From the NCBI GenBank assembly GCA_002104945.1, contig MCFH01000063.1, forward strand, positions 1 to 64,000: a stretch of 64,000 bases of DNA, written 5' to 3'. Under the pieces are notes generated by a model. It searched no databases and was not told where the DNA came from. It worked only from the letters and a program-made list of their open reading frames with translations. The position numbers were made by a program, and so were the translations under genes. The first letter of the stretch is position 1, and each line of letters begins with the position of its first letter. Origin of the DNA: Piromyces finnis finn (Eukaryota; Fungi; Neocallimastigomycota). Positions 1 through 64,000 of the stretch are shown piece after piece.

Positions 1-761
1 TTTTTGGTACACCACATTCAGAAAAATGCAATAAATCCATATTTGGTAAATGAAATAACCCTTATAATATATATGGATTTAAATATTTTTATTTAAGAAA
101 TTTATATAACGATAGTAATAATAAGAATAGTAAATTAAATTAAATTAAAAACTTATAAATAATTTATTAAAGTAAAATAAACTTTTTATAATTTAATATA
201 AGGATGATAAAAATATAATTATATAAGGAAGAGAAAGACGCGTATATATATGTAAAAAAAAAAAAAAGGAAGAGTTTTTAGTTTTTAGTTAGTTTTTAGT
301 TAGTTGATATTAATTATATTATAAATAAAATAAAGATAAGGTGATAATAATAGAAGAATAAATAATATTATTGTTAGATTTAGTGAAGGAATTAATAATA
401 ATATTAGTTTATTTTCTAAGATTATACCTATTTTTAAAAACAAATAATAATATAAAATAATAATAAATAATACTTATAAATAATAAAACTTGTAATAAAA
501 ATAATAAAATAATAAATAAAATAATAAAATAATAAATAAAATAATAAAATAATAAATAAAATAATAAAATAATATATAATAAAAATATTCATCTAGAATA
601 TAAATTTGTTATTTATAACTGTTGTAGTGTCCCAAACAATAAAGAAAAAGGTACTTATAATAAAATTCTGTACCATTTTTGATACGCTCGAATTATAAAA
701 ATACAAGAACATAAGAATTCCACAATTTAACCCTTTACTTTTCTAAATAATAATAAATAAT

Positions 762-801
762 TTATAATTATTTATAATTATTTATAATTATTATAATTTA
801 T

Positions 802-882
<81 letters not shown>

Positions 883-883
883 T
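762..883. repeat. (TTTATAATTA)n followed by (TTTA)n microsatellite; probable (TAAA)n tail of the adjacent LINE relic
   Basis: Direct reading. The array abuts the 3' end of the minus-strand LINE-like relic. Confidence 0.8.
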
Positions 884-885
884 TA

Positions 886-1270
886 TTTTGTCCTTTAACG
901 CTAGGATCAATAAGTTCAATTCTACAAGATTTAGTAAAAGTACACGGCTCTCTGAGAAACCGAACCTGACCCCCTCTAAAAGCTGTATACTTTTACTAAA
1001 CCATCTGTTTTGTGGATTTCTTCCGTATTGGCGTTCTTGGTTATTGTTTTAAACCATGGTTGATTAATAATTTTTAGAAATTTTTCAGTGATCCTTACCC
1101 TATATCCCAGGTTACATTTGACATTCATGTAAAGTTCTTTCCATATTCCCTTGAAGTATTATTATTGTAAAAACCTCCCCAAAGAAAGAATTTAAATATT
1201 TTTCTTTTTTACTTATACTATTAGAATAATTATTTATCCATCTTTAATATGTATTGGATTGTTAGAATTC
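886..1270 (-). mobile_element. Diverged 3' fragment of a LINE related to the element at 26-32 kb
   Basis: 1132-1200 (aaagttctttccatattcccttgaa...cctccccaaagaaagaatttaaatatt) aligns with 26768-26840. Broken translation IFKFFLWGG..NNNTSRE matches KIFKFLLGGRSFNNINYNSRE, and QPWFKTITKNANTEE resembles QQWSMFKRFEATSKSVNAEE. Confidence 0.65.
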
Positions 1271-1563
1271 TTATAAACTATTTAAACTATAAAAATTATT
1301 CAAAACCAACAGAATGATCATCCTCATTATTACAAACATAATTATCTTTTTTTTTTTAATAGAATTATTGATGGCATCACTACTGCCATTATTGTTACTC
1401 TTGATATTCCAATGATTGTTACCACCATTGCTATTTTCTAACCAACGATAGCCATTCCCCATAAATAACTTTTTTATTATTTTTTATCTTTTTTTTATTT
1501 TTTTATTTTTTTAAGAAAAAAAAAACTTTATAAAATATATGATAATTTTCTATATAATGTATG

Positions 1564-1595
<32 letters not shown>

Positions 1596-2133
1596 CATTC
1601 TAAAATCTTTCCTTTTTTTTTTTTTTTTTTCATTCTAAAATCTTTCCTTTTTTTTTTTTTTTTTTTCTATCATTTCTAAACTTTTTGATTATATATATAT
1701 ATATCTTTTTTTTTTTTCTTCTTCTTTAATTAATAAATATTTATAAATATTATTAATTATACTATTATCTTATTCATAATTATTATAATAATATTATTAT
1801 TTAAATATATATACATATAATTAAAAATGAATAATATAGAAAATGTCTATATAGATAATAGAATTTTTTTTAAAAAAAAAAAAAAAAAAATATTACCTCT
1901 TATTTTTTCTTTAAAAAAAAGAAGTAATATGGATTATTCTATTTAGTATATAAATAAAATAGTTCCATTTGCCTTATTAGTTATTTAAGACAAATATATA
2001 TAAAATGATAAGGATAAGAATAATGATATATATGATTGAGTCATTGACAACACTATTACTGATTTAATTCAGTTTGGTTGTTTGACTTTTTTTAATTATT
2101 TAAAAAAAATTTTTTTTAATGTATTTTAATGGA

Positions 2134-5100
2134 TTAAATTAATAATTCCTTTTTAATTTGCATAATAAGTTTTTGATTAGACATTTGATTTTCTATAGTT
2201 TTGAATATTCCATTTCCAGTACCCTTAAATTTTTGTGGAAGATATGGATCTGAAATGGAACGATTACGATTTCTTCTTGTCTTTTTAGTTTGCATTTCCT
2301 CATGATAAGAGGTTGGATTATCAACATTAATACTAGAAATTAGTTCTTTTAAAAAAACATGATCTGGGTCACGAAGAGGAAAAGCTCTTGATTTAACCTG
2401 ATCATAAAAAGTAGCATAAATAATAATTTGAGAAATAGTTTCTTCTTTATACTTTAAAAGTTTCCAAAAATTTAAAGCAAGACTATTCGATGTATTTATC
2501 CAACGATGAGTGATGGATTGAGCACGTTGAGGAAATCCTGCAATAAAATAATTACAAAAGATTTGAAGCATATGATAGAGTTGAGCTGGATGTACGAAAT
2601 AAGGTGTACTGGTTTTTGGAGATTGAGATCCTGTATCAGATGATTTTGGAGATGAAGAATTATTCTTTCTAGTTTCAGAATCATTATCATTTTCAGATTT
2701 CTTGGTTGTAGAAGAACCTTCTTCTTCCCCGACAATTTGAATTTCTTCTTTTAATTTACTGTCTTCTTCTTGTTTTTTAAGATTTTTCTTCAAGGAAGAA
2801 TTGGATGACTTACTAGTAAGGAAGGAAAGACGAAATTGTTGTTTCTTTTCTTTAAGGTCATCTGGCATTTCAATATCATCTTTTACTTTTTCTTCTTCAG
2901 TTTTATTTTCTTTTTCTTTATTTATTTCAGAGGTTGATTTATTTTCTTCATCCTTTTCTTCATCAATACTAGTAAGAACAAGGTCATTCTTTAATGGTGT
3001 ACATTTAAGACTACTATTAATGCTTCCGATAGATTTTCTAGCTTGAACTTTATGATTAAGAAGGTCACTTTCCAAACCATCAATGACGGAAGAATCTGTA
3101 ATAACAGTAGAAATATGACCTGGTTCTTCTAACTGAGAATCCATTTCTGATTTATTGATTGAATATTTTTCAAGAAAACTAGCCTCTCTTTCTTCAAATT
3201 TTGGAATACCTTCTATACCTGGTACATCTAAAAATCCCAAGGTTTCTACAGATTTTATAGAAGTACTTTTTGCATATATAGCACCTTCTTGAGTTAAATT
3301 ATTATTACTAAAAAGAGAAAAATGAGGACTATTATTTGCTAATATTGGTGAGGTTTTAGAAATAACTTCATTATCAGCATATCTATCTAAAATGTCACTA
3401 AAATCATAGAGATTTTCATCATCATTCATTATACTTGTATTTAAACTAGTAAATGAAGTATTTAGTGCTTGTAATTGCATTTGAGGAGATTGAGCTGGAT
3501 AATGCATTTGACTAAACGATTGATTAGGTGATGGATATTGAGTTAAAGGTGGACTTATTGGTGAGCGTATAGAAGGACTGATGGGTTCTTCGTAAACCAC
3601 AGGATTATTCATTTTTGGAGAAACAATATCCTCTATATAATTATTATTAATTGAAGGAATAGCTGGTAAACTTTCTTCAAAAGGTAAAAATTCCGGAGAA
3701 ATAATATTTCTATAACCACTAGAAGGACTCATTTTGAATATGTTATTTTGTGATTGATAGGCTAACGCACTCATAGAATGAGCCCTACTTCTACGTTTGC
3801 TTCCATTTCTACTATCTCTTTCTTCATCAAAGAAAGCCATGGAATTAAAAGTGTCAGAAGTTTGATTTGATTGAATGAAAGGTGCTAATTTTTGAGATTG
3901 CGTAAAAGAATTGTTTGAAACCATAGATGGACTCTTGGATACAAAATTTCTTGAGGATGAAACATTAGAAGGATTAGATATAAAAGAATAATTTTCTGAA
4001 TGTTCATTTTGTTGAGATTGGGATCTTTTAGGAAAAGACATTCTTTTTTGAGAAGAAGGTGATAATGAAGCTGTTCTAGTAGGATATTCCATAAACTTGT
4101 GTGGCAATGGATAGTTTACAACCTTTGGTACTTCATCACGACTTAGCGAAGTTATATTAAAATCATCTTCCAATTTACTTAAACTTAAAGGACTAATACG
4201 ACTAAAGTTAGAAAAAGATTCTGTAGGACTTACTAATTCCTGTTCAATTGTACTATTATAATTATTTGTAGCCACTTTTAGAGATTTTCTTTTAATTTTT
4301 CTTAAATTTGACTTCTTTGGGTGTTTAATAGTAATAACATTTGCATTTGCTGGTGGAGTAAATTTTTTATAAGACATGCTAACATTATCATTATAATACA
4401 TTGGAGGTGAGAGTGTTGGTGAAATTAATGGTGATAATATAGGTGAAATTAATGGCGAGGTTTTAGGAGGTGTAGTACCTGATAAAATTTTAGGTGAAAC
4501 ATTAATTGCACCTGAAATACCTTTTACGGGAACTTGTTTTGATGAAACACATGGAGTAAATTTTGATGGTACGCCTGATATTAACCTGGGAGAAACATTT
4601 GATGATAAAGAAGAAATGTTACCATTTAGCTTTGGTATTGTTGAAATTACTCTTCTTGGTTTGAATAATTTTTCAGAAGAAATACTTTCTCTCTCATCTT
4701 CATAACCTTGACCTATTTCTGTTTTTAAACTATTCTTACTGTACTGACCAGAGCGACTACGACGATGATATGAAAAGGTAGGTACACCTCTTGAGATTTG
4801 TGGGTCAGATTCATTGATATCTGCTTTTTTTAATTCTTTATATAAACATACTAATTCATCAATTAACTCATTTGGGATGACAATATCATTACTTGTAAGT
4901 TCTTGACCTAAATATATCGCAAAATATATATATATATAATATTTGAGTTAACTTTATTCATTAGAATTTAATCTTTTATTTGATATTATTTTTATTTATT
5001 AGAATTTAATCTTTTATTTGATGTTATTTTTATTTATTAGAATTTAATCTTTTATTTGATGTCATTTTTATTTATTAGAATTTAATCTATTATATTATTT

Positions 5101-5674
5101 ATTTTCCTATTTCTTTGAAATTTTTAGATAACAGTGTCACTATTTTCCTTTTTAAAAGTTTATTTTTTTTTAGAAAACTATCACAATAAAATACTTTGAG
5201 ATAGTCAATCTAATACTAATTATACTATATTATTTTTTCATTTCCTTCTCAACTATTTTAACCCCTCTCTCTTTCTTTTTGTAAACATTTTTCTTTCTAT
5301 ATACTTTAAAATATAACAATATTAAATAATAATTTACCTGTTGCAATTTTTTTTTCTTGAATTTGTCGAATTTCCTTATTTGTTTCTAAATATATTTTTA
5401 AGAGATGTTTTGTAAGCTTACGGAAGTAATGTATATTAAAATTAGCAAGGTTAAGTTCTTTTAGTATTTCCTTAAAATGTGCATAAAAAGGCATACTTTC
5501 AATTTTTAAATTTTGAAAGGCTTCATCTTTATGGAAATTATCATCTAATTCATATAAAGCACATATAACTGGAAAAATTTCTTGCCAACTTAAAGAAGAG
5601 GATTCAATAGCATTTTTCCAAGCTATAATTACCTTTCTTGATATAAATTTTACCTTGAATTTATCTTCGTACAT
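2134..5674 (-). CDS. Hypothetical ~1036-aa Ser/Pro-rich protein, 2 exons: complement(join(2134..4907,5338..5674))
   Basis: The frame of the 755-aa ORF stays open upstream to a TAG acceptor at 4908-4909. The ACAG|GTAAAT donor at 5337 is phase-compatible (G+GT=Gly). No family recognised. Confidence 0.75.
4961..5088. repeat. ~38-bp AT-rich minisatellite (about 3.5 copies) inside the intron
   Basis: ttagaatttaatcttttatttgatRtYatttttattta repeated in tandem. Confidence 0.8.
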
Positions 5675-7503
5675 TTTTATTTTTATTGGTTTCTTTTTAA
5701 TGTATTTTTTCTTGAATTTTCTTTTATAAATAAAAATATATTTGTTTTCTTTTAAAAAAAAAAGATTGACTTATTCTATCAAAAAATAATAGGTATTTTC
5801 TATTTTTAATTGAAATGTTTAAAAAAAATATTATTTAAATGTATTATTGTCATACTATTAATAATTGTAATTATAAAGCTTATTAGAATTTTATTTATTT
5901 ATTTATTTATTTTTAAAAACTATAAGCTTTTTATTTTTATATATATTTTTTTAATTATTACTTTAATCGTATTGTTTTTCCTAATTTTTTTTTTTTTTAA
6001 GTAATAATTATTTATTTATTTTTAAAATCAGTCTAATAGTATTTAAACTCAAAGTACTAAATATCATGAGTATTTTGTTTTTTAATTTTATTTTATTTTA
6101 TTTTATTTTATTTTATTTATTTTTTTTTTTTTTTTTTTTTGACTTTTTTTAATAGTAATGCTATTTTTTTGATTTCATAATACTATGAATTTATGAATTT
6201 TAATTATAATAATAAAATGTTCAATACAATTTTCTTATTTGTATTCTATAGTATTATTGTTGATTTTTACCATTATTTTTTCGTATTGCTTTTTTTAAAA
6301 AAGAAGCAATAATCCTATTGTTTTTTCTTCTTTTTTTTACAAAAAAAAAAAACAAACTAGGATAACTAAATTTTGGAAGCTAAGCTAATAATGAATACAA
6401 AAATAAATTTTCTATTTTCCTAGAAAGAAAAAAAAAAAAGAAGGTCACTTGGAACATTTTCAAAGTTTAAATATAAAAAAGAAAATCTAAAATAAATTAA
6501 AAATTAAATTAAAAAAAAAAAAAAAATACATCCTCACAACAATACTATTGATTTATTTAATATATAATAAATTAATTCATTTATATTATATAATTATTTA
6601 TTAATTATTACTATTACATTCATTTAAATTTAATAGAAAAATGGATTTATTTATTATCTATAATTTAATATTTCCACAATTTATTTATTATTCTATTCAT
6701 GGATAACAATTTATTGGTAATATATTATATCAATTTATTGTCAATATATTAGAATTATGTCTGATTATTTTGATAATAAATGGATATTAAAATTGTTTTT
6801 TACTATTATTTGATTTTTACATATATTATAGTGTAGTACAATATGTTATTATCATATATTATTAATTGGTAAATCTTAATATTAGCCAAAGTTTGGAATT
6901 TTAATTATAATTTTATTTTTATATTAAATTGATTTCAATTAATTAATTAATTCATGTTTCAAATTAATTTATTTTTTTCCATATATAATTATATTCTAAA
7001 TAAGAATAATACATTAGCATCATATATTACTAATTTATTTTATATAGTAGTACAAAATATATTCTAAAAAAAAGTTTTAAAAATTAAATACAGAAATCTT
7101 AAAATTTATAGAATGACTTTCTTTTATATAAAAATCCTATGTTATAGTATCGAATCGAATTGATATGGTATACATATATAGTTAGAGTGTAGATACATAT
7201 CTACATTCTAACTATAATACATATAATAAATGATGATTTAATGAGTACTTATTATATGAGGTTATTTTTACTTTAGCTTCATTTAACCTGGTTTAATTAT
7301 CCTTTTACTATTATTCTTTTTCTCCTTATTACATAGATAATATTATCTGTAGGATAATTTATTATTATTAACGTGTAACTTGATAAAATTATGACTTTTA
7401 AGTATTATAAAGATTAACACAAATGATTGTAACACAAAATCATGTTTTTTTTATATTATTATTATTATAATATATCAATAATCATCATAATAGTAACAGT
7501 TAC

Positions 7504-7743
7504 AGTAATCGGTCGGTAATAGTAATAGTAATAGTAATCGGTAATAGTAATAGTAATAGTAATAGTAATAGTAATAGTAATAGTAATAGTAATAGTAATA
7601 GTAATAGTAATAGTAATAGTAATAGTAATAGTAATAGTAATAGTAATCGGTAATAGTAATAGTAATAGTAATAGTAATAGTAATAGTAATAGTAATAGTA
7701 ATAGTAATAGTAATAGTAATAGTAATAGTAATAGTAATAGTAA
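7504..7743. repeat. (AGTAAT)n hexanucleotide array with CGGT interruptions
   Basis: Direct reading, about 40 units. Confidence 0.95.
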
Positions 7744-10196
7744 TAATTTATTTATTTATTTTTTAAAGTAACAACATTTTTTTATTTTACTATTATGATT
7801 ATTATTATTATAAGCTAAGCAATTAATATCCTAATATTATGTATTATTATTATTTTCCCATTGGAATTAATAAATAATAGTATTATAATCACCTCTAAAA
7901 ATTACCAATATTAACTATTAAAATGGGAAAATAGTATAAAAAATTATGATTTGCATTTTAAAAATAACTTTAAAAAAAGTAAAGCTCATCAGAATAATAA
8001 AAATAAACTTTTGATCTTTAGAATTGAAGTTACACTTTTTTAGTTTTAAAATGTATGTCTATGCCTTGCGCACTTTTCTTAGTGACCATTAAATTAAAAT
8101 AATTAAATTGAATAGAAATCTACTATTTAAAACTATATATAAAATAATACTTTATATTTCTATGTACACCTTTTCTTTTTATACTCCATAGTCATTTTAA
8201 GCATAGAAACAATAATAATTATTGAAATGAAAGAAGGGCTAAATTATAAAAATCAGCCTTGAATAATTATAATACAAATTTATGTACATATATTAACTAT
8301 ATTAAATATATTATGTATTATATTCCATATTTCAATAGAATCTAAAATAATAGTAATTATATAGTATTACTATAAAATTAATATATTTAATAATATTATA
8401 ATTCATCATCATATATTATTTTGGTTACATATTACAAAACATTCCTTTTTAATATAATAGATATATTATAATATATTATTATATATTACTATTTAATATA
8501 TATTTAATTTATTCCATATGGTCAATTTAATTAGAAAGTCGGAAGTATATGGACATACAAAAAAATAAAGTATTCACTAGGCATTATTTTTTTACTATTT
8601 ACTATGAGCTTTTCCTTTTATTAGTATTAAACTTTTTATAATTTATAATGTGTCTTTTTTTTTATTTTGTGGTTGTTGTTGATAAATGAAATTGTTTTTT
8701 TATTACCATGCCAATTTAGTTATTCTCTTTTTTTTTTTTATTCTTTTTTTTATAGAAATTAGGATTAAATATTAATAAAATATTAATATTTTTAGTATTC
8801 TTATTTATCATCATAATAATAAATCTTTTATAGAATAAAGAATAATAAAGAATAATACGATTTCATTAATAATGAATACTATTCTATTCATCATGAATAC
8901 GATTTCATTAATCTATTATATAATTATTCTTTTTTCTTTTATTTTATTATTATAGTAATTTGAATAGCTTCGCTTCTTTTTTTCTTTATTATATTAAATT
9001 AAAAGAATGATGACCATGAAAAAAGAATATAAATTTTAAATTATTTTAATTAATTTTATATTAAAATTTTAATAAAAAGAATTTTGACCTTTTTTTAAAT
9101 TCATATGAAAAAGTTAAGCTTTTTTCATTCCTTCAATCTAATTTAATAAGGAAAAAAAGCTGTTCCCTTTATTATTATTTCATAGTTCATTGTATGGAAA
9201 AAAGAATTTTTTAGGTTTATTTTTATATTTTATTACTACAGCATAGCCCTAGTAGTTTATTAAAAAAAAAAATCCCTTATATTTTCAACATGTATGTTTT
9301 ATAGAAATGAAAAAAAGGGTGAAAACTAATTATTTATACATCGATTTAATATATAATTAATTTATGATTATATTTATTTATTTAAATAGCATTATATATT
9401 AAAATTTAATTGTATTTTGATAATTATTTAAATTGTGCTAAAAAGGAAATATTCATTTATAAAGTTTTTTTATCATATTAAAATTTCTATAAATGGATAT
9501 AAATAAATTAAAAGATATTTTTTCAGCCCTAATAAAAATAATATATTAATCTCATAAATTATAATGTAATGTAATATATAGAAAATAGTTTCCATTTTTA
9601 GAAAAAAAGAATTTTCTATAAGATGATGAAACAAATCAAAAAATGAAAATAAATTGAAAATAAAACAAAAAGGGATGATAATAAAAAGAAACGGAAAAAT
9701 TTTATTTCTATTAATCTTTTGATATAAAATAATATATTATAGTTTATTCCAATATATTATATATAAAATTGGTATTGAAACGTTTTGTTACACCTCAGAC
9801 TTATGGAGTCTAATAACAAAAGGTTAAAAAGACTTTTCCATCATCAATTATCACTTACTAATTACATCTTTAAACGAAAGAAAGAAAGAAAGAAAGAAAG
9901 AAATAACTTAACTATAAAAAAAAGAAAGAAAAAAATTATATACATCAATATATAAATATAAAAAAAAAAAGAATTATATTAGTATGATAAATGTATCAAT
10001 CGATAATTAATAATGTTTTAGTTATGTTTTATTTTTCTTTATTATTTGTAACTATATAAAGATTGGCGTAAAAAAACTGGTCTGGCCAAATTTTGATAGA
10101 AAATAATATTTAAAACTTTTTTTTTTTTTTTTTTATGTTTCAAATTATTAAAATTTTATTTTATGGCGTATTTCATTTCATGAAAATATATATATA

Positions 10197-10230
<34 letters not shown>

Positions 10231-10677
10231 TTTATTAAAACCTTTTTATTATTTTTTTTCAATTCTTTCTTTAAATTATCTAATAGTGTCAAAAGAAGAA
10301 AAAGAAAAAAAAAAAAAAAAGTTCACTTTTAAATGTATTGAAATATATAAAATATATATATATGGATATATGGATAAGACATTATTATTAAAGAAAGGTA
10401 GAAATAGTAAAGAATTCATTTTTATTTTTAAATTTTTTTTTCTTAAGAACTAAACGGCTTCTTTTTAGTTTTTAAAAGCCGCTTATTTCCTTTAGTAAAT
10501 ATTTAAATTTATTGGATAAAAAGAAATAAATAATTAAAAAGAAAAAACGGCCTATTTTTTAATTCTATAAATTTTTAAAGTGGGTTTTTTTATAATTATT
10601 AGTAAGCATCATTTTATTTAATATTATAAATAACAATTGTATTTTGAGAGGAAAAAAAGAATTAATGAATGAAAAGA

Positions 10678-10771
10678 TTTTTTTTATTAACTTCTGAGTG
10701 CATTTCTTCATCAACCAGAGTAAGTCCAAATGGTAATTCTTAAAGAAATGTTAGCTCTTTCTTATTGCTTG
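10678..10771 (-). mobile_element. 5'-truncated SINE copy (3' ~85 nt plus A-tail) with ~10-bp TSD
   Basis: The minus strand AGCAATAAGAAAGAGCTAACATTTCTTTAAGAATTACCATTTGGACTTACTCTGGTTGATGAAGAAATGCACTCAGAAGTTAATAAAAAAAA aligns with the 3' end of the 12.4-12.95 kb element. It is flanked by TGAATGAAAA at 10666-10675 and 10770-10779. Confidence 0.8.
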
Positions 10772-12389
10772 AATGAAAAAGTATCCATAAAATACTAATA
10801 ATAATATTTAGTAAACAAAAAATTAAAATATAAAAGGTTAGGTTAAATTAAATAATTTAATTTTATAAACTTGATACTATTTTTTTAAAAAAAAGAAAAT
10901 GCGTTTTTTAATAGATTAAAAATTTGATGCTATTTTAAGTATGAATATAAATATTAGTATTATCATTGTCATTATTGTTATTGCTTTTTAAAAATATAAA
11001 TATGAATATTTTTATTTCTGTTGTTTTAAAATATACAAAACTTGTTATAAAATAAAGATGAATCAATGTGTACAATTTGATAATGTTAAAAAAAGCATTC
11101 AAGTATTTTGTGCTTGTTTTCGAATATATATAAAAATAAAAAGTCTTTAGTTATTAACATTTAAGAATATAATATATCTTTGGTAATTAATAATGATATA
11201 TATTGACAATAATAATAATAATAATAATAATATAAAAAAACCTTTATCTTAATTAGTTAATTTCAACAATAATAATCTAATCCTTAACAAGTTTAAAATT
11301 TAAATTTTTAAATAAAATGAAAATATTTTTTGGTTAAGTATGTATTATTATAAAAAATATAATAATTATAAAAATAAAAATTTTAATATTTTTAAGTAAA
11401 AAAAAAAAAAAAAACTTTTATAAAGGAAGTGTTTATTTTATAAATGTTATTGTTATTATAATAGATGAATAATAAATAGGTTATTCTTAATAAATAAAAA
11501 AATATAAAATTTTAATTATAAAGTTTTTATTTTTTAAATTATTCTACATAATAGATTACCTCAATTTGTATTTTATATAAAAAAAATTTAAACTTTTGGA
11601 TAGTAACAAGTTATTTTAATTGTAGCTATAAAATAAAATAATAATAAAAAAAAGATAATCTAATATAATTTATGAAAAACATCAACATTTTAACATTAAA
11701 TATATTAATGAATGGAGTATTTTAAAATAAATGATAATGGTTGTTTTAGTGTTATATTTTTCTTTCTCTTTTAGTCTTTTAGTATTTATATATTATATAT
11801 TTAAATATGGAATAATTTTAATAATCTAATAAATAAAATATTTTCAGCTAAATTACCATTATATATACTATTATTATATATAATATTATATATAATAGTG
11901 TTGTTTTAGTAAAAAATTATAGTAATAATTATATTACTATTCTAATATTATAATAATTATTCAATTTTGTAATTGATAATTATTATGAATTTTCATGATC
12001 TATCATTCTACTGTTTATTTGATTTATATTTATATACACATATAACATATATGACATTATATAACATATATAGTCATTTCTTTTTATGTTCATTATTTTT
12101 ATAATAATTTTTATTTATATTCATATTATTCCAGTAATCTATTATTATATATTTTAAAATGAATTATTTTTTTTCAATATTCTCCTGCATTCTAGTATAG
12201 TGATGTTTATACTTTCTATACTAATAATAGTTAAAGGAAAAAAGTAAGGAATAAAAAATAAATTCGTTTTGAAACTGAAGTGCAATATCATTTTTTATAT
12301 CCTTTTCACCATAAAGTTCTTTTTTTTTTAACTTGGCTTTATTCTATCTACCTTTACTGTTTTTTTTAATTTCAGCTACCTTTTAGTTA

Positions 12390-12953
12390 TTTCAGTCGTT
12401 CCAGTTTTTATCCTGGTTGTTAAGGCGTTTCCTTAGCATACATAAGGCTTCTGGTTCGACCCCGCAGATGTCAGTGCCTGTGGATTTTCCCACTGGGTTT
12501 GCCATGGGTTGGGTTATGATATTCAGGTAAGTATAAATGAACTTTCTAATTTACTACTATGATAATAACACTCGTCTAGCCGGCCTGAGAGGGTCTAGTG
12601 TACATGGTACATTCCAAATTAGAACTTAATAAGTGGTGACTTAGGCTATGCCAAAAACACATAATATTCCTTAATCAATTTAAGTGTAAACATTAGGGGG
12701 CGGTTGACACGTGATCAAATTGACTATAAGAGGCTTATCATTGTAGTTGTGAAATATCGTACAACGACATGCATCTAATGTACATGGATTAAGTGAGCGT
12801 CGAAGCTGAAGAAACAGTATGACAGACCAGGAGGGTCACAACCACCTAGCAATAGGAATGAGCCAACGTTTCTCTAAGAACCACCATTGGAGCTAACTCT
12901 GATCGATGGGAGAAATGCACTCGGAAGTTAAAAAAAAAAAAAAAAAAAAAAAA
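12390..12953 (+). mobile_element. Putative tRNA-derived SINE (~560 bp)
   Basis: GC-rich island in ~85% AT DNA. It has a B-box GGTTCGACCCC at 12453-12463, a D-loop-like TGGTTGTTAAGGCG upstream, a 24-nt poly(A) at 12930-12953 and a second 3' copy at 10.7 kb. The 5' boundary is approximate and no TSD was found. Confidence 0.7.
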
Positions 12954-13159
12954 TCAAACAATAGCTTTATGAAAATTAAAAATGTTGAATTTTATAATTT
13001 TTTTTAAAAGGTAAGAAAAAAAAAAAAGGACTTTTAATCTTAAAAAAATTATTTTATAAAAATCATACTTTTTAATTACTTTTTTTTTTATTTTGTTAAA
13101 TAAAAGTAAGCCAACTTTAGGAATAATTTATTAACCGATTTATATTGTAATTAAAAAAA

Positions 13160-13283
13160 TATGTATATAAAATCTTATCAAATCTAATAATTAACGATAA
13201 AGTAACGAAAATATAGTAAATATATGTATATAAAATCTTGTCAAAACTATAATTGCTGATAAAATAACGAAAATATAATAAAT
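13160..13283. repeat. 63-bp tandem duplication upstream of the esterase gene
   Basis: tatgtatataaaatcttRtcaaa...gataaaRtaacgaaaatataRtaaata at 13160 and 13223. Confidence 0.8.
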
Positions 13284-13594
13284 ACATTACTAAAAATCTA
13301 AAGAAAAAAGCTTTTGGAATTTATATAATAATCAAATCATAATATATTTATTATTTGAAATTATAACTACTTTTTTAAGTTTTATAAATTCAAATTGTAA
13401 TATACAATTTATTTTAAATAAATAAACATTATCAAAAATATTAATCTAAATAATTTATTCAATATTTATCAATATTGACGTTTCAATAAGTTAAAAACAT
13501 ACATTCAAGTGATTAATACATTATTATCGCATCATATATATTTATAAGTAATTCATATCAATATCAATATCAATATCAATATTATAATATAAAT

Positions 13595-15163
13595 ATGAAA
13601 GGTAAATTTTTATTTTCAATCATTTCTTCTTTATTTATTAATAAAGCATTAAGTGATTGCTTTTCGAGAAATCTTGGATTTAATTGTTGTGAAAATGAAA
13701 GCACTTCTGTATTTTTTGTTGATGATAATGGTTCTTGGGGTGTTGAAAATGATGAATGGTGTGGTCTTTCTTCAACTTCATCATCCAATAAACTATGCTG
13801 GTCAGAAGTTTATGATTATTCATGTTGTAAAAAAACAACCCAAGTCATGTATATTGACTCCAAAGGTACTTGGGGTATTGAAAATGGAGAATGGTGTGGT
13901 CTTGACCCAGCTTCATTATTAGCAACTACTACTTCTGCTTCTAGTCCAACCTCCATTTCATGCTGGTCAGAAGTTTATGGATATTCATGTTGTAGAGAAA
14001 CTACTACAGTCATTACTTCTGATTCAAAAGGTAATTGGGGTGCTGAAAATGGTGAATGGTGTGGTCTTACTTTGGTCGATAAGAACATTGATCCAACCAC
14101 CTCCAATACCACAAAACCAATAGAAATTGAAGAACCTTATTGTTGGTCAGAACCTCTCGGTTATCCATGTTGTAGTATTGAAGCTAAACCATCAGATGAA
14201 GCTAGTATTTGGGGTTGGGAAAATGAAGAATGGTGTGGTATGACCAGCATTATACCAAATACAATTAATACCTCTAATTTTCAACCTTTAAGAGGTGGTG
14301 CTCTTAAAGCTAAGCAATATATGAATAAAGCAACAATAATTAATCCTATTCCAAGTAATGCTAATGATAGAGTTGAAGGTGTTACCAAAGAAAAGGTTTA
14401 CTACTACTCTTCCTTCTCTCAATCCCAACGCCCATTAAATGTTATTTTACCACCAAATTATTCAACCGATAAAAAATATCCAGTACTTTACTTACTTCAT
14501 GGTGTAGCTGCTAATGAAGATATCATGGTAGAAGAATATAATGGTGCTTTAAATATTCCACCTAACCTTGCTAAACAAGGTAAGGCTAAGGAAATGATTA
14601 TTGTTTCTCCACGTGTTAATATTTATCCACCAGGTGTTGATGAAGTTGAATTCGCTTTTTCCACAGAATATCTTTCTGGTTTTGATAATTTTATTAATGA
14701 TTTAATAGATAGTATTATGCCATTCATTGAAACTCATTATTCAGTTCTTACAGGTAGAAACAATACAGCTATTGCTGGCTTTTCTATGGGTGGTCGTACA
14801 GCACTTTATATTGGTTATAGTAAACCTGAATTATTTGGTTATGTTTGTGGTCTTTCACCCGCTTTTGGATTAACTCCTATTGAAGGATCTAGTGTATATC
14901 ATAGTCTTTTCCCATCCGAAGAAGATGTCAAAATTAGAAATGTTAATAAAACACCTTATGTCACTTTAATTAGTTGGGGAAATATTGATACTGTTGTTAA
15001 TCCCTACCCATTTATTTATCATAAAGTTCTTACGAATAATAATCAACCTCATCTTTATATGGAAGTTATTGGTGCTAATCATGATGAAATAGCTATCACT
15101 CATGGTTTATATAATTTTGTTATGACGCTTTTCGGTCAATTAGATGAAAAAATTAATAATTAA
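13595..15163 (+). CDS. Secreted cellulosomal carbohydrate esterase (CE1-type, feruloyl/acetyl-xylan esterase-like) with four N-terminal fungal dockerin (CBM10-like) domains
   Basis: Signal peptide; four C-W/F-x4-Y/F-x-CC...WG-x-EN-x2-WCG repeats; esterase motifs YPVLYLLHG and nucleophile GFSMGG; candidate acid/His in GNIDTVV and GANHD; intronless. Confidence 0.9.
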   Translation: MKGKFLFSIISSLFINKALSDCFSRNLGFNCCENESTSVFFVDDNGSWGVENDEWCGLSSTSSSNKLCWSEVYDYSCCKKTTQVMYIDSKGTWGIENGEWCGLDPASLLATTTSASSPTSISCWSEVYGYSCCRETTTVITSDSKGNWGAENGEWCGLTLVDKNIDPTTSNTTKPIEIEEPYCWSEPLGYPCCSIEAKPSDEASIWGWENEEWCGMTSIIPNTINTSNFQPLRGGALKAKQYMNKATIINPIPSNANDRVEGVTKEKVYYYSSFSQSQRPLNVILPPNYSTDKKYPVLYLLHGVAANEDIMVEEYNGALNIPPNLAKQGKAKEMIIVSPRVNIYPPGVDEVEFAFSTEYLSGFDNFINDLIDSIMPFIETHYSVLTGRNNTAIAGFSMGGRTALYIGYSKPELFGYVCGLSPAFGLTPIEGSSVYHSLFPSEEDVKIRNVNKTPYVTLISWGNIDTVVNPYPFIYHKVLTNNNQPHLYMEVIGANHDEIAITHGLYNFVMTLFGQLDEKINN

Positions 15164-15406
15164 ATGATTTTTTTTTTTTTTTTTTTTTTAAAAAGATCCA
15201 GATAGGTGATGATAATCATTTTATTAAATCCCAAATTCTAATCAAATAAAAATTGTAATTTATTTATTAAAAAAAAAAAAAAATATGTAAATTCTAAATA
15301 CTAATATTATTTTTATATGTAAATTATAGTTTAAAATGTTTTTACACTCTACTTTTTAGCTTATCTTTATTAATATAAGAAAAGAGAAGAAGAAAAGAAA
15401 TTTTTT

Positions 15407-15437
<31 letters not shown>

Positions 15438-15631
15438 GGTATAATATCATGTTTTTATTTTATTATATTTTATATGAAATTAAATAAAACTAAATATATT
15501 GCATATTATCATTTATTAAATATATATTTATTAAAAAAAAAAAAAAGAGAGATGCAATTTCCCTTTTTTTATTTAATCTAATTCAATTATTATGGAAAGA
15601 ATGTATTTTTATATGAAGTTTTATTTTTTTT

Positions 15632-16647
15632 TTAAAGATCGATTTTTCTATCGGATTGAAAATTTTTCGTTTTTTTTTTATTTTTCTTTTTAATATCAGA
15701 TGATGATGGTGGTGAATCTGAATCAATTTCACTGCAATGAATTTTTTCGTCGAAACGAAGGTAGTCATAATGAAGTTCTTCATCCGGATCTTTAATAATA
15801 GCACTTATATTTAAATGTTTCATTTGTCGACATACTTTATTCATAAATTTTTTATCGGTGACTAAACCGTAAAATGCTGCAAATACTGCTTTATCTTTTT
15901 TAAGGAATGTATGATAGTCTTGACATTCATAATAATCCGAACATTGTTCATTAATTGCAAAATCATAATCGTCTACCAATTCCTTTACTAATTCTAAACA
16001 ATTTTTTAAACCGGCTGAAAGATCTCGAGCATGAGCTTCCTGAGCTAACCACCGATTATATTGAAGTTGATCCTTGGCCGTTAATCGATCTTTCCATTTT
16101 ACATTGGTGAAAGCATCAACATTATCAAATTCAATCCCATCACAACCTTTTTCTTTTGCTAAATCAAGTCGTTCTATCATGAAAGGTTTAATGGCTTCCA
16201 CACGAAAATCCAGCCAATTTTCTTCCCAATCCTTCATTTTAGTTCTTACAAGACCCTCTACCATTCGCATACCCGAAGATTCTTTTCGAAAAGGTTCATA
16301 GGTACCGGCTGAAAAATAACAAATGACTTTTATATCAATATCATGGAGGTATTGAATTGTTTTACCGTCTGCATTAAATAAATCAATATCAATGACATCG
16401 TATTCCCCTTTTTTACTATAATAATAATATAAAGGGATAATTGTTAGTAAACAATAAAAGATAATAATACTAATAATAATAATAAAAAGATTTGTTAATA
16501 TATATACAAATTAATTTTATTTGGATTATCTCCTAATACCCAATTCCAAGTTAAGCCAGCTTTTGGTTTCCAATAAGCATTGACACCTTGTAGGTTTAAA
16601 CTTGTTAATAGTGGTACGATAATGAAAATTAATATTGCTAGTTGCAT
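15632..16647 (-). CDS. GH114 (endo-alpha-1,4-polygalactosaminidase-like) paralogue B, 307 aa: complement(join(15632..16415,16508..16647))
   Basis: Signal peptide then YWKPKAGLTWNWVLG; VICYFSAGTYE; KGCDGIEFDNVD; GLKN; FAINEQC. The 92-nt GT-AG intron has a TACTAAC-type branch point. Confidence 0.85.
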
Positions 16648-17208
16648 GCTGCATGTTTTTTTTTTTTTTTTTAAATATATATTTAAATTTTTAGTTATAA
16701 AAAGTTGTAAATTATCATACTTTTCATTTAGTAACAATAAGAATAGCAGTAATACTAATATTATATATATTATATTATTATGTATTCTATTATTATTATT
16801 AGATTATTAAAAAAAAAAAAAAGTGTAATAAAAGAATTATTATTGAATGAAATGGAAATAAAATTTCTAAATTCTTGAAATGTTGGAATGGATATTGATA
16901 AAATATTAAATATAATTATTATATTTCCATAAATATGAAAATGGATTTTTTCTAAAAAAAAAACTTTATAATAAAAAACAATAATAATAATAATAAAAAA
17001 AAGAAAACAAAATGAATTAGAATTTGAATGAATTATTTGAAATTTAAAATTTCAAAAATAAATATTTATATAAATTAAAAATTTACTTTTTTTTTTAAAT
17101 TAATTTTTTTTAATTAAATTTTTTTAAAAAAGACTTTTCATTTGTAGGCACATTTATTTAGGTTTATACTTTTTATTTTTAAAAATAAAACCTAATCATT
17201 TTCATTCT

Positions 17209-17246
<38 letters not shown>

Positions 17247-17637
17247 CTAATAAATGTACTATTAATTATCAAATAAATAAAAGAAAATATTAAAAAAGAA
17301 TTATCCTTAAAGTCATATTTTATTATAATATTTCTTTGTTTATAAAATATAAATATATTATATATTATTATATATTATAAAAAAAAATACTATAAAAAAT
17401 ACATTTTTTTATAATTGTATATTTATTGTTGAATGATGCTGAAGCAATATGTTATTGTAATATATATAATCATATAATTAATATATTTTATTATATTATT
17501 ATAAATTAAAGTGCGATAGATTTCAGTTTAATTTTATTTGTATACTTTAAATAAAATATAAAATATAAAATATGTTATAATGGAATGAGTTGTTTGAAGT
17601 AAAAAAAAAAAAAAAAAAAAAAAAAACTAGATTTAAT

Positions 17638-18095
17638 TTAATATTTCCACATCCATTTCCAGAATCTGTTTGTAGTAGTCATTGTTGTTCTACGTCTACC
17701 TTTAGTTGTGGTTTTTTTTACAGTTTTTTTAGTGGGGATTGATTTAATTAAGGGTGTGATGATTTTCTTGGTGGTTTTTCTAATAGTAGTATTCTTCTTA
17801 GTATTAGTAGTAGTAGTGGTAGCGGTGGTAGTAATTGATTTATGAGTAGCAGTAGTAGTTATTGGTTTAAATGAGGTAGATTTTTTAGTGGTTGAAGTAG
17901 TTTTCTTGGTAGTTGTAGTTTTTGGTTTAATAGTAGTAGTGATAGTTTTTTTGATAGTTATAGTGTTAGTAGTTTTTTTTGTAGTGGAAGTGGTTGTAGG
18001 CTTAATGTTAGTAGTAGTAATAGTAGTAGTAGTAGTTTTTTTTGTAGTGGAAGTGGTTGTAGGCTTAATGTTAGTTGTAGTTTTTGGTTTAACAA

Positions 18096-18126
<31 letters not shown>

Positions 18127-18270
18127 TTTTTTTGTAGTGGAAGTGGTTGTAGGCTTAATGTTAGTTGTAGTTTTTGGTTTAACAGTAGTAGTAGTAGTAG
18201 TAGTAGTTGTGGTTTTTTTTGTAGTGGAAGTGGTTGTAGGCTTAATGTTAGTTGTAGTTTTTGGTTTAAC

Positions 18271-18303
<33 letters not shown>

Positions 18304-18495
18304 TGTGGTTTTTTTGGTTGTTATAGTTGTAGTTTTTGGTTTAACAGTAGTAGTAGTAGTAGTAGTAGTAGTTTTTTTTGTAGTGGAAGTGGTTGTAGGC
18401 TTAATGTTAGTTGTAGTTTTTGGTTTAACAGTAGTAGTAGTAGTAGTAGTAGTTGTGGTTTTTTTGGTTGTTATAGTTGTAGTTTTTGGTTTAAC

Positions 18496-18528
<33 letters not shown>

Positions 18529-19709
18529 TTTGGTTGTTGTAGTTATTGGTTTAATGGTAGTAGTAGTAGTACTAGTAGTTTTGGTTGTTGTAGTTGTTGG
18601 TTTAATGGTAGTAGTAAAGGTTGACTTAGTTGTTGTATAACTATCTTTTTCAGCAGCATGAACATCATTGCAATAGTAGTCATAATCAAAACGTTCATAA
18701 TTGTATTCCAATTCTTGATTTGGATCCTTTATTATAATACTTAAATTTAAGTTATCTACTTGATCGCAAATCCGATTAATAAATTTTGAATCTGAAGATC
18801 GGCCATAGAGGGCAACAAACACGGCTAAATCATTTTTTAAAAAGATGTCATATTTTTTACACTCATTATAATCGGAACATTGTTCATTAATTGCAAAATC
18901 ATAAACATCTTGTAAGTGATCTAATAAATCAATACAATTTTTTAAACCGGCAGCTAAATCACGGGCATGAGCTTCTTCGGCTAACCAACGATTATACTGT
19001 AATTGATCTATCATGGTTAGTTTATCGTCCCAATGAACAGAAGAATAAGCATCAACATTATCAAATTCAATACCATCACAACCTTTTGTTTTAGCTAAAT
19101 CAAGACGTTCCGTCATAAAAGGTTTAATTCCTTCAAGTCTAAAATCAAGCCAATATTCATCCCATTCATCCATTTTGGTTCTAATAAGGCCATAAACATT
19201 TTGCATTTCTTTAGATTCTATTCTAAACGGTTCATAAGTACCAGCAGAAAAATAGCAAATTACTTTTAAACCAAGATTATGCATTGATGTAATAGATTCC
19301 TTTGTAACGTCATATAGATCAACATCAATAACGTCATATTCACCTTTTTTACTCACATATAGATATGGTATTATGGTATTTAAAAAAAATAAATATATAA
19401 ATATTTTTTTTATTTCATAGGAATATAATTCATGAGTATATTTAAAAAATAAGATGTAAAATCATGAAAAAAAAAAAAAAAATTAGTATAGATGTCATTC
19501 TATTATTATTATTATTATTATTATTATTTTTTTTTTACAAAGAAAGTATTTAAAAAAGTATATTATTACAGTAAAAGGTTATTTGGATTACTTCCTAAAA
19601 CCCAATTCCATGTTAATCCAGGTTTTGGTTTCCAATAGGCCTTGGTGATTGGAAAAATGGAAAAGTTTAATACAATTAAAAAATACTGGAATGATATAAA
19701 TAAATTCAT
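17638..19709 (-). CDS. GH114 paralogue A, 617 aa, with ~330-aa Thr/Lys-rich repetitive C-terminal tail: complement(join(17638..19351,19570..19709))
   Basis: Same catalytic motifs as paralogue B, same 140-nt first exon and phase-2 intron. The tail is built of KPKTTTNIKPTTTSTTKKTTTTTTTTT repeats. Confidence 0.85.
17880..18630 (-). repeat. Coding minisatellite encoding the Thr-rich tail
   Basis: Recurring ~80-nt blocks (gtagtggaagtggttgtaggcttaatgttag...tttttggtttaacagtagtagta) with variable (GTA)n. Confidence 0.9.
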
Positions 19710-22312
19710 TTTTATGAATAATAATATAGCTAATTAATAATTAATAATAAATTAATAGATAATAATAATATGTATATTGTATTTTTTTTTAATTAAAATG
19801 AAAAGGTCAATAAATATCTAAATTGAAAAATATATAGGTTATAGTATAAAAAATAGTATTTTTGTTAGGTAAGATAAAAAAAAAAAATTGAGTTGCTATA
19901 AATTGTAATATAATTTATAATGATTATTATATTACAATATAATAACTATATAATTTCTGCGCAAGCTGAAGCAATGAATAAAAAAGAAGGTTTAAAAAAA
20001 CAAAAAAGAATTATAATATTATATATTAATTTGAATGAAAATTAAATATCATTTAATAGAATAATGATAATAATATTAAAAAAAGAAAACAATGATAAAA
20101 ATGTTATTTTTTAAGAAAAAATGTTTTTGATCTGTTAAGAATAGTAATAATAATAAAAAAAAAGTTAGTAATAATATTATCATTAATACTAACTATGCAA
20201 TATTATTTACTATTATAAATCTCGATATGTATTTTTAGATTATTAAAAAAACTTAATAGGTATTCATTCAAATGTAGAAATTTTTTGAACTATTTATACT
20301 TTTTGTATGATTAATTTTCAATCTATATTTTCACTAACCGCAATTTTCTTTTTTTTTTTTTTTTTTTTTTTTCGATTAAAAATTAATAATAAATAGGTAT
20401 AATAATAAGCATTTAGAATTATGATTGTAATTAAAAATATAAAATATAAAACATTATTTGATAATCATGATTATACATTATACAATTATACAATAAAAAC
20501 AAACTAGAGATAATTTTTATTCATTTCGATAACTTTTATGAAGCAATAGGCCCATCTTTTCTACTATCTGCTGAATGATAAAAAGTTTATCATTTTAGTA
20601 ATCCTAGCTCTTTTTCCTTTTTTCCCTTTTCAATTTCTATATAATTTTTCCATTCAACTTTTTTTAAAATTTTAAAGATGATCCACCAATCCTATTTAAT
20701 TATCTTTTTAAAATGTATAATACGTAAATTGATCCACCAATAAAAACAAATATTTTCACTTTTCATGTATCCTATTTTGATTCCATAATTTTGTTACATT
20801 TTCCTTTTTTAGTTAAAAAAATTTAATTATTTAGCGTGTGTAACCCAACACAAATGTACCAAATAAAGAAAAAAAATCAGGGTAGTACAAGAACTGAAAA
20901 TTAAAAATTAAAAAAAAAAAAGAAAATGGAAAGGAAAGCCTTTTTTAAAAGTTGATTATTATTATTATTTTTTTTTTTATAATAACTAAAAAGCGATTTA
21001 CTTTTTCATGAAAAGAAGAGATGAAAAGATGAAAAAATAAAAAAAAGGAAAAAGAAAAAAAGCATAAAAATTACTTTTTTTTTAAATAAAATGATAGGAA
21101 TTGAAAATTTATTAAAAAAAAAAAAAATTAAATGCTCTATTTAAAATCAAGTAAAATAATTGACTTTATATTTTCATGATAATAAAGGATGATTATATAT
21201 AAGAATATACATGTAATTATTATTAATGTTTTTATGAAAAAAAATCGTATGATTAACTATTTTTAAAATAATATTTTAAACATATTTAATAGTAAATTGT
21301 TAGGATGTGAATTCAATAAAATAATATATATTTTATATTTTATATTTATATCATTTTCCATTCATAGATAAATTATCGTTAATTAGTTGATATTAGTTAT
21401 TATTGATGATAATAATAACAATAATAACAATTACCACTAATTTTATAATTCTTTCCTTATTTTCATAGGCTAAAAAAAATTTTTTTTTTGTTGCTTCATC
21501 AAAGTTTCCTATCTGAGTATAGAAAAAAAAAAATAGTTCAATTGTCATTGGATTACTTTTTTTTTTTTTTTTCTTTTTTTTCCTTTTTATGTTAAAATAC
21601 ATTTTAATTTTATAAACTTTTTTTAATAATTGTTATTTTTTTGTTGTAAATAAATAATATAATTAATAAAACTTTAATTTTATAGAAAAAAAAAGAAAAC
21701 GAAAAAAAAAAAAAAAAAATAAAAAAAATTAGAATTTTAAAAAAAAAATGTTATAATTCTTATTTTTATTAAAAGAATCTATATATATTCGTTTATTATA
21801 AATATCATCTTTGAATTTGATGCCTATAAAAAAACCCATTGTTATTAACAATAATCGATATATCAAATGCATTTATAATTTAAGATGAGTTTAATAAAAT
21901 TATTATTATTATTTGATTAAAACAAAGTGAATGATGATATTTTTTTTTCCACTAGAAATACTCCTTAATAAAATTTATTTTTATTTAAAATTACTATTAT
22001 TATATTATATATTATACATAGGTATATTTTGGATGATTATTCATACTTTGAATGAAAAAAATAAATATATATATTATATTGATGAAAAAAAGGGTTATAA
22101 GTGATCTTTGGGAATGATAAGCAAAAGAATGAAAAAAAAAATAAAGTTATAAATTTTTATATAATCTATTTTAAGAATAATTTAATAGTATTATTTAAAA
22201 TATACTTTTGGGGTGGTCCTTCATTTTTTATCATAATACTATCAATTAATGAAACAAATCAATCCATGATGATATTTGTTTCATTATAGGATTAGTTACT
22301 AATGCATTAAAC

Positions 22313-23683
22313 CTATCTACTGATGAATTTGCTCATCTTTACACCACCACTTAATTTTTCAAATAAATCATTTTTTAATTCTTTTTCACTATTTCTGTAA
22401 TAGTAACCAATTGAAATATGACTTTCCATAATCGATAAATTTGAAGGAACATCATACGGACTAATTAATGTTTTATTTTTAATATCACAATATTTAAAAG
22501 TAGGATGCATATAAGCCTTTTCTTTAAAAATATCATAGTTAATATTAATAAAAATATAGTTCTTAATGCTATCAATAATTTTAAAATCTTCTTTTGTTAG
22601 ATTGCAAATAAGATGATTAGCACTAACACCATATTTATTAGGGATTGAAAGATCGAGGTTGAAACAATAACAAATAAGATTCAATGCCGAAACATAATCT
22701 TTTATCATTAAAAAAAAGTTCATTGGTGTGTTACCATCACCGTCAATTGAAATATTAAAATTGCATCCTATGTCTATTAGGGCATCCATTGTTCTTCCAT
22801 ACACTTTATTTGTCAATATAGCTATATCACTAATTAATGATTCTTCATTAAAACATTCAATATTATTCATATTAGAAAAAAAATCGTAAAATTTTTTTAT
22901 GAATATAGAAACTAACGATTCACCATTCTTATTTTTACTATTGATACTAAGGTTTTTAAACTGTTTATAAAATTTTTTTATTTCCCTAAAACGACAATTT
23001 TCTGCAAGGTACATGAGTGCATTTCTATTTTGCTTATTGAAATAATTGATATCTATACTCGTATCATTCGCTACTCTAGGAAGGACTTTTTCAAGACAAC
23101 TTACTTTATTGTGTTTACATATATAAATGATGATGTTTTCATTTTCTTTATTAATATGATTTAACTTTGTCGTTTTTTCTAATATTGTATCAAATATTTC
23201 TTTGTTTTTTATTGCATGGAAAAGTGCTGTGTTACCATTTATATCTTCATCATTAATAATGTCTATTTCTGGAGTTTTAAGCATTTCCTTAACAGCATTA
23301 TCTAATGCATAATGTTCTGAAGCATGCATTAAAGCATTCATACCCATTTTATCTTTAATATTTAGATTAATTTTTAATTTAATAAGCCATTTAACTGCCA
23401 TTTTATAATCATTACTTTGACATGCTTGAATTAAAACATCACTTTCTCTAAGTCGACTTAAAACAATAAATAAAAGAGGATGATTTATAGCTTTTTCAAT
23501 GTTATCAAAATTTTTAGCTTTCAAAATAATTGGAATTAGTTTTTGGTTAAAATTATCAATTGCTCCATAATCTTTAATTAAATATTCTGAAATTATTTTT
23601 TTATTGTCATCAAGAATTTGTGTCGGATTCTTATTTTTTTCCAACTTTGAGAGAAGCTTATTTTCAATATCATAATATTTCAT
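22313..23683 (-). CDS. Ankyrin-repeat protein, 456 aa, intronless
   Basis: Ankyrin-like units: INLNIKDKMGMNALMHAS, INDEDINGNTALFHAI, INYFNKQNRNALMYLA, FNISIDGDGNTPMNF. Confidence 0.8.
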   Translation of the reverse strand: MKYYDIENKLLSKLEKNKNPTQILDDNKKIISEYLIKDYGAIDNFNQKLIPIILKAKNFDNIEKAINHPLLFIVLSRLRESDVLIQACQSNDYKMAVKWLIKLKINLNIKDKMGMNALMHASEHYALDNAVKEMLKTPEIDIINDEDINGNTALFHAIKNKEIFDTILEKTTKLNHINKENENIIIYICKHNKVSCLEKVLPRVANDTSIDINYFNKQNRNALMYLAENCRFREIKKFYKQFKNLSINSKNKNGESLVSIFIKKFYDFFSNMNNIECFNEESLISDIAILTNKVYGRTMDALIDIGCNFNISIDGDGNTPMNFFLMIKDYVSALNLICYCFNLDLSIPNKYGVSANHLICNLTKEDFKIIDSIKNYIFININYDIFKEKAYMHPTFKYCDIKNKTLISPYDVPSNLSIMESHISIGYYYRNSEKELKNDLFEKLSGGVKMSKFISR

Positions 23684-24424
23684 TTTTTTTTTTTTTTTTT
23701 TAATTTAAAATGAAAATGAATAAATTATAAAATTTTTAAAAGCTAATTTTTAAATTTCTTTTTTTTTTATTTTATAAAATTAACATTTTTATTTTACTGT
23801 AATATTCTTTGTATTATACTTTATGCAAGTATTAGAATATATATGATATAATTATTTATATTATATATGCATAGAATGGTTTATTCGTTTTTATTTATTC
23901 ATTCTTATTTTTTTTAAACGATTACCGCTTTCTTTGCTTTCTTTACTATCAAAAAAAAAAAAAAAAAAAAAAACTTTAACATATAATTTTCTAATAAATT
24001 ATTCATTTTTTAATATATAATTTAATTTATAAAAAAGAAGATTCGAAATAAAACTTTTCATAATAACAAAATAAAAAAGATAAAGTAACCTAGAATTAAT
24101 TAAATCTACTGCTTTTGCAAAGTTAATATTAATATTACTACATATTACTTTTTTTAACCTTTACTTTTATAATTAATTGATGTATTAAAAATAATTAAAT
24201 TTATTTATTATTATTATTTCTTTTTTGTTTAAATTATTCTTAATGAAACTTACCTTTCTATTTCATTATTTCATCTTAAAATAATACAAATATCAAATAA
24301 CATTACATTATAATTTTTCTCTTAATGAATTGGAAATTCAACTCATTTAATTTCTATCTTCCTTTACTATTTTACTAATGTCATTTTTATTAACGTCTTT
24401 ATCATGTCGTCTACTAAAACTATA

Positions 24425-26271
24425 TTTAACGGCATCAAATATTTTTAAACTTTATTATTAATTTAATTAAAATTATAATACATGTTATAAAAAGTAAAAA
24501 TTAAAAATAAAAAAAAATATGCTTAAATAAACACAAATAAATAAAAATTGGGTATAATGTATTCTAGTAATTTAAAGTAAGAAAGCCACTATTATACTGA
24601 AGTACAATAATTGTATTTGATTTCCAATGGGACACCGAATTAAATATCAAAACTTTGTCATAGGATTGATGCTCTTGGATGTTGCTTCAAACCTTTTGAA
24701 CATTGATTATTACTAGCCAATAACAAAAGGCATAATTTTGGTTAGAAGTTCCGTTGTTACCGTCAAGAATGGTGTTCTTTCGTAAGTGCCCCTAATTGAA
24801 TCTGACACTTGCAAAGTTCTTTCCATTCCCTTGAATTTTTTTTTGAATTGTAAGTGATGTTGTTAAAACTTCTTCCCCCAAGAAGGTATTTGAATATTTT
24901 ATTGCGAACATCAGAATAGTCATACACATTAATATTTACCGGATTATTAGAACTATTACTATTATTAATTAAATTACTATCTAAATTAAATTATTATCTT
25001 CACTATTGCTATCATTACTAATATTATTACTATTATTAAAATTAATGTTACTATTACTATTGTTATTATTACTATTATACTTATTAATATTAATAATATT
25101 ATTATTGTTATCTCTACTGATATTAACATTTTCATTATTATTGATAGGATCTGTTGGAATTACATTGACTGAAAAAATTTAATAGCTGGACTATGGAATC
25201 ATAATGTTTAATAAGGATATCTTTAAAAGTTGGACAATCTAATAACTAATGTTTAATACTTTGAACACCACACTTGCAACATGGACAGTAGTTAGGACAA
25301 ACTGGATCAACAAATTTAGCAGCTTTGGCAACTCTAGCATCCAACTTGTATCCGCTTCTTGCTTTCAATAGCCAGTAGAAGCCATAGGCAGACTCTGGGT
25401 ATTCATAACATAATTTAATAAAATCTTTAGTTTCACTAAATTTATTATCATCATAATATTGCGCTTTGATTGAATTCCCTTTGAGATCTTTCCAATAAAA
25501 GTTTTTAACTGCTTTAACATCTCCATGTTTCTTTAGTTTTTTATCAAGTGTCCTACTTGATTTGCACCACGTGTATTTTCTAAATTTAGGAATGTAATTG
25601 ACAAGGTATGAGATAATACAATTTGAGTTTTTCCATTTGTTAAAACATCTAACCTGAGCTAACGCACATTTGGCTGACAATGGGGGAATATTCAAATCTT
25701 TTGATATAGAGTATAAAGATATAAACGATACAGCTTTATGAACTCCGGCAACCCATCGTATTCCTTTGTTAACATGCTTCTGAGCAATCCTAGACCTGGC
25801 TTTGTTGGATCCAAGTAATGGTGAAAAGTATGAAACTCTGCTAATCACTTGTGAGTTAAGTACTAGCTTTTTGAAGGGAATAGGAATATTAGGATTTCTT
25901 AAGAATTTACTGACTGAAAAAAGTCCTTTCAAAACCTTGTTATTAAGAGCTTTAATTACTGGTTTAAGGGACAGATTCTTATCAAATGGAACACCAAGAT
26001 AAGTATAACAATCAGTAGTTGGAATGGGTTGTCCTGCTAAGTAAAATGTTGGATCTTTCTTGATCTGATTTTCTATTGATTCAGGACGAATCACCATCGT
26101 TGAACATTTCTGGATACCAAATTCCATTTCATTATACAATGCCCATTCATTAACTCTTCTTAGCATCTTTTTTAAGCATCCTCTTGTTGGAGCACAAATA
26201 ACTATATCATCTGCAAAAAGTCCACCACAGCAGCATCCTCTTGATGGAGCACAAATAACTATATCATCTGC

Positions 26272-26275
<4 letters not shown>
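24425..26275 (-). mobile_element. Older LINE copy, 3' portion (RT from FADD onward, CCHC finger, 3' UTR); interrupted and decayed
   Basis: Paralogous to 26315-28190. It ends in GATGCCGTT like the inner copy, has a stop at 25246 and indels toward the 3' end. It is flanked with its 5' piece by CTATATTTAA at 24420-24429 and 32077-32086. Confidence 0.9.
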
Positions 26276-26317
<42 letters not shown>

Positions 26318-26552
26318 GGCATCAAATATTTTAAACTTTATTATTAATTTAATTAAAATTATAATACATGAAATATAAAAATTAAAATAAAATAAAAATA
26401 AAAAAAATATGTTTAAATAAACACAAATGAATAAAAATTGGGTATAATGTATTCTAGTAATTTTAATTAAAGTAAGAAAGCCACTATCATACTAAAGTAT
26501 AATAATTGTATTTGACTTCCAATGGGACACCGAGCCAAAGATCAAAATTTTA

Positions 26553-29500
26553 TCATGGGACAAAATTATGATCTCCATTGGTTGCGCTGGCCCTCCTGGC
26601 CTGTCTTACTGTTTCTTCAGCATTGACGCTCTTGGATGTTGCTTCAAACCTTTTGAACATTGACCATTGCTGGCCAATAGCAAAAGGCATGATTTTGGTT
26701 AGAAGTTCCGCGGTTACCGTCAAGAATGGTGTTCCTTCATTAGTACCAGATTGAATCTGACGCTTACAAAGTTCTTTCCATTCCCTTGAATTGTAATTGA
26801 TATTGTTAAAACTTCTTCCCCCAAGAAGGAATTTAAATATTTTACTGCACACACTAGAATAATCATACACATTAATATTCACCGGATTATTAGAACTATT
26901 ACTATCATTAACTAAATTACTATCTAAATTAGAATTATTATCTTCACTATTGCTATCATTACTAATATTATTATTTCTATTACTACTATTGTTATTATTA
27001 CTATTGTTACTATTACTATTGTTATTATTACTATTGTTACTATTACTATTAATATTATTACTATCTCTACTGATATTATCAATTTCATTATTATTGATAG
27101 GACTATTGGAATTACGTTGACTGAAAAAATTTAATAGCTGGACTATGGAATCATAATGTTTAATACGGATATCTCTAAATGTTGGACAATCTAATAACCA
27201 ATGTTTAATACTTTGATCTCCACACTTGCAACATGGACAGTAGTTAGGACAAACTGGATCAACAAATTTGGCAGCTTTGGCAACTCTAGCATCCAACTTG
27301 TATCCGCTTCTTGCTTTCAATAGCCAGTAGAAGCCATAGGCAAACTCTGGGTACTCATAACATAATTTAATAAAATCTTTAGTTTCAATAAACTTATTAT
27401 CATCATAATATTGCGCTTTGATTGAATTCCCTTTGAGATCTTTCCAATAAAAGTTTTTAACTGCTTTAACATCTCCATGTTTCTTTAGTTTTTTATCAAG
27501 TGTCCTACTTGATTTGCACCACGTGTATTTTCTAAATTTAGGAATGTAATTGACAAGGTGTGAGATAATACAACTTGAGTTTTTCCATTTGTTAAAACAT
27601 CTAACCTGAGCTAAAGCACATTTGGCTGACAATGGAGGAATATTCAAATCTTTTGAGATAGAGTATAAAGATATAAACGATACAGCTTTATGAACTCCGG
27701 CAATCCATCGTATTCCTTTGTTAACATGCTTCTGAGCAATCCTAGACCTAGCTTTGTTGGATCCAAGTAATGGTGCAAAGTATGAAACTCTGCTAATCAC
27801 TTGTGAGTTAAGTACTAGTTTTTTGAAGGGAATAGGAATATTAGGATTTCTTAAGAATTTACTGACTGAGAAAAGTCCTTTCAAAACCTTGTTATTGAGA
27901 GTTTTAATTACTGGTTTAAGGGACAGATTCTTATCAAATGGAACACCAAGATAAGTATAACAATCAGTAGTTGGAATGGGTTGTCCTGCTAAGTAAAATG
28001 TTGGATCTCTCTTGTTCTGATTTTCTATTGATTCAGGACGAATCACCATCGTTGAACATTTCTGGATACCAAATTCCATTTCATTATACAATGCCCATTC
28101 ATTAACTCTTCTAAGCATCTTTTTTAAGCATCCTCTTGTTGGAGCACAAATAACTATATCATCTGCAAAAAGTCCACCACAGCATCGAGTGTCACCTAAA
28201 CTGACTCCTAGATCTTCGCACTCTCTAAATATATCATTAATAAAGAGATTAAAGAGAATAGGAGAAAGAGGGCAACCTTGACGGACTCCTTTCTTCACAT
28301 CAAAAGATTTCGAGAATTGTCCATCTAATTTGACATTAGCCTTAGATGTTAAATATAAATTTTTGATAAATTGTAGACTCTTACCTCGGATTCCTAAACA
28401 ATCTAATTTATGGAGAATATTACCGATTGGGACTGAATCGTATGCTTTCCTGAGATCTAAAAAGGCCAAATATGTCTCTTTATTATCTAATTGACGTCTA
28501 CGGCATATTTCTTGGATTGAAATGAAAAGACTAATACTTTCTTCCTTTTTTCGAAAACCAAATTGTTCAGGTCTAATGAAATTATTCTTTAAACCATATT
28601 CTGAGATTCTAGTGGTGACAATTTTGGAAATCAACTTAATACCATTATTGATAAGTGATATACCTCGATAGTTATCACAATCTGTCAAATCTCCCTTCTT
28701 AGGAATAGAAACAATACTGGATTCATTCCATGAGTTGGGGAAATCTCCATCCCAAATACGGTTGAATAATTTAAGAATAAAATTTAAACCATGAGCATCA
28801 TTATCTGAAGTAGTATTACCAGAAGAATTATTATCTGTAGCATTATTAGAATCATTACTTGATGGAACTAATGCTTTGTAAAATTCAATTGGAATACCAT
28901 CCGGACCTGATGCTTTATAATTTGGAGTAGTGAGGATAGCTGACTTGACTTCATCAATACTAATATCTTGGTTGATATCCCACTCATCAAGCATAGGAAG
29001 TGAAAAACGTTTATTCGTTGGTTCTTCATACCAATGCTCCAAATCAAGACTTACACCACTTGGGTCTGATGCAAGATTTTCGAAATGATCATGCCACACA
29101 TCTAGTTGTTCTTCCGTAGCAACAACTAATTCTCCATTTTTATTTTTAATTGGTTGAGCAATAAAGAAAGAATCTTTTCCAATTTTTGCAGTTTTCTTGA
29201 TCCATTTCCAGGCCTTCTTAGGATTATGACTCTTCATATACTCACATCCTGTTTAAATCCAATGAAGATATTCTTGCTTCCTAAATTCATTACATCTTTT
29301 GTGGATGTAATCAATGAGTTTACGGTAGATTTTAATTCTTTTAATAAATTCATCTATATCATAAATTCTTTCTTTTTTAAATCTCTTATACAACTTCATT
29401 TTGATTTTTTGAAGATTAAAAATTTGTTGTGAAATATGAAATGAAGACTTTATAACATTATTTGCTGAAGTAATACTGAGCTCGTCTGCAATTGAAAAAG

Positions 29501-31079
29501 CAGTTGAAGTAAACTCTTTGGAAAGTTCATCTGTAGAAACATTAGGATCGTTGGATTTTGCTGAAAGTATTTGGAATTTATTATGACTGAGAATAGATTC
29601 CTTTTCCTCAATACATTTTAATCTATTCCATTTCAGAATTTTCTTAGGAACATTAAAGTCATTAGAAAAATCTTCCATAGGAATAATTTTACCATTAATA
29701 AGAAGTGGCTTATGGTCTGATACAGGATAAAAATTATTTATAAATGATCCTGAGTGAATAAGATCTTTCATCTTCGAATTGATAAGAGCATGGTCAATGT
29801 CGGAAGATTGTTCACCTCGAGTCCAAGAGATAGTCGACCCTCTAAGCGGAAGAATTTCCCAATCTCCTAATCCATTAGTTGATAACCAATTGGATAATTT
29901 TACTTTAGACATATTAAAATCACCAACAAGAATCGATGGATGGGATGAATGAGTTTGTAACCACAAGCGAACTTCTAACTTTGCATGATCAACATAGATG
30001 TTGTGATGACTATGAGGCATATAAACATTTCCAATCGAGCATTTGAATCTATTCCAGAGACTAAAAGTATAAATAGAAATAATATACTTTCCAGAGAAGT
30101 TTTCAAGTGAGGCTTGACACGAATTGTGAAAACCTAAATATAAACCTCTCATTCCAGGAACTGATTCGTCAGCTTTCTTGAAAAAGTGTCTATAGTTTCG
30201 CAAAGTAACACGACAAGGATAATCTGTATTTGAACCAGAACCATTACCAGTTTCTTGGAAACATAAGAATAATGGTTTGAAAATAGCTGTGAAATAGCTA
30301 ATACTATCTCTCTTTTCGTGATTCCACCCATTGGTGTTCCAACTAAGACAAAAAGAAAAGTTATCAGGCTTGTTGGATGAGGAAGAATCGTTGCTATTAT
30401 TATTATTATTAAAGTCATCGTTATTAATGGATGATGCATCAGAGGAATAAGTAGAACTATTACTAGATGGCTGTGAAACTGAAGAACTATCAACTATTGA
30501 ACTGTTATCAGAGTTGATAGAACTATTAGAATTAATTGTTGAATGTTGAGATTGAAATTGTGTTTGCTGTAGATCTGGAATATTTTCATGATGGGAAACT
30601 TGTTGAAGATCCTGTTGAAGATCTTGTTGAAGATCGGATTGTTGATGAGATTGTTGAACTGATTGTTGAACTGATTGTTGAAATGATTGTTGAATAGAAT
30701 GTTGATGTTTATTAGAAACTAAAATTTTACGTTTGAGAGTGGAAAAAGTGTATTTGTGATTCCTTCTACTACGAGCTGAAAAGGAAATTGAGGTAACTGA
30801 AAGTTTCTTCTTTAACATGTGTAAGATTTTAATACAATCTTTTGATGAACCATGAACCTTGACTAAGAAAAAGTGATCATTGAAAGTCTGAAAATATTTA
30901 ACACTAATAACTGAATTAAATTTATCTTCTAGAATAACCTCGAGTTTTTCCCATAGCATATTTACTGACCATGATCGAATACCACGGATAAAGAAGGAGC
31001 GAATATCATCTAAGGGGATACCATAAGACCGGGTACCACGTCTGATATAATTCTTATCTTTAAAATAAAGGACTGACAT
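26553..31079 (-). CDS. LINE polyprotein (N-terminal extension, APE endonuclease, reverse transcriptase, CCHC finger), one frame interrupted by a single TAA at 29253-29255
   Basis: APE motifs SWNTNG, CFQETG, ILVGDFN, DIDHAL and SDHKPL. RT motifs KASGPDGI, DNYRGISL, QFGFR, FLDLRKAYDSV, GVRQGCPLSPILF, FADD and YLGV. C-terminal CPCCKC..IKHWLLDC. The 608-aa and 894-aa ORFs are in the same frame, separated by TAA plus 5 codons. Confidence 0.9.
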
Positions 31080-31676
31080 GATAATAAATTCTAATTAAAA
31101 AATATTGAATATAAAATAAATACTAATAAAAATTACAAATATAACGTATATGGAAAAAAATTTGTCTCTCTCTCTCTTCTTAAAAGTACTGGATAGTACA
31201 AAAATTGTTACGATGCTTTGTTTAAAGTTTCTTTTTTTGAATTCTAGTTGTAAATTTTCTTTAAAAATTCTAGTTTTGGTTTGTTGTTAGTAAATTCGAT
31301 TCGCTTTTTGACACTAAACTTGTTTGACTTTACTTTTCATTAAATATTTAAATTGGTAAAAAATTTGAATCAAGAATGTCGACACCAGAAAGCTTGTGAA
31401 TAGTATTTTTACATGATGTAGAGTGAATCAGTCTCTTACAAGAAACAATACAACAATAGCTACATGAATATAAAAGTACAATGCAAATGCTAAAGTTGAC
31501 TACATTGGATTCTTACAAGAGAAGAGTAGTACTACATGAATACATGAATAAAAGAAAAAATACAGCAACAAAATGTATTACTCTTCTAATTAAATACTAT
31601 ACAAACTTACCTGAAAAATCAAACATTCACTTATTCATCAAATACTTAAATTTGATGAATAAAATGTTTTTTAATC

Positions 31677-31965
31677 GCTCAGTACCATGAGCTTAGTCCT
31701 AATAATTTTCCCTTGAAGACTAACCAAGCATCCATTGCGCAATGCTTGGATTTAATTCTTTCTACTCTCTCAGTACCATGAGCATGAGTAGACCCCCTTG
31801 AGAAATTACATTTATTAAATAAATGAAGGCACATTCCTAAGAGGGCACCAAGCATCCATTGCGCAATACTTGGATTTAATTCTTTCTACTCTCTCAGTAC
31901 CATGAGCATGAGTAGACCCCCTTGAGAAACTACATTTATTAAATAAATGAAGGCACGTTCCCAAG
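31677..31965 (-). repeat. Two 118-bp monomers (period 124 bp) plus a partial third at the LINE 5' end
   Basis: 31724-31841 and 31848-31965 differ at 4 positions. The hairpin CTCA-TGGTAC-TGAG is repeated a third time at 31677-31692. Confidence 0.9.
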
Positions 31966-32078
31966 ATCATCTGCAAAAAGTCCACCACAGCATCCTAAAC
32001 AATCTAATTTATGGAGAATATTATCGATTGGGACTGAATCGGATGTTTTCCTGAGATCTAAAAAGGCCAAATATGTCT
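31966..32078 (-). mobile_element. 5' stub of the older LINE copy
   Basis: 31995-32078 matches 28394-28477 region (RT FLDLRK..DCLG) and is joined to 31966-31994, which matches 28158-28186 (CCGGLFADD). Confidence 0.88.
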
Positions 32079-32650
32079 ATATTTAATAAAGGTAAATTTA
32101 TAAAGTAATTACTAATAATGTTATAAAAAAGTTTCTCTATAATTTTACTATAAATACATCCTCCTTATTCATATATTTTTACTTTTATTATTGTTAATAT
32201 TTCTTAAGAAAAAAAAAACATTATTAATCCTTTATTGAAAAACCAACAAAAAACTAAAAGATTTATTTACAAAAAAAAAAAAGGCATATTTTAAAGAAAA
32301 GAAAGAAAGAATGAAAAAATCATTGAAATAATATTTTTAAAAAAAATTTCATATTTTTTTATTTTATTACTTTTATTTATTTTTATTTCAAAATTTTTTT
32401 TTTTTTTTTTTTAGATCATATCTTGTTTGACTTTTTTTTTTTAATATTTATTTGATATTTTTGAATTACTTTTTTTTTTTTATAACTATTTGATTATTAG
32501 CCTAATTTTTTTTTTGAATATTTATTAAGGTATAAATTATTTAATAATCTTAATAGTATAAAATTTTTTTATATAATAGAATGTATGAAACTTTATTATA
32601 TAGTAATCTAACATCAAATTATTAAAAAGTAAATTTTATCTAAATTTTTT

Positions 32651-33808
<1,158 letters not shown>

Positions 33809-36800
33809 TTATAATATATGCTTAATAAAAATGATTTATAAATATTATAAAATTGAAATCAAAATCTAAAAATATTATTATTAAAAATTAATAGATAAAG
33901 TATTAGTATTTCCATAACTTTTTTTTTTTAAACTATTATTTCAATGAGTGTTTACCTTTTTTAAATAAAAAATGATAATAATAAGATATTAGTGAATAGT
34001 TTAAATGTTTAGTATAATATTTTTTGGATGTTTTTTTTTTCTATTATTTACAATAAACTTGATATTTTAAACTATGATAAAGTTAAACATTATATATTAC
34101 AAAAAATTTTATGTTTTTTTTTTGTTTTTTATTTGGTATATTGTTTTAATTTTATGGTATGAATTTCCCACTAATTTAAAATATAAAACTATTAATAAAT
34201 ATTAAAAAATATTATTTTAATAAATATTAAAGAAATAAAAAATTTTTAAAAAAAAATTAAAAAAAAGAAAAGAATTTTTTTGTCTTTTTATACTTTTTTT
34301 TTTTATTTATGCCTTTTATTACTAGAAATTTTTAAAATTTTATTATTACGAAAGAATTACTAATAATTTCCATTTTCCAAAAAAAATAAAAAATAAAATA
34401 AATTAAAAATTTAAAAATCAAGTCATAAATTAAAAAAATTAATAATAAATATAAAATAAATGGTCATTCAATTATACTGTATATTACTAATATATAAAAT
34501 TATATTATAGTAATAAATGAATATTTATTTATTTAGTTATATACTCATTCATTAAATTAAATTAAATATTTATTTATTTTACTATTATTACATTCATTAA
34601 TATAATTTTATAAAAAAAAAAAGGCTAAAACCATGTTTAATGACTACAATTACTAATAAAAAGGAATAGTAAAGTGAATAAGGAATAATAGTAAAAAGGA
34701 ATAGTAAAAAGAAGAAATAGAGGTATTCATTAATAATGTTTATTAATAAAATTTTCTTTTTATAGTTTTAAAAAACTATTGCTTTTTTTTAGAGGCTACT
34801 ATGGGAATGTTTTAATTCTGATCATACTTTGTGTAAAGGCATCGATAATTCATTGTTTATATATCAATGTTGACTTTTTTTTTTCTAGTATTATGATAAA
34901 TGAATGAATGATGATTAATATTTTTTGATTGTTAATATTCATTTATTACCTTGAGCTTGATAAAGAGATGCATTGACATAAAAAAGTACACCCACACTAG
35001 TGAATAAAAAATATAACAAATATTACTATTCATTAACCACAAACACTTCCTACACTTTTATTTTCTAATTAACCACAAGCCTTACTTGCATTTTTGTATT
35101 TCTAATTATTATTTTTAAAAGTGTCCATTTTATTTTTAAAAAAAATGTCTTTTTTAATCAATGATTAGAATACCCAATAAAACAAATTAAATAAAAGTAA
35201 AACAATTCACATAAAGAAAATGATGGAATGTAAAAAGATAATAAAAAAGAATGTCGATTAAAATGAATGATGCAATGTAAAGGCCATCGCTTGATTTTAT
35301 TTCCTTTATTTTTTTTCTTAATTCTTCATTTTTTATTTGTTTTGGCCATGCTTTCCCATTCTTTTTTCTTCCTTCCCACTATTCTAGAAGGATCTTTCCT
35401 ATATGAGATTATTTCACTTTTAAAAAGTGCACTTTTAAATTTAAAAAAACGCCATACTATTTAATTTTTTATATTGATAATACACATAGTTATATATTAC
35501 AATATAATGTAATATACCAATTTTAGTTTGATAGTTTAATGGACTTCAAAAAAGAATTTTCCCAATTCATATTAAATTAAAAATAATATATATGAACTAT
35601 ATATTATAATATAATATAAAATTAATTAATATAATTTAAAATTTGACTACTAAAAAATACAAAAAAATATATTAATCCATTTATTAGAATATATTATAAT
35701 ATATAGATTATTGAATTATATATTCTATTTGTTTTTTAAAAATTTTAAAATTTTAAAATTTTAAATTTTAAAATTACTATTTATAGAAATAACCAATTAT
35801 TGGTAAAAAGAAAATTAATGAATGAACAATTAATAAGTAAATAAATTTAATATAAAACATTCAAAATATGAATGAATACATTAAATAAATCTCATGTGAA
35901 AAAGGATAAATTTAATGTTGACATCCACCAAAAAAAATTAATAAAAAAATTAATTAATATGAAAATAATAATTAATTAATAAAAAGTTGACTTTTATTAA
36001 TAATGGTAATAGTAATGAGAAAAAAAAAAAAAAAAAAGAAGATGATGATGAAGAATAACGATAAAGGTTTAAACTAAAAAAAGGAGAAAATAGACATACA
36101 AAAAATAAGAATAGAAATGGAATGAAAATAGTTTGGATAAATAAAAGTATTAAAAAAAAATAAACCTTTTTAATATTAATAAAATTTTAAAAAAATAATA
36201 GTAATACGACTAAAAAAGGTTTAATTTAAAAATAATAACAATACATGGCTTTTCTTTAATTAAAAAATTGAAAAGGATATAATCTAAAGTTTATTTTAAA
36301 TAGAATAAGAAGGGTGAGTAAAAATTTTAAAATGTCATATTGAACTATTATTTTTTTAGACTTTTTTTTTTTTTCAAATCGGAATAAATGGAACACTTTA
36401 AAAAAAACTTTATTATTTATCTATTTTTCTGTATTTAACTAAAAAGGTGGGCTATAACCATAAAACATATAGGATTAAAAAAAATAATAAGGAAATATTA
36501 CTGTTTTTTTTTCTTTTTCTTTTTCTTTTTTTTTTTTTTTTACTATTATATGGTTTAATAAATAGTTTTATTTTTTATTATTAATTCTTATTTTTCACCC
36601 TATCTAGTAATATAATAATTAAAATTATTAAACTTTTTTTTTTTTTCAAATTGAGTATTGAATGGATGGCAAATAAACTTTTTTTTTATAAATAAATAAT
36701 AAATAAAATATTTAAATAATTATCAGATGATGCTTTGCAACATAATTAAAATAATCTTTAACTTTGATATATATAAATATTTTGTTTCTTAGTTATTTCT

Positions 36801-37649
36801 TGGTTATCCTGGTTATCAAAAATCAATAAACTAAAGCTTTTTTTTATTTTTAAAAAATAAATAGCCATGGAAAGTAATTATTTATTTATCACAAAATAAT
36901 ATCCTTTCTTGATAATAAAACACGGATAAAATGATAAAATGATTTGTAATGATGATATTTATTTAATTATTTTCATTATCTATTCATTATCAATTAAATT
37001 AATTAAAATTCCAAAATAAAATAGAGAAAAAAAAGTACTCTTTATAAGGATTAGATTCTATATATTTAGAACAGTTTTTTTTTTATTCAGCTTCATTAAG
37101 GAACAACCTTTTTTTGATCATTTCATTTATTATTATGTAAATATATAATTGTTCATAGTGTATACTAGTGTAAACTTGAATATTTAAAAACTTTAAAAAT
37201 GAAAATATCTAAAGTTTTACTATTTAATTTAAACTTTTTTATTTCACTTTTTAGTTAAATCTTTTAATATTCCCTAAAATATTAAATTAATTGAATTATT
37301 TAAAAGCAATGCGTTAAATTATGCATTATAATTAATAAAGCAATTAATTTATCTCATTCATTAAAAATAAAGAAGCTTTTTATTTAGAAAGCAATAATAT
37401 ATATATATATTTTTTAAATCACAGTAATTCATTAGAGCTTATTGAGATATATTGATTATTTATTATTGTAAATTTAATAGGAATAAAATCTTATTTAAAT
37501 GTCAAAAATAATAATAAATAATATGGAAATTATTGCAAATGACAGAAAATAGAAATGAAATATTAATAATATGAGTATATTTTATCTCTGCATTACTACC
37601 CTTTAAAACTAATTATTGTGAATACATGCATAATATAACATTTATATTC

Positions 37650-37672
37650 ATGTAGGGTTAATAACCCTACAT
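37650..37672. promoter_or_regulatory. Perfect 11-1-11 inverted repeat ATGTAGGGTTA-A-TAACCCTACAT upstream of the 229-aa gene
   Basis: Direct reading; ~160 bp before the ATG at 37830. Function is inferred only. Confidence 0.4.
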
Positions 37673-37829
37673 ACATATATATAAATTTTAAATTTTATTA
37701 TTAAAAGTTTATTGATTAAAATTTTAGCTTTTTTCTTATTTTTTTTTTTTTTTGGTAAAAGTTTAATAAATAATCCTCTACTTTACTTATCATTACAATA
37801 AATATAACAAAAATAAATAAATAATCATT

Positions 37830-38519
37830 ATGAAAAAATTAAATGAAGTACAATTAAACCAATATTATGAATTAGAGAAACAGGTAGAAGGAATGGAGGA
37901 ATGGAAAATTATGGTATGTGTTATGTTAAGTTTGGAACGACTCTGGCAACCATTCCTATTTGCTACAAAACACATTGGATCTGTGGTTCAGAAACCAGTT
38001 CGAGAATTGATAGATGGTATATGGAAAAATCGAATTTTTAATGAAAACCAAAGTGAGCATGATGATAATACTATTGATGATGAAGAAAAAGAAAGATATT
38101 ATACAAAGATATTGGATGAGGCAGGTGATATAATAGAAGAGAATGAAGATTCTGCTGAAAATCACTATGAAAGTTATTTAATGGATATCCTTTATTCTGG
38201 ATTTTCATGGTTTTTCCCAACGCCAACAACAAGTTCTTCTCCTAGATGGGATCTTACATTAATTCCAGTAGATTTTATTTCAGATTGGATAATAGATACT
38301 TATAATCCAAAAAATGAGGAAGAAGAGTTCAATACTTATCAAGAATCCTCATGGGTTAAAGAAGAAGTGGAAAGAATTCAACAAGACCTTTCAAAAGTAA
38401 TAAATGAAGACAAGACAACCTTTTTCGTAAATAGACGTGAAAAATTATTAGAATTAAAAGAAAAATATCAAAACTTATGGATTGTTGAGTCTCCTCCTTT
38501 ATCGCCATCATCATCCTAA
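37830..38519 (+). CDS. DUF416/YjaG-like protein, 229 aa, intronless, probable bacterial origin
   Basis: E-x-M-E-x-W...ER-L-W...R-x2-I-D-x-IW motif spacing matches E. coli YjaG as remembered (LERLESWQHVTFMACLCERMY...RRILDLIWE). The C-terminal WVKEEVERIQQDL resembles AVEQEWDIQWEIF. Confidence 0.6.
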   Translation: MKKLNEVQLNQYYELEKQVEGMEEWKIMVCVMLSLERLWQPFLFATKHIGSVVQKPVRELIDGIWKNRIFNENQSEHDDNTIDDEEKERYYTKILDEAGDIIEENEDSAENHYESYLMDILYSGFSWFFPTPTTSSSPRWDLTLIPVDFISDWIIDTYNPKNEEEEFNTYQESSWVKEEVERIQQDLSKVINEDKTTFFVNRREKLLELKEKYQNLWIVESPPLSPSSS

Positions 38520-38749
38520 AAAAAGGTGTATAGAATAACTATTTATATTTGATGATTGTTTCAAATAGATAAATACAATAAATAAATAATTATCAGTTAT
38601 GTAGATAAACAAATTCTATTGAAAATAATAAATTTATGTAAAAAAAAAGTAATTTATTTATTTATTTATTATTAGAAAATTATCTTATATTTTAGCAATT
38701 TATTTATTAATAAAAGCTATACTATAATATTTTATTTCTTTCTCTCTCT

Positions 38750-38782
<33 letters not shown>

Positions 38783-39538
38783 CTCAATAATTCAATTTCT
38801 AAAGTAAATTTTTCATTTCATATTTAAGAATTATTCTATCTCTCTCTATTATTTTTTATTTATTAATTATATAAAAAGATTTTCTATTTTAGATATGTAG
38901 TTGCTTTTGAAAAAAACTGCTCTTTAATTTAGATGTAAAAGTTCTTTTATGTATAACTAATGTAGTCTTTGTATAATTTTTTTAAATAATAAAATAAAAT
39001 AATATTCTAATAAAAATATTATTCCAATAAAAAATAGTCTTAATATAATTGATTATAGATTTCACTATTTTTTTTAGAGAGCAATATATAAGCGTAGGAA
39101 AAAAGAATTAGTTATAAATTCATATAAAAAGATAACATGTATTCCATTTCTCTATTTCTCTTTTGAATGTATTTTAATTAATGTATTAATAAATGTAAAT
39201 GTAAATGTATGTATCAATAGTTTTAATTATTTTAACCAATTATTTAAAATAATTTAAAATTTATTTCAATAAAAAAGTTCTTTATTTTTTTTTATAAATG
39301 AAAGTTATGGCATTTAAAATTCAATTAATTAAATATAAATCTAATTAAATGAAAAGTAAAGCTTATTATTTTTTTTTATTAACATTGTTGTATAATGCAA
39401 TAAACTTTTGATAAATATTATTCAAATACTTTAATTTAAAATAAATAAATAAATAGAAAAAAAGAATAATAAGAATTATTTTTTTTAAAAGTAATAATTT
39501 AGTAATATATATTCATTTTCAGGTACATAACGGTTATA

Positions 39539-39586
<48 letters not shown>

Positions 39587-39716
39587 ATTGTAATTAATTC
39601 CAAAATTTATATATTTTCAGTAAACGAATTTCAAAATAGGTTAATTCAGAAATCTAAATTTTAAATTTTCAAAATTTCGAAATTTCAAAATTAATTTTAT
39701 ATAATCAAGAATATTT

Positions 39717-39777
<61 letters not shown>

Positions 39778-39874
39778 TATAAAAGAAATCATTTAAATAT
39801 TTATCAAATAACTAGTACATAATTATTTTAAAAAATACATATATAGCCAATACATTTCTGTGTAATTAATAAAA

Positions 39875-41452
39875 ATGGAAGAATTTCTTGCAGAGAATAA
39901 TTTACGATCTGTAGAAAGTGAGGAAAAATATCGTTCTATAGTGACCGATGTAAAAATTAAAAAAGGAACAATTATTATTAGTTCCCCCTCAATGGGTTTA
40001 GTTCTTATGGAAAATGTTAGAAATGACTATTGTCATTGCTGTTTGGGTCTATTAAGAAAAACAAAGAGTCGTTGTTCAAGATGTAAAGTTGCTCATTATT
40101 GTTCTCGTGAATGTCAGGTAAAGGCATGGTCTTCAGGTCATAAATATACATGTAAATTATGGAAAGAAAAAAAACTTTTTGATAATGATTTAATGGATAT
40201 TGATTTGTTAGTACAAGTCGTTTTAAAAATTTGTGCTAATGATGATGAGGAGAAAACATCTTCCAAAAATATAGAAAATGAAAAAAAAAAAGAAGAAGTG
40301 GGCAGTATGGCTCCTGACAAGTTAAAAGATATCAAAGAAAGTAAGGAAACTCATCAATGGAAAGAAAGAGAGGATTGTATCAACTGTGAAGCTTTCTTAT
40401 CCCTTATGACCCATCAAGATAAAATTGAATTTGAAGAATGGAAATATTTAAGAGATATGGCTAAAGCTGTATTATTAATTGTTCCAGATCTTGAGGAAAA
40501 GACTTCCCAATCCGAATTAATTCAACATTTACTTCGTTTTAAATGTAATAATTTTGTGTATCATGATACCCAATTATTTGGTATAGCTGAATCTGCTTTC
40601 CCTGTTGGATCTCTTTTTAATCATTCTTGTTGTCCTAATGCCACATTATATTATCATGAAGGTCGTCAAATTATTCGTGCTATGCGTGATATCCCACGTG
40701 GAGAAGAAATATGTATTACTTATACAGATGTTATGAATGCTCGTCCTCAACGTCAACAAATTCTTCTTCAAAAATATAAATTTGAATGCCAGTGTGACCG
40801 TTGTCTTGACAATAACGGATTAGACCAAAAATTAATCCCATTAGAAGAAGAAAAGGAAGAAGAAAAAGAAAAAGATAGTAATAAAACTTCAAAAGATCAA
40901 AAGGAAAAAGAAGACTTTTCTTACATTGAAAGGCAATTAAATCCAGACTTACTTTCTGTTCATGATGTTTTTGATAAAGAAAAATGTAAAATATTAGCTT
41001 CTCAATTGGAAGGAAATCCACCTTTTGCATCCAATCCTATGTTGAAATTTATTGTTATTGTAGCTGCTAAATTACTTTCAGTTATAGATGCTTCTGATGA
41101 AGAATTTGATGGGGTTCATCATGAAGTCGTTGCTGCTATTGACCCTCTTGAATTAAAATTATTTACCAAAGTTTGTCAATACACTTACAATTGTATTGAT
41201 GCTAGTGATTATGCACATGCCTCACTTTCTTCTCTTTTCGTTTTAATGGCTTACCTCGTCTTTCTTGGTCGTTATCATCCACTTACCGGATTACAATGGC
41301 TTACTTTTGCTAAATTAATTTGGAATCGTAGTGATGATTATCATGATGAAGCAGTACAATCTCTTTATCTTGCTAAAACAGCTATTATAATTGCTGAAGG
41401 TAGAAGCGATATTTTAGAAGAAATAGAAAATTTGATACAACAATTTAAATAA
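39875..41452 (+). CDS. SET and MYND domain lysine methyltransferase (SMYD/Set5-like)
   Basis: MYND finger CHCC..RCSRCKVAHYCSRECQ..W..HK..C; SET motifs FNHSCCPN and GEEICITY; post-SET CQCDRC. Confidence 0.93.
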   Translation: MEEFLAENNLRSVESEEKYRSIVTDVKIKKGTIIISSPSMGLVLMENVRNDYCHCCLGLLRKTKSRCSRCKVAHYCSRECQVKAWSSGHKYTCKLWKEKKLFDNDLMDIDLLVQVVLKICANDDEEKTSSKNIENEKKKEEVGSMAPDKLKDIKESKETHQWKEREDCINCEAFLSLMTHQDKIEFEEWKYLRDMAKAVLLIVPDLEEKTSQSELIQHLLRFKCNNFVYHDTQLFGIAESAFPVGSLFNHSCCPNATLYYHEGRQIIRAMRDIPRGEEICITYTDVMNARPQRQQILLQKYKFECQCDRCLDNNGLDQKLIPLEEEKEEEKEKDSNKTSKDQKEKEDFSYIERQLNPDLLSVHDVFDKEKCKILASQLEGNPPFASNPMLKFIVIVAAKLLSVIDASDEEFDGVHHEVVAAIDPLELKLFTKVCQYTYNCIDASDYAHASLSSLFVLMAYLVFLGRYHPLTGLQWLTFAKLIWNRSDDYHDEAVQSLYLAKTAIIIAEGRSDILEEIENLIQQFK

Positions 41453-41492
41453 AATAAATAAAAACATTTTCTTTTTAGATATAATAACAGTA

Positions 41493-41558
<66 letters not shown>

Positions 41559-41943
41559 GTAATAAAAAAAAAAAAAAACTTTATAAAATTAATTTACAAT
41601 ACAATGACTTCATTTTTTAGCTATCGATGACATTGTAATTATTAAAAGTTAATTTTTTTTTTTTTTTAAAAAAAAAAGATACCTGTATATACTTTTTATA
41701 TTTAATTATACTAAAACCACAATTCTATTTATTTTTAAACATCATTTTTAAATAAAAGAAGATTAAAATAAAATATTGTAGCTTTTTAAAGGTTTTAATT
41801 TTGGTAACACAAATGAACAATTTTAAGTTCATAGAGTAATTAATTAATTTGATCATTATTTATATAAAATAATTATTAAAAATAATAATAATAAAAAAAA
41901 AGTTTTTTCTTTTAATAAAAAAGAAAAAAGAGGTTTTCTATCT

Positions 41944-41977
<34 letters not shown>

Positions 41978-42203
41978 AAATTCAGAAAGAAAGAAAAAAG
42001 TATAAATAATAATAATAACAAAAAAAAAAAAAAAAAACTTTTTTAAAGTTAATAAATTATAAAAAAAAGAAAATATATCATTAAAAAAAATAATATTAAA
42101 ATTCAATTTTATTGTGGTGTTTTTATTTCATAAATATCTTTCTTTTTGTAATATTGAGAAAAGTAAAATTATCAATTAAACACATATATTATATATTAAA
42201 ATT

Positions 42204-42235
<32 letters not shown>

Positions 42236-42275
42236 ATATTTTCTAAATAAATACAATTTATCGAAAATTTAATTT

Positions 42276-42311
<36 letters not shown>

Positions 42312-42413
42312 ATTCAATAAGGAGAGAATAGAGAATACATAAGATTATTTCTTAATAAATTCATAATTCTATATTATATATGTAAAATTCAAAATTCTTA
42401 TTTTATATTAACC

Positions 42414-45400
42414 ATGGGAAATATTAATTCTAATTTGGTGATATCAGCGAGTATTGATAACTACTTGTCAGAAATTGAAGGATTTAAATATAAAAAAAGG
42501 TTAAAAAAAGCAACTTATTTTTTTTTTTTTTATTGATTATATATATATATTAAATTAAGCAAATAGGATATACTGTTTTTTTTTTAGCAGAAAAAATAAC
42601 AAATTTCATTATATAATTTATAATTATATATAAATGTAAACTTTTCAACACTTTTTTTTTTAAAACTAATTTGGAATTTGAAATCAAATTTCTGAATTGA
42701 AATTTTTTAAAAATAATTATTTAGAAATCATTTTTATTTTAAAATATTCAAAGCTTTTTAAAATTATTAAAATTCCAAAGATATTTTCTTCCTTTTCAAA
42801 TTAATATTATCAAAAATCAAATTATACAATTATATGTATCATTTTCAACAAGGAATATATACTTTTTAAAACAATATGGATTATTCATCTGTTGAGAAAA
42901 TTAATTTGAAATTTGAAATTTAAATTTTTTGAATTTCTCTTTATAATTATTTAAATATAATAAAATATATAAATATATACAAGTATATATAATAAACTGT
43001 ATTTTTATTATTATTAATATTTTTTCCCTTTTTTTTTTTTTTTTTAAAAAAAATAGTTTAGGAAGTGCTCTTTTTTTAAAAACAATTTGTTGTAGACATA
43101 CAGAAGGATTGGTTGTAGTTAAAATTTATATAAAAACATCATTGGATATTAATTTAAAAAGTTATATCAATGAATTAAAAGGTAAAAAAAAAAGATATTT
43201 TTAATTTTGCTTATATGTATATCTATAGAAATATAAAATTTATTAAATTTCATTTTTTTTTAAAATACTTTATATATACCACTTTTTTTATTTATTTTTA
43301 TTTTTATTTTATATTATATATGTTATTTTTATTCTTAATTATTATCAAATTCTGTTAATTTATATTTTGTTAAAGAGGAGAGACATCTATTAAACGAAAT
43401 TCCAAATGCATTTCCATTTCAACAAATTATAGAAACAGAAAAAGCAGGATATCTTATTCGACAATACTTTCCAAATAATTTATATGATAGAATAAGGTTT
43501 GTTTTATTATATCTCTAAATATCATTAATAATAATAATAATAATAGTAGTATTGGAAAAATAAAATATATGTCATTTTTCATTTATTTAGTTTTATTTCA
43601 TATTTAACAGTATACCTGTTTTTTTTTTTTTTATGATATTTTATTTTATTTAAATTATTAAAACTTTATTAACATTGTTACATTTATTTTTATTCCTTTT
43701 ACTACAATTGTTATTATTATTATATTATATATGTATATAATTATATTAGTACAAGACCCTTTTTAAATACAATAGAAAAAAAATGGATTTCATATCAATT
43801 ATTAAAAGGTTTATCAGAAGTACATAAAAAAGGTGTAAGTTATAAAAAAATCATATACATATAAAAATTATAAAGAAAAATAATAACTCTGTAAATTTTT
43901 TTTCTTTTATATAAAAGAAAATAAATTCTAATATTATTTTATTTTATGTAAAAAAGAATTTTTGTTATTATTATTATTATTATTATTTTTTTTTAAATTA
44001 TATCTAATGAAAATATCAATATAAAAAGCATAATTCATATTTTAATACTTTTAATTTTTTCATTCATCCTTCACCTTTCTTAAAATAGATTTGTCATGGA
44101 GATATTAAAACAGAAAATATTATGGTTACTAGTTGGAATTGGATTTATCTTTCAGATTTTGCTAGTTATAAACCAACTTATTTACCAGAAGTAAATACTT
44201 TTTATTTTTATATATATATATATAAATAGGATTAAGCGATATCTTTTTTATTTTTTTGTCAATTTTTCATATTTGTATTTTAGTAGTAAATACCAAAATA
44301 TGTATATATATTTTTTTATGGAATAAACTTCAATAGGATAATCCTGAATGGTTCTCATTCTTTTTTGATTCATCTGCTCGACGTACATGTTATATTGCTC
44401 CAGAACGTTTTTATGCTTCAAGTGATTTCTTATTCCAACCCGAAATTTCAAAGGATGGAAAACTTACACCAGCTATGGATATATTTTCATTAGGGTAGGT
44501 TAGAAAATAAAATATAAAAAATAGAAATAGAACTGACAAGACTAAAAATTAGAAATATCAAAAATAAAATATTTATAATAAATGTTTTTTTTTTTTTTCC
44601 TTTTCTTAATTATATTCCATATTTTTTTTTTTTGTTTACTTATTTAAATTTTTATATATAATATTTTCTTTACATCTTTTCTTACATAAAAGTTGTGTTA
44701 TTGCTGAATTATTTTTGGAAGGTAGTAGCATTTTTACCTTTTCCCAACTCCTTCGATATCGTAATAATAAATATGATCCATCCGTAGAATTAGAAAAAAT
44801 TCAAGATATTCATATACGGGTAAATGCTCATAATATAGGAGAAAATTAAGTTTTATAATTAATACTTAGTAATTGAATAAAAGTTAATTATTTAAAAACT
44901 ATGTATATTATTTATAAAGTCGTTAATTAAAGATATGATCCATTTGAATCCAGAAGATAGGAAATCTGCTGATTATTATTTAGAGCATTGGTAAATTTAT
45001 TGATCTATTTACGAACAAAGATTATAATTATCAATTATAATATTACATATATATTAATGATAAATAACTTATAACATGTTAAAAAATAATAAAAATGATT
45101 TTGTATTTCCTCACTTTCACCTCTTTCTCTTTATTAGGAAGGGAAAGGCATTTCCAAATTATTTTTATGATTTTTTACATCATTATATATCCTCATTTAC
45201 AGGTAAGTGATAAAAAGTAAATAATGAAGAATGAATAAATAATAAATTTTTATACTAAATATATAATTATTTTATAATAAAAAATTATATAATTACTTAT
45301 TTTACGCTTCATGAATAATTCAAACAAAATATATCCATTTTTTAAAAAGATTTATCTTTGTATAGTAATTCGGATGACAAAATAGAAAGTATTTATAAAA

Positions 45401-46264
45401 ATTTCGAAGTTGTTATTGAATCTATCTCTTTGGAGGATTATAACAATAAAAATATAAGCGATTGTAATTATTTATTTAGTTGTTTTATTATTATATATTA
45501 TATATATATAAAGTACTACTATAGATAATAATGTTAACAATGTATAACTATTATACTCTAATGATAATACTATTTTAATATTTAATGTTAGTATTAGAAT
45601 TTTTGGAATATAATAATTTCGAACTTGATGTAAGTATCATATATCATATTGTAATAAATTATATTAATAATTATTATTTTATTATAAATAGAAAATATAA
45701 AATAATAATTAAAAATTATTTTATTTTTTTTTTTTAAAAAAGAATAGAGTAAAAAATAAAAATTTTTTAATTAATTCATTTTAATATTATTTTCATTTTT
45801 ATAGAAAGAAATTGAAAATTTGAAATTTGAGTTTATTCCGACAAAAGAGCATATTCAAAGATTACACGGTAATGCTTTTATTATTAAAAAAAATATAAAC
45901 CTTATTTCTCAATTATTGTATAATTTATTATTTATTATTAACATATATATTTAATATTCAATATTTAATATATTTATAAAAGATGGAGGTTGTCAAATTT
46001 TAATTACATATTTGTGTTCAAATATAAGAAATGTTTATTTACCATCTTCAAAAATTTTTGCATTGGATATGATCTTTTTCTTGTCTCTCTGTGTTTCTGA
46101 TCAATATAAATTGGATCAAGTTCTTCCTTATTTATTATATTTATTACAAGATGAAAATGCATATGTTAAAGTTAATACTATTCAAAAATTAACAAAATTA
46201 GTAAGTCTTTAAGTTATTTAATATATTATATTCTAAAACTATATATTAATAATTTTTAATACTA

Positions 46265-46295
<31 letters not shown>

Positions 46296-46686
46296 GTTAT
46301 TATTATTTTCTTCTTCTTCTTCCATTAGTTACAAACTGTACGATCCATATCTCCAGAAGATATTAATATTTTTACGGATTATATATATCCAAACCTTAAA
46401 CCTTTAAGTAAAGATCCAGATGTTTTTGTAAAAGCTAGTTATGCTAAGCATCTTTCTGAAATTGGTAAAAAAAATATTATAATAAACAAACAAATAAATA
46501 ATAACAATCATTTTCATTAATATTTCGAAAACAACAATAACAACAACATATATTTGATTTTAACTCTATTTATGTTTTTTATTTTTCATATATTATTATT
46601 CTTTTTAACTTTCCCAATAATTTAATAATTTAATTTTCATTTTTAGCTGATATTGCTAGTCGATTTTTGGAATTATCACAGGTAAA

Positions 46687-46750
<64 letters not shown>

Positions 46751-49728
46751 TAATAAAATATTACTGATTTATTATTATAAATTATAAATAATAAAAAATA
46801 TTTTATATTATATACTAACCAACAATATTTAATCTTCTATAGGTTTATAAACATGATAAATTAGCTGGTGGAAATAATGGTTTAGATTCAGATGATTATT
46901 ATCAATTGGTAATTACATTCTATTTATTTTATATATATAATTGGTATTATGATTTAAATATACAAAGAATATTATACTAAATTAATATATATATTAATTA
47001 CAAATAATACAAATGATAATTATTTAATAATACTATTAAATAGGAAACATACGATAATAGATTAAATATATTACGTGATATTATTGAAAAGGAAACGAGT
47101 ATTCTTTTAATTGATTCTAGTGCTTTTGTAAAGCAAGCTCTTCTTTCTAATATTTCCAATATTTGTATTTTTCTTGGAGAACAAAAAACTAATGATATGA
47201 TTTTGTCTCATTTAATTACCTATTTAAATGACCAAGAAAATTGGGTGTTAAGATAGTAAGTACAATTAATAAGGATTATTTATGGATTTTAATGAAAATT
47301 TTAAAAATTATTTTAAACAACGTATTTTTAAATTAAATAAAATAAATTGTTTTATTTTATTATTTATTTAGTGCTTTTTGGAAATGTGTTGTTGGAATTG
47401 GTGCATTTGTTGGTGTAAGAAGCCTTTCTGAATATATTATTCCATTAATGATTCAAGCTTTAAAAGGTAATATTCATTCATATTCACATATATATATGTA
47501 TAAAGTAAAATGAGAAAAAAAAAGTGATAATTTTATACTAATAAAAATTGAAAATATTAATATCATTTATTTATTTTTATGTATTTATGTTTGTGACAAC
47601 TTCTTACTATTAGATAAAGAAGAATTTAATGTTGCTCAGGTTTTAAATGCTATCACTTCTTTTTCAGAGTTAGGTCTTCTTCAACGGGACAATATTAAAA
47701 ATTTATCTGAAAAAATAATACCACTTTTTTATCATCCAAATATATATATTCGATTAGGTAGATTTCAATTCAAGCTTTATTATAAAAAAAAAATTTATTC
47801 ATTTATTCACTAATTTTATTATGTTAATTTCCAAATATATATATTAGGTGCCATTTCATTTATATCATCTACCATAAAATTTTTATCACCAGAAGATTCA
47901 CAATTTATTATTTATCCTCAAATCAAACCTTATTTATCAATTACTGAAGATATCGAATTAAATGAAAATACTCTTTTAAATTATTTAAAACCAGCTGTAA
48001 AGTTTTTCATTAATTTACTAATTCATTTCGTAATTTCACAATATAAACTAATAATATTTTAAATTTTATTCTATTATTATTATTATTATTATCTTTTTTA
48101 ATTTGTATAACTATATAGTTAAGCAGAAAATGCTTCAATTATGCTGTAAACAATATATCGAATAATACAAATAATAGTAATTATGGATATAATAATATCA
48201 TTAATATACTGAGCAATACTTCTAATGTTGATCAATCGTAAGTATTAATTATTTGTCAGTCACATGAATTAAAGGTTTTAATATATTGATTATATTAATA
48301 GGAAGTATATTCGTTTAACTTATTAATAGTTATCTTAATGAAATATTAATTAAATATTTTATATTTAAAATTATATTAAAAGGGATTCCTATTCAAGTAA
48401 AAATGATGATATTACGGAAGAGGATCAGCAAAAAATTTACTTATTAAGAAATTATATTAAACGTTTACCAAAGTATGAAATGAAATATAAACTTTATTAA
48501 GATATACAAATTAATATGTTTTTTATTTTATTAATTATTGTATTATATATATATATTTTATTAGACCAAAGGTTATGGATACAAAAAATGATAATGTAAG
48601 TTTTAATTGCATTAATGAATCAAAAATAATTCAAACTATTTGTATAAGATATATTAATAATAATATATATATATAATCAATAAAGAGTGAAAATATAGAT
48701 TTAAGAAATTATGGTGCTATACTTCATACTGTATTTTTGGGCCCACCTACAAATGAGCTTAAAAAGGCGGTAGGTTTTATATAAATTTAATAATATTTCG
48801 AATTAATGAATGTATATGATTTTATTTAAAAATAATAAGGAGAAATAAATTAATATTTATTATAATTTTAAATTTTAGAATAAAGATAATTCAAGTTATG
48901 GAAACGGTGGAAAATCTTCTGATATACTATATAATCGTCATTTTTCAAAATCATCAGGTCAATTAAATACTTTTAAACATCAACAATTTGTTAATGAAAC
49001 TATAAAAAGTAAAGTGGCTTCTCGAAGTGCTCAAGATCTGACTACTTCTTGGATCGTTGTTGATAAAAATCAAACAACATCTTCATCCTCTACTCATCTT
49101 TCTTCTCCTATTCTTCACAGTCCCTCTTCTTTAGATCATAACATTTATTCTAAACTTTTTGGAAATAATTTAAATGGAAATGTCAATAACTTGAACAAAA
49201 AAAGATCATATTTCCGTAATTCAACTCCTTCTCCTTCTCTTGATCCTATTAAAGCTGTGCCAGAAATTGGTACTTTATATGAAACCGGCGTTCCTACTTT
49301 GGAGGGAGCCAATGAAAATTCAAGTTTTGAAAAATCTATATCTGATAATATGAGTTCTCCTTCATTATCAATTAGAAGTAGCCTTTCCGCTACCAATTTA
49401 CTTAATACAGATGCTTTGCAAAAAACAAACAGCAATAATTCTAATAACAATGGAAAATCAATAGTTACAACATTAAATGATATCCCTGAAAAAATTTCTT
49501 TAAATATATCTAATAAGAAATTTGAAAATAAAGCTAAACCAAGTGGTAAAATATTAAACTATTAATAATAAAGGTTAATATATATAATATATTTATATTT
49601 AATATATTATAATTAATATGAAACTAGGTATTAATAGATATAGTATTGATTCAAATCTTAAAAGAAAAGCTCATGAACTTTTCCCACCACAAATTGGTAA
49701 TATAATAACAATATTAATATAGAAATAT

Positions 49729-49772
<44 letters not shown>

Positions 49773-52024
49773 CGTAATATCTAATTTTTTTAAAATCATA
49801 ACTATTAATTGTATTTATAATAGACTTGGGTAAAAGTGTTGGTTTTCCATCATTATATAATATATTACATTCAAAACAGAAAAATAAAACAGTAGATAAT
49901 TTGTATGATAGCAGTTGTTGGAGACCAGAAGGTATTCATATAATTAATTAATTATTTTTTTCTTTTCAAAGTATAAAATTTAAATTTTTATTTACTTCTA
50001 ATTCTTTTTTTTTTTTTTAAGGTATTTTAATTTCTTCATTTTGTGAACATTCCTCTAAAATTAATCAATTAAGTATATCGTCGGATAATGCATTTTTTGC
50101 TTCTTGTTCTAATGATGGTACATTAAAAATTTGGGATTGTAATCGATTAGAAAAAAATGTTACTAATCGTTCTCGTTTAAATCATTATCAAGGTAAAAAA
50201 AAAAAAAAAAAAAAAAAGAAATATAAATAAAAAATATATAAATTATTATTATTATTATTTATTTATCAATTTTTTTTATATAAATAATAATAAATTATAT
50301 TTAATATTTTTAGGTGGAAATGTTACTAGTATTTCATTTTGTGAAAATAGACATAGTATTATTTCTGCTTCAGATAATGGCACAATTCATGTTTCAAGGT
50401 AAAATGAATAAAGCTAATTATAATTATATTTTTATTTAATAAGTAATAATTATATAGCATATTAATATATTATTTTTTTTTAAAATAAAACTAGAATTGA
50501 ATATATGAATGCAGGTGGTCATTTGAAATATGGAAAATTTGAAAGAGTAAGAGAGATGATTTTAGAAGATGGAGAATATATAACAAATATTAATCACTAT
50601 AATACAGGTAATGTTATATTTAGATTTTTTTTTTTCAATAATTTATATTTTCATTATACAAATAAAAAATTAAAATATTATATTATATCAATAGAGTTAG
50701 AATCAGTAGTAGTAATGTCATCATCTCAAGGAAGTATATGTGGATTTGATTTGAGAACAATGAAAATTGTATGGAAATTAGATGCTTCTCCAAATTTTGG
50801 TAATTATTTCTATAAATTTAAAAATTTTTTAATTTTTTAACTTCATTATATTTATATATTTATATAATTAAAAAATATATTTAATGTTTTATAAGGTTAT
50901 GTATCCTCTTTTGCTGTTAATCCATCTAATTATTGGCTGTGTAGTGGAACATCAAAGGGTGTAATGACCCTTTGGGATATTCGTTTTTCATTACCAGTTA
51001 GTACATGGGCACATCCAAGTATGGAAAAAATAAATAAAATGAAATTATTCCCATCAAGTACTTCATCGACAGATAAGAATTATTTAAATGAATCAAAACA
51101 AGTTATTTGTGCTGTTGATAATGATAATAATGAATTATCTGCATGGAATGTGGAAACTAAAGAATGTACAGAAATTTGGTATTCTGGAAGATATAATTCA
51201 TCAAGATCATTCTATGAAAATGGTATTACTGTAAGTCCAAAAAATATTAATTTTTAATCCATTCAATAAATATATTGGAATATAATTTAGAATATAATTT
51301 AAATAATATATATAATATATATTAAAATAACACTAAAATACTTTTTTTCTTTCTTTTTCAAAAAAAAAAAAAAAAAGGCTGTCGAGCCAGAAACATCATC
51401 TATATTACCATCAATTCATAATGTCAACACTAAAAAATATAAAAATTCTGTAAATTCATTTACCTTTTTGGATAATTCTAATTATTATAGTTTCTTTAAA
51501 ATGCAGTTACCATTTATTATTTCAGTTGGTTCTGATAAACGTATTCGTTATTGGGATCAATTGAATGTAAATAGATCAATGATTTTAAATGGTGTGGAAA
51601 TGACAGATCAAAATATTAATTATAAGTAACTTTTTCTTTTTTATTTATAATAAATAATCTTTTATTATATTTTTTTTTAGTTAATAAGATATTAAAATAT
51701 TATATAATTATATATAATTATATGTTTTTTTTTTTGCTATGGATTTTTTTTATTTTTATTTTTAGGACATATCAAAAGAATTCTACTGTAATTCATTCTG
51801 AATCATCTAATTTCGAATCATGTTCAACACTTACTTTAAATAGTTCCAGTTCTTCTCCAATAAATTCAATTGGCAATATACCTCTTCATTATGCTAATTA
51901 TAATGCATCTTCTAAAAAGCTAAATGGTCATATGGATACAATTACTGATGTTACCTATACTGTAGTTCCATATCCATTAATTATTTCTAGTGGAAGGGAC
52001 GGAATAATTAATATATGGAAATAA
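42414..52024 (+). CDS. VPS15: Vps15/PIK3R4 (kinase domain, HEAT repeats, WD40), >30 exons
   Basis: Spliced start [29 protein letters not shown]; RISTRPFL; [53 protein letters not shown]; HEAT region; WD40 exons ending [13 protein letters not shown]-stop. GT-AG phase was checked for the 5' exons only. Confidence 0.93.
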
Positions 52025-52677
52025 AAAAAGTAGTAATTTAAGAAAAAAAAAAATTTTTTTTTCCTTTTTTACCATAATAAAAAACTATAATCTTAATAAG
52101 AAAGTAGAAAAAGAAATAAACTTTTAAAATCGAAAATAATAGGTTAAAAAAAAAAAAAACATTATAATATTGATCTTGTTTGTACATAAATACTTTAATT
52201 TTTAACATATACCACATATTTATTAATATTAATAATAAATATAATGTCTATTTATGCTATATACTTAATAAAATTATAATATATATATATAAATCTTGAA
52301 AATAAAAGTTTTTTTATAATTAAATACAATAATACCATAAATTATAGTGCATTTTATTTAAGATGTTCATAAAAAAAAATAAAATATAATTATTTTTTTT
52401 TTTATTTTTATACAAAAAGATATTATATAACTATATACAATATCAATGTCATTTTATACTTTATTATATGTCATCATATCATGTTAATTGGATTTAATAA
52501 AAGTATTTATATCTTTACATAATTTTTTTAATAGTATATTTTGAGTAAATAATAAAATAAATAAATAAATAAATAATAAATAAATAATTAATAAGTAATA
52601 AATAAATAAAAAAAAACTTTATGAAATATATTTATAATTTTTTATTAAAATTAAAAAATGGTATACTATTATTTTAT

Positions 52678-53029
52678 TTATTTATCATTGAATCCTCCCA
52701 TGTTACTGTGTTTATTATTAGCATTCATTTTTGTATTGATTGGAGGATCATTGGTAAGAATTTTACCATTTTTCCATTTTACTCCACAAGCATTGCAAAG
52801 AGTGCTTTTGCCTTCAGGCCCTCTACGCCAAATAGGTGTTGATGTACATTTACAATATGCACAGAATTTTGTAGTTCCATTATTATTATTATTATTATTA
52901 GTTATTGTTGATGTAGTATTACTATTACTGCTATTATTGTTATTATCATTATTATTATCATTATTATTTTTAGCATTATTGATATTATTGTTATTATCAT
53001 TATTATTTTCATTATTATTTTTAGCATTA

Positions 53030-53063
<34 letters not shown>

Positions 53064-53080
53064 CATCATCATCATTATTA

Positions 53081-53163
<83 letters not shown>

Positions 53164-53165
53164 GC

Positions 53166-53202
<37 letters not shown>

Positions 53203-53275
53203 GTTATTATTATTATTATTATTATTATCATTATTATTACCATTATTATTACTATTATTATTACTATTACTATTA

Positions 53276-53309
<34 letters not shown>

Positions 53310-54939
53310 CATCATTATTATTATTATTATTATTATTATTAAAAGATGTATTATTTTGATTATTTAAGGAAGCATTGGTTGGAGGTGTAAGGGAATAAAA
53401 AGGTGAGGATGCATTTTGATAATGACTATTTAATGAACCCACTTGTCCAGAGGTCATTACAGTAGTTTCATTAGAAATTGTAGTTGATTCCATCAGTGAC
53501 GAATTCTTATTTTTATTGTGAAGATTTTTATTTAATGGGTATTTTGATGGGATTTTCATTATATTTTTTGAAGATTTTGCTACTTTTCCTAATATATGTT
53601 TACTATCCATATCAGTATTATCAGAATTCAGTTTTCTCTTTTGTATCTTTAAAATATTGTTATTTCCACCGCTATTCATATTACTATTACCAGAATAATC
53701 ATTCACTTTTTGAATTGAAGAAATTTCTATTATTTCCGGCATACTCATTTCAGCCTTTAGTTTTATATATTAAAATATAATAATAATAATAATAATGATA
53801 AAGTAATAAAACATATAAGTTTATGCTATTTAATAAACTTGAAAATAAAATAAACAATATTGTAGGTATTTAATTAATTATGTTAATTTAATATAAAGAG
53901 TATTCATTACTTCAAATATTTCTTCATTTTCAGAATTCACTTGAAATTCATCAAATTGAAAATTAAAAATCATAATATTTTTATTTGGTATATTTAACTA
54001 GTGTTTTTTTTTTTAATTTAAATATTTTTAAATAAAATATATTAATTATTTTATTGAAATTTATGTATATATATAGCGTATTATTAAATTACTTGATTAA
54101 TATTGCTGAAATCCTGATTTTGGGTATAGTTATCTAAATAATTATTTATTGTATCAAGTAACAGTTTCGAAGCACCACATATTAACAAGGTATTATTTTC
54201 TTGGTTATTTTCATTACTATTGCTATTACCATCACTACCATTATTAATATTATTGTTGCCATTATTTGATGTTTCCATGGATATAATTATCTTTGTTATT
54301 ATTTTATTAATTTTTGAGTAGAATAAAATTTTTTGTATTGAGAAAGTTATTAATTTATAATAAATAATATTGAATATAATTACAATAAAATTATATACTA
54401 TTTTTAGTTATTTAAATATGCATATACATACTTCATGTGGTTCTGTTATAGTTAATGATTGTGCAACTGACTTTTTTGGGAATATAAAATAGTATTTTTT
54501 ATTTTCAACAATTTCAAAAATTATTTCGTAATCATCAGCCGATTCATTTTTATTATTACTTTCTTTTTTTACACTATTACTTTGAGATATAGAACTTGAA
54601 GAAGAATTAGAATTTAATCCAAATAAATTTTTATTGAATTTATAAAAGTGGGTATTTGAGTATATATATGGACCAAAAATTATTTTAGCTTTTCCTAGAG
54701 AAGTAATATCTTTACTATTTTCAATATTCAATGGATAATTAAACTTTTTAAATAAATAATTATTAAATACTTGGCTACATTGCATTTGACTAGTAGTTTC
54801 TAAAATTATAAAAAATTGTACATAAATTTATTAATTTGAATTTTATTTTAACATTTTTTTTTCAAATAATAATAAAAAAACAGTTTATTATATTGTTAAT
54901 TTTTATATTCTTTCAAAAGATTATATGACATTTACCCAT
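52678..54939 (-). CDS. GATA zinc-finger transcription factor (C-x2-C-x18-C-x2-C) with long poly-Asn/Asp tract: complement(join(52678..53754,53911..53997,54093..54290,54432..54799,54936..54939))
   Basis: [31 protein letters not shown]. Exons are phase-compatible. The 4-nt first exon is speculative; an alternative start is at 54785. Confidence 0.8.
52920..53340 (-). repeat. Coding (AAT)/(GAT)n tract encoding ~140 Asn/Asp residues
   Basis: Direct reading. Confidence 0.95.
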
Positions 54940-55464
54940 TTTAATATTATATTTTTTATGTGTTAATTGTTTTAAATATATAAATATTTTTTTTTATTAA
55001 ATTCTTTAGCAAGAAAATTTCATATTTAGTAATAAATCACATGTTTTACCATTTTTTATTAATGGTTATTCACGTGCATATTAATAAATTTTAGTATATT
55101 TTATATTCTTTATTAATATAATTATTTTTAAAATATCATTTATTTTATAAAATATATAACAAATAAAGAGTAATTGATTATTCATTTATCAAACATGTAT
55201 TAATAGACTGACAAAGGAAAAAAAAAAAAATAATACAATAATAATAATAACAGAAACAATAATATAGATTTTTAATATAAAGAAAATATATTTTAATTTG
55301 TTAATAATTATTTAATAAGATACCATTTTGTATATTAAATAATTACAAGTTGTATAAAAAGAAAATTTCAAATTGTCAAGATTTAAATCAATATTTGGAA
55401 TTTAATGTTAATAAAATAGATATAAATTTAAAACAATATTGTAAATTAATAATATATTATTAAA

Positions 55465-55817
55465 ATGGACTTTTCAGATGATGAAGTGATGGACCCATTT
55501 GAAATAAGAAATCTATTTACTGATATGATATCTAAATTGACTTCTTCACAACAATCAGTAACAAATGCAGCAATGTTTGCAATGCAACATAAGAAATCTT
55601 ATGAATTGTGTTATGAAATCTTAATAAATGAAATAAAAAAACAGGTTGGTTTTTAAAATTTTGCATATAATTTTAATTAAAATCCTATTTTTTAAATTCG
55701 AAATTTAGAAATGTCAAATAATAATAATAATAATAATAAATTTGTTGAGAATATACATTAATGGGATCTAATTTTCTATCTTTCTATCTTTCTATTTTTC
55801 TTTCTTTCTTTCTTTCT

Positions 55818-55854
<37 letters not shown>

Positions 55855-58105
55855 AAGCCAATACCAGCAAGATTAAATATATTTCATGTTCTGGATTGTA
55901 TATGTAGAAATTGTTTAAAATTCAATTTTAGAGGATATATTGAACTACTTAAAGATGATTTAACTTCAATAATATTCGATATTGCACCTGAAAATAATCC
56001 CAAAGGTGATGCCAATGTTAAGAATGTCAGAAAGGTAGTATTAATTTTTAAAATACATCAACATTTTCAATGCATTTTCTTTTCAATACTATATAGATTT
56101 TTATAATAAATAAATAGAAATTAAAAAGTATTTAAAAAATAATATCATTTGTATTAGGCTTTAAGAGGTTGGAGAGATAAGCATTTTTTTGAAGATGAAA
56201 CGCAATTAATAATAATATACGACCAACTTTTGAAACGTGAACAACGCTATGATGAAAAACAGTTAATTATTTAATTTTTCATTTTCGAATTTAATTTATA
56301 ATAATGTAAAATTTAATTATTAAAATTTTGAAAAATTTATTTTTTCATGTAATTGTTACTTTAGTAAAGCTAAACAGAAGGTTAAGAACGAAGTTACTAA
56401 AAGAATAGAGGAAGATAGAGTAAAAGTAAATAATCAATAATTAGTTTTTAAAAGTATATCTTTAATTATGTTGAAGATTCAAATTTAAAATGTTCAATAA
56501 TTATATAATTTATTAATAAATAATTATATAACTTATTAATTATGAATAGCAAAAGAAGAGAAAAGAGAATGCATGGATATTAACTTCGGAGATGGATGAA
56601 TTTTCATATTATTGGGATAATTTACCACCATATTCATCGTTAGATTGTAATGACATAATTACCGAAAATAAAATTTTTTATCATAATAATTATCCAGATA
56701 TTACTAATGAACAAATATTACGAGTATTTGATAGAAAAGAAATTGAAGAAAAATTAATATCAAAACCTATTGTATATAATAAAAAAAGTAATGAAGAGGA
56801 AAAAGATTCCTATTATCAACAAGGAAGAAATTATGATTCTCATAATAGTCCTCGGAAACGCACAAGAACAGAAAAAGACAGAGAATCATATGATTATAAC
56901 GATGATCAATATAAAAATAAAAATAACAAAGATTATGAAAGTGATCATAAACATGACAGAGACAGTAAATATAATAAAAACGATAAAAATGATAAATATG
57001 AAAGAGATAGAGAAAATAAATATGATAAATATGATAGAAATGCTAAATATAATAGAGACAATCAATATAACAAGGCAATTAAGTCTGAAAGAGATAAATA
57101 CGATAGAGATAGAGATAGTAAGTATGATAAACAAGACGATTACAATCGAAATGATAAATACGATAAACGAGATAGATATAATGAGGATGAAGAAAAAAGA
57201 TCAGAAAAATATAATAAAATTGAAAAATATTCACCATCAACAAATATTTCAATCAAACCTAAAAGTAAAAATCGTATATTTGTTTGGGATTTAGATGAAA
57301 CTTTAATCTGTAAGTTAATATTTATTTACAAAAAAAAAAAAAAAGTTTAATAGTGTAGTTAAATTTTATGATTATAACTATGCATAATGTATTCTAATTC
57401 ATAATATAAACTTTATTAAGTATTCAAGTCATTATTAGATGGAAATTGTATGGAAATAAAATCTCAAGATAGAGATTTGGGTGTTGTTGCTGGAAAGAAA
57501 ATAATGAAATGGATAATAAGTATATCAGAAAATTATTTTCATTATAATGATATTGAAGAAGTCGATGATCCTTCAAATTTATCAATATATGATGACATAC
57601 CGTTGGATGTTGATTTACGGTATATATTTATTTATTGTATATAATAATATTTATAAATATTTATTTCTATTTATATATAAATAATACAATCATCTGATAT
57701 TTTAAATTATTATAATATATAAATAAACTTTCATTATCAAAAAGAACTTATGATTTCAAAGATAATATAAATAATGTACCTAGTAATTCAAGACTTTTAT
57801 CAAGACTATTATCTTATAGATATAAATCCATAAAGAGAAAATATGACTCCAGTTTATTCAGAGGTATTAATTATTTATATACCAAATACCAATTATTTAT
57901 TTTTTTATTCAAATCATTATATATTAAATTAATATTTATATTTTATTTTATAATATGTATTGTAATAAATTTTTTTTTTTTTTTTTTTTAGATAATATTA
58001 AAGATATTGATCTTATTGACAAGGTTTATGATGATATTGATAATTTAAGTCACCAATGGCTAAGTTTTATGCTTTCTTTATTAGATGGTGTAAAATTAAG
58101 GTAAT

Positions 58106-58137
<32 letters not shown>

Positions 58138-58797
58138 CATTTCTTTCTTTCTTTTATATATATTTACATATTATTTAATTTGATAAATATAATTCATATA
58201 TATTAATAGTTTTTTTTTTTAATATTATTTGAAAAAAAATTAAAACTTTAGTGGTTCTTATGGTAAAGCCGCAGATTGTGTATTAGTATCTGCTGGTCAT
58301 TTAATCCCAACATTAGCAAAATGTGTAATTTATAAATTAAATACTGTTTTTACAAGTGATAAAGTATGGAGTTCATCCAGAAATGGCAAAGATTGGTGTT
58401 TTAAACAAATAAAGAAAAAATATGGAGATAATTATGATTATATTGTTGTTGGAAATAGCAATGAGGTATGCTTATTTATATAATGTTTATTATAATATAT
58501 ATTAAGTTTAAATAATAATAAAATTAATGTTTATCATTTTATTTTATTTAAATATGAAATAATTATTATTAAATAATTCTTATTCATTATATAAATGTAA
58601 AATTAAATATAAAAGGAAAAAATTGCAAGTGAAAAGGTATTATTTATTTATTTATTTATTTATTAATTAATTAATTAAATTTATAAATTAATTTACTAAT
58701 TCATTATAATTTATAATGATAGAATAACTGGACTTTTTTCAAAATTATCGATAAAAGGTCATTAATAGAATTTAATCAATTATATATTCATTCATAA
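55465..58797 (+). CDS. CTK3-EYA: Ctk3 (CTDK-I gamma)-Eyes absent phosphatase fusion protein, 670 aa, 11 exons: join(55465..55644,55858..56034,56158..56261,56365..56419,56550..57309,57421..57619,57745..57863,57992..58100,58252..58465,58616..58636,58723..58797)
   Basis: All introns are GT-AG and phase-compatible; total 2013 nt. The N-terminus has Ctk3 motifs MDPFEIR, ANVKNVRK and KRIEEDR..RKENAW..EF...WD. The C-terminus has EYA motifs RIFVWDLDETLILFKSLLDG, YNDIEE, TYDF, RLLSYRY, WL, LIPTLAKCVIY, GKDWCF and YIVVG. Confidence 0.85.
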
Positions 58798-59071
58798 AAT
58801 AAGTAAATAATTAAAAAAAAAAAAAATATTAAAAGGAAAAATAGAAGAGATCAATTAAATATTATACAAAATTAAGACGATTGTATCAACTTATAAATAA
58901 ATATTATTTACAATTTTTTTTAATATTAAACCGTCATAACTATATTATAAACTAGACAATATTATATAAATGAAAAAAAAAAAAAAAATTATATAATATT
59001 AATATACCATTATAATAATATAAAAGTAAAAAAAAAAATAAAAAAAAATAAAATTAATTTATTAATTAAAA

Positions 59072-59122
<51 letters not shown>

Positions 59123-59540
59123 GGATATCTACATCTTTACCAGAGCTCTTTTCACTTTGTATTTATAAAAAAAAAAAAAAGCTTTTTTTTTTCTTTTTTT
59201 TTTTTTTTTATTTTAAAGTAAAATTAAATTTTATCCAATAATTTCAAAATCAACAAATTTGTTAGTGATTCTTTATTTTTTTAAACTTTAATTTTAAATG
59301 GATAGACTATAAAAAATAAGCTTTAAAAAAGTTTTTTTTTTTTTAAAAGTTAAAATATTAAATCAAAATTAATTTTTACTTTTATTTTGTTTTATATTCT
59401 AATGTAATTATAGTTTTTTAAATTAGTATTGAAAAAATATATATATGAAATTGCTGTTTTATGTAAATTTTTAAGTTTTTTTTTTTTTTTTTTTTTTTTA
59501 TTATTATATATCAAAAGAAAAAGATCAATACAAAAGTAAT

Positions 59541-62359
59541 ATGGTAAGAAGACTAAATAAAATATAATGCAAAATAATATTTTATTATAAACATATAAAA
59601 AAATAATACATACATACATGCATAATACAATAAGATTAATATATAATTTTGTGTGTTAAATTATGATTTAGTCGAATGAATGTGTAAAAGTTGTTGTAAG
59701 ATGTCGACCATTTTCAGAAAAAGAAAAAGAAGCTGGACATGCAAATATTATTAAGATAAATAAGGAATCAGCATCAGTTGAATTAAAAGATCCAAAATAT
59801 ATATTAAACAATGCCAATGCTAGTAATAACAATATTAATAATGAAGAAATTGAACAAACTAGTAAAACATTTACTTTTGATAATGTATTTGATCAAGATA
59901 CTACCCAATTAGAAGTATATAATTCTACTGCAAGACCTATTGTTGATTCAGTTTTGGAAGGATATAATGGAACTATTTTTGCCTATGGTCAAACAGGTAC
60001 AGGAAAAACATTTTCTATGGTAGGTGACCGAAGTAAAAAAGAATTACGTGGAATTATACCCAATGCTTTTGATCATATTTTTTCATATATTGGTCGTGGT
60101 GGACCAGATAAAAAGTATTTAGTTCGTGTAAGTTATTTAGAAATTTATAACGAAACTATTAAAGATTTATTAAAACCAAAATCAGGAAAACTTGAAATAA
60201 AAGAAAGTACAGAAATTGGTCTGTACGTTAAAGATTTATCAAATTTTGTTGTTAAGGATGTACAAGAAATGGATAGATTAATGACGGTGGGAAATAAAAA
60301 TAGAAGTACTGGAGAAACACAAATGAATGCTCATTCTTCACGTTCTCATTCTATTTTTACAATTACAATTGAAGCAAGTGAACTAGACAGTGATGGACAA
60401 GAACATATTCGTGCTGGTAAACTTCATTTAGTAGATTTAGCTGGTAGCGAACGTCAAACAAAGACTGGTGCCACTGGTGATCGATTAAAGGAAGCAACAA
60501 AGATTAATTTGTCATTATCTGCATTAGGTAATGTTATTTCAGCCTTAGTTGATAGAAAGTCATCCCATATTCCATATCGTGATTCAAAACTTACTAGACT
60601 TTTACAAGATTCTCTTGGTGGTAATGCTAAAACAGTTATGATTGCAACTCTCAGTCCTGCCAGTTATAACTATGATGAAAGTTTATCAACACTTCGTTAT
60701 GCTAATAGAACCAAAAATATTAAGAATAAACCTAAAGTTAATGAAGATCCAAAGGTAAAGAAAATATATACTTTATTAAATATTTTTTTTTATAATAAAT
60801 GTATTTTATATAAAAGATTTTATATAAAATCATAATAACAATCATTATAACTATAATGAAAATAATATATAAATAAAATAAACTTAACAGGATGCATTAT
60901 TACGTGAATTCCAAGAAGAAATTAAAAAACTTAAAGAACAACTTGAAAAGATGGAAAATGGAGATGAAGAAAATGTTATTGAAAACGTTGAAGAAATTGT
61001 TGAAGAAGAAGAGGAGGAGGAAGAAGAAGAGGAAGTAGAAGAAGAAGGTGATGAAAAGAATTCTTCAGCTCCTCGTAATACCACTAAGAAGTCTAAAAAG
61101 AGTTCAAAAAAAAAGAAAGAGGATAAAAAAAGTCAAAAGAAAGTTAACTTTCCAAATTCAAAATTATCTGAAAAGAAACTTAAAGAAATTCAAGAAAAAG
61201 GTAAATATATATATATATATATATATATACATAGAACAATAAAGAAATTATAACTATAAATTTATATAATACCAAATTTACAAAATATTTAAAATATTTC
61301 TATATATTTATCTCATATACTAATTAATCAATATTATCAATATGATTATATTTTAAAACATTTGTCTTTAATAATAACAATTTTACTTTAAATATATTCT
61401 AAAAATAAAATAAAATGGTAGTACAAGCTGAAAAAGATCGACTTCTTAATGATAAGAATATTATTGAATCTGAAAAGGTAAAATACCTATCAGAATTGGA
61501 AGTTCGTGCTAAGGAATTAGAAAAGGAACGTGAAGCTAGAGATGAAATAGAAAAGAAATTATCGCAGATGGAAGCAAAATTGTTAGTAGGAGGTGTTAAT
61601 ATTTTAGATAAAAATGAAGAACAACAAATTATATTAGCAAATCAAGCTAAAGAGTTAGAAGAAAGAAGAAGACAAGAAAGATTACTTCAGGAGTCCATTC
61701 AAAATCAAGAAGAAGCACAATTTCAAATTGAAGAGAATTATAATTCCTTACAAGAAGAAGTAACGGAAAAAACGAGAAAACTTAAAAAATTGTTTTCTCT
61801 TATGATGACAAAGAAAAATGAAATTAAAGAATTAAGAGAAGAATATCAACAGGAAAGAGAAGACTTAACCGACACCATTAGAGAATTAACTAGAGAATTA
61901 AAATTGAAATTTTTAATAGTAGAAAATTATCTTCCAGAAGAGCAATTACGTTGGATTGAAGAGTCAGCGAAATATGATGAAGCTACTGATAAATGGCGGA
62001 TTTTACATATTGCTCATGCTGGTAACAATATTCATGGTAAAAAAGGCTTACTAAGTAATGATCCATACAGTGAAATGATATCTATAAATAGTAAAAAAGG
62101 AAATAATAATAATTTATATAATAAAATGAATCCTGAATCAATCTGGGATCCATATTGTGTTTTCCCTGATCCATATTTAGTTTACGATCGTAAACTCTCA
62201 AAGAATATAAGTAAAAGTCGTAAAGCTCGTCCTTCTAGTGTTAAAAAGACATTAGGTTCAAGTTCACTTTCCTATAGAAAGAATTTTGAAGAAAATAATG
62301 AACAAATAGATGCACCAAAAGCAAGAGGATTAGTTGCTAAAACGAAACACTATGCATAA
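59541..62359 (+). CDS. KIF3: Kinesin-2 (KIF3A/KIF3B/FLA10-like) motor, 777 aa: join(59541..59543,59672..60754,60891..61200,61422..62359)
   Basis: VKVVVRCRP; P-loop GQTGTGKT; NAHSSRSH; DLAGSER; [20 protein letters not shown]. The kinesin-2 stalk [43 protein letters not shown] is present. Confidence 0.92.
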
Positions 62360-62799
62360 TTACTTTTTTCTCTGCTAATATAGATTTTTTAAATATATAT
62401 ATTTTTATAAGTTATATATATAGATAAGTAATCAACTATACAAAAGATGTTTATTTATTAAGTTTTTTTATTAAAAAAGAAAAAAGTTACAATAAAAATA
62501 TATTCATTTAAGAATATTAATGAATATATTCTTATTGTAAAAAAATATCTCTAAATTCATTATATATATTATAATGAATTTAATTTACTATTAATAATAT
62601 AAATTCTATTATACATTCTTTAATTTATTCTTGTTTATATAGAGATAAAAAAATTAAGCTAGATATTCAAAATCTAAAAACTAAAAAAAGAAAATTCTAA
62701 TAAGATATTTAAATACATTGATATTTTTTTTCTAAATAATAATAAAAATATAAAATTATTAAGTTTAAATATTTTTTATTATATATATTTATAAATACA

Positions 62800-62920
<121 letters not shown>

Positions 62921-63119
62921 TTATTAAGCTAATAAGTTATAGTATTTTAAAATAAATATAGCTATATTTTTGTTATTTAATGTTGTTATTTACAATTTTT
63001 TTTTTTTTGAAAGTCTTATTTTGTTTGTTTTGTTATATTTTTTTAAATTATTAAATTGTTATAAAATATAATGCAAGATAATATGATATAATAAAGCAAT
63101 TTCAATAATTATTTCTTAA

Positions 63120-63671
63120 TTAATTATCCATTGAGTGAATTGGACAAATACCATCGACCTTTCTATAATCATACCACCTATCAATGCATTCTTTATGAAA
63201 TATACAAAGACAATCTATTCTGGTGATTGTTTGTCCTAATTTATTAAATATTTGTTAAATAATATTGTTAATTTAACTTTTGTTCATTATATATATATTT
63301 AATATATAATGAAAGTTTACCCTTTTGGAACTCTTCAAAACAGATTTGACATTCACCGCTTAAATCGTGATCTAGCTTTTGTACTATAATTAGTTGTTAA
63401 AAATATAAAAAATATAATAAATATACATGTGTTATAGAATAAACTTTGAAAATAATTGTAATAAAAAGAAATAAATAAATAAAATGATGAACATAAAAAA
63501 TATCAATCTACAGTAACAAATATATATATATATCAATTTTTTTCTTTTAAAATTATTATTTCTATTACTACCACTACGACTATTATTATCATTATCATTA
63601 AAATTATATAATAAAAATTCCTTATTAAAATAGTTTTCATCTTTTTTTTTTTTTACTCTTCTTATCTTTTC

Positions 63672-63702
<31 letters not shown>

Positions 63703-64000
63703 AAATCATATACATTATTTATAAATAAATTATTATGTAAAAAAGAAATAATATATAATATTCTGTATTTTATAATTTTTCTTTTTCTCAGTCCTTTTAT
63801 TATTATTATTATTATTATTCCTTCATTGATAACATGATAACATATTATTAATTATATATTTGTATATGCATTATATTTTTATTAATAAATAATATATAAA
63901 AATGAATTAATATGCAAGGTTACTAACATTCAAATTTATTGCCTAATTTTACTTTATTTAATTCACCATCAACTTGATCCAAACAAGTTTTAAGATGATT
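63120..64000 (-). CDS. 3' exons of a RING-H2 E3 ligase (ZNRF1/2- or Pib1-like); gene runs off the window
   Basis: Exons 63321-63383 and 63120-63235 splice to GECQICFEEFQKGQTITRIDCLCIFHKECIDRWY..CPIH-stop. An upstream exon at 63953-64000 reads NHLKTCLD. Intervening exon(s) are unresolved. Confidence 0.8.

What the first reader, a model, noticed from the sequence alone, without database searches (positions are those of the whole stretch)
55465..58797. Ctk3-Eyes absent fusion: a Pol II CTD-kinase subunit joined to an EYA-type HAD phosphatase in a fungus
Seen in sequence: eleven phase-compatible exons give one 670-aa protein. Exon 5 (56550-57309) runs without a stop from the Ctk3 C-terminal motif (QKKRKENAW..DEFSYYWD) through a charged linker into RIFVWDLDETLI, so the fusion does not depend on a doubtful splice. 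The next six exons follow the animal EYA domain motif by motif to the C-terminus. Established: Ctk3 is the fungal CTDK-I subunit (with Ctk1/Ctk2, Ser2 kinase) and carries a CID-like fold. EYA domains are Mg-dependent DxDxT tyrosine phosphatases described mainly from animals, plants and some protists, and yeasts lack them. Inference: this lineage may tether a tyrosine-type phosphatase to the CTD Ser2 kinase complex, for example coupling Ser2 phosphorylation to removal of CTD Tyr1-P or another elongation mark. I know of no description of this architecture.
Basis: partly seen in the sequence, partly recalled or inferred. Interest (0 to 1): 0.9.

Follow-up and report, generated by a model that had tools for sequence, protein, structure and literature searches.

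The report
Ctk3-like domain fused to EYA phosphatase
An anaerobic gut fungus makes one spliced messenger RNA encoding a protein that joins a Ctk3-type domain (a part of the kinase complex that marks the tail of RNA polymerase II) to an Eyes-absent-type phosphatase, and the same undescribed combination is kept in related gut fungi, in Rozella and probably in some distant protists.

Summary
RNA contigs from three runs confirm all ten introns. Exon 4 ends at 56425, not 56419, so the protein has 672 aa, not 670. One 1609-nt RNA contig runs from exon 1 to exon 7, covering the Ctk3 part and the first half of the EYA domain.

Exons 1 and 2 match Pfam CTK3 above threshold and, in the PDB, match only S. 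pombe Ctk3 (5ce7). Exons 6, 7 and 9 match the EYA model TIGR01658 in order. The spliced C-terminus matches EYA proteins at about 1e-39.

The catalytic DxDxT, Ser and Lys residues are present. The motif IV Asp is Asn (GNSNEE) in all three gut fungi, as in 7 of 106 aligned EYA domains.

Two other gut-fungal genomes carry the same gene, and both halves are under purifying selection (dN/dS about 0.1). Piromyces sp. E2's public annotation shows only a 69-aa fragment of it.

The architecture is not confined to this lineage. It occurs in Rozella allomycis and in an unidentified eukaryote (P0034). Ancoracysta has CID+EYA, and Plasmodiophora probably has a related form.

I found no paper describing it. 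The EYA tree gives no sign of recent transfer. The function, a phosphatase tethered to the CTD kinase or Pol II machinery, is inferred and untested. This scan has not noted it before on other DNA.

The parts
55465..55644 (+). Exon 1 (aa 1-60), start of the Ctk3-type CID-like domain. MDPFE at aa 9-13 aligns with residue 1 of S. pombe Ctk3.
   Evidence: Pfam CTK3 41.2 bits, profile 1-51. Its only PDB hit is 5ce7 Ctk3. RNA contigs start at 55486/55488.
55858..56034 (+). Exon 2 (aa 61-119), second half of the Ctk3-type CID-like domain.
   Evidence: Pfam CTK3 35.8 bits, profile 56-112. Its only PDB hit is 5ce7, residues 56-111. The junctions are in RNA contigs.
56158..56261 (+). Exon 3 (aa 120-154), end of the CID-like domain (LRGWRDK helix).
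   Evidence: The 56032/56156 and 56261/56365 joints are in X2-X4. It aligns with P0034, Rozella and Plasmodiophora.
56365..56425 (+). Exon 4 (61 nt), start of the CTK3_C-like helix (..RIEEDRVK).
   Evidence: The joint 56425->56550 (GT..AG) is present in three runs, and the contig has 61 nt between exons 3 and 5.
56550..57309 (+). Exon 5 (aa 175-427). It holds the CTK3_C-like motif (QKKRKENAW..DEFSYYWD), the low-complexity K/D/N/Y/R linker with the NLS-like SPRKRTRTEK (aa 274-283), and EYA motif I (FVWDLDETLI, aa 418-427; Asp421 and Asp423).
   Evidence: It is a single open frame and is fully covered by X2 contig 8. The linker contains imperfect 9-nt repeats. The orthologous exon is open in L003 and L007.
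57421..57619 (+). Exon 6, EYA domain (after motif I, start of the helical cap).
   Evidence: TIGR01658 24.9 bits, profile 16-68. The 57309/57421 junction is in X2 and X4 contigs.
57745..57863 (+). Exon 7, EYA domain.
   Evidence: TIGR01658 16.9 bits, profile 83-118. The joint 57618/57744 is present in three runs.
57992..58100 (+). Exon 8, EYA domain.
   Evidence: X3 contig 12 and X2 contig 9 join it to exons 7 and 9. It is 83-86% identical in L003 and L007.
58252..58465 (+). Exon 9, EYA catalytic core: motif II Ser583, motif III Lys616, and motif IV GNSNEE (Asn638 where EYA2 has Asp).
   Evidence: TIGR01658 59 bits, profile 179-241. PDB EYA2 1.3e-10, with alignment.
58616..58636 (+). Exon 10, a 21-nt microexon (EKIASEK).
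   Evidence: RNA contigs of X2-X4 carry these letters between 58466 and 58721 (table 5c).
58723..58797 (+). Exon 11 with the stop codon, C-terminal end of the EYA domain. The 3' UTR extends to at least 58950.
   Evidence: X4 contig 15 covers 58721-58950. It is 83% identical in L003.

Best explanation
This is one real, conserved gene of anaerobic gut fungi. Its 672-aa product has three parts. The first is a Ctk3-family module: a non-canonical CID-like helical domain followed by a CTK3_C-like helical motif. The second is a fast-evolving charged linker with an NLS-like basic patch. The third is a complete EYA-type HAD phosphatase domain with the nucleophile and general-acid Asp (D421, D423), T425, S583 and K616, plus E641/E642. 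The usual Mg-binding Asp of motif IV is Asn.

The most likely mechanism is inferred, not shown. The Ctk3 module docks the protein onto the Pol II elongation machinery. In yeast that module holds Ctk3 in the Ctk1/Ctk2 Ser2 kinase complex. Docking would bring the EYA phosphatase next to the CTD or to the kinase itself, and it would remove a phosphate there, most plausibly phosphotyrosine such as CTD Tyr1-P.

The architecture is old and inherited rather than a recent accident, because Rozella and an unidentified eukaryote have it and two distant protists have look-alike forms.
For: Single transcript:
- Spliced RNA contigs from three runs carry every junction.
- One 1609-nt contig spans exons 1-7.
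- Word depth is similar over both halves.

Ctk3 identity:
- Pfam CTK3 is above its cut-off on exons 1 and 2 and scores higher than CID.
- Both exons hit only 5ce7 (S. pombe Ctk3) in the PDB, collinearly.
- The motif IEEDRxxxKxxR...(D/E)xFxxxW(D/E) is shared with P0034 and Rozella. Those regions match Pfam CTK3_C weakly, at 20.5 and 15.9 bits.

EYA identity:
- TIGR01658 matches three exons in order.
- The spliced C-terminus scores 1e-39 to 1e-28 against many EYA proteins over about 250 aa.
- Catalytic columns are conserved.
- The AF2 model of the homologue P0034 superposes on the EYA2 ED at TM 0.94-0.96. Its N-domain matches 5ce7 best among CID folds.

Selection and conservation:
- Syntenic orthologues exist in L003 and in Piromyces sp. 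E2 (L007), each with an open exon 5.
- dN/dS is 0.08-0.14 for the Ctk3 part, 0.12 for EYA and 0.20-0.35 for the linker.

Wider distribution: P0034, Rozella, Ancoracysta and Plasmodiophora.

Tree: the fungal sequences lie outside the animal, plant and oomycete clades. In the 36-row tree they sit with animals (SH-aLRT 86), and a window+P0034+Rozella clade is not rejected (p-AU 0.43).
Against: - No experiment or interaction data links this protein to Ctk1/Ctk2 or to Pol II.
- S. pombe Ctk3's CID-like domain is deposited as 'non-canonical' (5ce7 title). From my recollection of the 2015 structure paper, it did not bind CTD peptides, so direct CTD binding is doubtful.
- CTK3_C was not detected on the window's own pieces, because the motif is split by intron 4. 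It is below Pfam's cut-off in the homologues.
- I could not check whether the genome also has a separate Ctk3 gene, so this may be a paralogue rather than the CTDK-I subunit.
- Asn638 replaces a Mg2+ ligand, which could weaken or abolish catalysis.
- Tyrosine specificity is assumed from animal and plant EYA.
- The Ancoracysta and Plasmodiophora similarities to the fungal N-module are weak: hhalign 6% and 73%.
Confidence: 0.55

Rival explanations
1. A generic CTD-reader phosphatase. The N-terminal domain works as a CID that binds the Pol II CTD directly, and the protein acts alone as a cis version of the RPRD1-RPAP2 arrangement. It would not be a subunit of the Ser2 kinase complex.
For: Ancoracysta's relative has a canonical Pfam CID (42 bits) in front of EYA. 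P0034 keeps the helix-4 Y-L-I-D-S motif typical of CTD-binding CIDs, and its N-domain also superposes on the Rtt103 CID at TMt 0.58. Pfam CID also scores on exon 1 (21.7 bits) and on P0034 (38.1 bits).
Against: CTK3 outscores CID on every fungal member. The PDB searches return Ctk3 only, with no Pcf11, Nrd1, Rtt103 or SCAF8. The gut-fungal sequence has His, not Tyr, in the helix-4 motif (HVLDC), and Rozella has Asn. The conserved CTK3_C-like motif has no role in CTD reading in known CIDs.
Confidence: 0.2
2. A built-in regulator of the kinase rather than of the CTD. The EYA domain, held in the CDK/cyclin complex by the Ctk3 module, dephosphorylates the kinase or cyclin itself, as Cdc25 does for CDK inhibitory tyrosine, or another elongation or chromatin factor such as a histone H2A-type tyrosine.
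For: The anatomy is the same as in the best explanation. From general knowledge, animal EYA acts on H2AX pTyr142, so chromatin substrates have precedent. Nothing in the sequence singles out the CTD as the substrate.
Against: There is no evidence for any specific substrate. Inhibitory tyrosine phosphorylation of Ctk1/CDK12-type kinases is not established in fungi, as far as I know.
Confidence: 0.12
3. A pseudophosphatase or scaffold. In gut fungi the EYA fold is kept for binding, as a phospho-substrate trap or protein-protein module, and has little or no catalysis because the motif IV Asp is Asn.
For: GNSNE replaces GDGxE in all three gut-fungal genomes. The corresponding Asp of EYA2 is a Mg2+ ligand, from general knowledge of HAD enzymes. 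96 of 106 aligned EYA domains have Asp at this position.
Against: All other catalytic residues are intact, including both Asp of DxDxT, and the domain is under strong purifying selection at dN/dS 0.12. The same Asn occurs in 7 of 106 EYA domains, including the cnidarian Cladonema Eya. P0034, Rozella, Ancoracysta and Plasmodiophora keep Asp.
Confidence: 0.1
4. An annotation or assembly artefact: two neighbouring genes (a Ctk3 and an EYA) that the exon model has joined wrongly.
For: Piromyces sp. E2's public annotation shows only a 69-aa CTK3 fragment and nothing for the EYA part. Contigs assembled from short RNA reads do not prove a single molecule.
Against: Exon 5 is a continuous open frame that holds both the Ctk3_C-like motif and EYA motif I in three genomes. 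Spliced RNA contigs bridge exons 1-7 and 7-11 with equal depth. Intronless transcript-derived P0034 and the Rozella gene model encode the same fusion.
Confidence: 0.03

Closest known systems
Ctk3 / Lsg1, gamma subunit of the yeast CTD Ser2 kinase CTDK-I (Pfam PF12243 + PF12350; PDB 5ce7)
   Same: The N-terminal roughly 125 aa match the CTK3 profile end to end and match S. pombe Ctk3 from its first residue (MDPFE). A basic helix plus an acidic-aromatic motif follows, placed where CTK3_C sits. Lsg1 is the third subunit of the S. pombe Ser2 kinase (PMC3171476).
   Different: Yeast Ctk3 ends after the C-terminal helical bundle at about 220-300 aa. Here a 195-aa linker and a 260-aa phosphatase follow. 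CTK3_C is only sub-threshold in the homologues. Association with Ctk1/Ctk2 is untested.
Eyes absent (EYA1-4, Drosophila Eya), animal transcription co-activator and HAD tyrosine phosphatase (TIGR01658; PDB 3geb, 3hb0, 4egc)
   Same: The whole EYA domain is present, including the helical cap and motifs I-III. Identity over about 250 aa is 28% to a fish EYA2 and 37% to a plant EYA, the two I measured. The homologue model superposes on EYA2 at 1.4 A.
   Different: There is no Pro/Ser/Thr-rich transactivation N-terminus. A Ctk3 module takes its place. Motif IV has Asn instead of Asp. No SIX partners are expected in fungi.
Plant and protist stand-alone EYA phosphatases (for example Chenopodium XP_021765675, Aphanomyces)
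   Same: They are the best full-domain matches to the window's EYA part (P0104, 37% identity, E 8e-40) and lie outside animals.
   Different: They consist of the EYA domain only, at about 270-345 aa, with no N-terminal module.
CID-scaffolded CTD phosphatases (RPRD1A/B with RPAP2; Fcp1/SCP as DxDxT CTD phosphatases)
   Same: The logic is the same: a CID-fold domain brings a phosphatase to the Pol II machinery. Fcp1/SCP show that DxDxT enzymes act on the CTD. This comparison rests on general knowledge and was not tested here.
Rozella allomycis EPZ31782.1 / A0A075ATC6 (P0123) and the uncultured-eukaryote protein P0034
   Same: The order of parts is the same: Ctk3-like domain, CTK3_C-like motif, linker, EYA. 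These are the nearest things to true family members.
   Different: Their linkers are much shorter (437 and 513 aa in total), and they keep Asp in motif IV. Both carry only automatic names, and I found no study of them.

Membership tests
Ctk3 family (CTDK-I gamma subunit) | N-terminal non-canonical CID-like domain matching Pfam PF12243 above its gathering score | tested here: met
   Exon 1 scores 41.2 bits and exon 2 scores 35.8 bits against a cut-off of 23.7, at collinear profile positions 1-51 and 56-112. CID scores lower. The only PDB hit for each exon is 5ce7.
Ctk3 family (CTDK-I gamma subunit) | C-terminal helical bundle (Pfam PF12350 CTK3_C) | tested here: inconclusive
   The window's pieces give no hit, because the motif is split by intron 4. 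The aligned region of P0034 scores 20.5 bits and that of Rozella 15.9 bits, both below the 25-bit cut-off. The motif is shared in the alignment.
Ctk3 family (CTDK-I gamma subunit) | Physical subunit of a Ctk1 (CDK) / Ctk2 (cyclin) complex and required for its activity | not testable with these tools
   This needs co-purification or complementation of a yeast ctk3 deletion.
Ctk3 family (CTDK-I gamma subunit) | Being the genome's Ctk3 orthologue, with no separate stand-alone Ctk3 | not tested
   Only the window and the fetched loci could be read. A word-limited profile search returned only the exon 1 fragments P0223 and P0224, which is not informative about a second gene.
EYA domain HAD phosphatases (TIGR01658) | Collinear match over the whole roughly 270-aa EYA domain | tested here: met
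   Exons 6, 7 and 9 hit profile positions 16-68, 83-118 and 179-241. The spliced C-terminus aligns over q6-260 with animal, plant and protist EYA at 1e-28 to 1e-39.
EYA domain HAD phosphatases (TIGR01658) | Motif I DxDxT (nucleophile and general acid), motif II Ser/Thr, motif III Lys | tested here: met
   WDLDET (D421, D423, T425), VLVS (S583) and GK (K616) are all present. These columns are 96-99% conserved in 106 EYA domains.
EYA domain HAD phosphatases (TIGR01658) | Motif IV acidic pair G-D-G-x-E-E (Mg2+ binding) | tested here: inconclusive
   The window has G-N-S-N-E-E. The Glu pair is kept and Asp is replaced by Asn in the window, L003 (P0001) and Piromyces E2. The same Asn occurs in 7 of 106 EYA domains, including a cnidarian Eya.
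EYA domain HAD phosphatases (TIGR01658) | Mg-dependent protein tyrosine phosphatase activity | not testable with these tools
   This needs an enzyme assay.
Animal Eyes absent co-activators (Eya-Six network) | P/S/T-rich N-terminal transactivation domain and partnership with SIX homeoproteins | tested here: not met
   The N-terminus is a Ctk3-type helical domain. The tree places the protein outside the animal clade. It is therefore an EYA-domain protein and not an Eya co-activator.
Canonical CTD-interacting domain (Pfam PF04818 CID) | CID profile match above its cut-off and the helix-4 Tyr..Asp CTD-contact motif | tested here: not met
   CID scores 21.7 and 14.2 bits on exons 1 and 2, below the 23.9 cut-off. 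The motif reads H-V-L-D in the window, against Y-L-I-D in P0034. The scores are on pieces, so the negative is soft.

The most novel reading that the evidence does not exclude
The Ctk3-EYA (CID-EYA) protein is the ancestral arrangement. Under this reading, an EYA phosphatase tethered to the Pol II CTD kinase or CTD machinery existed before fungi diverged, and possibly before the split of opisthokonts, Rhizaria and Provora. The 'yeast-specific' Ctk3 subunit of CTDK-I would be what remains after Dikarya lost the phosphatase half, and animals would have replaced the Ctk3 module with the Eya transactivation domain. That would make the original job of EYA a transcription-elongation one.
Probability: 0.2. 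Interest if true: 0.85.

Novelty: new variant of a known kind. Interest (0 to 1): 0.6.

Why it matters
Ctk3 is treated as a yeast- or fungus-specific accessory of the CTD Ser2 kinase. EYA is treated as an animal developmental co-activator whose phosphatase function outside animals is obscure. A conserved, selected and expressed protein that joins the two gives a concrete hypothesis for both. It suggests where non-animal EYA phosphatases work (the Pol II elongation machinery) and where Ctk3 came from. It also names a candidate for a tethered tyrosine phosphatase acting on the CTD code, where Tyr1-P erasers are poorly defined. The idea can be tested with recombinant domains and with yeast complementation, without needing genetics in gut fungi. 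On the practical side, the gene is badly under-annotated: in Piromyces sp. E2 only a 69-aa stub is on record.

Tried and rejected
- The spliced 672-aa protein could not be handed to the database tools by reference. Family scans were therefore run exon by exon, and the whole protein was compared locally only.
- Two word-index searches, with P0034 and with an alignment carrying the window's EYA exons, returned 13-14 hits and no gut-fungal full-length protein. I read this as poor recall combined with missing annotation, not as absence.
- MAFFT scattered the short exon pieces when they were aligned to full-length P0034, so A1 and A2 were discarded.
- The metagenome scan with Ctk3 exon 2 matched 230 patterns but none was confirmed. 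The allowed second scan was not used.
- The protein-atlas search showed only plant and animal EYA clusters, and no large cluster with the fusion.
- Run X1 gave only 21-26-nt low-complexity matches, so it is not evidence.
- The AU test on the 69-row tree did not finish. It was repeated on 36 rows with LG+G4.
- A suspected WW domain in the EYA protein P0159 was not supported by Pfam.
- HGT of EYA from animals or plants into gut fungi was considered and not supported. The fungal sequences are not nested in any donor clade, although deep branches are poorly resolved and long.
- In the AFDB fold search, organism names were blanked. A0A1Y2CHD6 (453 aa, aligned over query residues 78-507) and R0KT98 (385 aa, weak) look like further fusions, but I could not fetch or verify them.
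Full report
**Setting.** The window has 21.6% G+C. Earlier notes of this scan describe the genome as that of an anaerobic gut fungus. This fits the synteny I found with a Piromyces sp. E2 contig. The gene lies between a GATA-type zinc-finger gene on the minus strand (52678-53748) and a kinesin gene (from about 59954). The same neighbours flank it in two related genomes.

**The observation.** All have GT..AG borders, compatible phases and introns of 86-213 nt at 6-16% G+C.

Public RNA data settle the model. Four runs of the same organism hold 42-50% of the sampled words of the 3.65-kb stretch, which is about the exon share. In three of them (X2, X3, X4) the assembled contigs are spliced exactly at the predicted sites.
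- X2 contig 8 (1609 nt) covers exon 1 (from 55488), exons 2, 3 and 4, the whole of exon 5 (56550-57309), exon 6 and exon 7.
- Other contigs join exons 7-8-9 and exons 9-10-11, including the 21-nt exon 10.
- Word depth is alike over both halves.

The only correction concerns exon 4. The protein is therefore 672 aa, not 670. Run X1 gave only spurious 21-26-nt matches.

**Identity of the two halves.**

Ctk3 half:
- Pfam CTK3 (PF12243) matches exon 1 at 41.2 bits and exon 2 at 35.8 bits, against a cut-off of 23.7.
- The matches are at consecutive profile positions, and CID scores lower.
- Searched against all PDB sequences, each of these exons finds one entry only, 5ce7, the S. pombe Ctk3 N-domain. 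Exon 1 matches from residue 1 (MDPFE), and exon 2 matches residues 56-111.

EYA half:
- The EYA model TIGR01658 matches exons 6, 7 and 9 at profile positions 16-68, 83-118 and 179-241.
- Exon 9 aligns to human EYA2 at 1.3e-10.
- The spliced C-terminal 267 aa align over their whole length to animal, plant and protist EYA proteins at 1e-28 to 1e-39.

CTK3_C was not found on the window's pieces, because intron 4 splits that motif. The segment RIEEDRVKQKKRKENAW...DEFSYYWD (aa 167-197) does align with the regions of P0034 and Rozella that match PF12350. Those matches are weak, at 20.5 and 15.9 bits, below the 25-bit cut-off.

**Catalytic residues.** I aligned 106 full EYA domains.
- The window has WDLDET (Asp421, Asp423, Thr425), Ser583 and Lys616, together with Glu641 and Glu642.
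- The Asp of G-D-G-x-E-E is Asn638.
- The same Asn is present in the close relative (P0001, from L003) and in Piromyces sp. E2.
- Asn occurs at this position in 7 of the 106 domains, among them the Eya of the cnidarian Cladonema.

I therefore treat the substitution as a caveat and not as proof of inactivity.

**Conservation.** Locus L003, from a JGI metagenome, holds a syntenic orthologue with GATA upstream. L002 holds the same gene with kinesin downstream. L007 is Piromyces sp. E2 contig KZ151194.1.
- L003 contains matches to all the exons I compared, and L007 matches to all but three. Exons 2 and 3 were not recovered in L007, which contains 3590 N from assembly gaps, and exon 11 found no credible match there.
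- In both loci exon 5 stays open from the Ctk3_C-like motif to DLDETLI.
- By Nei-Gojobori estimates, dN/dS for the Ctk3 part is 0.14 against L003 and 0.08 against L007.
- dN/dS is 0.12 for the EYA part in both comparisons.
- dN/dS for the linker is 0.35 and 0.20. The linker also carries indels and imperfect 9-nt repeats.

Both domains are thus maintained by selection.

**Annotation status.** In Piromyces sp. E2 the public annotation has only a 69-aa protein, PIROE2DRAFT_16252, which corresponds to exon 1. Nothing is annotated over the remaining exons, and the kinesin model starts inside EYA exon 9. An exhaustive search of 1.84 billion cluster representatives with exon 9 gave a 91-aa ORF fragment as the only close hit. 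No full-length gut-fungal protein appeared. I could not see how the window's own genome annotates the gene.

**Distribution beyond gut fungi.** I searched the 150 listed representatives (of 182 significant hits), and later the added cluster members (193 proteins), with N-terminal profiles.
- Four clusters beyond the window's own combine an EYA domain with a Ctk3- or CID-like N-terminal region; those four are listed below.
- **P0034** (513 aa) comes from an intronless 1666-nt contig of a JGI sample at about 39% G+C. It has CTK3 at 48.9 bits, CTK3_C at 20.5 bits, EYA2 at 4e-47 and Ctk3 5ce7 at 1e-5.
- **P0123** is Rozella allomycis EPZ31782.1 (437 aa), with weak CTK3 and CTK3_C matches plus EYA.
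- **P0073** is from Ancoracysta twista (498 aa), with Pfam CID at 1.3e-10 plus EYA.
- **P0091** is from Plasmodiophora brassicae (545 aa). It has no Pfam N-domain, but hhalign gives 73% probability (E 3e-5) to the fungal N-module over the CTK3_C-like region. N-termini of other EYA proteins score near zero.
- An AF2 model of P0034 has mean pLDDT 76, above 90 in the EYA part and 60-82 in the N-domain. It superposes on the EYA2 ED at TM 0.94-0.96. Among CID folds it is closest to 5ce7 (TMt 0.61), then to Rtt103.
- The AFDB search hinted at further fusions, but organism names were not shown and I could not verify them. A0A1Y2CHD6 (453 aa) aligned over query residues 78-507, and R0KT98 (385 aa) matched weakly.

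**Origin.** In maximum-likelihood trees of the EYA domain, animals, green plants and algae, and oomycetes form supported clades. The window, P0034 and Rozella lie outside these clades on long branches. In the 36-row tree they fall in one group with animals (SH-aLRT 86), as opisthokont relationships would predict. A clade of the three is not rejected (p-AU 0.43). There is thus no sign of recent transfer. Deep resolution is poor, however, and composition is skewed.

**How it probably works.**
- Shown: there is one mRNA. It encodes a Ctk3-type module, a linker with a basic NLS-like patch (SPRKRTRTEK, aa 274-283), and an EYA domain with an almost complete catalytic set. Both ends are under selection.
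- Inferred: in yeast, Ctk3 (Lsg1 in S. pombe) is the third subunit of the CTD Ser2 kinase (PMC3171476). The simplest reading is that the module places the EYA phosphatase in or near that complex on elongating Pol II.
- EYA enzymes are phosphotyrosine phosphatases in animals and plants, by general knowledge. CTD Tyr1-P is therefore the obvious candidate substrate. The kinase or cyclin themselves, or chromatin proteins, are alternatives.
- The entry 5ce7 is titled a 'non-canonical CID'. By my recollection of the 2015 structure paper, which I could not retrieve, it did not bind CTD peptides. That favours docking through the kinase complex rather than direct CTD reading. Ancoracysta's canonical CID points the other way for that lineage.
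- I put about 0.55 on the tethered-phosphatase reading as a whole, and 0.95 or more on the gene and its architecture being real.

**Novelty.** Full-text searches found no paper for Ctk3 with 'eyes absent', or for EYA with 'CTD-interacting domain'. Searches on phosphatome, EYA and fungi found nothing on this point. The proteins sit in databases under automatic names such as 'protein-tyrosine-phosphatase' or 'hypothetical protein'. This scan had not recorded it before on other DNA.

Noticed in passing
L007 (Piromyces sp. E2 KZ151194.1) 7001-10070: The public annotation covers only exon 1 of this gene, as the 69-aa protein PIROE2DRAFT_16252. The remaining exons are unannotated. The neighbouring kinesin model (9988-12839) starts inside EYA exon 9 (9858-10070), so both models look wrong there.
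   Followed up: partly
window 52678-53748 (-): The upstream neighbour is an ORF for a GATA-type zinc-finger protein with a very long Asn/Asp homopolymer-like tract. The Pfam GATA label comes from the syntenic gene in L003, and the tract is read as poly-Leu or poly-Ile on the other frames.
   Followed up: no
window 59954-62359 (+): The downstream neighbour is a kinesin motor gene in several exons. It is syntenic in L002 and L007 and about 88% identical at the DNA level, much more conserved than the Ctk3-EYA gene.
   Followed up: no
window 58616-58636: A 21-nt microexon (EKIASEK) within the EYA C-terminal region is used in all three RNA runs.
   Followed up: yes
window 57252: Run X4's contig reads G where the window has A. 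This is probably a strain difference, and X2 and X3 agree with the window.
   Followed up: no
P0016 and P0042 (protist transcriptome proteins, 433 and 558 aa): These EYA domains are preceded by C2H2 zinc fingers. Outside animals, the EYA domain has therefore been joined to more than one kind of nuclear targeting module.
   Followed up: partly
window 50505-52024 (+): ORF fragments here probably belong to the WD40 / beta-propeller gene annotated at the syntenic place in Piromyces sp. E2 (L007 1557-3414).
   Followed up: no
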